From Octopus vulgaris (Eukaryota), in the NCBI GenBank assembly GCA_951406725.2, contig OX597825.1:23436001-23500000 (forward strand): DNA of 64,000 nucleotides, written 5' to 3'. A program made the position numbers and the translations under genes. Of the stretch, positions 1 to 64,000 are shown piece after piece; position 1 is the stretch's first letter; every line of letters starts with the position of its first letter. The notes under the pieces are model-generated. The model was given only the letters and a program-made list of their open reading frames with translations, ran no database searches and had not been told where the DNA came from.

Positions 1-385
1 ATGCGCAGGAGTGGCTGTGTGGTAAGTAGCTTGCTAACCAACCACATGGTTCCGGGTTCAGTCCCACTGCGTGGCATCTTGGGCAAGTGCCTTCTGCTAT
101 AGCCTCGGGCCGACCAATGCCTTGTGAGTGGATTTGGTAGACGGAAACTGAAAGAAGCCTGTCGCATATATGTATATATTTATGTTTGTGTGTCTGTGTT
201 TGTCCCCCTAGCATTGCTTGACAACCGATGCTGGTGTGTTTACGTCCCCGTCACTTAGCGGTTCGGCAAAAAGAGACCGATAGAATAAGTACTGGGCTTA
301 CAAAAGAATAAGTCCCGGGGTCGATTTGCTCGACTAAAGGCGGTGCTCCAGCATGGCTGCAGTCAAATGACTGAAACAAGTACAT
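1..385 (+). mobile_element. tRNA-derived SINE, family A (Octopus-type, CORE-like middle, internal (TA)n/(TG)n)
   Basis: Head GGAGTGGCTGTGTGGTAAG...GGTTCAGTCCC (A/B-box-like), then CCTTGGGCAAG-like core. About 15 related copies in this window. Confidence 0.9.
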
Positions 386-429
386 AAAAAAAAAAAAAAA
401 AAAATGTATTGTATAGGTTTTATCATAGT

Positions 430-1210
430 TATTCTAAGCTGAGTTTCACGTTTCTGATCTTCAGCTTATAATGAATGCATGTGTGTTTATTCCCACCACC
501 CATCATCTCTCTAACTACAGTATTCTGCTTGTATTGATACTAAATGGGTGCAGAACCGCATTTTCTCTAGCATTACTGTAATACTTCTTATCCTTCTCAC
601 TATCCAGAACCATTTCATTTCATAACCATCCTTCATTCGGGTTGCTGATCCGTGGAATAAGCTGCCGGACGAGATAGTGAAGATGTCGATGACCGCTCGG
701 TTCAAAGTCTCTCTTGACTAGAAATGGCCTGAACTCTTTGCATGAACACCCTCCCTGTACATAACTCCATATCCCCCTACATGGCCTTGCTTTTTGCTTT
801 TTGAGCCAAAAAATTAACTTAACTTAACTTAACTTCATTCTTAATACTGTCTGCCCACATTTTGCGTTTATCATTATCCCGTGCCAGCAAATAATCTATC
901 CTTCTCTACTGCCATACATCTCTCAATCTCCTCATGCACTATATCTGTATTTGTACCCTATACTCTTGAAGCCTCCATAATTCTAAGATTGCCTATATTA
1001 CACTGAGTGACCCTGGTGGATCCTGTGAAATCCTGGGTCTGGCATTTCTGTAGATTTTTTTCAGATTGAGATGATTGTGCACATATGTTCTCTGATGCAA
1101 ACGTTCAATTTTTCTGGTGGTGCTTCCAATCTAGAATGCTCTGCATTTACTCCAGACTACCTCATATATCACACAAACCCTTGAGTACATTTTGAACTTC
1201 TCAGACGTGG
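430..1210 (-). mobile_element. Degraded Penelope-like element, GIY-YIG endonuclease remnant, interrupted by other TE fragments
   Basis: Minus strand 1175-1080 reads CVIYEVVWSKCRAF*IGSTTRK/(frameshift)LNVCIREH, matching the VIY-x-C-xx-C-YIG-x-T-x-R-x-L-xx-R-xx-EH pattern. NLRIMEA follows near 990-970. Confidence 0.7.
620..836 (+). mobile_element. CR1/L2-clade LINE 3' end
   Basis: Reads FIRVADPWNKLPDEIVKMSMTARFKVSLD (WNxLP...FK ORF2 C-terminus) and ends in a (TTAAC)n tail. Confidence 0.75.
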
Positions 1211-1295
1211 GCCCCTGTGACTAACTTTACCCTCTACCTGGGCTCCTGAGTGAAATAATAAATAATTGCGTATACAGCTCAAGAGTAACAATTGC

Positions 1296-1479
1296 AGGTA
1301 AACTAATGGACTGAGTCACAAAACAATTCACAGGAGAATGACAAAAATAGCCTTTCTCTCAGCTACCATATTTATTAGGTAAATTAATGGACAGAATCAT
1401 ATAAAAAAATTCAGGAAAATAACGATAATAGGCTTTTCTCTCAGCCACCATATTTGTCAGGTACACTAATGGACATATT
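1296..1479. repeat. Diverged ~80-bp tandem repeat, ~2.3 copies
   Basis: AGGTAAAYTAATGGAC...TTTCTCTCAGCYACCATATTT recurs at ~1296, ~1377 and ~1459. Confidence 0.8.
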
Positions 1480-1669
1480 TATTCACCTGAATCACTACTT
1501 TCCTCATCACTTTCACCAATTTGATTGTCTGGATCACTCTCATTGCCAGCATAAGTGTAAATTCTTCATCGGAAGAATAAACATCAATAATTTCCTCAAC
1601 TGCAATGAGTCTAGGCCTTGCTTGTTTACAAGATGAAGTACTGGGTTCATTACATGCTCGTTTCATCAC
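1480..1669 (-). pseudogene. Frameshifted acidic N-terminus, possibly from a piggyBac-type transposase
   Basis: MKRACNEPSTSS...EEIIDVYSSDEEF, then after a frameshift YAGNESDPDNQIGESDEESSDSGE*. Composition resembles PGBD N-termini, but no catalytic domain is visible. Confidence 0.3.
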
Positions 1670-2065
1670 AGTGGGGTTTTTTTCTTCTTTTAATTAAAAA
1701 CCACAGTAAACAACAGCTATGGCGAGAATACCATTAAGTATGAGTCACAGACACACTTGACTACAAAGCTGTAAAGTGATCAGTTGTCTGTTTTAATATT
1801 TCATCTCTCTTTTTCTATGCGTGTTGTTCATTATCACTTCTGTGAGAATCCAGCAAAGATGGCATAAATGTTATTTCTGCTTTAGTGGGAACATGACATG
1901 GCAGGGTGAAGATGTTGGTGGGTAAATAAATAGTGTGCATCCCTCAATACTATTTATGGTATGATTTCTAGACAGAAATTTCATTAGGGATGGAGAAAGC
2001 TGAAACCAACTGTAAACAATAGAAAGGAGTCACACAAAGCAGATTGTTTGTTATAACATCACAAG

Positions 2066-2250
2066 CCTGTGCATGTTACCAGTCAGCACATGTCACCAGT
2101 CTGTGCATGCCACTGGCCTGTGCATGACACCAGTCTGCTCATGTCACCTGTCTGTGCATGTTACCAGCCTGCACATGTCACCAGTCTGTGCATGTCACCA
2201 GTCTGCTCATGTCACCTGTCTGTGCAAGTCACCACTTTGCGCATGCCACC
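2066..2250. repeat. 17-bp minisatellite (CTGTGCATGTCACCAGT)n, ~10 copies
   Basis: Direct tandem repeats. Explains the ORFs at 2069 and 2073. Confidence 0.9.
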
Positions 2251-2305
2251 ATCTACCCCCAAAGCATCTGAGGAGTGGCTTATTCCACCCCTCATTTTTC
2301 CACCT

Positions 2306-2340
2306 GTCCTGAAGATGGGGCCATAACCTTGAAATATTGA
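2306..2340 (+). ncRNA. Degenerate minimal hammerhead-like motif
   Basis: tc-CTGAAGA-t-gggg(ccataa)cctt-GAAA-tat-t-ga. Stem I is only 2 bp. Confidence 0.35.
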
Positions 2341-3284
2341 AATATAAGATAAAACTTCAACTGTTGTACTGTTTTCCTTTTTTGTAGTTTACTTTGTAGT
2401 TCACTTTGCATTGTTTTGGTCTTATCTCACAAGTTTTTAAGTTTATCCAACACACACACATACATGCATGTGTGCATGCACACACACTCTCTCTCTCACA
2501 CACACACATGCGTATATATGAATATGCTCACACCCATATACACATGTATATGTGTATGTGCGAATGTATGTGAGGATTGACATTCATGGATTCACTTGAA
2601 CAAAGTGGTCATCTTGTTCACACACTTTGTTGAAATTATGACCAGTTGCTTTGTGCATTCAGACGCCTGTGGAATAAGAAATGCTTTATTTGAAAAGCTG
2701 GTAAGGGTTGGCAATGGCAAGAGCATCTGGTCATGAAATCCTTCCTCAAAAACATGCCCGTCCATAGCCATGATAGCATGGAAGGAAAAAAGACGAATAT
2801 TAAACAAACAAGTAGATAAATGAATGGGTAAAGAGGAAACATTTTTACATAAGACATGCATATAATTTGAAGTAAACATACAGTGAAATTGTGGTTTTGT
2901 TTTAATATTAGTTGATATTGTAGCAAGTCTTTGCCCCATTTTGAACCTGAGACTTGCTTTTTTGTTGATGAAGAAAAACTTTGTCAACAACAACTGAATC
3001 TGATGACATCATGAAGAAATTATCTAATAATGCTCATTGCCCAGATAACATGTGGATTGACTGCCATCAGCTAAAAATTAATCATTCAAAAATTGCCAAA
3101 AATTCCAGTTATGGTTGTTGAGGGCAATCAATGAAAACCTGCATAAGGTTTCCCCACCAAAAACAATGAAGCGCCACCAAGCAGGTATCCAAACACAGAC
3201 AGTAGTGCATTAGCAGCCTTTCATCCACCAGCTTTAGAACTTGACACTTAGACTTAGCACTCATAAAGAACCGCCTCTATGATA

Positions 3285-3536
3285 AGAGTTACTGAAGTAT
3301 GGAACAAACTGCCGGCATCAGTTGTTAGTTGTCGGAGCACTGCATCCTTCAAAACTTCCATGTTTCCTGAGGTTCGCCAACACTACACCTGATTTTCTCC
3401 CCTCCATACACACGCAAGCATGTATCTGACTCATACACTGTTCACTTTCCAGACATTTGTACATTACCGCGTATGCTTTATATGCACTTTTGACAAGTTG
3501 TGGTGCACCTGAGCACTGTATACAATAATTTCATTA
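3285..3536 (+). mobile_element. CR1-like LINE 3' end (second family)
   Basis: RVTEVWNKLPASVVSCRSTASFKTSM, then a 3' UTR ending AATAATTTCATTAT. Homologous to 17860-18200 and 49588-49960. Confidence 0.8.
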
Positions 3537-3928
3537 TCTCTCTATATATAAAGCTGAAGTTGTCTGTGTATGACAGGTTTGGTAGCCTTCAACTAACACT
3601 ATCTCCTCCAAGACCCTGCGGTGCAAGTTGACCAATATTGAGAGTATGATAGAAGAAGGCTTGCTCTTCCTTCCGTAGAAGATAAAATTCAAATCGGACC
3701 ATATTAAAACCAAAAATTATTTACATCAAAAAGGTGCTTTTTTCTATGAAAATCCCTATTTTTTACGATTTTTTTACTGCTGTGTTGCCATTTTTTGGTG
3801 CACTTCAACCAGAAAAATGTTCACTTAAAGAGACTGACAAGCTACATAATGCAAAATTTTTTACATTTCAAAAATTCCAATTCTAAAGGGTGGAAACAAA
3901 CCCGAGCAATGCCGGGCAATACTGCTAG
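3537..3928 (+). mobile_element. Non-autonomous Helitron, family H1, full length
   Basis: A|TCTC 5' end, subterminal hairpin CCCGAGCAATGCCGGG, CTAG|T 3' end, no TSD. Three copies in the window. Confidence 0.85.
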
Positions 3929-4597
3929 TATTATATATTATTATAAACACTGTTATTATGAAAATAACTTTTTTTCCTTCTTTTCTGTTAACTCTGTCAG
4001 ACCTTTGGGTTTGATGTTCATTTCGTAAACAATAAATATTGCATGAAAGATTGAAACCGCAACTTTGTTTTCATATTTCCGTTTCATTTCGTTTTGCATT
4101 CACACAACTGTTTCAAGTATATCGATGAAATGGTTAATGTACTGTATATTACAAAGCTTTTGGTTGTATATCAAACTACAACTAATGACATTTTATTGTG
4201 CTCTTAAAAGTACATTTGGGACGTAGTCACAATGCAAAGCACACTGTTCTCTATAGCTATCAATTGTAGTCTTTGTTACCACATCGTTGTAGTATCTTGA
4301 AAGAATCACTATAAGCCATGTCAGAAACTATCAATACTTCCAAAACTAGTGTTTCATTTTCCTTTCTTGTTTTTGTGTTTTTTCTTTTTGATTTACTTTT
4401 AAGTTACTATAACAAATATATAAACCGTCAATAATGTCAGATTAATTACTTGGGTGGTTTAATCAATTATAACTGCAGAAACAAAGGCTGTGACTTTGAT
4501 TCTATAAAGGATCTTTAGAAAACATTTGATATATGTTTAGCAAGCTGCCAGCTTTCACTTACCCCAAATGCATTCTGTTTTCTTTCTTATTGATTAG

Positions 4598-4606
4598 TCT
4601 GAATAA
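4598..4606 (+). CDS. Candidate 9-nt microexon of the host gene (phase 2-2)
   Basis: tgcattctgttttctttcttattgattAG|TCTGAATAA|GTAAGC. Only phase 2 is stop-free, which matches the phase-2 start of exon 16335. Confidence 0.3.
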   Translation, partial: SE

Positions 4607-4934
4607 GTAAGCCTTTTCAAACTTTTGTATTAAGGTATAACGATTATTGAGTAAGCTTAATGCAGACAATGTGCAGTTTAAATTCTTGCCAGTTAGTTAG
4701 TAAGATGAAAAGATATTCACCAAAATAGGAATTCTCCTGGGAGGTACAGCTCTTACAAAAATAATTCTGAATTGTGCAGGGTTGTTTGTTCTTGTATGAA
4801 GTTTATAGAGAATGACATTGTTGACGTAATGAGGGGATAGAGAAATGAGACAAGTATAGGGGAGGAACAGAACAGAAACTGTTGTAAACAGAGAAAAGAT
4901 GTGGCCCAGCTGTGGCCATCAGTTGTGAGTTTTT

Positions 4935-5227
4935 TTGTTTTTTGTTTGTTCCTTCTCGAGCCATGCCTGGCTCATAAAGGCCGGTTTCTCGGTTTCCTTG
5001 GCGTATAGGTTCTCCACCTGGACGAGACGTCGGTCCATCGCAGGTGAGCTGCAAGATGCAGGAAGAAAGAGTGAGAGAAAGTTGTGGCAAAAGAGTCAGC
5101 AGAAGTTCGCCATTACCTTCTGCCTGATACACTTTCAGCTTAGGTGTTTTGCCCGGTCTGAGATTCGAACCTGCGATCCCTCGACTGCGAGTCCGCTGCT
5201 CTAACCACTAGGCCATGTGCTTCCACC
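4935..5227 (-). mobile_element. tRNA-derived SINE, family C
   Basis: Reverse strand begins GGCCTAGTGGTTAGAGCAGCGGACTCGCAGTCGAGGGATCGCAGGTTCGAATC (tRNA-like A and B boxes). Confidence 0.85.
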
Positions 5228-5504
5228 TGTTGCAAGTTAAAGTGTGCATATTAAGTTCTGTGAAAGATTTTCCATATCAAAACAGAATGGATAATTTCAA
5301 ATGTGGTTCTTCTACCATCATCATTGCTTTTATTCACCTTCTCAGTTCTGTTGCTGTAAATAAACAAGCACATAATTAAGTTATGGGGCCTCTTTAATTA
5401 AACTTGCAGTGAATAAGGCAACTTCACATGTGGTATTGCCATGGTAAAACATACTTGGTACTCTCTGTAAAGTAGTTAGTAATGAAATGTGAGGTTGAGA
5501 GGTC

Positions 5505-5895
5505 CCTTGATACGAGATGAGATTTTTATGTCTGAAGCTTGCTTTGCAATCATATGGTTTTGGGTTCAGTCCCACTGTGGAGCACCTTTGGTAAATGTCT
5601 ATTGCCCCAGGCTGACTAATGCCTTATGAGTGAATTTGTTAGATGGAAACTGTATTGAAGCCTGTCATATATGTATGTATGTGTGTGTGCTTTGAGTCTG
5701 TATTTGTGTTGTTGCAGCCCCAACTCCCTCATTTTTTTGTCGCTGTTAGCAGTTTAGCAAAAGGGCTAAAATAGACTAACTACTGAACTTTAAAAAAAAT
5801 TAAGTCTAATGCCAGGTTTGATTTGTTTGACTAAACCCTTCAAGTTGGTGCTCCAGCATGGCCACAGTTCAACAACCGAAACGTGTAAAAGATAA
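5505..5895 (+). mobile_element. SINE family A, diverged copy
   Basis: Contains GGGTTCAGTCCCACTG...GGTGCTCCAGCATGGCCACAG. Confidence 0.75.
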
Positions 5896-6213
5896 AATGT
5901 AAACATCTCAAAGCAGAGTAGTGGATTGGCAGACCTGTTGGAACAACAAATAGGATGATGTGTGGTATGATATTTGGCGCTTTGTGTTATGATTGGCAAC
6001 TCTTGTAATAGTATTAGTGTTAAGCTGGGGCGACCTTCTGTCCCTGGGACAACATTGACAACAAGGACAGGGGTGATTTGCATGTCGGTCAATATCTTTC
6101 ACAAAAGCTTTGCCCAAGCCTGCTCATTAACTTTGTCAAGCAATGTTTTTTTTTCTCCATTGTTTAATGAAGTAGATTGGGGGTAACATTGCCAAACCTG
6201 CAGACTATCTTAA

Positions 6214-6452
6214 AAGGTGGCGAGCTGGCAGAATCGTTAGCACGCCGGGCGAAATGCTTAGCAGTATTTCGTCTGCCACTGTGTTCTGAGTTCAAATTCT
6301 GCCGAGGTCGACTTTGCCTTTCATCCTTTCAGTGTCGATTAAATAAGTACCAGTTATGACACTGGGGTCGATGTAATTGACTTAATCCGTTTGTCTGTCC
6401 TTGATTGTCCCTTCTGTGTTTAGCCCCTTGTGGGTAGTAAAGAAATAGGTAT
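6214..6452 (+). mobile_element. SINE family B (Nin/Meta-like core)
   Basis: GGCGAGCTGGCAGAA...GAGTTCAAATTC...GTCGACTTTGCCTTTCATCCTTTC. At least 8 copies in the window. Confidence 0.85.
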
Positions 6453-6689
6453 TATTGCCTTAAACCTTTCATTACCTTATTTTTATTGAAATACACTACC
6501 TTTGTTTCAATTAATTTTGAGATGATAGAAAGATGGAAGCCTTGGAGTATAATTGCATGAAAATTCTAATAAATCTTTGATTTTGAAGCAGAGAAAGGAA
6601 ATTGTAGACTGTTAATGAATAAATTTCTCCAAAGATATATTCTATTTTCAAGATTTCACAGCTCTGGCACCACTTCTACATAGCCAACC

Positions 6690-7000
6690 CTTGTGTGTTT
6701 ACAGAGGATAATTTTAATTGGAAGAGCAAATATTCTACTATTCACTAGAATTAAACTATGGACCCTGACCAAATTTGAGGAGTGGTGCTGGCGGCTATGG
6801 CTGCTACTGTTGCTACCCCTAGCAGAGGAGAAAGATGAGGATGAAATGTTAGATTTAATGAACCTTCTGACTGCACCATTGATAAAGACCTGTAGTCTCT
6901 TTACAAATTGGCCAGTTTCAAGTGCTTGGAATCTCATGCTGTAGATTAGCACTTAACTCATGGAAGCAGATGTGAAAGGAGGAAAGAGGCAGAAACATCA
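6690..7000 (+). mobile_element. Highly degraded RTE-clade LINE ORF C-terminus
   Basis: FEEWCWRLWL...EEKDEDEML resembles the RTE motif FEMWCxRRML..W.E...NEEVL. LMEADVKGGKR resembles the terminal LIMEGKxxGKR motif. Confidence 0.5.
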
Positions 7001-7159
7001 CATATTTGAGACATCGCATTCTAGAAATAATGTGGGAAATTTAGAAGTGTTTCAGTATGCTCCTACAGAATCTGTATAATTTTAAATTTAATTGGAACAC
7101 ACCTGTGTGCTATTGTTACTCTGTGTGGGTGTGTTTCTGTATGTGTGTGTATCTTTAAA

Positions 7160-7408
7160 TTTTTTTATTCATTAGACTGCGGCCATGCTGGGGCATCACC
7201 TTGAGGAATTTTAGTTGAATGAATTGAACCCTGTACTTATTTTTTCTTAAGGCTGGTATTTATTTTATCGGTCACTTTTGCTGAACCTTTGCGAAGTTAT
7301 AGGGATGTAAACACTCCGACACCAGTTATCAAGCAATAGTGGGGGACAATAGTGGGGGACAATAGTGGGGGACAAACACAGACACAAAGCACAAAGACAC
7401 ACATGCAG

Positions 7409-7459
<51 letters not shown>

Positions 7460-7690
7460 TACACACATGCACACATACATACACACACATGCTCACATAC
7501 ATGCTCACAAACACATATGCACACACATACAATGGGCTTCTTTCAGTTTCTATCTATCAAATCCACTCACAAGGCTTTGGTTGGCCCAAGGCTATAGTAG
7601 AAGACACTTGCCCAAGGTGTCACACAGTGGGACTGAACCCAGAACCATGTGGCTGGGAAGAAAACTTGTTACCACACAGCTACACCTGTA
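7160..7690 (-). mobile_element. SINE family A with expanded internal (CA)n
   Basis: Reverse complement of the family A head and tail, with a 14-bp triplication at 7335-7375. Confidence 0.85.
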
Positions 7691-7856
7691 TGTATAATTA
7701 GTAGAGTCTCAGAATCAAAAATGAGAATTACTAAATTTAAGAATTGTTCATCATATTTTGTAAAGTTGGTAATTTACAATTGTACCATGGTTCTGAGAGA
7801 CAAAAGGAGTGTATGAATCAAGTGTTTTAATACTTTGCTTGCCCTGGGTACCACAT

Positions 7857-8080
7857 TTAACCCTTTCATATTTGTGTTGAATTACTCTGTGTGTCTTTCG
7901 ATTAATTTTAAATATAACAAAGAATTTAGTAAAGTAACTTAGTTATCATTAAGCTAGTGTTAGGAATGTAAATCGTGACTAAGGTTTGGTGGAAGATTTT
8001 AATTCAGAACTTTTGAAAACAAGACATATGTACTACAGAGCCCAAGGCAGTTTCAGGTGGGTTGGTATCAAAAGGGTTAA
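7857..8080. mobile_element. piggyBac-type MITE
   Basis: TTAA|CCCTTT...AAAGGG|TTAA termini. Internal sequence is shared with 25502-25729. Confidence 0.8.
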
Positions 8081-9309
8081 TACATAGGAGATATTTCTCT
8101 GCTGTCTATGCATCGTATATGATACAAATTCCCATATTTTCTTCCAATATATTGGAGTAACTTGGGACTTACAAAAGGACAGCTTTATGTTTCTCAGAGC
8201 AAATGAAACAAGGGTTAATAAAAAAAAATCTGAAAGCAGGCATGGGTGTTTAAGACAAACTTACAAAAATGCTTTGGGCTGGTAAAGATTTAAATGAAAT
8301 TAGAAATATCAAATTTTTCAGTGGCAAAAGATTGTTATGAGATACACAAAAACTTAAATGACAAAAGAAAATGAAGACGTTATCAAATGATAAAAGCCTG
8401 ATTAAATACAGAATAAAATAGTTTATAACAATGATAATAGCTAGATTAAATATTGAGCAAAAATCGTTTAGACAGATGTGATAGGTATTGCATTAAAGGA
8501 ACTGTTTTGTTAATATTCTGGTTAAACTTATTTAAAAACATGTATGGTAATATTATGATATATATGATAATAGTATTAAAATTGCTTTACTGTTGATGTT
8601 GAAAATCCATAATCAGATCTATCAGAGCAGACACAGTGCTTTGAGATAGGCACAAGTTTTACTGGCTATTACTCAATTCATTATAACTTAGTTGCTTATC
8701 GTTTGTTTAAGCCTAGAAGCATAAGCTGGCTGAGATTGCTAGAACTGTGCTCCAAGCAGATATATATTTGTTAATCACCTCCTATAATGTGTTACTTCAC
8801 AGCAGAACTGCTATCTTCTCTGTGATAGAGTTGTTGCTTCCAAGTTTCGGATTTAGAAAACAACATCATCAAACCGTTGTATCCTCCGTCTCCAAATGTC
8901 GTGGTGCTGCCATGGATATTGTGATGGATGCATTGTGATGTCACTGGTGCCAAGCTGTATTGGCCCCTTTGCCTTTCCCTTGGATAACATCAGTGGTGTG
9001 GAGGGGAGAAGCTGGTATGCATGGGCATCTGCTGGTCTTTCATAAACAACATTGCCCAGACTTGTGCCTCAGTGGGGAACTCTCTAGGTGCAATCGCATG
9101 GTCATTCATGACTGAAGTAGGTCTTTACCTTTTTTTTACAATTTTGGTTGATCTCAGTTAAACATTTGATTGCCGAGAGTGCACAGTGATCTAACAAGTT
9201 GCTGGTGCTATAGTTTTATGTATATGTGATAATATGTAAGTAATGGATCTGAAGTACTTGGCAACTGGATTGGTGTGTAAGTAATTGGATATTCTACAGG
9301 TTTTTGTTC

Positions 9310-9665
9310 CATCATCATTATCACAATCATCACCATCATTATCACAATCATCATCATCATCATCATCACCACCACCACCACCACCACCATTATCCTCATC
9401 ATCATCATCATCATCATCATACGTCTGTTTTCCATGCTGGCATGGGTTGGACGGTTTGATAGGAGCTGGCCAGATGGAGAGCTGCTCCAGGCTCCAGTTG
9501 TCTATTTTGGTATGGTTTCCATGGTTGAGTGCCCTTCCTAACACCAAGCACTTTACAGAGTGTACTGGGTGCTTTTTATGTGGCACCAGCACCAGTGCTA
9601 ATATGTGGCACCAGCATGGGTGCTTTATTTGTAGCACCAGCGCAAGTGCTTTTTTCTTGGCACCT
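9310..9665 (-). mobile_element. RTE-type LINE 3' end with (GAT)n tail
   Basis: Reverse complement of ...GGAAGGGCA...CCGTCCAACCCATGCCAGCATGGAAAA...GATGAT. The same tail follows the RTE coding fragment at 12090. Confidence 0.8.
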
Positions 9666-9929
9666 TAATATAGTTCTCGGGTGGATTCTATGTGTCACAA
9701 TGTGACAAGGCTGGACTTTTAAATAGCTGGAAGTGGGCTTCCACACAGTTTCTGCTTACCCAATTTCACTCACAGTGCAATACTCAATCCAATGTTAGGG
9801 TTAAAAAAAAAACAAGCACAAGATGCCATGTAGGGTGTATGGATATTGAACTCTGGATCTCACTGACTGCAAGCTAACTTCTTAAACAATCAGCTATGCT
9901 GCATCCATAATAAACACTACATAACATGG

Positions 9930-10271
9930 CACTCTGTCGGTTATAATGACGAGGGTTCCAGTTGATCCGATTGACGGAACAGCCTGCTAGTGAAATTAAC
10001 ATGCAAGTGGCTGAGCACTCCACAGACACATGACATAGAGTGTAACAAGGTTGGCCCTTTGAAATACAAGTACAACAGAAACAAGAAGAAAGATTGAGAG
10101 AAAGTTCTGGTGAAAGAGTACAACAGGGTTCACCACCACCCTCTGCTGGAGCTTTGTGAAGCTTTAAGTGATTTCGCTCAATAAACACTCACAACGCCCG
10201 GTATGGGAATGGAAACCGTGATCCTTCGAGCATGAGTCCACTGCCCTAACCACTAGGCCATTGTGCCTCCA
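9930..10271 (-). mobile_element. SINE family C
   Basis: Homologous to 4935-5227 and 28845-29131. Confidence 0.8.
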
Positions 10272-10292
10272 CTACATAATATAATTATGTAT

Positions 10293-10699
10293 TACTCTTT
10301 TTACTCTTTTACTTGTTTCAGTCATTTGACTGCGGCCATACTGGAGCACCGCCTTTAATCGAGCAACTCGACCCCGGGACTTATTCTTTTGTAAGCCCAG
10401 TACTTATTCTATCGGTCTCTTTTGCCGAACCGCTAAGTAATGGGGACATAAACACACCAGCATCGGTTGTCAAGCAATGCTAGGGGGACAAACACAGACA
10501 CACAAACACACACACGCATATATATACATACATACGACGGGCTTCTTTCAGTTTCCGTCTACTAAAATCCACTCACAAGGCTTTGGTCGGCCCGAGGCTA
10601 TAGTAGAAGACACTTGCCCAAGGTTCCACACAGTGGGACTGAACCCGGAACCATGTGTTTGGTAAACAAGCTACTTACCACACAGCCACTCCTGCGACT
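10293..10699 (-). mobile_element. SINE family A, near-full-length young copy
   Basis: Close reverse complement of 1-385. Confidence 0.9.
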
Positions 10700-11803
10700 A
10701 TGTATGTAACTTAACTTTTAAAAATTTCCTTCGTCTTTTGAAACATCTGCCGCCACAGCTCCTGCTCATCGAGCAATTTAAATTTATGATTTATAATTTA
10801 TTCTATAGAAATTATATGTAGTAGTGTATGTGTGTAATTTTGAATAAATTACAGAATATAATTTTATAGCTCTATTCAGGTCTGATGTAACAAAAACATA
10901 TTTTATATGCAAGTGTTCCTTGAAATATTTTTTTTTTCTATTTAACCTCAGTTTTGTATTATCAGAATCAAATAACATGCATTGTTTTTGAAAACGTGTT
11001 TACTCTTTGTTTTCTCTTCATCATATTTTTGTTATTCTTCAGAAAATAAATTACTGACTACACAGGAAGTGAAAGGTTTTATTTGCAGCATGTATCCTTA
11101 CGTTTATTTATTTATTTTTGGAAATACAGTGAAAGAAAGAAAAAAAGAAAGAAAGAAAGGAAAAAAGAGGTGAAATATTTCCTGTTGCATTAGCAAAGAG
11201 TGTCTTTGAAATAACAAACAAATATATTCAGGCTATTCACTGTGGAATATTTTTCCCCGAAAACTTTCAATTAGTCGTAAAATCATGAATATGGTACATC
11301 CACATTTGGTCATGTTTTGTGGAAAATTCTCAGTGAAGTGTGGTGCTGAAGTCTCTTACCAAAATAAGAATGTTTTCTTTACAATATTATGTATGTGTGT
11401 GTATGTGTGTATAGATGGATAGATAGATAAATAAATAGACAGATAGATAGATACATACATAAATAGATAGATAGATAGATAGATAGATAGGTAGGTAGTC
11501 AGACAGACAGAGATAGATAGATAGAGAGATAATGGTATCATTTTAACGACAATTGTTTGCTAATGATTTGATAATTACTTCCATTTATTTTATCCCTTTG
11601 CTTTTTTTTAATGATCTAAGTTGAAACACAAAAATTTTAATTAGCATAATGCAATTAGCAACAATTTATGTGTGTGTGCATGCATATGTGTGCATATATA
11701 TATATATATATGTGAAAATCTTAGTAATCCAATCAAGTTGTAAAACTGAAGAAATAAATGAAGTTGAAAATGCACACAATATATGAAGATTTATTTCAAT
11801 TTT

Positions 11804-12003
11804 GGAGATGTACCTGCATAGCAAGTGATTTGATCTGAGATCGTGTGCTGAAACGAAAACAATTGCAGCATGGAAGGTGTTTGTAAGTCATTTAAGAAAC
11901 ACACAAAAGCTGTTCGATTCACTTCAACATTTAAGTTTAATTTGTCAAAATATTTTCTTCGCTTTAAGACCGCGACCTGTTCACTGACAAAAATCCATGC
12001 TGC
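11804..12003 (-). mobile_element. ~200-bp retroelement (Penelope pLTR/retrozyme-like) carrying a G3-C8 variant hammerhead fold
   Basis: Flanked by the 11-bp direct repeat ATTTCAATTTT (11793-11803 and 12004-12014). A second copy lies at 58910-59066. Confidence 0.75.
11941..11991 (-). ncRNA. Minimal type-I hammerhead fold with GUGAACA core (C3G/G8C)
   Basis: Minus strand: tttgtca-GTGAACA-g-gtcgc(ggtcttaaa)gcgaa-GAAA-atatt-t-tgacaaa. 7-bp stem I, 4/5-bp stem II, palindromic helix III AATATT. Confidence 0.65.
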
Positions 12004-12089
12004 ATTTCAATTTTATTATATATATGCTCATATATAGTGTGTGTGTGTGAGAGAGAGAGAGAGTGTATGTACGTGTGTGTGTGTGTACA

Positions 12090-12733
12090 GCAAAGATTAA
12101 GGTCCTAGCAAGCAAGAAAATCGACAGGACCCAGCTCTCTCCAAATCCCCAGGTAGGCGGCTCTGTTCGATTTGTAGGAAAGTTGTAGGTAGAAACTCTG
12201 TATGGTGTACCCAGTGTAAGCTATGGACACACAAATGGTGCAGTGGGTTAACAGGAAGGTTATCAGAGAAGATAGTTTTTACATGTGCGGAAGATGCACA
12301 GGATCCATATAAAAAATTTAGAGGGCTCGGGAAATTGATTCTCTCAAATGCCTTGATGGCTCCTTATAGGTAGTAGACAATGTCTGCTACTTAGGGGACC
12401 AAATTAACAGTGGGGGAGGATGCAGAGAGAGTGTGATAGCTAAAATAAGAATTGGATGGAGGGAATTCAGTGAGCTGTTACTTCTTCTGGCTATGAAAAG
12501 TTTCTCTCTCTAAATGAAAGGAAGATTGTATGATGCATGTATACAGACAGGTTGGTGTCAGGAAGAGCATCCAGCCGTAAAAACCCTGCCAAAACAGACT
12601 CAGAAATCTGGTGCAAACTCCCGCCTGGCCAGATCCTTTCAAACCATCCAACCCATGCCAGCATGGAAGGAGGATGTTAAACGATGATAATGATGATGAC
12701 GACGACGACGACAACGATGAGGATGATGATGAT
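12090..12733 (+). mobile_element. RTE-clade LINE fragment (PHD-like finger and RT C-terminus) joined to a 3' tail
   Basis: CSICRKVVGRNSVWCTQCKLWTHKWCSG, then CYLGDQINSGGGCRESVIAKIRIGW and KGRLYDACI, followed by the (GAT)n tail. Confidence 0.85.
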
Positions 12734-12896
12734 ATGTGTGTACACGCACACATACACACACTCTCACACAGATAGATAGAGATAGAGAGATAGATTGATA
12801 GATAGATAAATATATGTATATATATATATATATATATACACATTGTGTGTGTGTGTAAGTGGGTGAATGTTTGCATTGTGCGTCTTCATTTGATAT

Positions 12897-13114
12897 CTAT
12901 TTCTTTACTACTCACAAGGGGACAAACACGGACAGACATAGGTATTAAGTCGATTACATCGACCCCCAGTGCGTAACTGGTACTTAATTTATCGACCCCG
13001 AAAGGATGAAAGGCAAAGTCGACCTCGGTGGAATTTGAACTCAAATGTAACTGCAGACGAAATACGGCTACGCATTTCGCCCGGCGTGCTAACGATTCTG
13101 CCAGCTCACCGCCT
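12897..13114 (-). mobile_element. SINE family B
   Basis: Reverse complement of 6214-6452. Confidence 0.85.
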
Positions 13115-14149
13115 TACGATATCTTCATCTGATATCATTGAGTTAAGGATGGTGGTGATGTTTTGAAATTCTTCAATAAACAAATGTTTTGTAGTTTATC
13201 AGGTATTTGCTGACTACCGGCATGAAAGATACATTGCTTGAAAACCAAGTGGAATTAAGTGAATGCTGATGACAAGAAGTGTATCTGGTTGTACAAAACC
13301 TCTGCAAATCTTGTCTAACCCATGCCAGCATGGAAAACTGGATGTAAAAACTATGATAAACATGATATACATTCTGAAATGTCGTGCATAGTCACAGTAT
13401 GTATAAGATGGAGTGTGGTGGATTTATTTTCTATTATCTTCAGTAGGAAGCGGAATGAATCGTAATGTTTATAAATTTCTGTTGTGTAGACAGGAAATAG
13501 TTTCATTCAACACCTCAGGGAACTGAATTCTTTTTAACGTTTGTATATATCTTTAGCTATTGCCTCTGTATTTCTCTAGTGTTAAGTCTTGAAGAATTCA
13601 GTTTAGAAACGATTGCTGAAAGGAAAATCTAATAGCATTGTCTTTGAAGAATCCCTGATGGTAACATATCATCGGTAAACAAGTTTTTCCATCTATTATT
13701 TAACAGTTTTCTTTATTTCATTTATCGTGCCAATAATTTCTTTTCAAGATTCTAAACTTCTTTTCATTAACACTTTTCTCACTCTCTAATGGAGTTTCTT
13801 TATCATTTTGGCTTATTAGCAAATATTTAAAGTGTGATATGTATGAAAACTATTTTATCCGGAGAATACTAATAATATTAGAACGTTGCAGAAAAGAATC
13901 ACAAGACTCATTCTTCAAGTTGAGCCAAACAGTAGGGGACTTACACGTAGATCAAGACTTAGTTGGTTGGATAACATCTATAGTCTCAGATGGTCTCTCT
14001 TGGGAATCCAGTTGACAAGTGTAATGACAGTTGCTTCTGATAGGACCCTCTGAATGAGGTACCTGAAAACTGTTCCTCCATGGTTCTCTTAAAAATAGGG
14101 AGTTGAAAAGATGGCTGACTGGCTGGCTGGCTGGATGGATGGAGAAGTA

Positions 14150-14370
14150 TACTCTCTCTTTTACTCTTTTACTTGTTTCAGTCACTTAACTGTGGCCATG
14201 CTGGAGCACCGCCTTTAGTCAAGCAAATCGACCCCGGGACTTATTCTTTGTAAGCCCACTACTTATTCTATCGGTCTCTTTTGCCGAACCGCTAAGTGAC
14301 GGGGACGTAAACACACCAGCATCGGTTGTCAAGCAATGCTAGGGGAACAAACACATACACACACACACAT

Positions 14371-14407
<37 letters not shown>

Positions 14408-14580
14408 CATATATACGACAGGTTTCTTTCAGTTTCTGTCTACCAAATCCACTCACAAGGTATTGGTTGGCCCGGTGTTATAGTAGAAGACACTTGCCCA
14501 AGGTGCCACACAGTGGGACTGAACTCGGAACCATGTGGTTGGTAAGCAAGCTACTTACCACACAGCCACTCCTGTGCCTA
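14150..14580 (-). mobile_element. SINE family A
   Basis: Reverse complement of family A. Confidence 0.9.
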
Positions 14581-14901
14581 TAGAATAATATATAAACTAT
14601 TTATCATTGTTTAAAATCCACTCTCCATGCTGGCATGGGTTGGACGGTTTGCCCTGGAGCTAGCTAGGAGCTGTCCAAACTCCAACTGTCTGTTGTGGCA
14701 CGGTTTCTACTGCTGGATGCTCTTCCTATTGCCAACCACTTAACACAGTGTGCTGGGTGCTTTTTATGTGTGATCGCCATGGGTGCATTTATGCTGTACT
14801 GACACAGGTGCGTTAATGCAGTATCAGTGTGGGTGCTTTTTAAGTGGCACCGGCATCTGAAAGGCCAAGCTTGTATGTGTGGAACACAACGATTATACTT
14901 A

Positions 14902-15135
14902 AAGGCGGCGAGCTGGCAGAAACGTTAGCACGCTGGACGAAATGCTTTACGGTATTTCGTCTGCTGTTACGTTCTGAGTTCAAATTCTGCCGAGGTCGAC
15001 TTTGCCTTTCATCCTTTCAGGATCGATAAATTAAGTACCAGTTTCGCACTGGGGTTGATGTAATCGGCTTAATCCGTTTGTCTGTCCTCGTTTGTCCCCT
15101 CTATGTTTAGCCCCTTGTGGGTAGTAAAGAAATAT
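14902..15135 (+). mobile_element. SINE family B inside a minus-strand RTE 3' fragment (~14600-15340)
   Basis: Family B sequence flanked by RTE-tail-related sequence. Confidence 0.8.
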
Positions 15136-15686
15136 AATCTTAGCTTGACATGTCTTATCAAGTACAGCAAATCACCACATCTCCTGGTCCCTTGTCATTT
15201 ACTCTGTGAGGCCCAGCTTCCGAAAATCCTTTCTAACCACTTTGTCCCATGTTTTCTTAGGTTGACACCTTCCACAAGTAACTTCCATCATTAGAGATCG
15301 GCACTTCTTTATGCAGCTGTCCTCATCCATACACATCGTGTAGATATTAAATTTTATCTACTCTATTCACTGATGAAATTAAAATGACCTTGCTTTGCTA
15401 GTGAAGTCTAACAAGACCCAAAATATATCCGTAGCTGATAACTTCTAACGAAGCTCATGTTTTTCCCCTTTAAGCATGGAAATTAAATTTTCTGTGAAAT
15501 TAGCTTTTAATTTTACGAAGTTATCTCATCCTTCTTTGAGAGTTGTTAACACTTTCCACTTGGCTTTTAGTTTTTTGTCTCCAGCTGAGAGAGAAAATTC
15601 AATTCATTGCAAATTTTTTGTCAATGTCATTCAGTATATTGCTTCCTACTTGATTAATATACAGCTAGAAGGAGGTGTCTACAGTC

Positions 15687-15724
<38 letters not shown>

Positions 15725-15799
15725 CTCATTTTATTAAAATTTTCTTTCATTTGAGCATTCTGCATTTTTAAAAAAAATTTTCAAAAAAAAATTTTTCCT

Positions 15800-15957
<158 letters not shown>

Positions 15958-15966
15958 ATGTATATA

Positions 15967-16297
15967 CACAGGGTGCTGTGAATAAACAGTCATGTAAATT
16001 ACGCAAAAATGAAAATAACACTGACATCTCATTTTAACAGACATGTTTACCAAAATTACATAAAACTATCCTGAAATACTAATGAGTAAATCTATTCAAT
16101 AAAATCGCCATTGGCTTCAACCATGGCCTCTAGATGACTTCAGAATCTACTGCTACTCTTCTGGATGGTCTCCTTCTTTAAGTTGGTGAATGGCGCCATA
16201 ATCCTTGCCTTCAGTTCATCTTTGGTGTTACAAGAAGTTTTGTGGATCTCTCATTCAACTGCACACCACACATAATAATCAAGAGGGTTGCAGTCTG
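15967..16297 (-). mobile_element. Tc1/mariner transposase C-terminal remnant with one terminus
   Basis: Minus strand reads DCNPLDYYVWCAVE*EIHKTSCNTKDELKARIM...LEAMVEANGDFIE (SPDLNPLD-like motif). The CAGGGTG terminus abuts a TA tract. Confidence 0.85.
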
Positions 16298-16334
16298 TAG
16301 TTACTATTTTTATCGTGAATTGTATTTACACAAG

Positions 16335-16461
16335 ATTCCTTATAACCTTAACCAACATTAGAGCTCGTGTGAAAACTGACAGTACCAAGCTAAAAGAGAA
16401 GATTAAAACACTCAAAGCAAATATTTCCGAGATGAAGCAAGTATATCTACAAAATGCAGAG
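16335..16461 (+). CDS. Internal coding exon of an unidentified host gene, coiled-coil-like (phase 2 to 0)
   Basis: acacaAG|A TTC CTT...GCA GAG|GTAAGT (consensus donor). Encodes FLITLTNIRARVKTDSTKLKEKIKTLKANISEMKQVYLQNAE with heptad-like hydrophobic spacing. Not repeated in the window. Confidence 0.75.
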
Positions 16462-16543
16462 GTAAGTTCTGTTTTATTTGAAACAATAATGAAGATGTGA
16501 ATTTGTGGGAAAGTTATCTGAGATAAATGACTGTGGGACTAAA

Positions 16544-16811
16544 TCTCTCTATATATAAAGCTGAAGTTGTCTGTGTGTGGCAGGTTTGGTAGCCTTCAAC
16601 TAACACTATCTCCTCCGAGAACCTGCGGCGCAAGTTGACCAAAATTGAGAGTATGATAGAAGAAGGCTTGCTCTTCCTTCCGTAGAAGAAAAATTTCAAA
16701 TTGGACCACGTTAACACCAAAAATTATTTACATCATAAAGGTGCTTTTTTTCTATGAAAATCCCTATTTTTTACAATTTTTTGACTGCTGTGTCGCCATT
16801 TTTTGGTGTAT
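16544..16811 (+). mobile_element. Helitron H1, 3'-truncated
   Basis: A|TCTC start, matches the first ~270 bp of 3537-3928. Confidence 0.85.
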
Positions 16812-17859
16812 GTGATAGTATGAAAGTTTCAGGTGTCTTCAGAGAGTCAGAATCAAAATTCATCAAGAGCTACTTTCACTTCTTATTCCATAGAGTTTGT
16901 TAAAAAAACAAAACAAAACAAATGCCAGTACTTGCTGTTATTGTTGGTGTTGTTGTTGTTGTTTAGATGCAGGTTATTTCTGATGAAGTAGATCTAGGAA
17001 CTAGTGAAGGAGCCAAGGAGCCCGAGCTAACAAGGTGGCTGGAGTCAAAAGAATGCCTGAGGCAATGAAGGAGTTTGATTTGCTAGAAATAAGAGCTTAA
17101 CCCCCATCTTAAACAGTGCCAATGATATAGAGAGATTGTTTCATATGACTTAACCATACACTACATAAAATGGCTTTTTGTAATTGTCATCATTGTCTTC
17201 ATCATCATCATCATCATCATCATCATTTACTGTCCACTTGTCCATGCCTGCATGGGTCAGATGAAATTTGTTGAGGCAAATTTTCTATTGCTGTATGCCT
17301 TTCCCGTTGCCCAGCCCCTCACTTGTTTCCAAGTAAAGTAGCATTTACCATAGTTTCCCTGTATCTAGACATGTTTTCCCATGGAAGATTGGAAATGAGC
17401 AAATTGCTTGTAGGAAGGGTGGTGCTTGTTTTTCAACCATCACATGATATCAGGACAAGGGTACACCCAAACACATGCTCACACACACACACAAATGTGT
17501 GTGCACGCGCACATACACACACATTTAATGGGGCTCTTTTAGTTCCCATCTACCAAATAAGCTCATAAGGTTTGGTTGACCCAGGGCTATAATAAAAGAC
17601 ACTTTCCCAAAATGCCATACTTTACCTTAATACTTCATATTTTTGAGTTCAACCACACTTTCGATTAATTAATTTTTGTTCTACCATGGCTTTGATGACA
17701 TGGAAATTTTTGTTTTTTTGTTTTTATATTTATTTTGTAAGATTCTTGATCTATAATTGTGAACTGAAACAGATGTTGTATTCTGGGAGGGTAATTCTTT
17801 TCCAATAAGAAATGCATGCACCAGTTCTATTTCAATTCTTTTTATTATTATTACGGGTT

Positions 17860-18200
17860 AACTAGTACAAAACCAAAAAAGCAACACAGCACCTGCGACT
17901 TGTGCAAACATTGTTTTCATGCTGAGAACTGCTGAAGCATGGAATAAATTACCTCCATCAGTTGTTAGCTGTCAAGACACTACATCTTTCATAACTTCCT
18001 TGTTTTCTGAAATTCGCCAACAGTACACTTGATGCCCCCACCCCACCAACACACCATCTCATTTCTCCTTTTCTTTTAAAGACTTTTTCATTGTTCACTT
18101 CCTGTGCATATTCTATATACTGTTCCTACAGTTTTGGTTGCTTTTTCTGATTAGTTGTTGTTGTGCACCTGAACACTGTATACAATAAGTTCATTATTAT
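17860..18200 (+). mobile_element. CR1-like LINE 3' end
   Basis: AEAWNKLPPSVVSCQDTTSF, homologous to 3285-3536. Confidence 0.75.
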
Positions 18201-18355
18201 AGTAAACTAATTAACTAACTGATTGCTCAAGTGATTATTTGGCTGATCGATCAATCAGCTGGTTTGTCAGAGTCCTTTCACTGCTATTTGCAATCCCATC
18301 AGGGACATGTCCTTGCTATTCAAGGTTTGTCTTTTTGTCTCCAACTTTTTCTTAA

Positions 18356-18746
18356 TCTCTATATATTAAGCTGAAGTTGTCTGTGTGTGGCAGGTTTGGT
18401 AGTCTTCAACTCACACTATCTCCTCCGAGACCCTGCGGTGCAAGTTCACCAAAATTGAGAGTATGATAGAAGAAGGCTTGCTCTTCATTCCATAGAAGAG
18501 AAAATTCAAATTGGACCATGTTAACACCAAAAAATTATTTACATTAAAAAGGTGCTTTTTTTCTATGAAAATCCCTATTTTTTACGATTTTTTTATTGCT
18601 GAGTCGCTATTTTTCGGTGTATTTCAATCAGAAAAATGTTCACTTAAAGAGAATAACAAGCTACATAATGCAAAATTTTTACTTTTCAAAAATTCCAATT
18701 CTAAAGAGTTGAAACAAACCCGAGCAATGCCGAGCGATACAGCTAG
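18356..18746 (+). mobile_element. Helitron H1, full length
   Basis: A|TCTC...CCCGAGCAATGCCGAG...CTAG|T. Confidence 0.85.
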
Positions 18747-19435
18747 TACTATCTAAAGCACAACAATCTGTGGAGCTGGTGGAATCTTCTCCTGCATTGA
18801 ACACTGATTTATCACATGTAGTATTTTTGCATGTATAAATCTTTTTATACATGCTAGCAGAATTGTTGTTACCTTTTCAGTACTACTGCTCTTTAGAAAA
18901 ATTACACCAATTAAAAATTTACTTAGGAGGTTGTAACCATAAGTAATTAACCCTCTTAGCCATAAACAAAATAATACTGTATCAGTAACAAAATATGAAA
19001 CACATGCATATTGACTAATTTTCTGATGCTCTTTGTATCTATCTACAAATTGAACCAAAGTGGGAGGCTTTACGTGGTCATGCAATCTGCAAGATACAGC
19101 AGCCAAACCTCCTTCAAATCGTAGCTACATTCTTCGAAAGTGAGAATATATCGAGGTGGAGAAAGAAAGAGAAGCAGAGATAAAAATGAACTGATATCAC
19201 CAAGGAATGGATAGGTCAGTTGTTAGTGGAGACCTAATCAAGTTCTGGAACACAGCTGTTAGAAATGGAGAAACCTGGTGCGCAGTACATCATAACAGTA
19301 GCCCTGAGCTCTATCACAAGTTTGGGGCCCAACAGGAGAGAATATATATGTATATATATAAAAAAGTGTAATTACACATGGACTGTTGACAATGTTTTCC
19401 CCCTTCTTTTTTTTCCTTTGGACTTTCCTGTTTCC

Positions 19436-19472
19436 TGTTTCCGAAGAAGAGCTGTGCTTGAAATGTAAAACA
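19436..19472 (+). ncRNA. Degenerate minimal type-I hammerhead
   Basis: tgttt-CCGAAGA-a-gagc(tgt)gctt-GAAA-tgt-a-aaaca. 5-bp stem I, U4C core change, helix III ACGT decayed to ATGT. Confidence 0.55.
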
Positions 19473-19780
19473 TTTATTTTTGTTCCTGCTTAAGCGTCTT
19501 ATTAATACTTTGCATGTGCTACATCCCTCCAGTGTTGTGTTTTTCTTGTTGTCTTTTTTCTCCATTTTTAAAAGTTAACTATACATACATACATATACAC
19601 TCACACGCACACACACACACGCACACATACACACACACACACACACACACATACACACATATACATATCTCAGAAACACCTGTAAGACTATTTCATTATA
19701 AATATCTCAAAAACTCCTCACAGCCTTGGATTTGTTATTTCATTCTATCTAATATGTATATATATATATATATATACACT

Positions 19781-19874
<94 letters not shown>

Positions 19875-20617
19875 TACATACACATATATTCTTATACATT
19901 TGGATAGACAAACTCTTGGGTAGTTAAGGAATTACTCAAAAGTGTTATTAAGCAATAAAGTGTTGATGTCTCAACTTTGTTTCCATATCTTTGCTGATAC
20001 ATTCGTCGAATGTTTTTCAGTTTACCAATCTGTTATTTCTTGTCGGGTGGTCTCTTACAATCTTCGGGGCAGTTTATTATTTCATCAGATTGGATGACAA
20101 GACCAGCCAAAGTAGTTGCGCCATGTAATTTTGGGTTTTATATAATAATATGGACAATGGAAACTAATTATAGAAGAAAGTTCCCCAACAATGGTGGATG
20201 TAACGAAGAGGCCAGATTGATTTCTGACGGTCAGCATCCGAAGAATTTGTTAGAAGATTTGTGATTGAATTTAGTATAGCAGTGAAGTGTGTTATGCATG
20301 GTACATATCTCTATTGTTATTTCACTTGAAAACGTCGCAGAATAACAGGTCAGTGGGCAAATCATTTGCGATAAGTAATAAATGAAAGTGTGGAACGCAA
20401 TGAGGAAGAGACCATAATTTAGAATAATGGCTCATTACGGACGGACGGACGGACGTGGGCAAATACAAAGGAATTCTAGCTTACAAATAGCAAACTGTCT
20501 TCAAGTAAACATATTTATTTCATGGCTGTTTGTTTGTATGTGGTTTTTATAATCATGGCTTTACACATTCTGAAGACATGATTGTGTGTGTGGACCGGGG
20601 ATGAGGGAGGAGAGCAT

Positions 20618-20678
<61 letters not shown>

Positions 20679-20988
20679 AGAGTGGATTATGCAAAAGTCT
20701 TTTCGTGTGTGTGTGTGTGTGTGGTAAGGATTGGTTCAGTTAAGAATAATATTGCTGGCTATTGAAACTTTATAATGTTATTGATGAATTATTGGTTATT
20801 TCTCTCTTCGTCTCAGCTTGCCTTATTAGGACGGCGTGTGTGGTTTTTCTGGCTGGCTAGCTCTAACTATTTTTAGAGCATTGATGATGCAACTGACTGG
20901 ATTTAATGTGTGTGTGTATCTGTATATATACATACATTCATGCATACATACATACATACATACATACATACATACGTACACACACACA

Positions 20989-21034
<46 letters not shown>

Positions 21035-21095
21035 GTGTGTGTGTGTATATGTCTGAACACACACACACACATATATAATATATATGCACACATAT

Positions 21096-21510
21096 AGGTG
21101 CAGGAGTAGCTGTGTGGTAAGTAGCTTGCTTACTAACCACATGGTTCCGGGTTTGTTCCCACTGCATAGCACCTTGGGCAAGTTTCTTCTACTATAGCCT
21201 CTGGCCAACCAAAGCATTGTGAGTGGATTTGGTAGACAGAAATTGAAAGAAGCCCATTGTATATATATATATATATATAGATATACGTATATGTATGTAT
21301 ATATATGTATGTGTGTATATATGTTTGTCTCTCCGCCATTGCCTGTCAACCAATTCTGGTTTGTTTACATCCCCATAGTGGTTCGGCAAAAGAGGCCGAT
21401 AGAATAAGTACTAGGCTTACAAAGAATAAGTCCTCGGATCAGTTTGCTAGACCAAAAGCAGTGCTCCAGCATGGCTGCAGTCAAATGACTGAAACAAATA
21501 AAAGAATACA
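21096..21510 (+). mobile_element. SINE family A
   Basis: Family A head, core and tail. Confidence 0.9.
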
Positions 21511-21521
21511 TATATGTAAGT

Positions 21522-21553
<32 letters not shown>

Positions 21554-21680
21554 ATAGTGATAGATAGATCGATCAATAGATAGATAGACAGACAGACAGA
21601 CAACAAAAGAGAGAGAGAGAGTGATATGTGATATTCACAGTATGGTCAAGCACTCAAGATGTTTACTTTGCAACCATGAC

Positions 21681-22043
21681 AGGCACAGGAGTGGCTGTGT
21701 GGTAAGTAGCTTGCTAACCAACCACATGGTTCCGGGTTTGGTTCCACTGCATGGCACCTTGGGCAAGTGTCTTCTGCTATAGCCCCGGGCCGACCAATGC
21801 CTTGTGAGTGGATTTGGTAGACGGAAACTGAAAGAAGCCTGTCGTATATATGTATATATATGTATGTGTGTGTGTTTGTTTGTGTGTCTGTGTTTACGTC
21901 CCTGTCACTTAGCGGTTCAGCAAAAAGAGACCGATAGAATAAGTACTGGGCTTACAAAAAGAATAAGTCCCGGGGTCGAGTTGCTCGACTGAAGGCGGTG
22001 CTCCAGCATGGCCGCAGTCAAATGACTGAAGCAAGTAAAAGAG
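21681..22043 (+). mobile_element. SINE family A
   Basis: Family A head, core and tail. Confidence 0.9.
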
Positions 22044-23449
22044 TATGACATTCTGGGTTCGGTTGCGCCACATTGCATCTTGGGAAAATGTTATTTCCTA
22101 TAGCTTTGGGTCAATCTATGACTTGTAGTTGAAATTAGTCCGATTGAGAACTCGTATGACTCTACTACTGCTGACTTTCTACAACGACTGACTGTCTGAC
22201 TTTATAGTGGTCCTCATACAACTTTGTCATGTGGGAAGGGGCGTACCATCCCCACTACAGCAAAGGCTCATTTTCAACCATAATCATATCTTGGAGAGGA
22301 ACAGAACCAGCTAAGTTAACTCTCTGTAGACGAGACATATAAAGATGAGGTGTTCACAGTACATAATTTCACTGTATATAAATAAACCCATAGATTATAA
22401 TAGGATTTATCACTTTGACTTCGGGAACATGAGTAACCAGTTTTGGTTGAAATTACAGTAATTAATAAGATTCAATTTCAGTAAGTGAATGACAGGTTTG
22501 AACTTAATGGCACCAAAAGAATAAGAATTACAGAAGTAGATCAGCAGACATAGACTAAAATAGATGCAGACGTACACGTAATGCTCTGGATGGCATTGTA
22601 GTTTTCTCTTTTGAATACAAGAAGACTCTTGGTCTTCTTTTGTGATTATTTCAGCTGAAGTTTTCCCCCCAGATACTTTCTTTATTACATTGGTTCTCTC
22701 GTGTGTTTTCTTCATCTTTCTCTCTATCCTTCCAACTCTTTCTTCTCTCATTCTTTTCCCCGCAAACCGTTATGTATATTATGTCTATTTTAAAAGTAGC
22801 TTTGAGTCGTTACGTTGCTTGTAATTGGCTATTTTAACTGTCATATTTCACTGTACAATTCTCTCGGAAAACACACAAAAAAGAAAGCTGTGAAATACTT
22901 TAAATTTAGATCTTAACTATAATGGAATTCAGAGACTTAAACATATACTTGTGATATGATTTTGATTTGGAGAATTTCAAGTGCATCAAATGTTTACAAA
23001 CTTATTCCGATCCTCGTCAATATCTTGTTGCTAAGTTGCTGTCTGGTTTAGGCATGATTAAATTGTCTGTCTGTTATCTTTTATCTTTTATCTTTTACTT
23101 GTTTCACTCATTAGACTGTGGTCATGCTGGGGCACCACCCTTGAAGTGTTTGGTTGAACAAACCAATCCCGGTTGATAATTTTTCTTTTTAAGCCTGGTA
23201 CTTGTTCTGTTGATCTCTTTTGCCAAACTACTAAGTTAGTGGACACAAGCAAATCAACACTATTTGTTAAAAAGTGGGATACAAACACACACATACATGT
23301 GCATGCACACACACACATACTTACTCACTCAGTCACACTCACATACACACACACACATACATATACACTCACTCACACACTTACATGCACACACTCACTC
23401 ACACAATTACACACACACACACAATAAATATACTATATATATATATATC

Positions 23450-23845
23450 ATCATCATCATCTTCATCGTTTAACGTCCGCTTTCCATGCTAGCATGGGTT
23501 GGATGATTTGACTGAGGTCTGGCGAACCAGATGGCTGCACCAGACTCCAATCTGATCTGGCAGAGTTTCTACAGCTGGATGTCATTCCTAAGGCCAACCA
23601 CTCCGAGAGTATAGTGGGTGCTTTTACGTGCCACCGGCACGAGCTCCAGTTAGGTGGTACTAGCAACGACCACACTCAAATGGTGCTTTTTATGTGCCAC
23701 CTGCACAGGAGCCAGTCCAGCAGCACTGGCAATGACCTCACTCGAATGTTTTTTCATGTGCCACCAGCACAAGTGCCACTAAGGTGAAGCAGGTAACGAT
23801 CATTCTCAAATGATGTTTTTTATGTGCCACCGACACAGGTGCCAA
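23450..23845 (-). mobile_element. RTE-type 3' end with internal GTGCCAC subrepeats
   Basis: Reverse complement of the RTE tail family. Confidence 0.8.
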
Positions 23846-24619
23846 TATGTATATTTTTATTAGTATTTAGCAGAACTAACAGAGTGATTCAATGCCCTAG
23901 AGTTCAATGCGTTGGCACTTATCAAACTATAGTTTAATAGATTAATATATATGTATATATATATATATTAATGTATGTGTGTTTGTGTGTGTGTGTGTTT
24001 GTCTGTGTGTGCATATGTATGTATGTATGTATGAATATGATGGGCTTCCTTGAGTTTCCATCTACCAGATCCACTCATAAGGCTTTGCTTTACCCAAGGC
24101 TATAGTGGAAGACACTTGCCCACGGTGTCATCCAATAAAACTGGTTTGGAAGCAAGCTTCTTACCCACACAGCTATGCCCATATACCTATGTCACCTATG
24201 TTAATGTAATTATAATATTTACTTTAGTAAAATGACAGATCTGTTTCTGTACTGGCTGCTAAGGTAACAATCTGCTTCCCCGAGGGAAGACGCAAATCTG
24301 TGGTAAGTTGCACTCTATTTTCTCAGTAAACAAACCTGCCACTTTTCTGGTGTGAAAAATGAAAACATAAAATGTATTCGATATTAATTTAAAAGTGACA
24401 TAAAAAATGAGTACAGATTCCTTAAAGGCAACAAGAAACAATTTCAAAATCTAAACATGAATCTTTTCCAACAGTTGTAACCTACCAACATAACCAAAAT
24501 AGAAATAATTTACTCTTGATATGCGTTAATACAGTTTTTAATTCCAACCTTTCAGAGGGTTCTGAATATTAAAAAATAAATAAATAATAAAAAAGATTAA
24601 TAAATAAAAAAATGCACAC

Positions 24620-24787
24620 AGGTGAAGGAGTGGCTATGTGGTAAGTAGCTTGCTTACCAACCACATGGTTCTGGGTTCAGTCACACTGTGTTGTACCTTG
24701 GGCAAGTGTCTTATACTATTGCCTCGGGCAGACCAAAGCCTTATGAGTGGATTTGGTAGATGGAAACTGAAAGAAGCCTGTTGTGTG

Positions 24788-24819
<32 letters not shown>

Positions 24820-25050
24820 TATGTATATATTTGTGTGTCTATGTTTGTACCTCCCCCAATCGCTTGACAACCGATGTTGGTGTGTTTACATCCCTCCAAC
24901 ATAGCGGTTTCAGCAAAAAGAGATTGATAGAATAAGTACTAGGATTACAAAAGAATAAGTCCTGGGGTTGATCTGTTCGGTTAAAGGCAGCACTCCAACA
25001 TGGCCACAGCCACAGTCAAATGACTGAAACAAATAAAAGAATAAAAGAAT
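24620..25050 (+). mobile_element. SINE family A
   Basis: Family A head, core and tail. Confidence 0.9.
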
Positions 25051-25501
25051 AATCCTTCAGTGAATTTTTGGATCCCTTTGCAAAATAAATCAAATTCCAT
25101 GAACATTGGAGAAAAGCCCTAGTGATTAAAGTGATTGATGACATCATGTTAATATATTTGTGATTACTAATGGAATTTGGTATTTGGTAAATAAGTCTCA
25201 GCATTTATATATTTATATAAGAGAATGATGTATGAGAGATAAATAGTATATGTCATTTTGATTGAGCTCATCTCAACAGCCGACCACCTCTTGCAAATCT
25301 AGGCACTGAAATGTCCTGTTGCTGGTACAAGCTTCCAGCTGCTGCAGTGATTTGTCACATTTGTAAGTAGTGGATTTTGATGCACTTTGGTGCATAGCTT
25401 CGGCTCCATTGGATCTGTGACAAAACTCTGTAGAAAAACGGATGTGGTGTACCAGACTGGAGATTATGACAGTTTTTTAAACTTTCAGATTTGTTAAAAG
25501 C

Positions 25502-25729
25502 TTAACCTGTTTGTTACCATATTCTTGTTGAGATGCTTTGTGTTTCTTTCAATTATTTTAAATATAACAAAGAATTTAGTAAAATAACTTAGTTATCATT
25601 AAGCTAGTGTTAGAAACATAAATTGTGACTAAGGTTTGGCGGAAGATTTTAATTCAAAACTTATGAAAACAAGGTATTTGTACCCAGAGCCAGAGCCGGT
25701 TTCAGCCGGATTGGTAACGTAAAGGTTAA
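25502..25729. mobile_element. piggyBac-type MITE
   Basis: TTAA|CCT...AGG|TTAA, homologous to 7857-8080. Confidence 0.8.
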
Positions 25730-25754
25730 TCTAATAATTCAACATTGATGTATC

Positions 25755-25928
25755 CAGTGGTTTCCAACCTTTTCACTACAATTGACATATCTTATTTAAA
25801 TTAATTTAAATAAAATTAATTTTTCTCATGAATACCAGGTTTTTGAAAAGTCCAAGTACTCAACTCAATTCACAGACATCCCTTTATGAACTCCCAGGTA
25901 TCCACATATCTCAGGCTGTGAACCACTG
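25755..25928. mobile_element. hAT (Charlie/MER5-like) MITE, old
   Basis: TIRs CAGTGGTTTCCAACC and GGCTGTGAACCACTG. TSD is degenerate. Confidence 0.6.
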
Positions 25929-26271
25929 TTGTATGACATCATAAAAATGTTTTAATGCTTGGCTGATTCTTGGCAAAATTTCTGTGCCTAGGGTACTGTC
26001 AAAAGGTTGTTACACCTCCCAAGTATATGAACGAGTCAATTACTTTCAGCTGTGCATTGTAAATACATAAACTGTAAGGATTCTGGAGGACATATGTTTT
26101 GCAGAGGCAGATTACCAAACAACATGTTCTAGGTTTTCCTACATGTAGGATTATTCTCTACACATCATAGGCGCAGGTGTGGCTGTGTGATAAGAAACCT
26201 GCTTCCCAACCACATGATTCCAGGTTCAGTCTAACCATCCAACCCATGCCAGCATGGACAACAGATGTTAA

Positions 26272-26306
<35 letters not shown>

Positions 26307-26330
26307 ATATATATATATGTATGTATATAT

Positions 26331-26718
26331 AGGCATAGGAGTGGCTGTGTGGTAAGTAGCTTGCTTACCAACCAATTGGTTCCGGGTTCAGTCCCACTGC
26401 GTGGCACTTTGGGCAAGTGTCTTCTACTATAGCCTCGGGCCGACCAAAGCCTTGTGAGTGGATTTGGTAGACGGAAACTGGAAGAAGCCCGTCGTATATA
26501 TGTATATATATGTACGTGTGTCTGTGTTTATCCCCCCACCATTGCTTGACAACCGATGGTGGTGTGTTTACATCCCCGTAACTTAGCGGTTCAGCAAAAG
26601 AGACTGATAGAATAAGTACTAGGCTTACAAAGAATAAGTGCTGGGGTCGATTTACTCGACTGAAAGGCGGTACTCCAGCATGGCCGCAGTCAAATGACTG
26701 AAGCAAGTAAAAAAAAAA
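26331..26718 (+). mobile_element. SINE family A
   Basis: Family A copy, preceded by a truncated A head (26169-26230) and an RTE tail. Confidence 0.9.
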
Positions 26719-27459
26719 TATATACACACATATACACACACACACACTCATGTATCTATAAGTATTTATGTGGATATCTTTGCATGCCTGTGTGTATTTG
26801 TGTGTGTGTGTGTGTGTATGCCAAAATATATGTTTCTTGCAAATGGAATATAAAATTGTAGAATCCAACTAAAAATGTCTTTCTAATGTAAGATTCTTTT
26901 AGAAAGTTGCTCTGTTTCGTTTCTGGTCTCATTGCTTTTACTGTATGAAGTTTGACAAACTGAAAAATTATTTCAACTATGTCGGCTTCTGTTATATTTA
27001 CTGGAAAATATTTCTTTAATGATATTGCAGTTTATCCTCAAAAGGAAAACAAAAAAAAAATTAATTTTCTTTTCTACTTTTGTAAAATCAATTTTAAATA
27101 AAAAAAACCCAAAAAAAATCTAAATGATAGGAAGAAAAAAAGTAAATATTTTGGTTTTCAAAAATATAGTTCTTTTAAGTTGTGTATCTTAGTAAATAAA
27201 GAGAAACGTTATGTTTGGAAGCAGTGAAGTTGTACGCATCCAGAAAATTTGATGTTTATGTGAAAATTTCATGTATCATGCTTAGCGAACTATGAAAATG
27301 ATAATTCAAAGCAGAAATAATATTCTATTTTTTTCCTGTAGGTAAACAGTATCGAAAATAAAATATTCTAAAAATGACAAAGAAGAGAATGACATTGTTT
27401 CCATGCAATTGTATTGAGACCATGATTCTTACGTTCTGCAATTTTTATGTTACTTTCAG

Positions 27460-27501
27460 GGAAATAAGTTAGTTTCGAATATTGATAGGATTGTTTTCAA
27501 A
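27460..27501 (+). CDS. Candidate 42-nt cassette exon (phase 0-0), GNKLVSNIDRIVFK
   Basis: ttctgcaatttttatgttactttcAG|GGA...TTC AAA|GTTAGT. In frame between exons 16335-16461 and 38542-38772. Confidence 0.3.
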
Positions 27502-27564
27502 GTTAGTCATAAGTAATCTCTTTTCTTTGTATAAGTACTAAAACTATTCACATGTAAAATTCTT

Positions 27565-27574
27565 CTACTACTAC

Positions 27575-27619
<45 letters not shown>

Positions 27620-27630
27620 TATTATTAATA

Positions 27631-27693
<63 letters not shown>

Positions 27694-27722
27694 TTGATAA
27701 TAATAATAAAAAAATAATGATG

Positions 27723-27783
<61 letters not shown>

Positions 27784-27802
27784 TAATAATAATAAAATAA
27801 TG

Positions 27803-27836
<34 letters not shown>

Positions 27837-27970
27837 TAATAATAATAATAATAATAATAATAATATTAATAATGATAATGATAATAATAATAATGATAAT
27901 AATAATAATGATGATGATGATGATAATATTATTACTATTATTATTATTGTTGTTATTGTTATTATTGTTG

Positions 27971-28004
<34 letters not shown>
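27565..28004. repeat. Compound (ATT)n-(AAT)n-(ATT)n microsatellite
   Basis: The trinucleotide tract switches strand at ~27626 and ~27928. Confidence 0.95.
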
Positions 28005-28464
28005 CCGATGCTTTTTTTGTTCTACCATGAAGTCAGTGTAGGTATATTTGCTGGAATTTCTTGCTTGTATCGGAACTAGAATAACTGTAATAAGATTAAA
28101 AGCGTTGACAGATCAAGAAACGGAAAAAAAACCCCAAAAAAACAAACTAAAATATAGTTTGCTGTGGATTATCTCATTTTCTTTTTCATATAAAATACAT
28201 CAGCTGTTGGCTTAGTTAAGTAGGAGAGATTGAAGTTTGTATGATGCCAAGTAAATATAGTATTTAAACAAATATAGATGAGATTTCTATTATACTATGG
28301 TTGAGGAAATCCACCCCTGTTCCCACCCCCAGCTCCCTGTTTAAATCAAAATAGTTACCTACACTATAGCTTCTCCATTGTAGTTGAGAAGTTACTGTAA
28401 TAAGTTATCGAAATTTGTACTTCAAAGCAAAACAGTTTTTGATGATGGTTTCTGATTTTGGCAC

Positions 28465-28657
28465 AAGGCCAGCAATTTCAGAGAAAGGGTTAAATTGAAT
28501 ACATTGATCCCAGTGCTCAACTGGTATCTATTTTATCAACGCCGAAAGGATGAAAGGCAAAGTTGACCTCGGCAGAATTTGAACTCTGAGCACAAAGATA
28601 CACAGAATGCCACTATGCAGTTTGCTCAGCATGCTAACAATTCTGCCAGCTTGCCAC
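28465..28657 (-). mobile_element. SINE family B, diverged
   Basis: GAAAGGATGAAAGGCAAAGTTGACCTCGGCAGAATTTGAACTC. Confidence 0.75.
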
Positions 28658-28844
28658 ATTCATACAACTGTTAATAATAGTTTGTGACATGTTGGGTTAA
28701 GAGTCACTTGAATGACAAAATGGTAGAAAGCTGCCCGTAATTGATAGCACATCTCTCACGGTTACAGAAAATGTGTGGTTTGTGTCCCATGAGTAACTTG
28801 TGGACTTTTACTCCATCCAATTGGTTTTTAACTCAGAATTTTTT

Positions 28845-29131
28845 TTTATGTGCCCTTTTCAAGCCTAGCCAGGGTCATGGGCCCGGTTTCCTGGTTTCTA
28901 TGGCATATGTCTTCCCCCCAGCTGGACGGGACGCCAGTCTATTGTAGCATTACTCAAGAAACAGGAAGAGAGAGTAAGAGAAAGTTGTGGTGAAAGAGTA
29001 CAACAGGGAGCCTCGTGGAGCTTTTAGGTGTTTTCGCTCAATAAACACACACAATGCCCGGTCTGGGAATCGAAACCGCGATCCTCTGACCGCTAGTCCG
29101 CTGCCCTAACCACTGAGCCATTGCACCTCCT
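28845..29131 (-). mobile_element. SINE family C
   Basis: tRNA-like head on the minus strand at 29060-29131. Confidence 0.85.
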
Positions 29132-30097
29132 TAATGCAGTATGCTCCACACAATTATTTATAGTTACATTTGCTTTGAAATACACCATCAAGATAGTATT
29201 TACATTTTTCTCAATGTTTTTATTGTTATATTCTAAATGTAGAGAATACTGTCATAATATTGCCATGAATCTTGTAACATTATGGTCTATCATGATCAAG
29301 TTAGTTTGATGGCTCCCATTCCTCTTTAGAAATGGGATTCATAGGAGTTGTTGAAGTCAGCCCTGCCTGCTTATGAAACACCGTCTATTTTATTGTACTG
29401 TTATACTGAGGTGTCCTTATCCTAACTGACATGTTCACAGCTCAGTGGTTTTAGACATTTGAGAGCTAAGTGTCTTAGACATTGACACGATGCAGCACCA
29501 CAGGCTAGAAACAAACTGTCACTTCCTTGACTTGTTTCTTGTCATGTACTCTATCAAAGTAGACATCCGTGATTGCAATAATGCTTGTACAACATTACAT
29601 TACGCTGAAGTAAAATGGTTGTCAAAAGTTTAATCTGATTTGCTCACAAGTAATGATTCATTGATGAAGCTAAAATTATTTGAAGTAAACAAAATAAATG
29701 ATAGGCCTGTTTCTATCAGTGATTGGCAGTCGATTGAGTCTGTGAAGTGTCTGCAACGCCCTTTTATTCTGTCACTGCTTTCCTTGCTGTAAAAGTATGA
29801 GACATTTGTTGGTTGTGTAATTGTATTTTTACAATTGCTGGTTCAAATCATATTGGCAAGAAGTTTTAATCTTGTTACAAGAAGATCCAGTGGAAAGGTT
29901 GTTAGGATGTTAGATGAAGAGAACTCTGAGGAAGTGCAACATCAGACTCAAAGACACCAAGGATGCTACTCCTGACCGAACCAATTCTCAGTAGCTGTGT
30001 GGAGACAAAGTTCATATTTTGGGAATGGAGAGGGCAATCAGAGGACAATGGCAGAGGCCCAGAAGTGATGCAACTATGTGTGTAGCATACTGAGTTA

Positions 30098-30225
30098 AGG
30101 AGGCGCAATGGTCCAGTGATTAGGGAAGCAGACTAGCGGTCGGAGGATCACGGTTTCGATTCCCAGACTGGGCGTTGTGTGTGTTTATCGAGCAAAAATA
30201 CCACCTAAAAGCTCCATGACACTCC
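30098..30225 (+). mobile_element. SINE family C, head only
   Basis: GGAGGCGCAATGGTCCAGTGATTAGGG...GGTTTCGATTCCC. Confidence 0.8.
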
Positions 30226-30449
30226 AGCACTACTACCACTACTGCTACCATCACCACATATACATGTCCCATCTACACTAGAGCTTGTGGGTTTAAGAGC
30301 GGACACATCAGCTATCCAAGATCTCACTGTAATGTATAGTGGTTCAATCATAACATTTGTAACCTATTTTAGTGTTATTACAGCCCTAACACACAGTACT
30401 GTCATTTGTTACTTATTGTACTATAATTACAGCTCTAATATATATTACT

Positions 30450-30790
30450 ATGGAAATTGTAGTTGTGATACCTGTGCCGGTGGCACGTAAAAAGCACCAT
30501 CCGAACGCCGCCCTGACTGACTTATGTGCCGGTGGCATGTAAAAAGCACCAACCGATTGTGGCTGCTGCCAGCCTCGCCTGTCACCTGTGCTGGTGGCAT
30601 GTAAAAAGCACCCACTACACTCATGGACTGGTTGGTGTTAGGAAGGGCATCCAGTTGTGGAAGCACTGCCAGATCAGACTGGAGCCTGGTACAGCCTCCT
30701 GGCTTCCCAGACCCTGATCGATCCCTCCAACCTGTGCTAGCATGGAAAGCGGACGTTAAACGATGATGAGGATGATGATGATGATGATGA
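30450..30790 (+). mobile_element. RTE-type 3' end with (GAT)n tail
   Basis: Close match to 61148-61497. Confidence 0.85.
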
Positions 30791-30899
30791 CATTATGTTT
30801 ATTTATTCATCTTGTTTTTCTTACATAAAAATTCTGATATTACATCTATCTAGATCTTTATTAACTTTTTAAAATCTATATTTTTTTTTTCACCAGGTC

Positions 30900-31375
30900 A
30901 AAGGACTACCTCACATCTGAGGTCATTTTGTGTCCAAGTCCGCAATTCATCCTTGTATGGAATTCTGTTGCCATATTTGGGCAGATGCACCGTTTTGTCA
31001 CTTGGATCTCTTTGGCCAGGTTCAGAAGCGAATTCCTAATTTGATCGGTTCCTCTCTTGCGTCAACTCTGCAACCCTTGTCACATCGACATAATACCCTC
31101 AGTCTTAGTTTTTTCTATCATTATTACCACAGAAAGTGCTCTGATGATCTTTTAGTCTTGGACCACTTTGTGCTGTCTCACCCAACTTGAGACCCATAGC
31201 GTCTTCATACAAATGCTGTTGTGCTTCCATGAATATGGAAGTCTTCTTTCTATGGTTATGGCTTTTATTTTTGAACTACCAGACTTTGGAATTCTTTTCC
31301 ATCTCTTTGTCTTTCCCCTTCTTATAACCTGAACTCATCAAAGCCTAAAGTAAATCCGTTCCTTTCACCTTAATT
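30900..31375 (+). mobile_element. Degraded CR1/Jockey-group LINE ORF2 C-terminus
   Basis: KSAIHPCMEFCCHIWADAP..LDLFGQVQKRIPNLIG (IRPxMEYCxxxW...LDxVQxR pattern), later TRLWNSFP. Confidence 0.75.
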
Positions 31376-32566
31376 TTTCCTTCTTCATGGTCATTTCTTC
31401 TCACCTCCCAATCTTGAAAAATTAAACTAAAGGTTCTGATGAACATGCAGTTAGTCAAGCATAAAAATCATTAAAAAATAACTGTTTCATAAATTTGGAT
31501 GAAACTTGGTGATAGGGTGTAATGATTATTGGTGTACAGTTGTGCTTGCAGTTTTTACCTGTGGATTTTTATCTGTTAACATGTCATTATTACATGCTCA
31601 GGTAAATTAAACGCAGGACAGTTGATTACAGGTAGGTGTTTTCTCATATATTTACAAGATATGCACTGGTGTGACTGCATAGGTGCAGTCATGGCTTTGT
31701 GGTTCTGGACTTAGCAACAATCACAGCTTTTATGCAGTGCAGGGTTTTAAAAGTTAATGTTTGCAGTCTCAAACATTAAACTTTTACCACCGAAAGACTT
31801 GTATGATTCTTCACCAGAAATGCCAATAACATGGTATTTATTCTAAATGGAACTTAAGAAACTGTCTAGTCTTGAAAAGTTATTATGAGTGCAGAACTCA
31901 TTAGCATCAAAAGCTATTCAGACTGACACAATGGTTTCAACGATAACATTGTACTGGACACTTGGCAGAAAGAATTAACATGAGAAAGTGCCACAGCTAT
32001 TTTACAGGAAAAATTAACCGATCTTGAAATAATGTAGAAATTATTCAAGAAGAAACGAATTTACTTTGATAATCAAACTGTGATCCGATTCTAGTTTCAA
32101 AGCTCTCTCTGTCAGAATCAAGATAAAATGAGGTTACTAACTATAGAGATTACTGATATGTCAGATACAAAGTTGTGTTTAAATTGAATTTATGGCATGT
32201 AGGACCCGTAAAGTCCAGTGCAGATCAATTTCATTCTACTCATCCTTTATGACATTTATGAAATGTCGCCTCTCTATAAAAATGCGAATGTTTAAAGTGG
32301 TTTTGACTACGAGTCATGCCAGCTGGTCAGAAAGTAGCCAGTAAGTCTGGTTAATAAACTTAGTTTGTTGTATCCAGTGCAGTTATGCAACTACTTAATA
32401 CTTCCATGGATTAACTGTGGTGGAAAACAAATTCTTAATTGGATTGGGTTGCTGCGCAGTTTCCTGACCAAAGAATTTGGCATGAAGAGTTTTAGTTTCA
32501 GCAATCTCCTTCCATTAGCTAATTAGAAACCCTATTTTGTTTTTTTTATATTTGTTAAAGTTTATT

Positions 32567-33923
32567 GCTTACAGCAGTACTTTTCAAACTTTTTGCTGGA
32601 GTGGAACCCCAAGGAAACATTCCACTGGCTCGAGGAACTCCTGTGCAATAATTTAATAGTCTTATGCACACATATCTGCACAGGAGAATTAAAAATTACT
32701 GCCGATTTTAGCAGTTTTGTAACTTCTTGCCGAACCGCTGGACTGTACTGGCAGAACCCTGGTTGAAAACCACTGGCTTACAGTACTTTCCAAACATTTT
32801 GCTGAAACATTCCACTGGCTCGAGGAACTCCTGTGCAATAATTTAATTGTCTTATGCACACATATCTGCACAGGAGAATTAAAAATTACTGCCGATTTTA
32901 GCAGTTTTGTAACTTCTTGCCGAACCGCTGGACTGTACTGGCAGAACCCTGGTTGAAAACCACTGGCTTACAGTACTTTCCAAACTTTTTGCTGAAACAT
33001 TCCACTGGCTCGAGGAACTCCTGTGCAATAATTTAATTGTCTTATGCACACATATCTGCACAGGAGAATTAAAAATTACTGCCGATTTTAGCAGTTTTGT
33101 AACTTCTTGCCGAACCGCTGGACTGTACTGGCAGAACCCTGGTTGAAAACCACTGGCTTACAGTACTTTCCAAACTTTTTGCTGAAACATTCCACTGGCT
33201 CGAGGAACTCCTGTGCAATAATTTAATTGTCTTATGCACACATATCTGCACAGGAGAATTAAAAATTACTGCCGATTTTAGCAGTTTTGTAACTTCTTGC
33301 CGAACCGCTGGACTGTACTGGCAGAACCCTGGTTGAAAACCACTGGCTTACAGTACTTTCCAAACTTTTTGCTGAAACATTCCACTGGCTCGAGGAACTC
33401 CTGTGCAATAATTTAATTGTCTTATGCACACATATCTGCACAGGAGAATTAAAAATTACTGCCGATTTTAGCAGTTTTGTAACTTCTTGCCGAACCGCTG
33501 GACTGTACTGGCAGAACCCTGGTTGAAAACCACTGGCTTACAGTACTTTCCAAACTTTTTGCTGAAACATTCCACTGGCTCGAGGAACTCCTGTGCAATA
33601 ATTTAATTGTCTTATGCACACATATCTGCACAGGAGAATTAAAAATTACTGCCGATTTTAGCAGTTTTGTAACTTCTTGCCGAACCGCTGGACTGTACTG
33701 GCAGAACCCTGGTTGAAAACCACTGGCTTACAGTACTTTCCAAACTTTTTGCTGAAACATTCCACTGGCTCGAGGAACTCCTGTGCAATAATTTAATTGT
33801 CTTATGCACACATATCTGCACAGGAGAATTAAAAATTACTGCCGATTTTAGCAGTTTTGTAACTTCTTGCCGAACCGCTGGACTGTACTGGCAGAACCCT
33901 GGTTGAAAACCACTGGCTTACAG
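32567..33923. repeat. 7-copy tandem array (190-bp period) of a hAT-type MITE
   Basis: Imperfect TIRs CAGTACTTTTCAAAC and GGTTGAAAACCACTG, with the 8-bp direct repeat GCTTACAG at 32567-32574 and 33916-33923. Units start at 32575, 32781, 32971, 33161, 33351, 33541 and 33731. Confidence 0.95.
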
Positions 33924-34843
33924 TCTCAGATAGAATGCAATTAGAAATAACCCCAACCATTCATTTGATCTGTTATCTACTTTTAATTTCAATCTTATAA
34001 CTATTTTATTGTGTTCTACTCTTCATTTTTTTAAACATTATTTCATTTCTAGAGAGTTTGTTTTATTATTTTCTTTCCCCCCTTTATGAATTTGGTTTTT
34101 AACATTTTCCACTGACTAGTTAAAAAACACACTACCCCGTAACAAAATCAAAAAATTTTTCTATTTTTACATATGAAAATTTTGTTTCTAATATATTCTT
34201 ATTACATTATCGAAATTTCTTTTTGAACTGCAGGGCAAATATTCTATGCACTCCATAGACCAGAATCCTTGATATTATCCTTTTTTCTTTTTTGTGAATA
34301 TCATAAAGGACAAGTAAAATAAAATTGATTTGCACTGAAGCTTATTGGTTTTATACACCATAAATTCAATTTAAACGTTACATTGTACCTGATATAGTTA
34401 GTAACTTATACTAATAAACTAGCATTGGAAATTCTAAGTGATTTATTGTCATTTCTGATAGAGTACATACATTTATGATTAGGTTTGGTTAATAGTTACA
34501 AATAGCATATTCATGTACATCTAATGAAGAGCGTGGAGGAGGTGGGCATTGCTGGGTTGCCGAATTGATTTTCGTTTTCATTGCTTTTAGGCAAACCAGT
34601 AGAGTTTAATAAAGAAGAATTTTATTACTTGAAATCTGTATTAAAAGCACCTAAGTAGAGTGGTGCTCAGTCATCGTGAAAATATTTAATTTTTATCAAT
34701 ACACACGCATCATGCAGACACACATATTTACATCATATACGCAAGCAGAAACTTGTCCCCCCCCACACTCTTTCTTTCTTTCTTTCTGTATGTATATATA
34801 TTGATATAGATATACACATACATACATATATATATATATATAT

Positions 34844-34884
<41 letters not shown>

Positions 34885-34985
34885 GCGGCAGCCTTTGGGC
34901 TGAAACATTTTTAAGGATTTAAGGATATATATATATCTACACACACATACATACATACATACATACATAATACATACATACACAC

Positions 34986-35017
<32 letters not shown>

Positions 35018-35132
35018 GTATATATATACACATATGCATGATATATATATATACATGCATATATATATATATACACATACAATTACTCACAGACACCTGT
35101 ACATACACATGTATGTAATGCATATATATACT

Positions 35133-35167
<35 letters not shown>

Positions 35168-35616
35168 TCACACACACATATACATTCACACACACACACA
35201 TATATATATACATGTACATACACACATGCATGCATATATATGCACGGTGTGTGTGTGTGTGTACTGGATCATGCAAAAAGGAGTACAGATAGTTTTCATA
35301 GAGCCCTTGGCGGTTATGAATACAGTGTAAGAAATGGAGAGAATAAAAAGATTTCAGAGTTTATCGATGGTTATGGTTTGTTAAACTGTAATATTCCAAT
35401 TCCAGAAAGCAGCTAATAATCTTGTTATATATCAGCTGGGTCAACATCACTATGCTCCCTAAAACATGTTACCCCCAGGATAAATTTTTAGCTCTTCATT
35501 TTCATTTTATATTACCTCCTTGCTCTACACCCACCCACCACCATATATTTACTGTAGATCACTTCTGACTTATTCTTGTAAATCCCTAACACTGCTTTTC
35601 ACTTTCCATCCTATTA

Positions 35617-35849
35617 CCTATTTCTTTACTACCCACAAGGGGCCAAATACAGAGAGGACAAACAAGGACAGACAAACGGATCATATCGATTACATCGACC
35701 CCAGTGCGCAACTGGTACTTATTTAATCGACCCCGAAAGGATGAAAGGCAAAGTCGACCTCAGTGGAATTTGAACTCAGAACGTACCGGCAGATGAAATA
35801 CCGCTAAGCATTTCGCCCGGCGTGCTAACGATTCTGCCAGCTTGCCACC
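35617..35849 (-). mobile_element. SINE family B
   Basis: Reverse complement of family B. Confidence 0.85.
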
Positions 35850-36046
35850 TATTACCTACTTTCATCTTACCTTTCCTTCATGCCCCTCATTACTCACCCA
35901 TGACCCACCCATTTATAATGTTAGGTAGTACTGTATTTCCTCCTATTCAACCTTCCTCACCATTCTTATCATTTACTTACTCTTTCAACCCCTAACTTTT
36001 CGCATTTCACTTTCCCTCCTAATAACCCCTTCCTGAACACTGTCTC

Positions 36047-36115
36047 TGTTGTCAAGCGATGAGGTGGGGACAAACACAGACACACAAATACATGCACACA
36101 CACACACATGCACAC

Positions 36116-36146
<31 letters not shown>

Positions 36147-36308
36147 AATATATGATGGGCTTCTTTCAGTTTCTGTCTACCAAATCCAACCATAAGGTTT
36201 TGATCGGCCTGAGGCTATAGTAATAGACACTTGCCCAAGGTGCCGTGCAGTGGGACTGAACCCGGAACCATGTGGTTGGGAAGCAAGCTTCTTACTACTC
36301 CTGCGCCT
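36047..36308 (-). mobile_element. SINE family A, 5' part
   Basis: Reverse complement of the family A head and core. Confidence 0.85.
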
Positions 36309-36479
36309 AGTATCAGTCACCTTGGTAACAATGTAATACTGCCACATGGAATTTATACAATTAAAGCTACATTGAATTGGTAGTTTAGTTGGAAGCATTT
36401 AGAATTTTCCCCCCCAACCTTTCTTTATTATTGTTTTGCTTACAAACATTGGCATTTAATATTCTAAATGAATAATATC

Positions 36480-36667
36480 TATGAGGGGGAACTGAAAAGT
36501 TCTTGGCTTTAAGGGTAACACAAAAGGCCCAACCTTCTGAGTTCTTTTACAGGGCCCAGAAAAAAACTGGAGGACCACTGCAATAAGTGTGTGAATCTGA
36601 GAGGGGAATATGATCTTCCAGTATTTTCTTTTACTTAAAGCCAGAAAAAATTTAGCACCTCCTTATA
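36480..36667 (+). mobile_element. mariner-derived MITE / internal deletion derivative
   Basis: TA-flanked imperfect TIRs TGAGGGGGAACTGAAAAGTTCTTGGCTTT and AAAGCCAGAAAAAATTTAGCACCTCCTTA. Internal KKLEDHCNKCVNLRGEY resembles the mariner C-terminus. Confidence 0.75.
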
Positions 36668-36878
36668 CATCACTCTCACTAGTCTGTGATGGCCAGAAAT
36701 GGTCGTAGGCACTGCCGCTATCTCCTTTGAGTAACAGATAAGCACAAATATTTAATGGTCTGGGTCATTGAGTCATTAATAGTTATAATGTGGTGGTGAT
36801 ACAGCTTATTGCTGTGAAATCATGGGAGAACAATCCAAAATTGACATGTCTCATAGCCCTTTGATAATTTATTTCATA

Positions 36879-37260
36879 CTAACACTATGACCCGGCATTG
36901 CTGGTCCATAGTGCTAGTGCATGCATATACAGCTGTGTGCATGCGCACATACACGCGAGTACTGTCCAAATCTCCGACCAATCACATACAGCTAGCTGGC
37001 ATTCAATTGGTGTATCAAGTTTTGGGCATTTTGATTGGGTTTTGGATAGAAAATTCACAAAAAAGTCACTTCTTTTGATTTTTTTAATGGCTTTGTGGGG
37101 TGGCTGGGGAAATGTAAAGATGTGCACGACCACCCTTGGACGGTTTTTGAATGACCATAGAAAGTGCGAGCCCTCTAACTGAAAAATTGTGGATTTGTAT
37201 AAAGGACATGCACGCACACACACACACACACAGACATTTTGCCATTTATATATTTAGAGA
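36879..37260 (-). mobile_element. Non-autonomous Helitron, family H2
   Basis: Minus strand A|TCTCTAAATATATAAA...AGCAATGCCGGG...GTTAG|T. Ends resemble H1 but the interior differs. Confidence 0.75.
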
Positions 37261-38219
37261 TATGGGTGGCGGTTTTGAAACAGAGTTCATCATCAAGTCA
37301 ACTGCGTTAATAAAAAATTCAAGGTAAATTTTCATTTAGGCATGCTATTAAGAAAGTCCTGCTGGTTACAGTTTGCTCATAACTGGTTTCTCTTGTGATG
37401 GCTCACAAATGGTTGGAAAGAAAGTCTTCTGTGATGACTCAGTAAAGTTATGGCTCTTGCAACTGTTTCAATGTAGAAACTCATATTCTATTCTAATTCA
37501 AACAAAATACTTGAAATGTATTTGGTGGATGTAAGCAGTGTTTATTCATGTCTTTATTCTTTTACAGGAAGTTATGTTTCTGTGATTCTGATGTAATTCA
37601 TTTATTATATTCTGTTTTATTTAGATATTACTAAAGTTCTTTGTAGTAAATTTGCCATGTCCATGTATGCACACACAGATGCACACATACATAAAATGTG
37701 GACACACATATACATTGAAACTCTACCACACACACACAGACAGATACACACACACAGACACACATGCACACACACACAGACACAGACAGACAGATACACA
37801 CACTCTCTCTCACACACACACACAGACACAGACAGACAGATACACACACTCTCTCACACACACACACAGACAGATACCTACACAGACACAGATAGACATA
37901 CACACACACTCACACACATACACTCACTCACACACACCAATTAGCCAGGTTATACATGTTTTGCTTCTCTGTACATAACATAATTGTATTTTATCCATGG
38001 TGCCTCAAATTTATTGCATGTTTTTCACTTCTCACATGATACAGTTAGACTTAGTAAAGTCTGAGAATAAGATTACTGGAATTGTAATGGAAAATAATTA
38101 TTTTAATGCTGCTTATACATGACAGTTAAGTTGTTTATGCTTAAATATTAATATAATATGATAAATCTACACAACATGATTATTCTGAAGTGTGTGTATA
38201 TATATATATATATATATAA

Positions 38220-38400
38220 AAAACACCCACTACACTCGCGGAGTGGTTGGCGTTAGGAAGGGCATCCAGCTGTAGAAACACTGCCAGACTAGACTGGAGC
38301 CTGGGGCAGTCCCGAGCTCCCCAGACCCCGGTCGAAACCGTCCAACCCGTGCTAGCGCGGAAAACGGACGTTAAACGATGATGATGATGATGATGATGAT
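38220..38400 (+). mobile_element. RTE-type 3' end
   Basis: Tail family ending in (GAT)n. Confidence 0.85.
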
Positions 38401-38541
38401 ATATATATATATATATACATAACAAAGTTTTGTGACTTTTGTTTGTAAAAGCACAAATAATTCATGGTATTTTATATAGATGAGAACTGTATTGCTGTCT
38501 AACCCTTGAATTAATATTTAATTAAATATATTTGTCTTTAG

Positions 38542-38772
38542 GAAGCTAAAAGACAATCATCCCTGACTACTTCTGGTGTTACCAATGTAAGCACGTCACC
38601 CACAGTTAATGTTACTTCTACTACTACTACCATTACCACTGCTGCTTCTTCAGTTACCAACATTAAAACCAGTCTCCAGCAGAGCCAACTGATTACCACA
38701 TCATTTCCACCTTCAAACTCTGTTAGATCAGCAGGGACGAAATTCTCCTCACCAAAACTCATTACCAAAGAG
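38542..38772 (+). CDS. Internal coding exon of the host gene, Ser/Thr-rich low complexity (phase 0-0, 77 aa)
   Basis: tttgtctttAG|GAA GCT AAA...ACC AAA GAG|GTAAAC. 231 nt open: EAKRQSSLTTSGVTNVSTSPTVNVTSTTTTITTAASSVTNIKTSLQQSQLITTSFPPSNSVRSAGTKFSSPKLITKE. Phase is compatible with the 16461 donor. Confidence 0.8.
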
Positions 38773-39197
38773 GTAAACGTTTTATTTGTATATGTTTAAG
38801 AAGTACAGGGTTCGTCATCATTTCTTAACATCTATTTTCTTTCATGCTGCCATGGGTTGGACATCTTGATAGGATCCAACCCATGCCTTGGGTTGTAGTA
38901 GGGTGAGTAATAAAATAAACTCATTAGGACTTACTGAGGGGATGACATGGGACCTTCAAACCCTGTTAGATCAACAGGGACAAAATTCTCCTCACCAAAA
39001 CTCATTTCCAAAGAGGTAAACGTTTTATTTGTATATGTTTAAGAAGTACAGGGTTCGTCATCATTTCTTAACATCTATTTTTTTTAATGCTGGCATGGGT
39101 TGGACATCTTGATAGGATCCAACCCATGCCCTGGGTTGTAGTAGGGAGAGTAATAAAATAAATTCATTAGGACTTACTGAGGGGATGACATGGGACC
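38709..39197. repeat. 243-bp tandem duplication covering the exon 3' end, its donor and adjacent intron
   Basis: 38709-38951 is repeated at 38952-39194 with few differences, and ACC microhomology sits at the junctions. Confidence 0.95.
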
Positions 39198-39749
39198 AAG
39201 TCTCCTGGTGGTTTGCTGTGCTTGAAGAAACGCATCAAGCTAAGTAAAAGCGTGGTTGTCCTTGCATACAAGATTGTCCCCTGTATCCCTCTCCAGCTAC
39301 GCATTCCTAACCTTGCATGGGTGTTGGTGCCATGTGAGAAGTACCCATACTGGTGCCACGTAAACGCACTCATGCTGGTGCTGCTTAAAAGTACCCAGTA
39401 CACTCTGTAGAATGGTTGGCATTAGGAAGGGCATCCAGCTATAGAAACTATGCCAAAACAGCCATAGAACCTGGGCTTCTCTTCAGCTGGCTAGCTCCTG
39501 CCAAACCATCCAACCCATGCCAGCACGGAAAACAGACATTGCATGATGATGATATATATATATTCTTTCATTTTTGTTTTTATTTCTTACATTTTAGTTC
39601 ATTTTTTCCTTGCTTGGCCTTCCTGACACTACTCCTTATTTCGTTTTCCAAAGAAAGGATATATATATATCCTTCGCCATGATAGATCGTTAGCCACTAC
39701 ACATACTTTTTTCTCTCCATTTTTTCTCTCCTTGTTTCTTTCTGTGTTC

Positions 39750-39785
39750 TTTTCTGCAGAAGAGCATAGGCTCGAAACATTAAAG
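39750..39785 (+). ncRNA. Degenerate minimal hammerhead-like motif (A6C core)
   Basis: tttt-CTGCAGA-a-gagc(atag)gctc-GAAA-cat-t-aaag. Confidence 0.45.
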
Positions 39786-40496
39786 ACTTTTTCAATTCCT
39801 GAGGGTTATACTAATACATCTGTTTGTTTTCTACACCACCTGTCTTCGTCTTTTGTTTTTTTTGGAATTCTCCCTATATATATATATATATATAATTACA
39901 CACACACACACACACACACATATACATATATTATATATGTATGTGTGTGTGTAGTGTAATGTATGCATTCGTACATTGGTGTGACTATTACAAAAAGCTC
40001 CTCCAGTGGACTCGGCTAACATGCCACATTGTAAATCTGGGAGATCCTATCAATGAAACTTTTTCATGAGGCATCAGAAGGTATGAGAAGTGAATATATT
40101 TATTTAACCAGTTGTCATCCGTAGGAGCTTTCTTCACGTAATAATAATTCCAGTGTACATCTTTTATCTTTTGCTTGTTTCAGTCATTAGACTGCAGCCA
40201 TGCTGGAGCATATGTTTACATGTCTGCTCTAATATGCATGCTATGCACTATACAGTAAAATTGTATGTTCACAAACCATGGCAGGTACAGAAAGCTGGCT
40301 CATCAGATCACCAGAACATTGTAGTTACACCAATGCTTCAAATTATCTACATTGGTTTGTGAATATTCAACTATATTGTATAATGTGTAGCATACATCTT
40401 AGTGCAGACATGTAAACATAATTTGTTTAAACACTGAAATTATTATTTCATAATGAAGGCTGTGAAACAGCTGTAATCCTAAAGATGACAAGTAGT

Positions 40497-40611
40497 TAAA
40501 TAAATTTATTCACCTCTCATATCTCCTGACTTTTTGTGGCATATATATACATATGTGTATACATAAGCCATTAAAGTCAGGATGTATGAGAAGTGAAGAT
40601 ATATTTATTTA
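40497..40611. repeat. Imperfect ~115-bp palindrome (fold-back)
   Basis: TAAATAAAT..TTCACCTCTCATATCTCCTGACTTTTTGTGGC pairs with GCCATTAAAGTCAGGATGTATGAGAAGTGAA..ATTTATTTA. Confidence 0.8.
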
Positions 40612-40802
40612 TCAATGTGATATACTTAGCATTATATCCCCTCCAGTTCACGTCTACCCATACTTTTCTCTTTTTCTCCCCCTCTCTCTCTATATATATA
40701 TATATACACACACACATACACATACAGACGTACACACACTTAGACACATATATCTATCTACATACACACCCATGTATACACACACACACATATGTACATA
40801 AA

Positions 40803-40958
40803 CCTTGAGTAAGTGTCTTCTACTATAGCCTCAGGCTGACCAAAGTCTTGTGAGTGGGTCTGGCAGACAGAAACTGAAAGAAACCTGTCATATATATATA
40901 TGTGTATATATGCATATTTATATATCTATGTGTGTGTATGTATGAGTATATCCGTGCA

Positions 40959-41005
<47 letters not shown>

Positions 41006-41290
41006 GTGTATATGTGGGTGTGTATGTAGATAGATATATGCTTATATGTGTGTGTATGTGTATATATATATATATACGTTTGTGTGTCTGTATTTGACCT
41101 TCCACCATCACTTGACAGCCAATGCTGGTGTGTTTACGACCCCATAACTTAGCGCTTCGGCAAAACAGATCAATAGAATAAGTACTAGGGTTACAAAGAA
41201 TAAGTCCCGGGCTTGATTTGTTGAACTAAAGGTGGTGCTCCAGCATGGCCACAGTCAAATGACTGAAACAAATAAAAGAATAGAAGAATA
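40803..41290 (+). mobile_element. SINE family A, 5'-truncated, expanded microsatellite
   Basis: Family A core and tail. Confidence 0.85.
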
Positions 41291-42230
41291 TAAACCTATA
41301 TGTATACACATGCATGGAAATATAAAGAGGAATTCTTCCTCAGGAGGTACAAACCATTACCGAGCACAAAAAAAATGATATTCCAACACACCACAACACA
41401 TAACAGGATCCTCCCCTTTCTTTGATATATAAAAACGATATATATATCCAAATGGCAACAGTCAGGATACTTATTAATCAGACCTCATAGTCTAATTAAG
41501 AATGGACTTGGTATTCACAGACATGAGTTTTTATGTAACAAACTGGGCCAAATTGAAGCAAACATAAATAAATCTTAAATTTACTCAGGGCGTCCCATAC
41601 TGAATAATGTCATCCACCTGTTAGTGTTTAGCTATATTGATTTTTGAAGGAGGATATTAAAGGAACCGTAATTCTCATGACTTTCCAGCAGACATAAAAT
41701 AAAGGGAAATAGTTCTGAATGAGAATGAAAATCTATTGCAGGCAAAGACTATAGAGAACATAGCAATGTCCCATGATACTTGTTACGATTACATAGCCAT
41801 CAGGTTATTGCCATAAGGAGAGGATATGAATTATTGAATAAATATTTCCATAATCACGGCTGAAGGTCAAGAACCACAGTCACAAACTATTCATTGCATT
41901 TTTATACTCTCTTTGGGAGATATACAAACAATTGGAATTCAGTTCTTCTCTTTCTTCTGCCTTATTTACTGTTGGGTTAGCTTATAGTCTTTATCTTGTC
42001 TTGGATACTTAAGGGCAGAGAAGATTTAAATTTGGAGTTCTTTGCTTAAAGTTCAATCCCAGATCATCCACCAAATGCAACTTCTTGTTGTGCTTTCTCC
42101 TTGAGGCATGCTTTAACAAAAGCTAAAGGGTGCCTCACTCCCAATGGTCTAACATCGCACCAGACTCACCCAAATTGTAATTTCTAAGCTCCTACATAAC
42201 AAATATATATATATGTACTTATATATATAT

Positions 42231-42631
42231 AGGCGCAGGAGTGGCTGTGTGGTAAGTAGCTTGCTAACCAACCACATGGTTCCGGGTTCAGTCCCACTGC
42301 GTGGCATCTTGGGCAAGTGTCTTCTGCTATAGCCCCGGGCCGACCAATGCCTTGTGAATGGATTTGGTAGATGGAAACTGAAAGAAGCCTGTCGTATATA
42401 TGTATATATATATATGTGTGTGTGTGTCTGTGTTTGTCCCCCTAGCATTGCTTGACAACCGATGCTGGTATGCTTACGTCCCCATCACTTAGCGGTTCAG
42501 CAAAAGAGACCAATAGAATAAGTACTGGGCTTACAAAGAATAAGTCCCGGGGTCGATTTGCTCGACTAAAGGCGGTGCTCCAGCATGGCCGCAGTCAAAT
42601 GACTGAAACAAGTAAAAGAGTAAAAGAGAGA

Positions 42632-42633
<2 letters not shown>
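42231..42633 (+). mobile_element. SINE family A, young
   Basis: Very similar to 1-385. Confidence 0.9.
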
Positions 42634-42670
<37 letters not shown>

Positions 42671-43444
42671 GATAAATATTAGATATTTTAAGACATTTAG
42701 TCCAGTAGCACACAACTGTTTCTGCTTCTCCCTCTCTTTTTTTCCATGCTTTATTTTGTTAATATTTCTTCAACAAAATATTCCAGATAAATGTGTCTGG
42801 GTGTGTTTACATACAAATATTACCAAACAATAGACTATTTGTTATTCAAATGTCAATATAATTTCCTTTTAACAAAAATTTAATTTAGTAGTTATGATAT
42901 TTAATTCTTTGTATTTAACTTTTCATTTCTATATTGTTTCCTTTTTTTTTTCTTTATCTTTCTCTGATTTCATTAAACTGCCATACTATTGTATGGTGTT
43001 GTATTTATTGTATTTATTGATATAATTTTGACAAAAATACATAATTATTTACTTAAGGAAAGTGGTAGCAATTTTTTTTTAAATATTTCATTAACGACTT
43101 TATATATTTCTTTCTTCTGTAACGTAATGAATACAATGAAAACAAGTTCATAAGGCAAGCCAGTCTGTAAGTGTGAGAGAATAGCAATAAAATATTGAAT
43201 GTCAGTGAATTCTTGCTTCTTAATAAGAAAATGTTGGTGTTATAAGCTGAGAGACGATTTACTTTTATATGAGGTGTGTGAACGTTTTGTTATATTTTCG
43301 TGTATGATAATAATAGTATAGAATACCCAAGTATGGAGCACCAACAAAGAACATATGTTAATCTGTTAAATCGTGTGTAATGTGTGCATCATTAGCACCA
43401 TTATTCTCTGGTGAACTGGCGGGGGTCATTAGAGCAATGAGTAG

Positions 43445-43445
<1 letters not shown>

Positions 43446-43479
<34 letters not shown>

Positions 43480-43507
43480 CCATCATTACCATCACCATCA
43501 TCATCAT

Positions 43508-43605
<98 letters not shown>

Positions 43606-43625
43606 TCACCACCACCACCACCACC

Positions 43626-43675
<50 letters not shown>

Positions 43676-43930
43676 GTAGTACCCGCTTTCCATGCTGGCA
43701 TGGGTTAGACGGTTTGACTGAGAATGGTAAGCTGGAGAGCCGCACCGAGTTCCAGTCTGATTTGGTGTGGTTACTATGGCTGGATGCCCTTCTTAATTCT
43801 AATCCCTCCAAGAGTGTAATGGGTGCTCTTTATGTGCCACCAGCATAAGAGCCAGGTGTGTGACACTGGTATCAGTCGCAACTATGATTTCACCTGGCTT
43901 GACGAATCTTCTCAAGCATGGAATATTGCC
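43446..43930 (-). mobile_element. RTE-type 3' end with ~230-bp expanded (GAT/GGT)n tail
   Basis: (CAT)n/(CAC)n tract at 43446-43675 followed by the reverse-complement tail family. Confidence 0.85.
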
Positions 43931-46133
43931 AAGGGTTTCATTGTTCCAATTCTATGATTGAATTGAAATCCTACCGAGGTCAATGTTGCTGTCCTTCCTT
44001 TTGGGGGGTGGGGATAGAAAAGTAGCAATCCATGGTGATGGGTTGGCAAAACTGTAAGAACATCAGACCAGTTGTTTTGCCATATCTGTTTCAGCCCTTT
44101 GCACTAAGATTTCAAATCCCACCATTGTTTATTTCGGTACTAGACACAATCTGTTACCTTGTTTAACACCACTATTACCCCTGGCATCTCTGGGAATTTT
44201 TGCAGAATCCACTCTGTTGCAAGCAGTTGAACTAACACTTTGTTTTAGGATACGTTCCTTACTTCTCTCAGTCTTGGAGTCCCTGTAAAAGGTCATGGAG
44301 ACTGCATTCCATCCTTGTAAAAGACAAGAAAAAATTTCAAACAACAAAAAAATTGGATGCTATTTCTTTTCTCAATGATTATTCATTGTGAACTTCTTCT
44401 ATGTGGGGAAGAAATTCCAGGGATTTAGAGCTTTCAGTGAAGAACAACAGTGCTATATTTCATGGTACTTAAGACACACCTTTCCCCCCACCAAAATGTC
44501 TCAAAAATCACATCAGCTTTTATATACAAAGTTGGGTCCCCCACAGGCTTTAATGCACTAAGAACTATTTTTCTCCTATGTACGCTGCTGAAATTGGGGT
44601 GCATCTAATATGCCCTTGCATCTTTTACACCACCAAATATAGTTTTTAAAGTGGAATCTGGGGTGTGTGATAGTGGTGGTGGTGGGGGGGGAAAGACATA
44701 GTACTGTTATGATTACTTGTTTGATTGTTTGAGTATCTATAACATGCTGAAACTCTGAATTCAAATTAAATTTTTTATTTTTTAAAGAATGGTTGCCAAG
44801 TAAAATAAAACAATAATTTTCATTTTGTTTTTCAAAACAGCTCTTTTGTGCAAGTTATCATTAACTTTGTAAAATCAATTTAATATTGTATGGTAGATTA
44901 TAAAATCGACAACAGAATTAATTACAGCAAAATCAAAATACACACATAGGTACATAGCAACATGCTTTTGCATATATTAGTGATTCTAACTGTTAGTTGT
45001 GCACAATAGAATCTATTACAGACTATATTGATAAGGGAAAAGTTTGTTATTGTTTTTAGTCATTAACTTTTTGGTTAATATTGGGCCACGTTAAGACTTA
45101 ATGCTTAGTGGCATTTCTGTCTTTACATTCTGAGTTCAGATTCCACCGAGGTTGACTTAGCCCTTCATCCTTTCAGGGTTGATAAAATAAGTACCAGTTG
45201 AATACTAGGGTCAATGTAACTGACTTATCCACTCCCTCAGAATTGCCAGTCTTGGGCTAAAATTTGAAATCAAAATTGGGCCACTTTGCCTTTCATCTTT
45301 TTGGAGTCGATAAAATAAGTACCAGCTGAATGCTGGGGTTTTGTGTTATTTACTTATGCCCTCCACTGATACTGCTGGCCTTATGCCAAAATTTGAAACC
45401 AATACTGGTCCTTCTTCTCATATAGAATTGTCCCTTGGTGTTTCTTTAACTTTTTGTTTGGTACCTTCATTTATGAGAATTTTCAGTTTGTTGGTGTCTC
45501 CATCACCAGCATTACCCTTGTCTTTAAATAGAAATACTCGCCAGAGTCTTCTGGAAGGGTTTAACATTATTATATATTTTTTTTAGAGATGATCCATTTC
45601 AGTTGTTTGGATTTCTTCACCACATGTAAAACTTTCTCTCTCAGTTCCTCTATTTCTGTTTCTTTCTTTAAAGTTTGTTAACCGAATATTCAATTTATTT
45701 CATGTTTCAGTAAGAAATCCATTCAATGCTAGTCGCAAACCATAGCCCTCTATTCGGTACCTGTTTTTGGGATTCGGTCAATTGCTTTTTACTAAGATCA
45801 TCAACCAGTTTTACTTGTTCATGCTATTTTTTCCCTTCTGAAGAATCTTTATCTTCTTGAGAATCTGTAGTCATTGATGTGGGCTACTACAGCCTTATCA
45901 AATTTTATTATTGTGAGATGGGCATACAAGGTCATGGTTACTCTGAAAGGATCCTTGGATCTTAATTGAATTTTTCTGTGTTATTGATTGAATTTAATGA
46001 TTTGTGTTTCAGCCATTGGTGTCAGTTTAGATTGGATTATTCCTAAATCATCATGACATTTTGACTTTTTGTCGGTTGCTTGACCTGCAAGCTCTTTGCT
46101 CTTATCTGCTTGTCACAATACCATGATTTAAAG

Positions 46134-46389
46134 CAGTGGTCTTCAACAAGGGTCCACTTGACCCTTGTGGGTCCATAAAAGATTTTCTTGTTAAAATTTA
46201 TCTGCAGTAAATTGGCTATACTTGTGTAATGCACAACATATTTTAACAAATTTTTATACAGTTCCTAATAATATTTAATCATAAAAAATATAATGGGATC
46301 TTTTAAAACATCAAAGGGCTACAAAGATCCAGCAGAGTAAAATAAGATTCAAAAGGAACCATAGGCAAAAAAGGGGTTGAGAATCACTG
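46134..46389. mobile_element. hAT-type MITE
   Basis: TIRs CAGTGGTCTTCAAC and GTTGAGAATCACTG. 8-bp TSD ATTTAAAG / ATTTAAAA. Confidence 0.8.
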
Positions 46390-47407
46390 ATTTAAAAGAA
46401 AGGTAATTTGATGTTTATGATATCTTTTTATATTCCTCACCCTAGTTTTTTATCAGAAGTTGATAAATATCTTAACGTCTGAGATGGGTTGTTGTTAATT
46501 AGAAAAATAATAGTTTTTCTCAAGTTGTTTGTTCTGTAATCATAAAAAACTTTCTGCAATTATCTGGAGTTAATTTCATATATTTACAATAAACAAATGT
46601 TTATCAATGTTTTTGCTTGTAAAATAGATTTTCTTTTCCTGTATTAGTTATATATATATTTTTTTTTACTACGCATGGTATGACAGTTTTGGAGAAATGT
46701 TATGGTTCTAATTCACTTAGCAAGTCTTTTAGTATTTAGTATAAGTGGTACACTTGAGAAGATCGACTGAAAGTTTTTTACTTGTGGAACAATAATGATA
46801 TTTGGAAGCAATTATCTGTATCTGTTATGTTAAATACTATATAGAGATTAGTCATGAAATAAAACTAGTTTAATTTCCATTGATTACATCCACAAACAGC
46901 TAGAGAAATACATGCAAAAACAAACACACCAAACACACACACAAACACTGACAAACTGATTTATAACAAATTTGGTTTCCCATTTCAGAAAACCTAAAGT
47001 AGATAGAAAAAAAGAAAATTACAAACTTTATCTCTTCATAAATATAAAACTATGCTTTCTATGTTATAATGTGATACAATTTTGACCTCAGTTGTAAGGT
47101 TGTATTATCGGGATAATAATGTTATCCCAAATATCCTAAATTGTCTCCAGAAAACATTTTCTTTTCTTGTATCACATTATACTGCAATCTCCTTATCCAA
47201 GACCCTATTGGTTGTTTTAAAGTGCTGTTTTTGACAGCACAATCTCGGTTCTTTGGATAATTACTTAAATCATAATTTAAGTAATTCTCTAATAATTAAC
47301 GTCTTTCAGTGAATTCTTATCTCGTGCTTTACTTCTGTTATTTAATGTTTGTTTTCTTTGGTAAGCTACACGTGATTGCATTAAAATACACAGACACACA
47401 GACACAC

Positions 47408-47516
<109 letters not shown>

Positions 47517-47560
47517 AGTGTGTAGGTATATATATATATATGTATATATGTGTGTTTGTG

Positions 47561-47628
<68 letters not shown>

Positions 47629-48656
47629 CATACATACATACATACATACATACATACATACATACATACATACATACATACACACATATATATATATATT
47701 TATGTTCTAGTCATTTCTACAATTGTTTTAGTATGTGCTTAACAGTAAGAAACCAATACTGAAGTATGTTACTTATCTGTCATCCTTACTATCATTTGTG
47801 TTCCATTGTTGCATAAGGATGTAATATGCTGTACTAAGTTTGGCTGGCACGAACAGAAAAAGTCTCTTTCTCCCTCACTCTAAACAAACTTAATCACGTC
47901 CCCACTATACTGTTACTGGCACCATCAACTCTATGTCTAGTTTATCTCAGCCTTCCTCTTTATGTTGCTATCAATAACACAACATTATTCTTACCAATTC
48001 CTCAACTTTGACTATCTCATTTATATTTCACTAACCTGATAAACAAATTTTATTGCCCGACTTGCTAACAGCATGATTGCAGTGATTATGTTCCGTGGTT
48101 AATCATCATTATCATTTAATTGTCATCATCATCATCAGCAGTGGCAGTGGTGCGGTTGTTGTCGGTGGGGCTCGCAGTGGCGTTATTGGCATTGTTGGTG
48201 GTGGCGGTGTCAGCATAGTCACAGTGGCATCATCATTATCATCGTCATCATCATCATCATCATCATCGTTTCATAGTCATCATTGCAGCAGCTCTTCTAC
48301 CATCCTCTTTTGAGTTGGCCTGAGCTATCCCATAGTACCTTGCTAATCATCTTAGTCTTTTCACGACCCAGCATTTTCAGATCAGACTTCACTATTTCTT
48401 CCTGCCTTTCACCTTCTTCCATTATGACCACCCTTCACCAGCAGTTCTTGCCATTTCTATCGCAACATTCGTTGTCATTGTACATCACATATTTGCACCA
48501 ATGCAGTGATTCTAGTCTGTTGCACATATTATCTGGTATCTTTAAAGGCCCAGTCATTCTCTGTCATGGTCTTGGCTAACATCTAACATTACACACCTCA
48601 AAACTTCATACATTCCTTGTTAATTTTTTTTCTCTAGATTCCATAGAATTTCCACT

Positions 48657-48977
48657 TTCGTGTTGGGCCTCTTTCAAGTGTTGGGCCTCTTTCGAGTGTT
48701 GGGCTTCTTTCGAGTGTTGGTCCTCTTTTGAGTGTTGGTCCTCTTTCGAGTGTTGGTCCTCTTTCAAGTGTTGGTCCTCTTTCGAGTGTTGGACCTCTTT
48801 CGAGTGTTGGTCCTCTTTCGAGTGTTGGACCTCTTTTGAGTGTTGGGCCTCTTTTGAGTATTGGGCCTCTTTTGAGTATTGGGCCTCTTTCAAGTATTAG
48901 GCCTCTTTCAAGTGTTGGGCTTCTTTTAAGTGTTGGGCCTCTTTCGAGTGTTGGGCCTTTTTTGAGTGTTGGGCCTC
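48657..48977. repeat. 18-bp minisatellite (TCGAGTGTTGGGCCTCTT)n, ~17 copies
   Basis: Direct tandem repeats running into RTE-tail-related sequence. Explains the KEAQHS and SVGPLS ORFs. Confidence 0.95.
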
Positions 48978-49342
48978 ATGGAGGCAATGACCAAGACCTT
49001 TGGTATTATGTCATTCTTGAGAAGAAGGCCTATCAAGCTAAACAAAATCACAGTCATGGCAGATACAGGTATCACACAAATTGGCATGTAAACACACCCC
49101 AGTGTTATGCAAATGGCACCTGTGCCAGTGGCACATAAAAGCACCCATTACACTCAGAGTGAATGATGATGATGGTGATGATGATGATTGTCCTTGCCTT
49201 ACTACAGTCCCATTTGCAGAGAAATGTCCCTTGTTGCCATTAGAGGGAACAACTTTCTACGTTTGTGAGACTGCCACTTATCTTAGCTAATATGTGTCCA
49301 TATTAGGGAATTATTTAAATTATTTAAATTAATTAAATTCTA

Positions 49343-49373
<31 letters not shown>

Positions 49374-49587
49374 GATTTGGTTTGCAAGATTCTTAATATG
49401 AGTTCATGTGTTGAAGCATATTCTGTTGTGTCTGGGGAGAGTAATTTTCTTTCTGTATTGAAAAGGTTGCAAGATGCAATGAAAATTTTAGGAAAATAAA
49501 GATAAGAAATAAGCGGAAATTTTACCAGTGAGTGTGTTAAATTATAAGGCACAAAAAGAAAATGATTCTCCCTAGACACAACAGAAT

Positions 49588-49960
49588 AATAATGAAATTA
49601 TTGTGTATAGTGCTCAGGTGCACTACAACTCATCAAAGGTGCATGTACAGTACATAGAATTATGTACAAAAGTCAGGAAGGCGAACAGTGTATGAGTCAT
49701 GATATACATGTGTGCATGTGTATGGAGGGGGGATATCAGGTGTAGTGTTGACGAATTTCAGGAAGCATAGAGGTTTTAAAGGATGCAATGTCTCAGCAAC
49801 TAACAACATGTGCAAGTAGTTTGTACCATGCTTCAACAACTCTGAATGTGAAAAAATATATTTCTGAAAGTCATGGGAGCTGTGCTGTTTTATGACTTTG
49901 TAGGCATGCCCATTGTGTGTTAGACACATGGAGACCCAAAAGGTGCTCAAGGTGGTTTTT
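49588..49960 (-). mobile_element. CR1-like LINE 3' end
   Basis: Reverse complement of the 3285-3536 family. Confidence 0.8.
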
Positions 49961-50378
49961 GGTGCGACAGTTAATAATTTTGTGGGTGTTTACTAAGTTT
50001 TGATAAATACGGCACCAGCTGGAAAACAGCAACTATGCAACTAGGTATTTTTCAGTGAATGATTATAAGAAATGTCTATAATAATTTGAACATTTCTGTG
50101 AAGACATTTCCTTGCTAGTGATAATGAATACCCCCAGATCACCATGTTTGGGAGGGTTGATAGTGTAGAAATAGACAAGTGCACTTTTGCTGATCACTGA
50201 GACCCATTTAAGTGGTTTTATGTAATATGTAAATACATAACTTGGAGTGGTTGGCATTGGGAAGGGCATCCAGCTGTAGAAACCATGCCAAACCAAAGTG
50301 GAACTTGGTGCAGCTCTCCGGGTTACCAGTTCCAGTCAAACCACATAACCCATGTCCGCATGGAAAGCAAATGCTAAG

Positions 50379-50422
<44 letters not shown>

Positions 50423-50825
50423 TATGTGAAGGCATGTGGGCCGTCTTTTGGACTGTTTGGCTTAGGGTCATAAGTTCATGAGTTCAATTCCTGCACTTGG
50501 GAGTGCACTGTGTGCTTGAGCGAGGCACTTCATTGCATCTGACCCCATGCAAGCATGGAAAAGTGAATGTTAAACACTGAATGATGATAAAGCAGAAGAA
50601 GAAGAAGAAGAAGAATATGATAATGACGATGGCGATGTTGATGATGATGATGATGATGACGACAACAAAGAAGAAGAAGGGAAGAGGAAGAGGAAGAAGA
50701 AGATGATAATGATGATGACAACAAAGAAGAAGAAGAAGATGATGACGAAGAAGAAGATGATAATGATGATGGCGATGTTGATGATGATGATGATGATGAC
50801 GACAACAAAGAAGAAGAAGAAGAAG

Positions 50826-50904
<79 letters not shown>

Positions 50905-51689
50905 TGATGATGATATAGATTTTTCCATCATGAAAAACTGTGTCCAATCTATTTGCAATGAACAACTCGTGTGAATTTGAATTTATGTTCTTTTATCAAT
51001 AGAGACAAAGTCTTGGAATCAGCTGAATTTGCACTCAAAACCGTGGGTTGCTATCAGCAAGAAAGTACAGCATTTTTGATATAAAGTTATGAATGGAAAA
51101 TAGGAACAAAGCAGTTATTGAATTTCATGTTTAATAATTGTGATTAATTTCACTCTTTACAGTTTTTTTTTTCTTTTTTTTAAAAATCTAATTGCTACAT
51201 TTACATTGGAATTTTATGCACTAAGTCAAAAGACATTTTGAGTTCAGGTTGTTTGCACACAATACACTGCGGTTCAATAAAAAAAAGAAAAAAAAGAAAT
51301 TAAATTAGCATTTAGAAAATTTACTTGGCTTTTTTCATCTTCAAGCGTGATAAGGAATTTGTCGAGGGTGCAAAAATTAATCAAACATTACCCTGGAGAT
51401 GCTGAGCATAGACAATGTTAGGCATCGCTATTGTAGATGTTCTCATAGTTGATCAACGCTGTTGCTCGCTTGCAAGTAAACAATAGATAACAAAACTACA
51501 ATAAATCACATCGGTATCACTGTTTCAATCAGCTGCTGCAACAAATATATCAGAATTAATGCTGTCAAATTCTTTATTTAAGCGAGGACAACAAAGACCG
51601 AGTCACCTATATTAAAAGTGTACGTCACGTCTGAATCTCGTGAAACGGTTAATGTATTGGTATTGGTTATAGCGTAAATGACAATTGTT

Positions 51690-52025
51690 TGTGTGTGTGT
51701 GGGGGTGTGTGCGTGTACTTGTGTATGTGTGGCTGTGTATATATGCATGTATGTATACACACATGCATGCTGTCTGTCTATGTGTGTGTGTGCATATATA
51801 TATGTATATATATATGTATATATATATATACACACACATACATTTATATATGTGTGTGTGTATATATATGCACACACATATACGTGTAAGTGTATATATG
51901 TATATATATCTATATCTATCTATATATATATATATATACACACAGCATGCGTGTATACATACATGCATATACATATAGCCACACATACACAAGTACACAC
52001 ACATACCCATCCACCCACACACACA
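51690..52025. repeat. ~80-bp inverted repeat with ~170-bp spacer
   Basis: GTGTACTTGTGTATGTGTGGCTGTGTATATATGCATGTATGTATACAC..GCATGCTG (to ~51771) versus CAGCATGC..GTGTATACATACATGCATATACATATAGCCACACATACACAAGTACAC (from ~51942). Confidence 0.85.
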
Positions 52026-52669
52026 CATATATACACACAGACATATGCATATATATGTGTGTACACCCCCCCCCCCCCACACACACATACATATGCATTT
52101 CTATATAAATATTTATTTTTTGTTAGCAAAATTTACAAAGCGACTAAAGGACCAAGTGTTTCTTTGCATATAATATATATATAATCTTTCATAATGTCCT
52201 GTCTGTTAAACAGTATTGTATGAGGGTGTGTATGCATGCGCACATGAGAATGTGTATATATATATACATATATATATATATATGCATAAACGAATATGTG
52301 TGTATGCATGTGTGATCGTAATGTCTTTATCGCTCCACTGTCCAACTTTCCTGGCATTATACTATTGTGGAACTCCGCAAACATTATTTTGCTTATGCAT
52401 TCATTGATAATCAATGGAAAATGCCATTTCTTTTCATCTCACTTTGTCTCATCTTTTGAATACTTTCTTCTGTAAACTGTCTGCTCTATTCAGTATCATT
52501 GGAAATGCTGTATGTGATAAAGCATGCTGGTATCATTAACAATGAATTGTGATGGCATATGTGATAACCGTGAAGTTCATTTCTCTTTCTCTCCTGCCTT
52601 ATCTTCCGCCTCTCTCTCTGTCTTCCTATCTCTCTCTCTGTCTTCCTTTCTCTCTCTCTTAGCCTCACT

Positions 52670-52713
<44 letters not shown>

Positions 52714-53720
52714 ATATATAATGTTTATATATACCGAGAAGTAATGAAAGGTGTATATTGAATTATGGTTTAAAAAGTTTTTTCCTTTTTCTCTTTCCGC
52801 CAGATTGCCAGTCTTTCATGTTTCCTCTCTTGAAATTTTATACATTGGTAATTAAAGGGATTAACTCATCCTTTCTCATCTTCCAATAATTGCATCCCAA
52901 TTTCATCAAGCTTCTTAAGCTATCTATGTCCGAAATTTTCTGATCAGTGTGTTATAATGATACCTCTCCTTGACAAGTGGTTGACCCTCCAGGATAGATT
53001 GTTAGATTGTGCATATTTTAAGTAGCTCAGCCATTGAATTAAGAAATGACACATTGCTAAGAAAATATTGATTAGTATGCTTATGGTGAATGATGTGATA
53101 TCGTTACACCACAGTGTGTAGATACACTGTACAGAATTTAGCTAATCAAATATATAGAGCCGACATACACTATCGTCATATACTAGATACGGCATATCTC
53201 CTTTGTAGCCCTTGTCTAATCTCCTTTTGCTTCACAGTCCATCATTTCTAGACTTGTAATCTCCGTTGTCTTACTCTTTTGATACCACCGCACCTGAGAC
53301 CAACCCTGGTACCAAGACATCACCACCACTGCCACTGTCTTTGTCCTCGTCATTTTAATGTCCACTCACGGAGTGGTTGGCTTTAGGAAGGGCATCCAGC
53401 TGTAGAAACACTGCCAAATCAGACTGGAGCCTGGCACAACCTCCTGACTTCCCAGACCCTGGTTGAACCGTCCAACCTATTCTAGCATGGAAAACGGATG
53501 TTGATGATGATGATTTCCATGCTTGCATGGGTCAGATGGAACTTATCAAGGCAGACTTTCTATGGCCAGGTGGTCTCTTCTCTTCAACCCTCACCTGTTT
53601 CCATATAAGGTAAAATTTCCCCATGGCCAGACATGTTTTCACAGAATATTGGAAAAGAAAGGACAGTAACACTCATTTATGACTATCATGGAATGTCAAG
53701 GCAAGGAGACAATAACACAC

Positions 53721-53769
<49 letters not shown>

Positions 53770-53990
53770 CATGTATATGTATGATAGACTTCTTTTGGCT
53801 TCCAGCTACCAAATCCATTCATAAGGCTTTGGTTGACCCAGGGCTAAGGGCTATATTAGAAGACACTTTCCCAAGGTATCACACACTAAGATTGAACCTG
53901 GAACTATAGAGTTGGAAAGCAGACTCCTCGTGACATAGTCACACTTATCAAAATATCCCTTTGATTTATGTTCAAAACACCAGCTTAGTT

Positions 53991-54093
53991 CTATATTTAA
54001 GAGATGAGGAAATACGTACACGGGAAAATGGTGTAGAGGGTTAAGAGCGTGGGCTACTAACTCCAAGATACCAAGTTCGATTCCAGGCAGTGA

Positions 54094-54156
<63 letters not shown>

Positions 54157-54316
54157 CAGCAACAACATCGAAAAATACCTTAGGAATGAGAACCCAGGTT
54201 CAAAGTCTCCCCAAGACACCTGATGAAGGCTGGAGGGTTTATCAGCTGAAACGTTGTGTCAACAACAAACAAGATGATGACAAATATCTGTCCAATGTAA
54301 ATAATGTAAATAATGT
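53991..54316 (+). mobile_element. tRNA-headed SINE (family D) with internal (AAT)n and a hammerhead in its 3' part
   Basis: A box TGGTGTAGAGGG and B box GTTCGATTCC (54075-54084). Flanked by ACCAGCTTAGTT and ACCAGCTCAGTT (53979-53990, 54317-54328). Confidence 0.8.
54215..54260 (+). ncRNA. Minimal type-I hammerhead ribozyme fold, canonical core
   Basis: gacac-CTGATGA-a-ggctgg(agggttta)tcagct-GAAA-cgt-t-gtgtc. Palindromic helix III ACGT, predicted cleavage after U54255. Confidence 0.75.
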
Positions 54317-54789
54317 ACCAGCTCAGTTATTTTACTAAACTTTTCCAATATTCTCAAAATTAATTGAAACAAAAGCAGTTTATTCTTGACAACAGGGTTA
54401 AGTACTTAGATACCATTAAGATTGTAGTGGGGAGGGAGGGATGGTTACTTCAGATTTTGGGGTATTTCACTATTATTTGTGGTTTGTATATCACAACAGT
54501 CTTTTTACATGCCAGGACTTTCAAACTTTATTTTGTTTAATAAACACGTGTATAATCTCCACAAATCTGACTATTCTACTTTCATCTTAATGAATTAAAA
54601 TCTGAATAAGAGTTTATTTTTCCTAGTATAGTGTATTCATAGTTATCTTCCTAAATCTTGGTGTGTTGGCTTTTGTTTGTTTAAACCATAGTTGAAAAAG
54701 TAAGTACTAGTAATGAGCACATCGGTACTCCACCTGACATATTATCAGTTTGTCCAATATTGTTGATGAAGACCAAGGACACCATCTTA

Positions 54790-55026
54790 AAATCTTTTCC
54801 GAGTCATACAGATTCAAAGGGCTGGTTTACAGGTTTCCATGGCATACATATTAACCCGCTTGATGAGATGCCGGTCTATCGCAGGATTACTCATTTTTGC
54901 CAGCTGGAGCAATTTGGAATGAAGTGTTTTACTCGAGAACACAACATGTCACCCGGTCCAGGAATTGAAACCACAATCTTAGAATCATGACTCCAACACC
55001 CTAATCACTAAACCACACACCTCCAC
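54790..55026 (-). mobile_element. SINE family C, diverged
   Basis: Similar to 28845-29131. Confidence 0.65.
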
Positions 55027-55055
55027 ATTCTTTGTAATAATATTACCATCTAATA

Positions 55056-55478
55056 GGCGCAGGAGTGGCTGTGTGGTAAGTAGCTTGCTTACCAACCACA
55101 TGGTTCCGGGTTCAGTCCCACTGCGTGGCACCTTGGGCAAGTGTCTTCTGCTATAGCCCCAGGCCGACCAAAGCCTTGTGAGTGGATTTGGTAGATGGAA
55201 ACTGAAAGAAGCCTGTCATATATATGTATATATATATATATGTGTGTGTGTGCATGTATGTTTGTGTGTCTGTGTTTGTCCCCCTAGCATTGCTTGACAA
55301 CCGATGCTGGTGTGTTTATGTCCCCGTCACTTAGCGGTTCGGCAAAAGAGACTGATAGAATAAGTACTGGGCTTACAAAGAATAAGTCCCGGGGTCGAGT
55401 TGCTCGATTAAAGGCGGTGCTCCAGCATGGCCGCAGTCAAATGACTGAATCAAGTAAAAGTGAGAGTAAAAGAGAGTA
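55056..55478 (+). mobile_element. SINE family A, young
   Basis: Full head, core and GAGTAAAA tail. Confidence 0.9.
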
Positions 55479-56404
55479 ATTAACTTATTGAGGGTGGGTT
55501 GTAGGGAAAATGTAGTCGTTAAGGGAGAAATCATAAGCTCAGTAAATAATTAACTTGAGGATAAAAGTCATGTTACTTTGTAATTCACAACCATTAGTGT
55601 TTAAGTTAATACTTAGAATCTAATTAATTGGATACTGATTCTGTTATGTTTTTCCTGTAAACACTTTTTTAGATTTTAAAACACAATCGAAAGACTATTG
55701 AGTTATGTTTAGTGTTTAATGATGTTTCTAGCCCAGGGGTCAAATGAGTTCACCTTGAAACACCTACAGAAGACTAGAGAGAGAGTTCAGAAATTAAATT
55801 TACATTTATTAAGGATTTACTTGTAAAAGGTCAGATTCATATAGAGAATGGTCTGAAAGGAGTCAGTAGGTTGTTTGTAATATTAAAGGAGTTGGCTAAA
55901 GGTTGGCCAAATGTAATGCTTCAGTTTTTTGTAGATCAAAGAATTTGTAGAGGATATATGTCAACCATGTATCTCCTCTGTAGCAAGGCATCTGTGCATG
56001 ACCTTCTGTCATACTTTAAATCTCTCGAAACATGGCATAAGGCCATCTCCTTGGCCCCATCTCCAACACTTAGATCAGGGAGCTTTTCCTTTTCTTGTTT
56101 GTTTTCCTGTCTTGAAAGTTACTTGGTGACTCTATTAATGCTGGTGGCACAGAAAAAAGTCACCAACTACACACTATAAAGGGGTTGGCATTTGGAAGGG
56201 CATCCAGCTACAGAAACCATGCCGAAGCTGACGTTGGAGCTTATTGCAGTCCTATGGCTCTCCAGATCTGGCCTAACCAACCAACCTGTCAATGACAAAG
56301 TTAAAGAAAATACAGCCTCAACAATTATGGCTCTTTGAATTCATTATTCGTGGCAGTTACGTAAGAAGCAATGCAACCTGTACATAATAAAAGCTAACAT
56401 GTTT

Positions 56405-56946
56405 TGATGACTGGCGTTCGTGCTAGCAGGGTGCAAAGAGCACCATATGAGCGTGATCATTGACAGAGCGGCTAACCAGCTTCCGTGCCAGTGGCACTTA
56501 AAGGGCACCATTCGAGTGTGATCGTTACCAGTGTCGCCTTACTGGCACTTGTGCCCGTGTTAGTAGGGTGCCAAGAGCACCATCTGCGCGTGATCGTTGC
56601 CAGAGCAGCGAACTGGCTTCCGTGCCAGTGGCGCGTAAAAGGGCACCATTCAAGCGTGATCGTTACCAAAGTCGCCTTACTGGCACCTGTGCTGGGGGCA
56701 TGTGTAAAAGGATTCGAGCGAGGTTGTTGCCAGTACTGCCTGACTGCCCCCCCCCCCATGCCGGTGGCATGTAAAAAGCACCCACTACACGCTCAGAGGG
56801 GTTGGCGTTAGGAAGGGCATCCAGCTGTAAAAACTCTGCCAAATCAAGATTGGAGCCTGGTGCAGCCATCTGGTTCGCCAGCCCTCAGTCAAAATCGTCC
56901 AACCCATGCTAACATGGAAAGCGGACTTTAAACAATGATGATGATG
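56405..56946 (+). mobile_element. RTE-type 3' region with an internal ~140-bp tandem duplication
   Basis: GAGCACCAT..GCGTGATC..GCTTCCGTGCCAGTGGC..AAAGGGCACCATTC occurs twice, followed by the standard tail. Confidence 0.8.
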
Positions 56947-58189
56947 TTCTGATAGGTTATATATTGAGTTGATTCAGTTATGAAATGGAGTTAGGAAATC
57001 AGTGACAAATTACCAAACTAATTGCACGGATAATAAATTTGAAACTTATTTGAAATTTAAAAAGCGTTTTGAATGTTTTGGAAGAGCTTATCGCAAATTA
57101 TTCTGTGTTTATAGTCAGTGTTTATCATCCTACTTACTGACTCATTAAACTTTATAATAGTAGAATAAGACGGTTTGACAGACATAAATTGTATTTATTT
57201 TTCTGTATTTGAATAAAATATTTAAAGATTACCGAAACATTTTTATACCAAATCTGTGTAAACTTGCTTTAATTTAGTTAGTTATGACAGCTGACATTTC
57301 ATTTATGTCATTTTAATCTGACATTAAAATCTTTGTATTCCAAACTGAGTGGAAATTAGCATATATTATTGCCAAGCTTATGGCATAAAAGAATCTCTAG
57401 AGGCCTTGTTTTTAATGACACAGCACCACCGATCATGATTACTTACTTGGAGATACTCTTATTATTTCCAACATTAACCCAACCTCCACTTTTCACCACT
57501 ATCACTATTGACCTGTCGGACTTTTCCTGCCTAACTTAAACATATCTAGAAAATCAGATAAACATTGTCTCCAAATTTAGATCTGCTCTGCTGCCTCTTT
57601 CAGCCAGCATAATTTGATCCATGGCCTTGCCAATTACTGCCGAGAACAATGTTGATTATGATAACATCTCTGCTTCACTCCACTCTTTACTTTAAAATAT
57701 TTCTACAATCTATCAAAATATATTACTGGACTATGGGCATGTTTGTATTGTTGTTGAAAAGAGTATTAATTAGCTTATTGCAGATTTCACATTGGTGGAA
57801 TAGACTCAAAATTCCTTTCCTGATGACACTATTGGACTTTTTTCCAAAAATCAATGATGTTGAAAATAAGGAAGGTCTACCATTCTTCTAACTTCTTAAA
57901 TGGTAACTGAGAGTATGAATTTGGTCAATGAAGAACTTTCTGTGGTTAACATGTATTTTGTGATATTTTTTCAGTCTCAAAAGAATAATTTTTGTGTCTA
58001 CCTGAAAATTAATAGAAGCATATACCACACAAGTTTTTGTATTTTGTTAAGATATTGTCTGTGGTAGTTTAGGAAGTTTTGTTTCACTCAATGGCAACTT
58101 TGGCTTTTAGAATGACATTACAGGATAGGTGTGAGAGGCTGGATCTGGCCAGTTTGAATATAAAGCATGTGGAATATTTGGGTTGGATA

Positions 58190-58622
58190 AGGCTGCGAGC
58201 TGACAGAAATGTTAGCACACTGGGCGAAATGCTTAGTGGTATTTCGTCTGTCTTTACGTTCTGAGTTCAAATTCCACTGAGGTCAACTTTGCCTTTTATC
58301 CTTTCGGGGTTGATAAATTTAGTACCAGTTGCATACTGTGGTTGATCTAATCAACTGGCCCCTCCCCTAAAATTTCAGGCCTTGTGCCTAGAGAAGAAAA
58401 GATTAGCTTTAAAGGCAGCAAGCTGGCAGAAACGTTAGCACGCCAGGTGAAATGCTTAGTTGTATTTCATGTCTTTACGTTCTGAGTTCAAGTTCCGCCG
58501 AGGTCGACTTTGCCTTTCGTCTTTTCAGGGTTGATAAATTAAGTACCAGTTACATACTGTGGTCGATCTAATCGACTGGCCCCCTCCTCCAAAATTCCGG
58601 GTCTTGTGCCTAGTGTAGAAAA
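58190..58622 (+). mobile_element. Head-to-tail dimer of SINE family B
   Basis: Two monomers (~58190-58400 and ~58412-58622) flanked by GAATATTTGGGTTGGATA and GAATATTTGATTGGATA. Confidence 0.8.
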
Positions 58623-58909
58623 GAATATTTGATTGGATATGGCTAGATGAAATGCTAAAAGGTTAAAACATTAGTTTTAGAAGTTGTGTACATTCAATTA
58701 TGTTGTAGTTTATATCGTTTGCTTGTGTCTTTCTTTCTTATAATTAAAATCTTGGTAATTATCTGAAACAATGAGTTTATTTTTCTAAGTTACTACTGTA
58801 TAATTCATGGCACTGATAACTGAGGGTGATAACAACTTATAATTAATGTTGTAAATGAAAAAGATATAATATCTGCAAAAATAAAGTGAAAACAAATTAA
58901 AAATTTTAC

Positions 58910-59066
58910 GGAGATGTACTTGCATAGCAAGTGACCTGATCTGAGATTGTGTGCTAAGAAACACACAAAAACCGTCAGATTCACTTCAACATTTAAATTT
59001 AATTTGTTGAAATATTTTCGTTGCTTTGAGACCGCGACCTGTTCACTGAAAAAACTCCGTGCTGCA
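58910..59066 (-). mobile_element. Second, internally deleted copy of the G3-C8 hammerhead element
   Basis: Same GGAGATGTAC...GCTGCA ends as 11804-12003. Minus strand has GTGAACA-g-gtcgc(ggtctcaaa)gcaac-GAAA-atattt. Confidence 0.8.
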
Positions 59067-59729
59067 TCTTAAAAATAAAGGCCATTATTTTGTTTTTTAA
59101 AGTCCTAATCAAATTTAGATATAACCAACTTGAAATGGGGGTGGGGGTGGGGGGCAAAACAAAATCCTTGGTTTAACAGTATAACAATTTTCAGAGCTTT
59201 TAAACAAAATCCTTCCTCATCAGAATTGTTCTGGCTGAAAGCCAAGATTATTATTTGTCATTTGATGAACTTTTATAGGTTTTGGAAAGAAACCAAAAAC
59301 ACTCCCCCTAATAAGTTTTTTTATGTCTTTATTTTACTGTTTAGTTTTGGTAACAAGAAAGTGTCTCTTGAAAATTTCGATAAGAAAATGGAACTGCATT
59401 TATACTCTCCCTCCGCCCCTCTCCTCGCTCTCTTCCTCTCTCTGATTTGCACTCATGATGATTAATTGCATACATACCGACGTACAAGTTTATTTGCTTA
59501 ATTAATTTTGTTGGCACCTTGGAAAATTTTCTTCCCCCGTGCTTCATAAATACAAGCCAGAAAAGTTGTCTAGGTGTTAATAAAGGTAATTATGCAAGCA
59601 AAAGTCACTTGTTGTGCAGACGGAATTGCAGGGGGAATGGGTATATACGGTGGGTGTGAATCGTGGCCTAAGTTTATTATTGAAAGGAAGTAACACTGAA
59701 AGGAAGTAACACACACACACACACATGTG

Positions 59730-59833
<104 letters not shown>

Positions 59834-60081
59834 GAGAGAGAGAGTAACTGTGTTGTAATTGAATTAAAATTTCTATTTCATGTTTTATATGGCTACCACA
59901 TATAACCTGTCTGTCTGTCTGTCACTTTCATGTGTGTGTGTGTGTGTGTGGTGTACCTGTGTGAATGTGTAATGTGTGTTGTGTGGTGTGTGTATGTGGT
60001 GTACCTGTGTGTATGTGTAATGTGTGTTGTGTGGTGTGTGTGTATGTATATATGCACGGGCGGCTATGTGTAGTATGTGCC

Positions 60082-60114
<33 letters not shown>

Positions 60115-60564
60115 ATGTTTGTGTGTTGTGTGGTGTGTGTGTGTATATATGCATGGGAGTCTATGTGTAGTATGTGCCTCTGTGTGTGTGTGCACGGGCA
60201 TCTGTGCGTGCATGTACTCTGTGTGTGTTATGTTTCCATATGATACAGACTCCATTTGTCTGTACAAACTTATTTTCACAAAAGACTTTATAGTTGATCG
60301 TGATGATCAAAAGCATTACCTCTTATAGAAATCACAGTCTCTTCCTGATTCCCATTAATTTGTTCCTCATTTGGCACCGATAACAGCACTCCAGGCTTCT
60401 TTGTTGTTGTGCAAAAGTATTTATGGTTTTAGGCCTGAGAGCACTGAGAGGTGCACAATTAGAAAGCCATGTTGTATTCTTGTATGTGGCTGGAATGGGA
60501 AAATAGGGGTACAGTGAGGGTGATGGGGGAATTATGCGTTTGTGTAAGCTGGTAGATATATATT

Positions 60565-60770
60565 CTTTCACTTGTTTCAGTCATTTGACTGTGGCCATGC
60601 TGGAGCACCACCTTTTAGTCGAGCAAATTGACCCCAGGACTTATTCTCTGTAAGCCTAGTACTTATTCTCTCGGCCTCTTTTGCCGAACCGCTAAGTTAC
60701 GGGGACGTAAACACACCAGCATCGGTTGTCTAGCGATGCTGGGGGAACAAACACAGACACACAAACACAT

Positions 60771-60825
<55 letters not shown>

Positions 60826-61012
60826 TACGATGGGCTTCTTTCAGTTTCCATCTACTAAATCGACTCACAAGGCTTTGGTTGGCCTGAGGCTATAGTAGAA
60901 AACACTTGCCCAAGGTGCCACACAGTGGGACTGAACCCGGAACCATGTGGTAGGTAAGCAAGCTACTTACCACACAGCCACTCCTACGCTTATATAGCCA
61001 CTCCTACGCCTA
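60565..61012 (-). mobile_element. SINE family A
   Basis: Reverse complement of family A with a 20-bp tandem duplication of its 5' end. Confidence 0.9.
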
Positions 61013-61104
61013 TATTGATGCTATTATGCAAAAGTGTTGTTAGTCCCAAAATGTTGCTTTTTCAGAAAACAAAAAAATAGTTTCACCATTCCATTTTTCT
61101 TTTA

Positions 61105-61497
61105 GACCTATTGAGTTAAGTACATCAACATCAAAATAAATATCAAATGGAAATTGTAGTTGTGATCCCTGACCCGGTGGCACGTAAAAAGCACCATCCG
61201 AACGTGGTCGATGCCAGCGCTGTCTCGACGGGCTTCTGTGCCGGTGGCACGTAAAAAGCACCAACCAATCGTGGCTGCTGCCAGCTTCCCCTGGCACCTG
61301 TGCCAGTGGTGGCACGTAAAAAGTACCCACTACACTCATGGAGTGGTTGGCGTTAGGAAGGGCATCCAGCTGTAGAAACACTGCCAGATCAGACTGGAGC
61401 CTGGTGCAGCCTCCTGGCTTCCTAGACCCCGGTCGAACCGTCCGACCCGTGCTAGCACGGAAAACGGACATTAAACGATGATGATGATGATGATGAT
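61105..61497 (+). mobile_element. RTE-type 3' end
   Basis: Tail family ending in (GAT)n. Confidence 0.85.
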
Positions 61498-62950
61498 TAG
61501 TAACAGTTTCAGCTTAACAATAAAATCATAACTCTATGCAAGAATGATATTTTCAGGCAGAAATATTGTTGCAAAACTGTCAGATGTAGGACTCAGTACA
61601 GTTTTGAAAAATGCTAAACCGTTGCACTACACTTTGACAATTGGTTTGACCAAAAGAACTGGCTATTACATACAAAATTAAATATTGAAAAATCTGCATT
61701 TGGCCAAATTTGGACATATGACAGTTTAACATAATAGTAATGATGTGATTACGTGTGTGTGTGTGTGTTTGTTTGCAGGCATGTGTATATATCTTTTATG
61801 TTATATTTTTTACTTGTTACTTGTTTCTGTCATTAGACTGTGGCCATGCTGGGGCATCACCTTGAAGAATTTTTAGTTCAAGGAATCATTCCTAGTGCTT
61901 ATTTTTATTTTCAAGCCTGGTACTTATTCCATCAGTCTTTCTTGCCAAACTGCTAAGTTAGGGTGTTGTAAGCACACACACACACACAATGGGCTTCATT
62001 CAGTTTCCATCTGCAAAATCCACTCACAAAACAATTATGAAGAATATTTCATGCTGAAAGTTGGAAGTTGTTGACTTCAGTCTACATATTTCTACACTGC
62101 AACACAAAGTGACAATATACACTGTGGAAAAATTTACTGTTGATCCATGAAAATCTAGTGTTTCCCTTTTGCCAAACTCCTATGGAACCAATAGTTATTA
62201 TTTTTATACACAAATCTGATCTTATTTTCTAGTTTTCTAAAATTCTATTGTTTCAAAATATATTTTCATAAATTATATGTCAGTTTATTGTTGGAATAAT
62301 TTTTAAATATTTCTAATAAAAATGAATTGCTGGTACACAGTTTTAGATAGCTAAGTCATAGCAAATATTTAAGAGTTATTTCTATACTTGAGTAGTTTTA
62401 ATTCAACAATCAAAATCCTAAATTAAATAAAAACCTAGAAACCATAATTCAATATTTTGATTTCAGTCACAAATGGAAATATTTGGGAAGTAAATAGTAC
62501 ATAATCATTGGTTGTTTTTTTTTTTGGTTTTTGTTTTTAAATTTTTAATAGTAATTCAAATATTTAGCTTTAATCTTTGTGAAGTCTCATTACTAAAAAC
62601 GAATTAATACATTTTTTTTTTTATTTCTAAATCTAAAAATATTCTGCCCAAATTTTTAAAATGATAAATTCTATTTAAAATATATAAAAATGTTTCTAGA
62701 CCAGCATCATTTAATTTAATAATACTCAGAATTTTTACTATTTGGTAAAAAAAACATTGATGTTGTATTATACCGAATCAGCAGAAAAAATAAATATATT
62801 TTTCTATCCTGTTGAGTATTGTAAATTAGATACTAAAATATCATTTTTAGTATTTTAACTTTTAATCATTGTACTGTTTGTTTACTTCCTTTTAAGCCAA
62901 ATAGAGACTATCTATATACTCTTAATATATTATGGTATTTGATACAACAG

Positions 62951-63580
62951 GGTGCAGGCATGGCTATGTGGTAAGAAGTTTGCTTCCCAACCACATGGTT
63001 CTGGGTTCAGTTCCACTGCATGGTACCTTAGACAAGTGTCTAAGTGTTTTCTACTATAGCAGCAGGCTGATTAAAGCCTAGTGAGTGGATTTGGTCAATG
63101 GAAACTGAAAGGTCAAAGGCGATGAGCTGGCAGAAATGTTAGCACACTGGGCAAAATGCTTAGCAGTATTTCGTCTTGTCTTTACGTTCTGAGTTCAAAT
63201 TCCGCCGAGGTCGACTTTGCCTTTCATCCTTTCGGGGTCGATAAATTATGTACCAGTTACGCACTGGGGTCGATGTAATGAACTTAATCCCTTTGTCTGT
63301 CCTTGTTTGTCCTGCCTGTGTTTATCCCCTTGTGGGCAATAAAGAAATAGGAAATTGAAAGAAGCCCATTTTATGTGTGTACGAATATGAGAGGGTGTGT
63401 GTCTTTATGTCTTTGCTTGTCCCCTCACCACCGCTTGGTAACTGATGTGGGTGTGTTTATGTTGGTAAAACAGATGAATAGAATAAGTACCAGACTTAAA
63501 AAAATAAATAAATATTGGGGTCATTCGCTTGGCTAAAATACTTCAAGGCAGTCTAATGACCGAAACAAGTAAAAGATAGA
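62951..63580 (+). mobile_element. SINE family A with a nested family B copy (~63112-63349)
   Basis: The B copy is flanked by GGAAACTGAAAG and GGAAATTGAAAG inside the A sequence. Confidence 0.85.
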
Positions 63581-64000
63581 AAACATTGATGAATCTCTCA
63601 ATGAGTTTAAATACAAGCAGTTCTGACATGAAAACATGAAAACTCTCCCACACAATTGGGTCTCTGCACACACATCTGGAAACACGCACACTTGGAAACA
63701 AATACACCTGGACAGACACACACCCAGGCAGATGCACACCTGGACACATACATACATACACATTCACACCTATATGACAGGCTTTGTAGTGTTTCAGTCT
63801 GAGGCTTCAGTAAAAGAAACCTGTCTGATGTGCTGTATATCAGGATTGAACTTGGACCTGCATGGTTGAGTAGTGAATTTCTTAACCACACAGCCATACC
63901 TGCTCTTCCTCTACATTAGAAAACTTATATAAAATACAATTTTTTTTTCCATATATATATATTCCACAATCTAAAGCTATAGAAAGCAACTCCATCACAT

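Follow-up and report, generated by a model that had tools for sequence, protein, structure and literature searches.

Motif and unit in the window

The minus strand of Octopus vulgaris contig OX597825.1 carries a 200-bp unit with a hammerhead-like fold, in which the core reads GUGAACA and the letters at positions 3 and 8 are exchanged relative to the CUGAnGA consensus. The locus raises two questions: whether this is a natural G3-C8 hammerhead, and to which kind of mobile element it belongs. Pairing between positions 3 and 8 of the hammerhead is established background, shown by engineered swaps. The window is the whole stretch of DNA that was analysed, 64,000 nucleotides in length, and its relevant features are the following.

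11804..12003, minus strand: solo pLTR-end copy from a Penelope-like element (PLE), comprising a 5'UTR with hammerhead, the first ~31 codons and a tail
11941..11991, minus strand: type I minimal hammerhead motif; the A at 11958 removes the G10.1-C11.1 pair in this copy
11978..11984, minus strand: core GUGAACA, with G3 at 11984 and C8 at 11979
11991-11985 and 11947-11941, minus strand: 5' and 3' arms of stem I
11977, minus strand: extra G between core and stem II
11976-11972 and 11962-11958, minus strand: stem II, GUCGC and GCGAA, separated by a 9-nt loop
11957-11954, minus strand: GAAA
11949..11954, minus strand: helix III, the palindrome AAUAUU; cut predicted 3' of U17 (11948), numbering after PMC4209133
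11804..11891, minus strand: start of the PLE ORF, ATG at 11891; 84% identity, over residues 1-31, to the N-terminal frame found in a full-length copy
11804..11858, minus strand: tail of ~55 nt, missing from inverted and inner tandem copies
11793..11803, no strand: left copy of the target-site duplication, exact over 11 bp
12004..12014, no strand: right copy of the target-site duplication; its first letters also match the element's 5' end
58910..59066, minus strand: second copy, of another subfamily, more decayed, with a ~43-nt internal deletion; the GUGAACA core is retained

The minimal type I layout, the GUGAACA core in both copies and the exact 11-bp duplication thus stand as the earlier note on this DNA had described them. 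In the window copy, position 11.1 is A, while C is found there in 46 of 55 sampled copies; with the G10.1-C11.1 pair lost, this copy folds no better than its shuffles (z -1.42), compared with z -3.29 and -2.31 for intact copies. The stems of the second copy are broken (z +0.31). A perfect 11-bp inverted repeat around the motif, which the note had taken for a feature of the unit, occurs in 3 of 84 copies, a form with two mismatches being present in 63 of 84; it was therefore dropped as a family trait and is a decay product specific to this copy. An open frame of 68 codons across the unit differs from the ORF frame and was discarded as a chance occurrence.

The G3-C8 core does not match the literal CUGAnGA consensus, so searches built on it miss the motif, as had been anticipated. 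The Rfam covariance models give no hammerhead match in the window at the gathering score and none in five loci at E<=1, among them a canonical C3-G8 relative.

Copy number and conservation of the G3-C8 core

In the 2.8-Gb genome, an 18-mer spanning the core has 3,640 exact matches, the tail motif 5,094, and a motif skeleton left free at positions 3, 7, 8 and 9.1 has 6,154, with zero matches in the control of each search (reversed for the 18-mer and the skeleton). Thousands of matches against none in the controls show that the motif family is not a product of chance. G3 is absent from at most 253 of the 6,154 skeleton matches (<=4%), a count made with a loop range one base wider than that of the 6,154 search, and is thus present in at least 96%. 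The complete G3-C8 combination is found in 158 of 166 distinct motifs, from loci that lie outside the searches selecting on position 3, and in 43 of 48 motifs of the tail-anchored sample. The exchange is accordingly a trait of the family, here termed family A, rather than decay of single copies, in agreement with the earlier note.

Some family A copies carry G8 (5 of the first 100 skeleton matches listed). Four such loci (L116, L134, L247, L257) combine G3 with G8, leaving the core unpaired, and G8 is more frequent than T8 among the first 100 matches listed; these copies may represent a minor sub-lineage or a hotspot. In family A, 25 of 574 core cells differ from the majority letter of their column, compared with 588 of 8,784 elsewhere; this count lacks a correction for CpG and for subfamily sites and was left out as evidence. 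Contigs from sequencing runs under three further organism labels contain the core as well.

The host element

The 200-bp unit is the junction between the terminal-repeat (pLTR) end and the ORF of a protein-coding PLE in the same genome. The element was reached through upstream sequence that 3 of the first 30 copies have in common; this sequence pointed to an endonuclease-like frame, and truncated and then full-length copies were found from there. In the full-length copies (L412, L413), the unit lies directly before the RT-endonuclease ORF and again ~1-1.5 kb after it, flanking the ORF as direct pseudo-LTRs. A 5'-truncated copy (L097) retains an open RT-EN frame of 839 aa with the motifs DKS, YVDD, CX3CxxC and VYQI..YIGET, assigned by eye against PMC8557442. 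The ORF has 136 homologues, some labelled as RT-domain proteins; searched against Pfam and PDB sequences, it gave no match. The linkage to PLE RT/GIY-YIG ORFs that had been suspected is therefore found in L097, L412 and L413. From the proposal of a non-autonomous PLE/retrozyme family, the PLE link stands and the independent non-autonomous family falls, since the unit belongs to a coding PLE.

The features of an EN+ PLE occur together here: an ORF with RT and a GIY-YIG-type domain, pLTRs, a tail, and inverted 5'-truncated copies. As in the Neptune- and Nematis-type EN+ PLEs described in the covered part of PMC8557442, the RT is followed by a CX2-5CxxC linker and by a GIY-YIG-like domain at the C terminus, targets are (TA)n and partial 5' copies are inverted; unlike them, the octopus protein reads DKS in place of DKG. 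The likeness is one of motifs, the linker fitting Neptune and Nematis alike and the tree being built without named reference elements. The (TA)n flanks are frequent at insertions, and inverted 5' partial copies accompany 37 of 72 copies. The ~55-nt tail is absent from the inverted copies. The unit includes the ATG, at 11891 in the window and ~55 nt after the predicted cut site. Among 44 solo-like copies, 15 share a non-(TA)n string of at least 9 nt on both sides, against a mean of 1.9 and a maximum of 5 in shuffled flank pairings.

A group of 19 of the 90 tail-anchored copies (L142, L163 and 17 more, on contig C1) has one common inverted junction and one common 3' flank, which indicates that a larger unit holding the insertion was amplified. 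In L101 (reverse strand 8394-9215), a mariner-like transposase frame lies inside a pLTR, and in L098 (reverse strand 1604-2908) a C2H2 zinc-finger array lies near another copy, both labelled by eye.

Related families and covariation of the 3-8 pair

Four families can be compared at the core. In family B, which is older (71-79% identity), G3-C8 occurs in 19 of 27 copies and helix III is shorter but still palindromic. Its majority letters equal those of family A in 31 of 32 structural columns versus 130 of 170 others (p 0.007), although the query that found family B was chosen by the motif, a choice that may favour this agreement. Family D is a sister element (54% aa identity; SH-aLRT 100 in a quick tree) and very young, with copies 98-99% identical and ORFs of up to 1,312 aa (L381, L407-L411; P0001). 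Its hammerhead has C3-G8, a change from G-C to A-U in stem II, a change from U-A to C-G in stem I, and C at position 9. Family C carries U3-G8 in 18 of 30 copies and C3-G8 in 2, several others being unpaired; this family (L333-L362) is old, with RT/EN remnants upstream in L335.

Among 14 metagenome loci, a strict descriptor detects no motif, and a looser pattern or inspection by eye places one behind the ORF in 4. The pair is C3-G8 in L363 and L367 and U3-A8 in L364 and L365; in addition, the L364 motif has C9 and the L363 motif U15.1-A16.1. The L363 motif (4956-5020) and ORF belong to a metagenome PLE whose 1,632-aa frame contains a repeat region. By eye, a stretch of this frame looks like a putative Ulp1-type cysteine protease.

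In an alignment of nine motifs, 97% of cells are paired and 11 of 12 pairs show two-sided changes, a level reached by none of 500 shuffles and far above slid controls; the nine were hand-picked for their hammerhead look, and related sequences can outdo shuffles. Pair 3-8 is CG in four, GC in three, UA in one and UG in one, L365 (U3-A8) having been excluded as misaligned, and G5, A6, G12 and A13 are invariant. The covariation of pair 3-8 among relatives is that of a real hammerhead. Both the conservation of G3/C8 and the covariation of stems I and II, on which the earlier note had made its reading depend, are therefore observed within the limits of these samples.

Stems I and II, the G10.1-C11.1 pair, an extra base after A9, a palindromic helix III and UH at the cut site give the motif the features of a PLE minimal type I hammerhead. 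C11.1 is missing in the window copy, and position 9.1 is G in the octopus family versus H in the published consensus. The motif is genuinely of the PLE hammerhead type, with a natural G3-C8 core pair, and is likely a ribozyme. PLE pLTR hammerheads are minimal type I, with a 9/10.1 extra base and a palindromic helix III (Cervera and De la Pena 2014, PMC4209133). They resemble the octopus motif in pLTR position, short stem I, 5-bp stem II with G10.1-C11.1, the 9/10.1 extra base, palindromic 15.2-16.2, common U17 and thousands of mostly solo copies; they differ in lacking the G3-C8 pair and in an extra base that is H rather than G. The text covered from that paper reports a natural U3-A8 family in Schistosoma and describes no cephalopod G3-C8 family. 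Natural covariation at 3-8 is likewise known from Perreault et al. 2011 (PMC3088659), in which the section covered names U3-A8 only.

5' ends and formation of the short copies

The 5' ends were mapped from the first 90 tail matches on contig C1, the 19 with a common junction being counted once to give 72. At 49 of the 72, the 5' end lies at or before position -5 relative to G3. A single one falls at the predicted cut site; its letters there agree with an inverted copy, and no pile-up is seen. The copies span an uncut site, which means that cutting is not a step before insertion and that the short copies are made from uncut RNA. Among 127 distinct 5' contexts, 24 run on into the pLTR and 103 do not; AG precedes ATGCAG in 51 of these 103, and 32 of the 51 show an extra G at a position that is C or T in the template, with background beyond it. 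The enrichment of the extra G (p 1.6e-17) is overstated, the contexts being partly dependent. RTs can copy the cap, and we infer that the extra G is cap-derived and marks a start site 23 nt before G3.

On this reading, transcription would start at the A of YAGATG, 23 nt before G3, and the 5'UTR of the capped RNA would contain the hammerhead, with ~55 nt between it and the ATG. Reverse transcription would be primed by the element protein at either of two positions inside the ORF, ~33 and ~90 nt from its start, and synthesis back to the cap would give copies of ~150 and ~205 nt with the extra G. These would insert into AT-rich targets with duplications of 9-14 bp, the short unit being a retro-copy of the pLTR/ORF junction.

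This scheme has a parallel in Poseidon PAc of Anolis, the hammerhead of which depends on protein without being required for insertion, and the tail of which lies between two RT start sites inside the ORF (Frangieh et al. 2024, PMC11167929). The octopus 3' ends ~33 and ~90 nt into the ORF parallel these two sites. In the portions of that study covered here, PAc also shares the hammerhead at the pLTR/ORF junction, AT-rich targets and an uncut RNA template. Unlike the octopus element, PAc has C3-G8 in its natural form, G3-C8 having been made there only by engineering both positions, and its ORF begins inside the hammerhead, whereas in the octopus element the ATG comes ~55 nt past the cut site and the protein contains a CX3CxxC linker.

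Splicing, with a YAG acceptor and a very short first exon, could instead account for the extra G and the sharp 5' end, in line with upstream sequence resembling a branch point and acceptor and with the Drosophila virilis Penelope intron that ends at helix I (PMC4209133). We consider this unlikely: only one letter beyond the template is common, with background after it, and a GTAAGT donor occurs in 1 of 30 pLTR copies at a single candidate site. The reading of the motif as a ribozyme would be unaffected. A very improbable origin for the short units is an independent, non-autonomous retrozyme family spreading through hammerhead-cut circular RNA. Head-to-tail arrays of 9, 6 and 3 units, spaced by ~166-174 nt with one common junction, do exist (L034:6048-7635, L035:6942-7909 and L036), confirming the tandem arrays that the earlier note had envisaged, as a single junction lineage at three loci. 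Solo units far exceed ORF copies, and a 2026 preprint derives animal retrozymes from pLTRs (bioRxiv 10.64898/2026.07.22.740005). Against this origin, the unit ends fit the putative start site and two ORF-internal ends rather than the cut site, the inverted 5' partial copies in 37/72 are PLE-like, and arrays are rare. With non-LTR retrozymes the octopus element has in common that short tandem arrays exist, each unit bearing one type I hammerhead, as the parts considered of the preprint (bioRxiv 10.64898/2026.07.22.740005) and of PMC7229834 describe them; unlike those, the octopus arrays are a small minority, most copies elsewhere being non-tandem, as solo or inverted pLTR ends, and many tandem units have changes in stem II. 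The likeness to retrozymes looks limited to this small tandem sub-lineage; weakened by the 5'-end map, the retrozyme reading is true at most there.

Whether and why the hammerhead cuts

The reading that we favour, and regard as probable, is that the unit is a short PLE pLTR/ORF retro-copy with a likely working, slow hammerhead, assisted by a partner or a protein, the core of which has flipped from C3-G8 to G3-C8. Cutting would follow the completion of helix III by a second copy or by protein, and its most likely role would be to split tandem transcripts made by read-through, or to decap the message and silence it. In predicted folds, G3 pairs with U17 at p ~0.66, lengthening stem I into an inactive form; U17 in place of C17 would avoid the full G3-C17 mispair. 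The lower activity of G3-C8 with C17 than with G17 (PMC3884650) fits the avoidance of C17 in the octopus family. The engineered C3G/G8C change partly rescues a PLE hammerhead (PMC11167929). The predicted fold of a natural tandem contains no helix III cross-pairs, and a hand-built dimer fold was set aside because its spacer was left unfolded, so that its energy is not comparable. The G3-U17 pairing, the missing cross-pairs and the few copies with G8 speak against efficient cutting.

The motif could alternatively descend from a hammerhead without useful cutting, its fold serving as a site for protein binding or packaging, or the swap having been carried by a successful master copy. Consistent with this are the origin of the copies from uncut RNA, the predicted G3-U17 mispair, the core departures in sister families and in vitro insertion that is not hurt by hammerhead mutants (PMC11167929). 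It is nevertheless improbable, since a double change that preserves exactly pair 3-8 reflects a requirement of the active conformation. Three different Watson-Crick pairs at 3-8 across lineages, the invariance of G5, A6, G12 and A13 in the nine motifs and the retention of G3-C8 from family B to family A also speak against it. Returning to a cutting hammerhead, the core departures in relatives (C9 in D and L364, U15.1-A16.1 in L363, mostly U3-G8 in C) could reflect a relaxed need for fast catalysis. A broader suggestion, possible though doubtful, is that core changes (G3-C8, U3-A8, U3-G8, C9, U15.1-A16.1) are tolerated and have been fixed repeatedly in this PLE clade because the hammerhead would act as a deliberately slow 5' switch on a capped message; once armed by a second copy or by the element's protein, it would decap the RNA and silence it. 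If so, the octopus family would provide the first case in an animal of a natural G3-C8 ribozyme at high copy number, and families A and D, being sisters, would offer a naturally matched pair for testing the role of PLE hammerheads.

Significance

The architecture, a hammerhead in a PLE pLTR, is already known; what appears to be new is the natural G3-C8 core in an octopus PLE, not a new kind of system. The texts covered from the hammerhead and PLE literature contain natural U3-A8 and engineered G3-C8 but no report of a natural G3-C8 hammerhead, and an earlier description is possible. Within the parts covered, the retrozyme preprint (bioRxiv 10.64898/2026.07.22.740005) does not mention octopus, and the supplement of PMC8557442 lists octopus Naiads and not the G3-C8 motif.

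The retention of G3-C8 across thousands of copies and two amplification ages, beside a C3-G8 sister, provides natural support for the 3-8 pair. The family also shows that both CUGAnGA descriptors and Rfam give too low a count of the hammerheads in animal genomes. From the mapped 5' ends comes genomic evidence that the RNA behind PLE copies is uncut and probably capped, a point relevant to the purpose of PLE hammerheads.

Other repeats in the window

An abundant dispersed SINE-like repeat of 80-90% identity occupies window positions 1-226, 21096-21321, 21681-21906, 42231-42456 and 55055-55280, among others, and we take it to resemble octopus tRNA-derived SINEs. A tandem repeat of period 190, with ~7 copies at 99% identity, spans 32614-34053, and an 18-bp minisatellite lies at 48588-49031.
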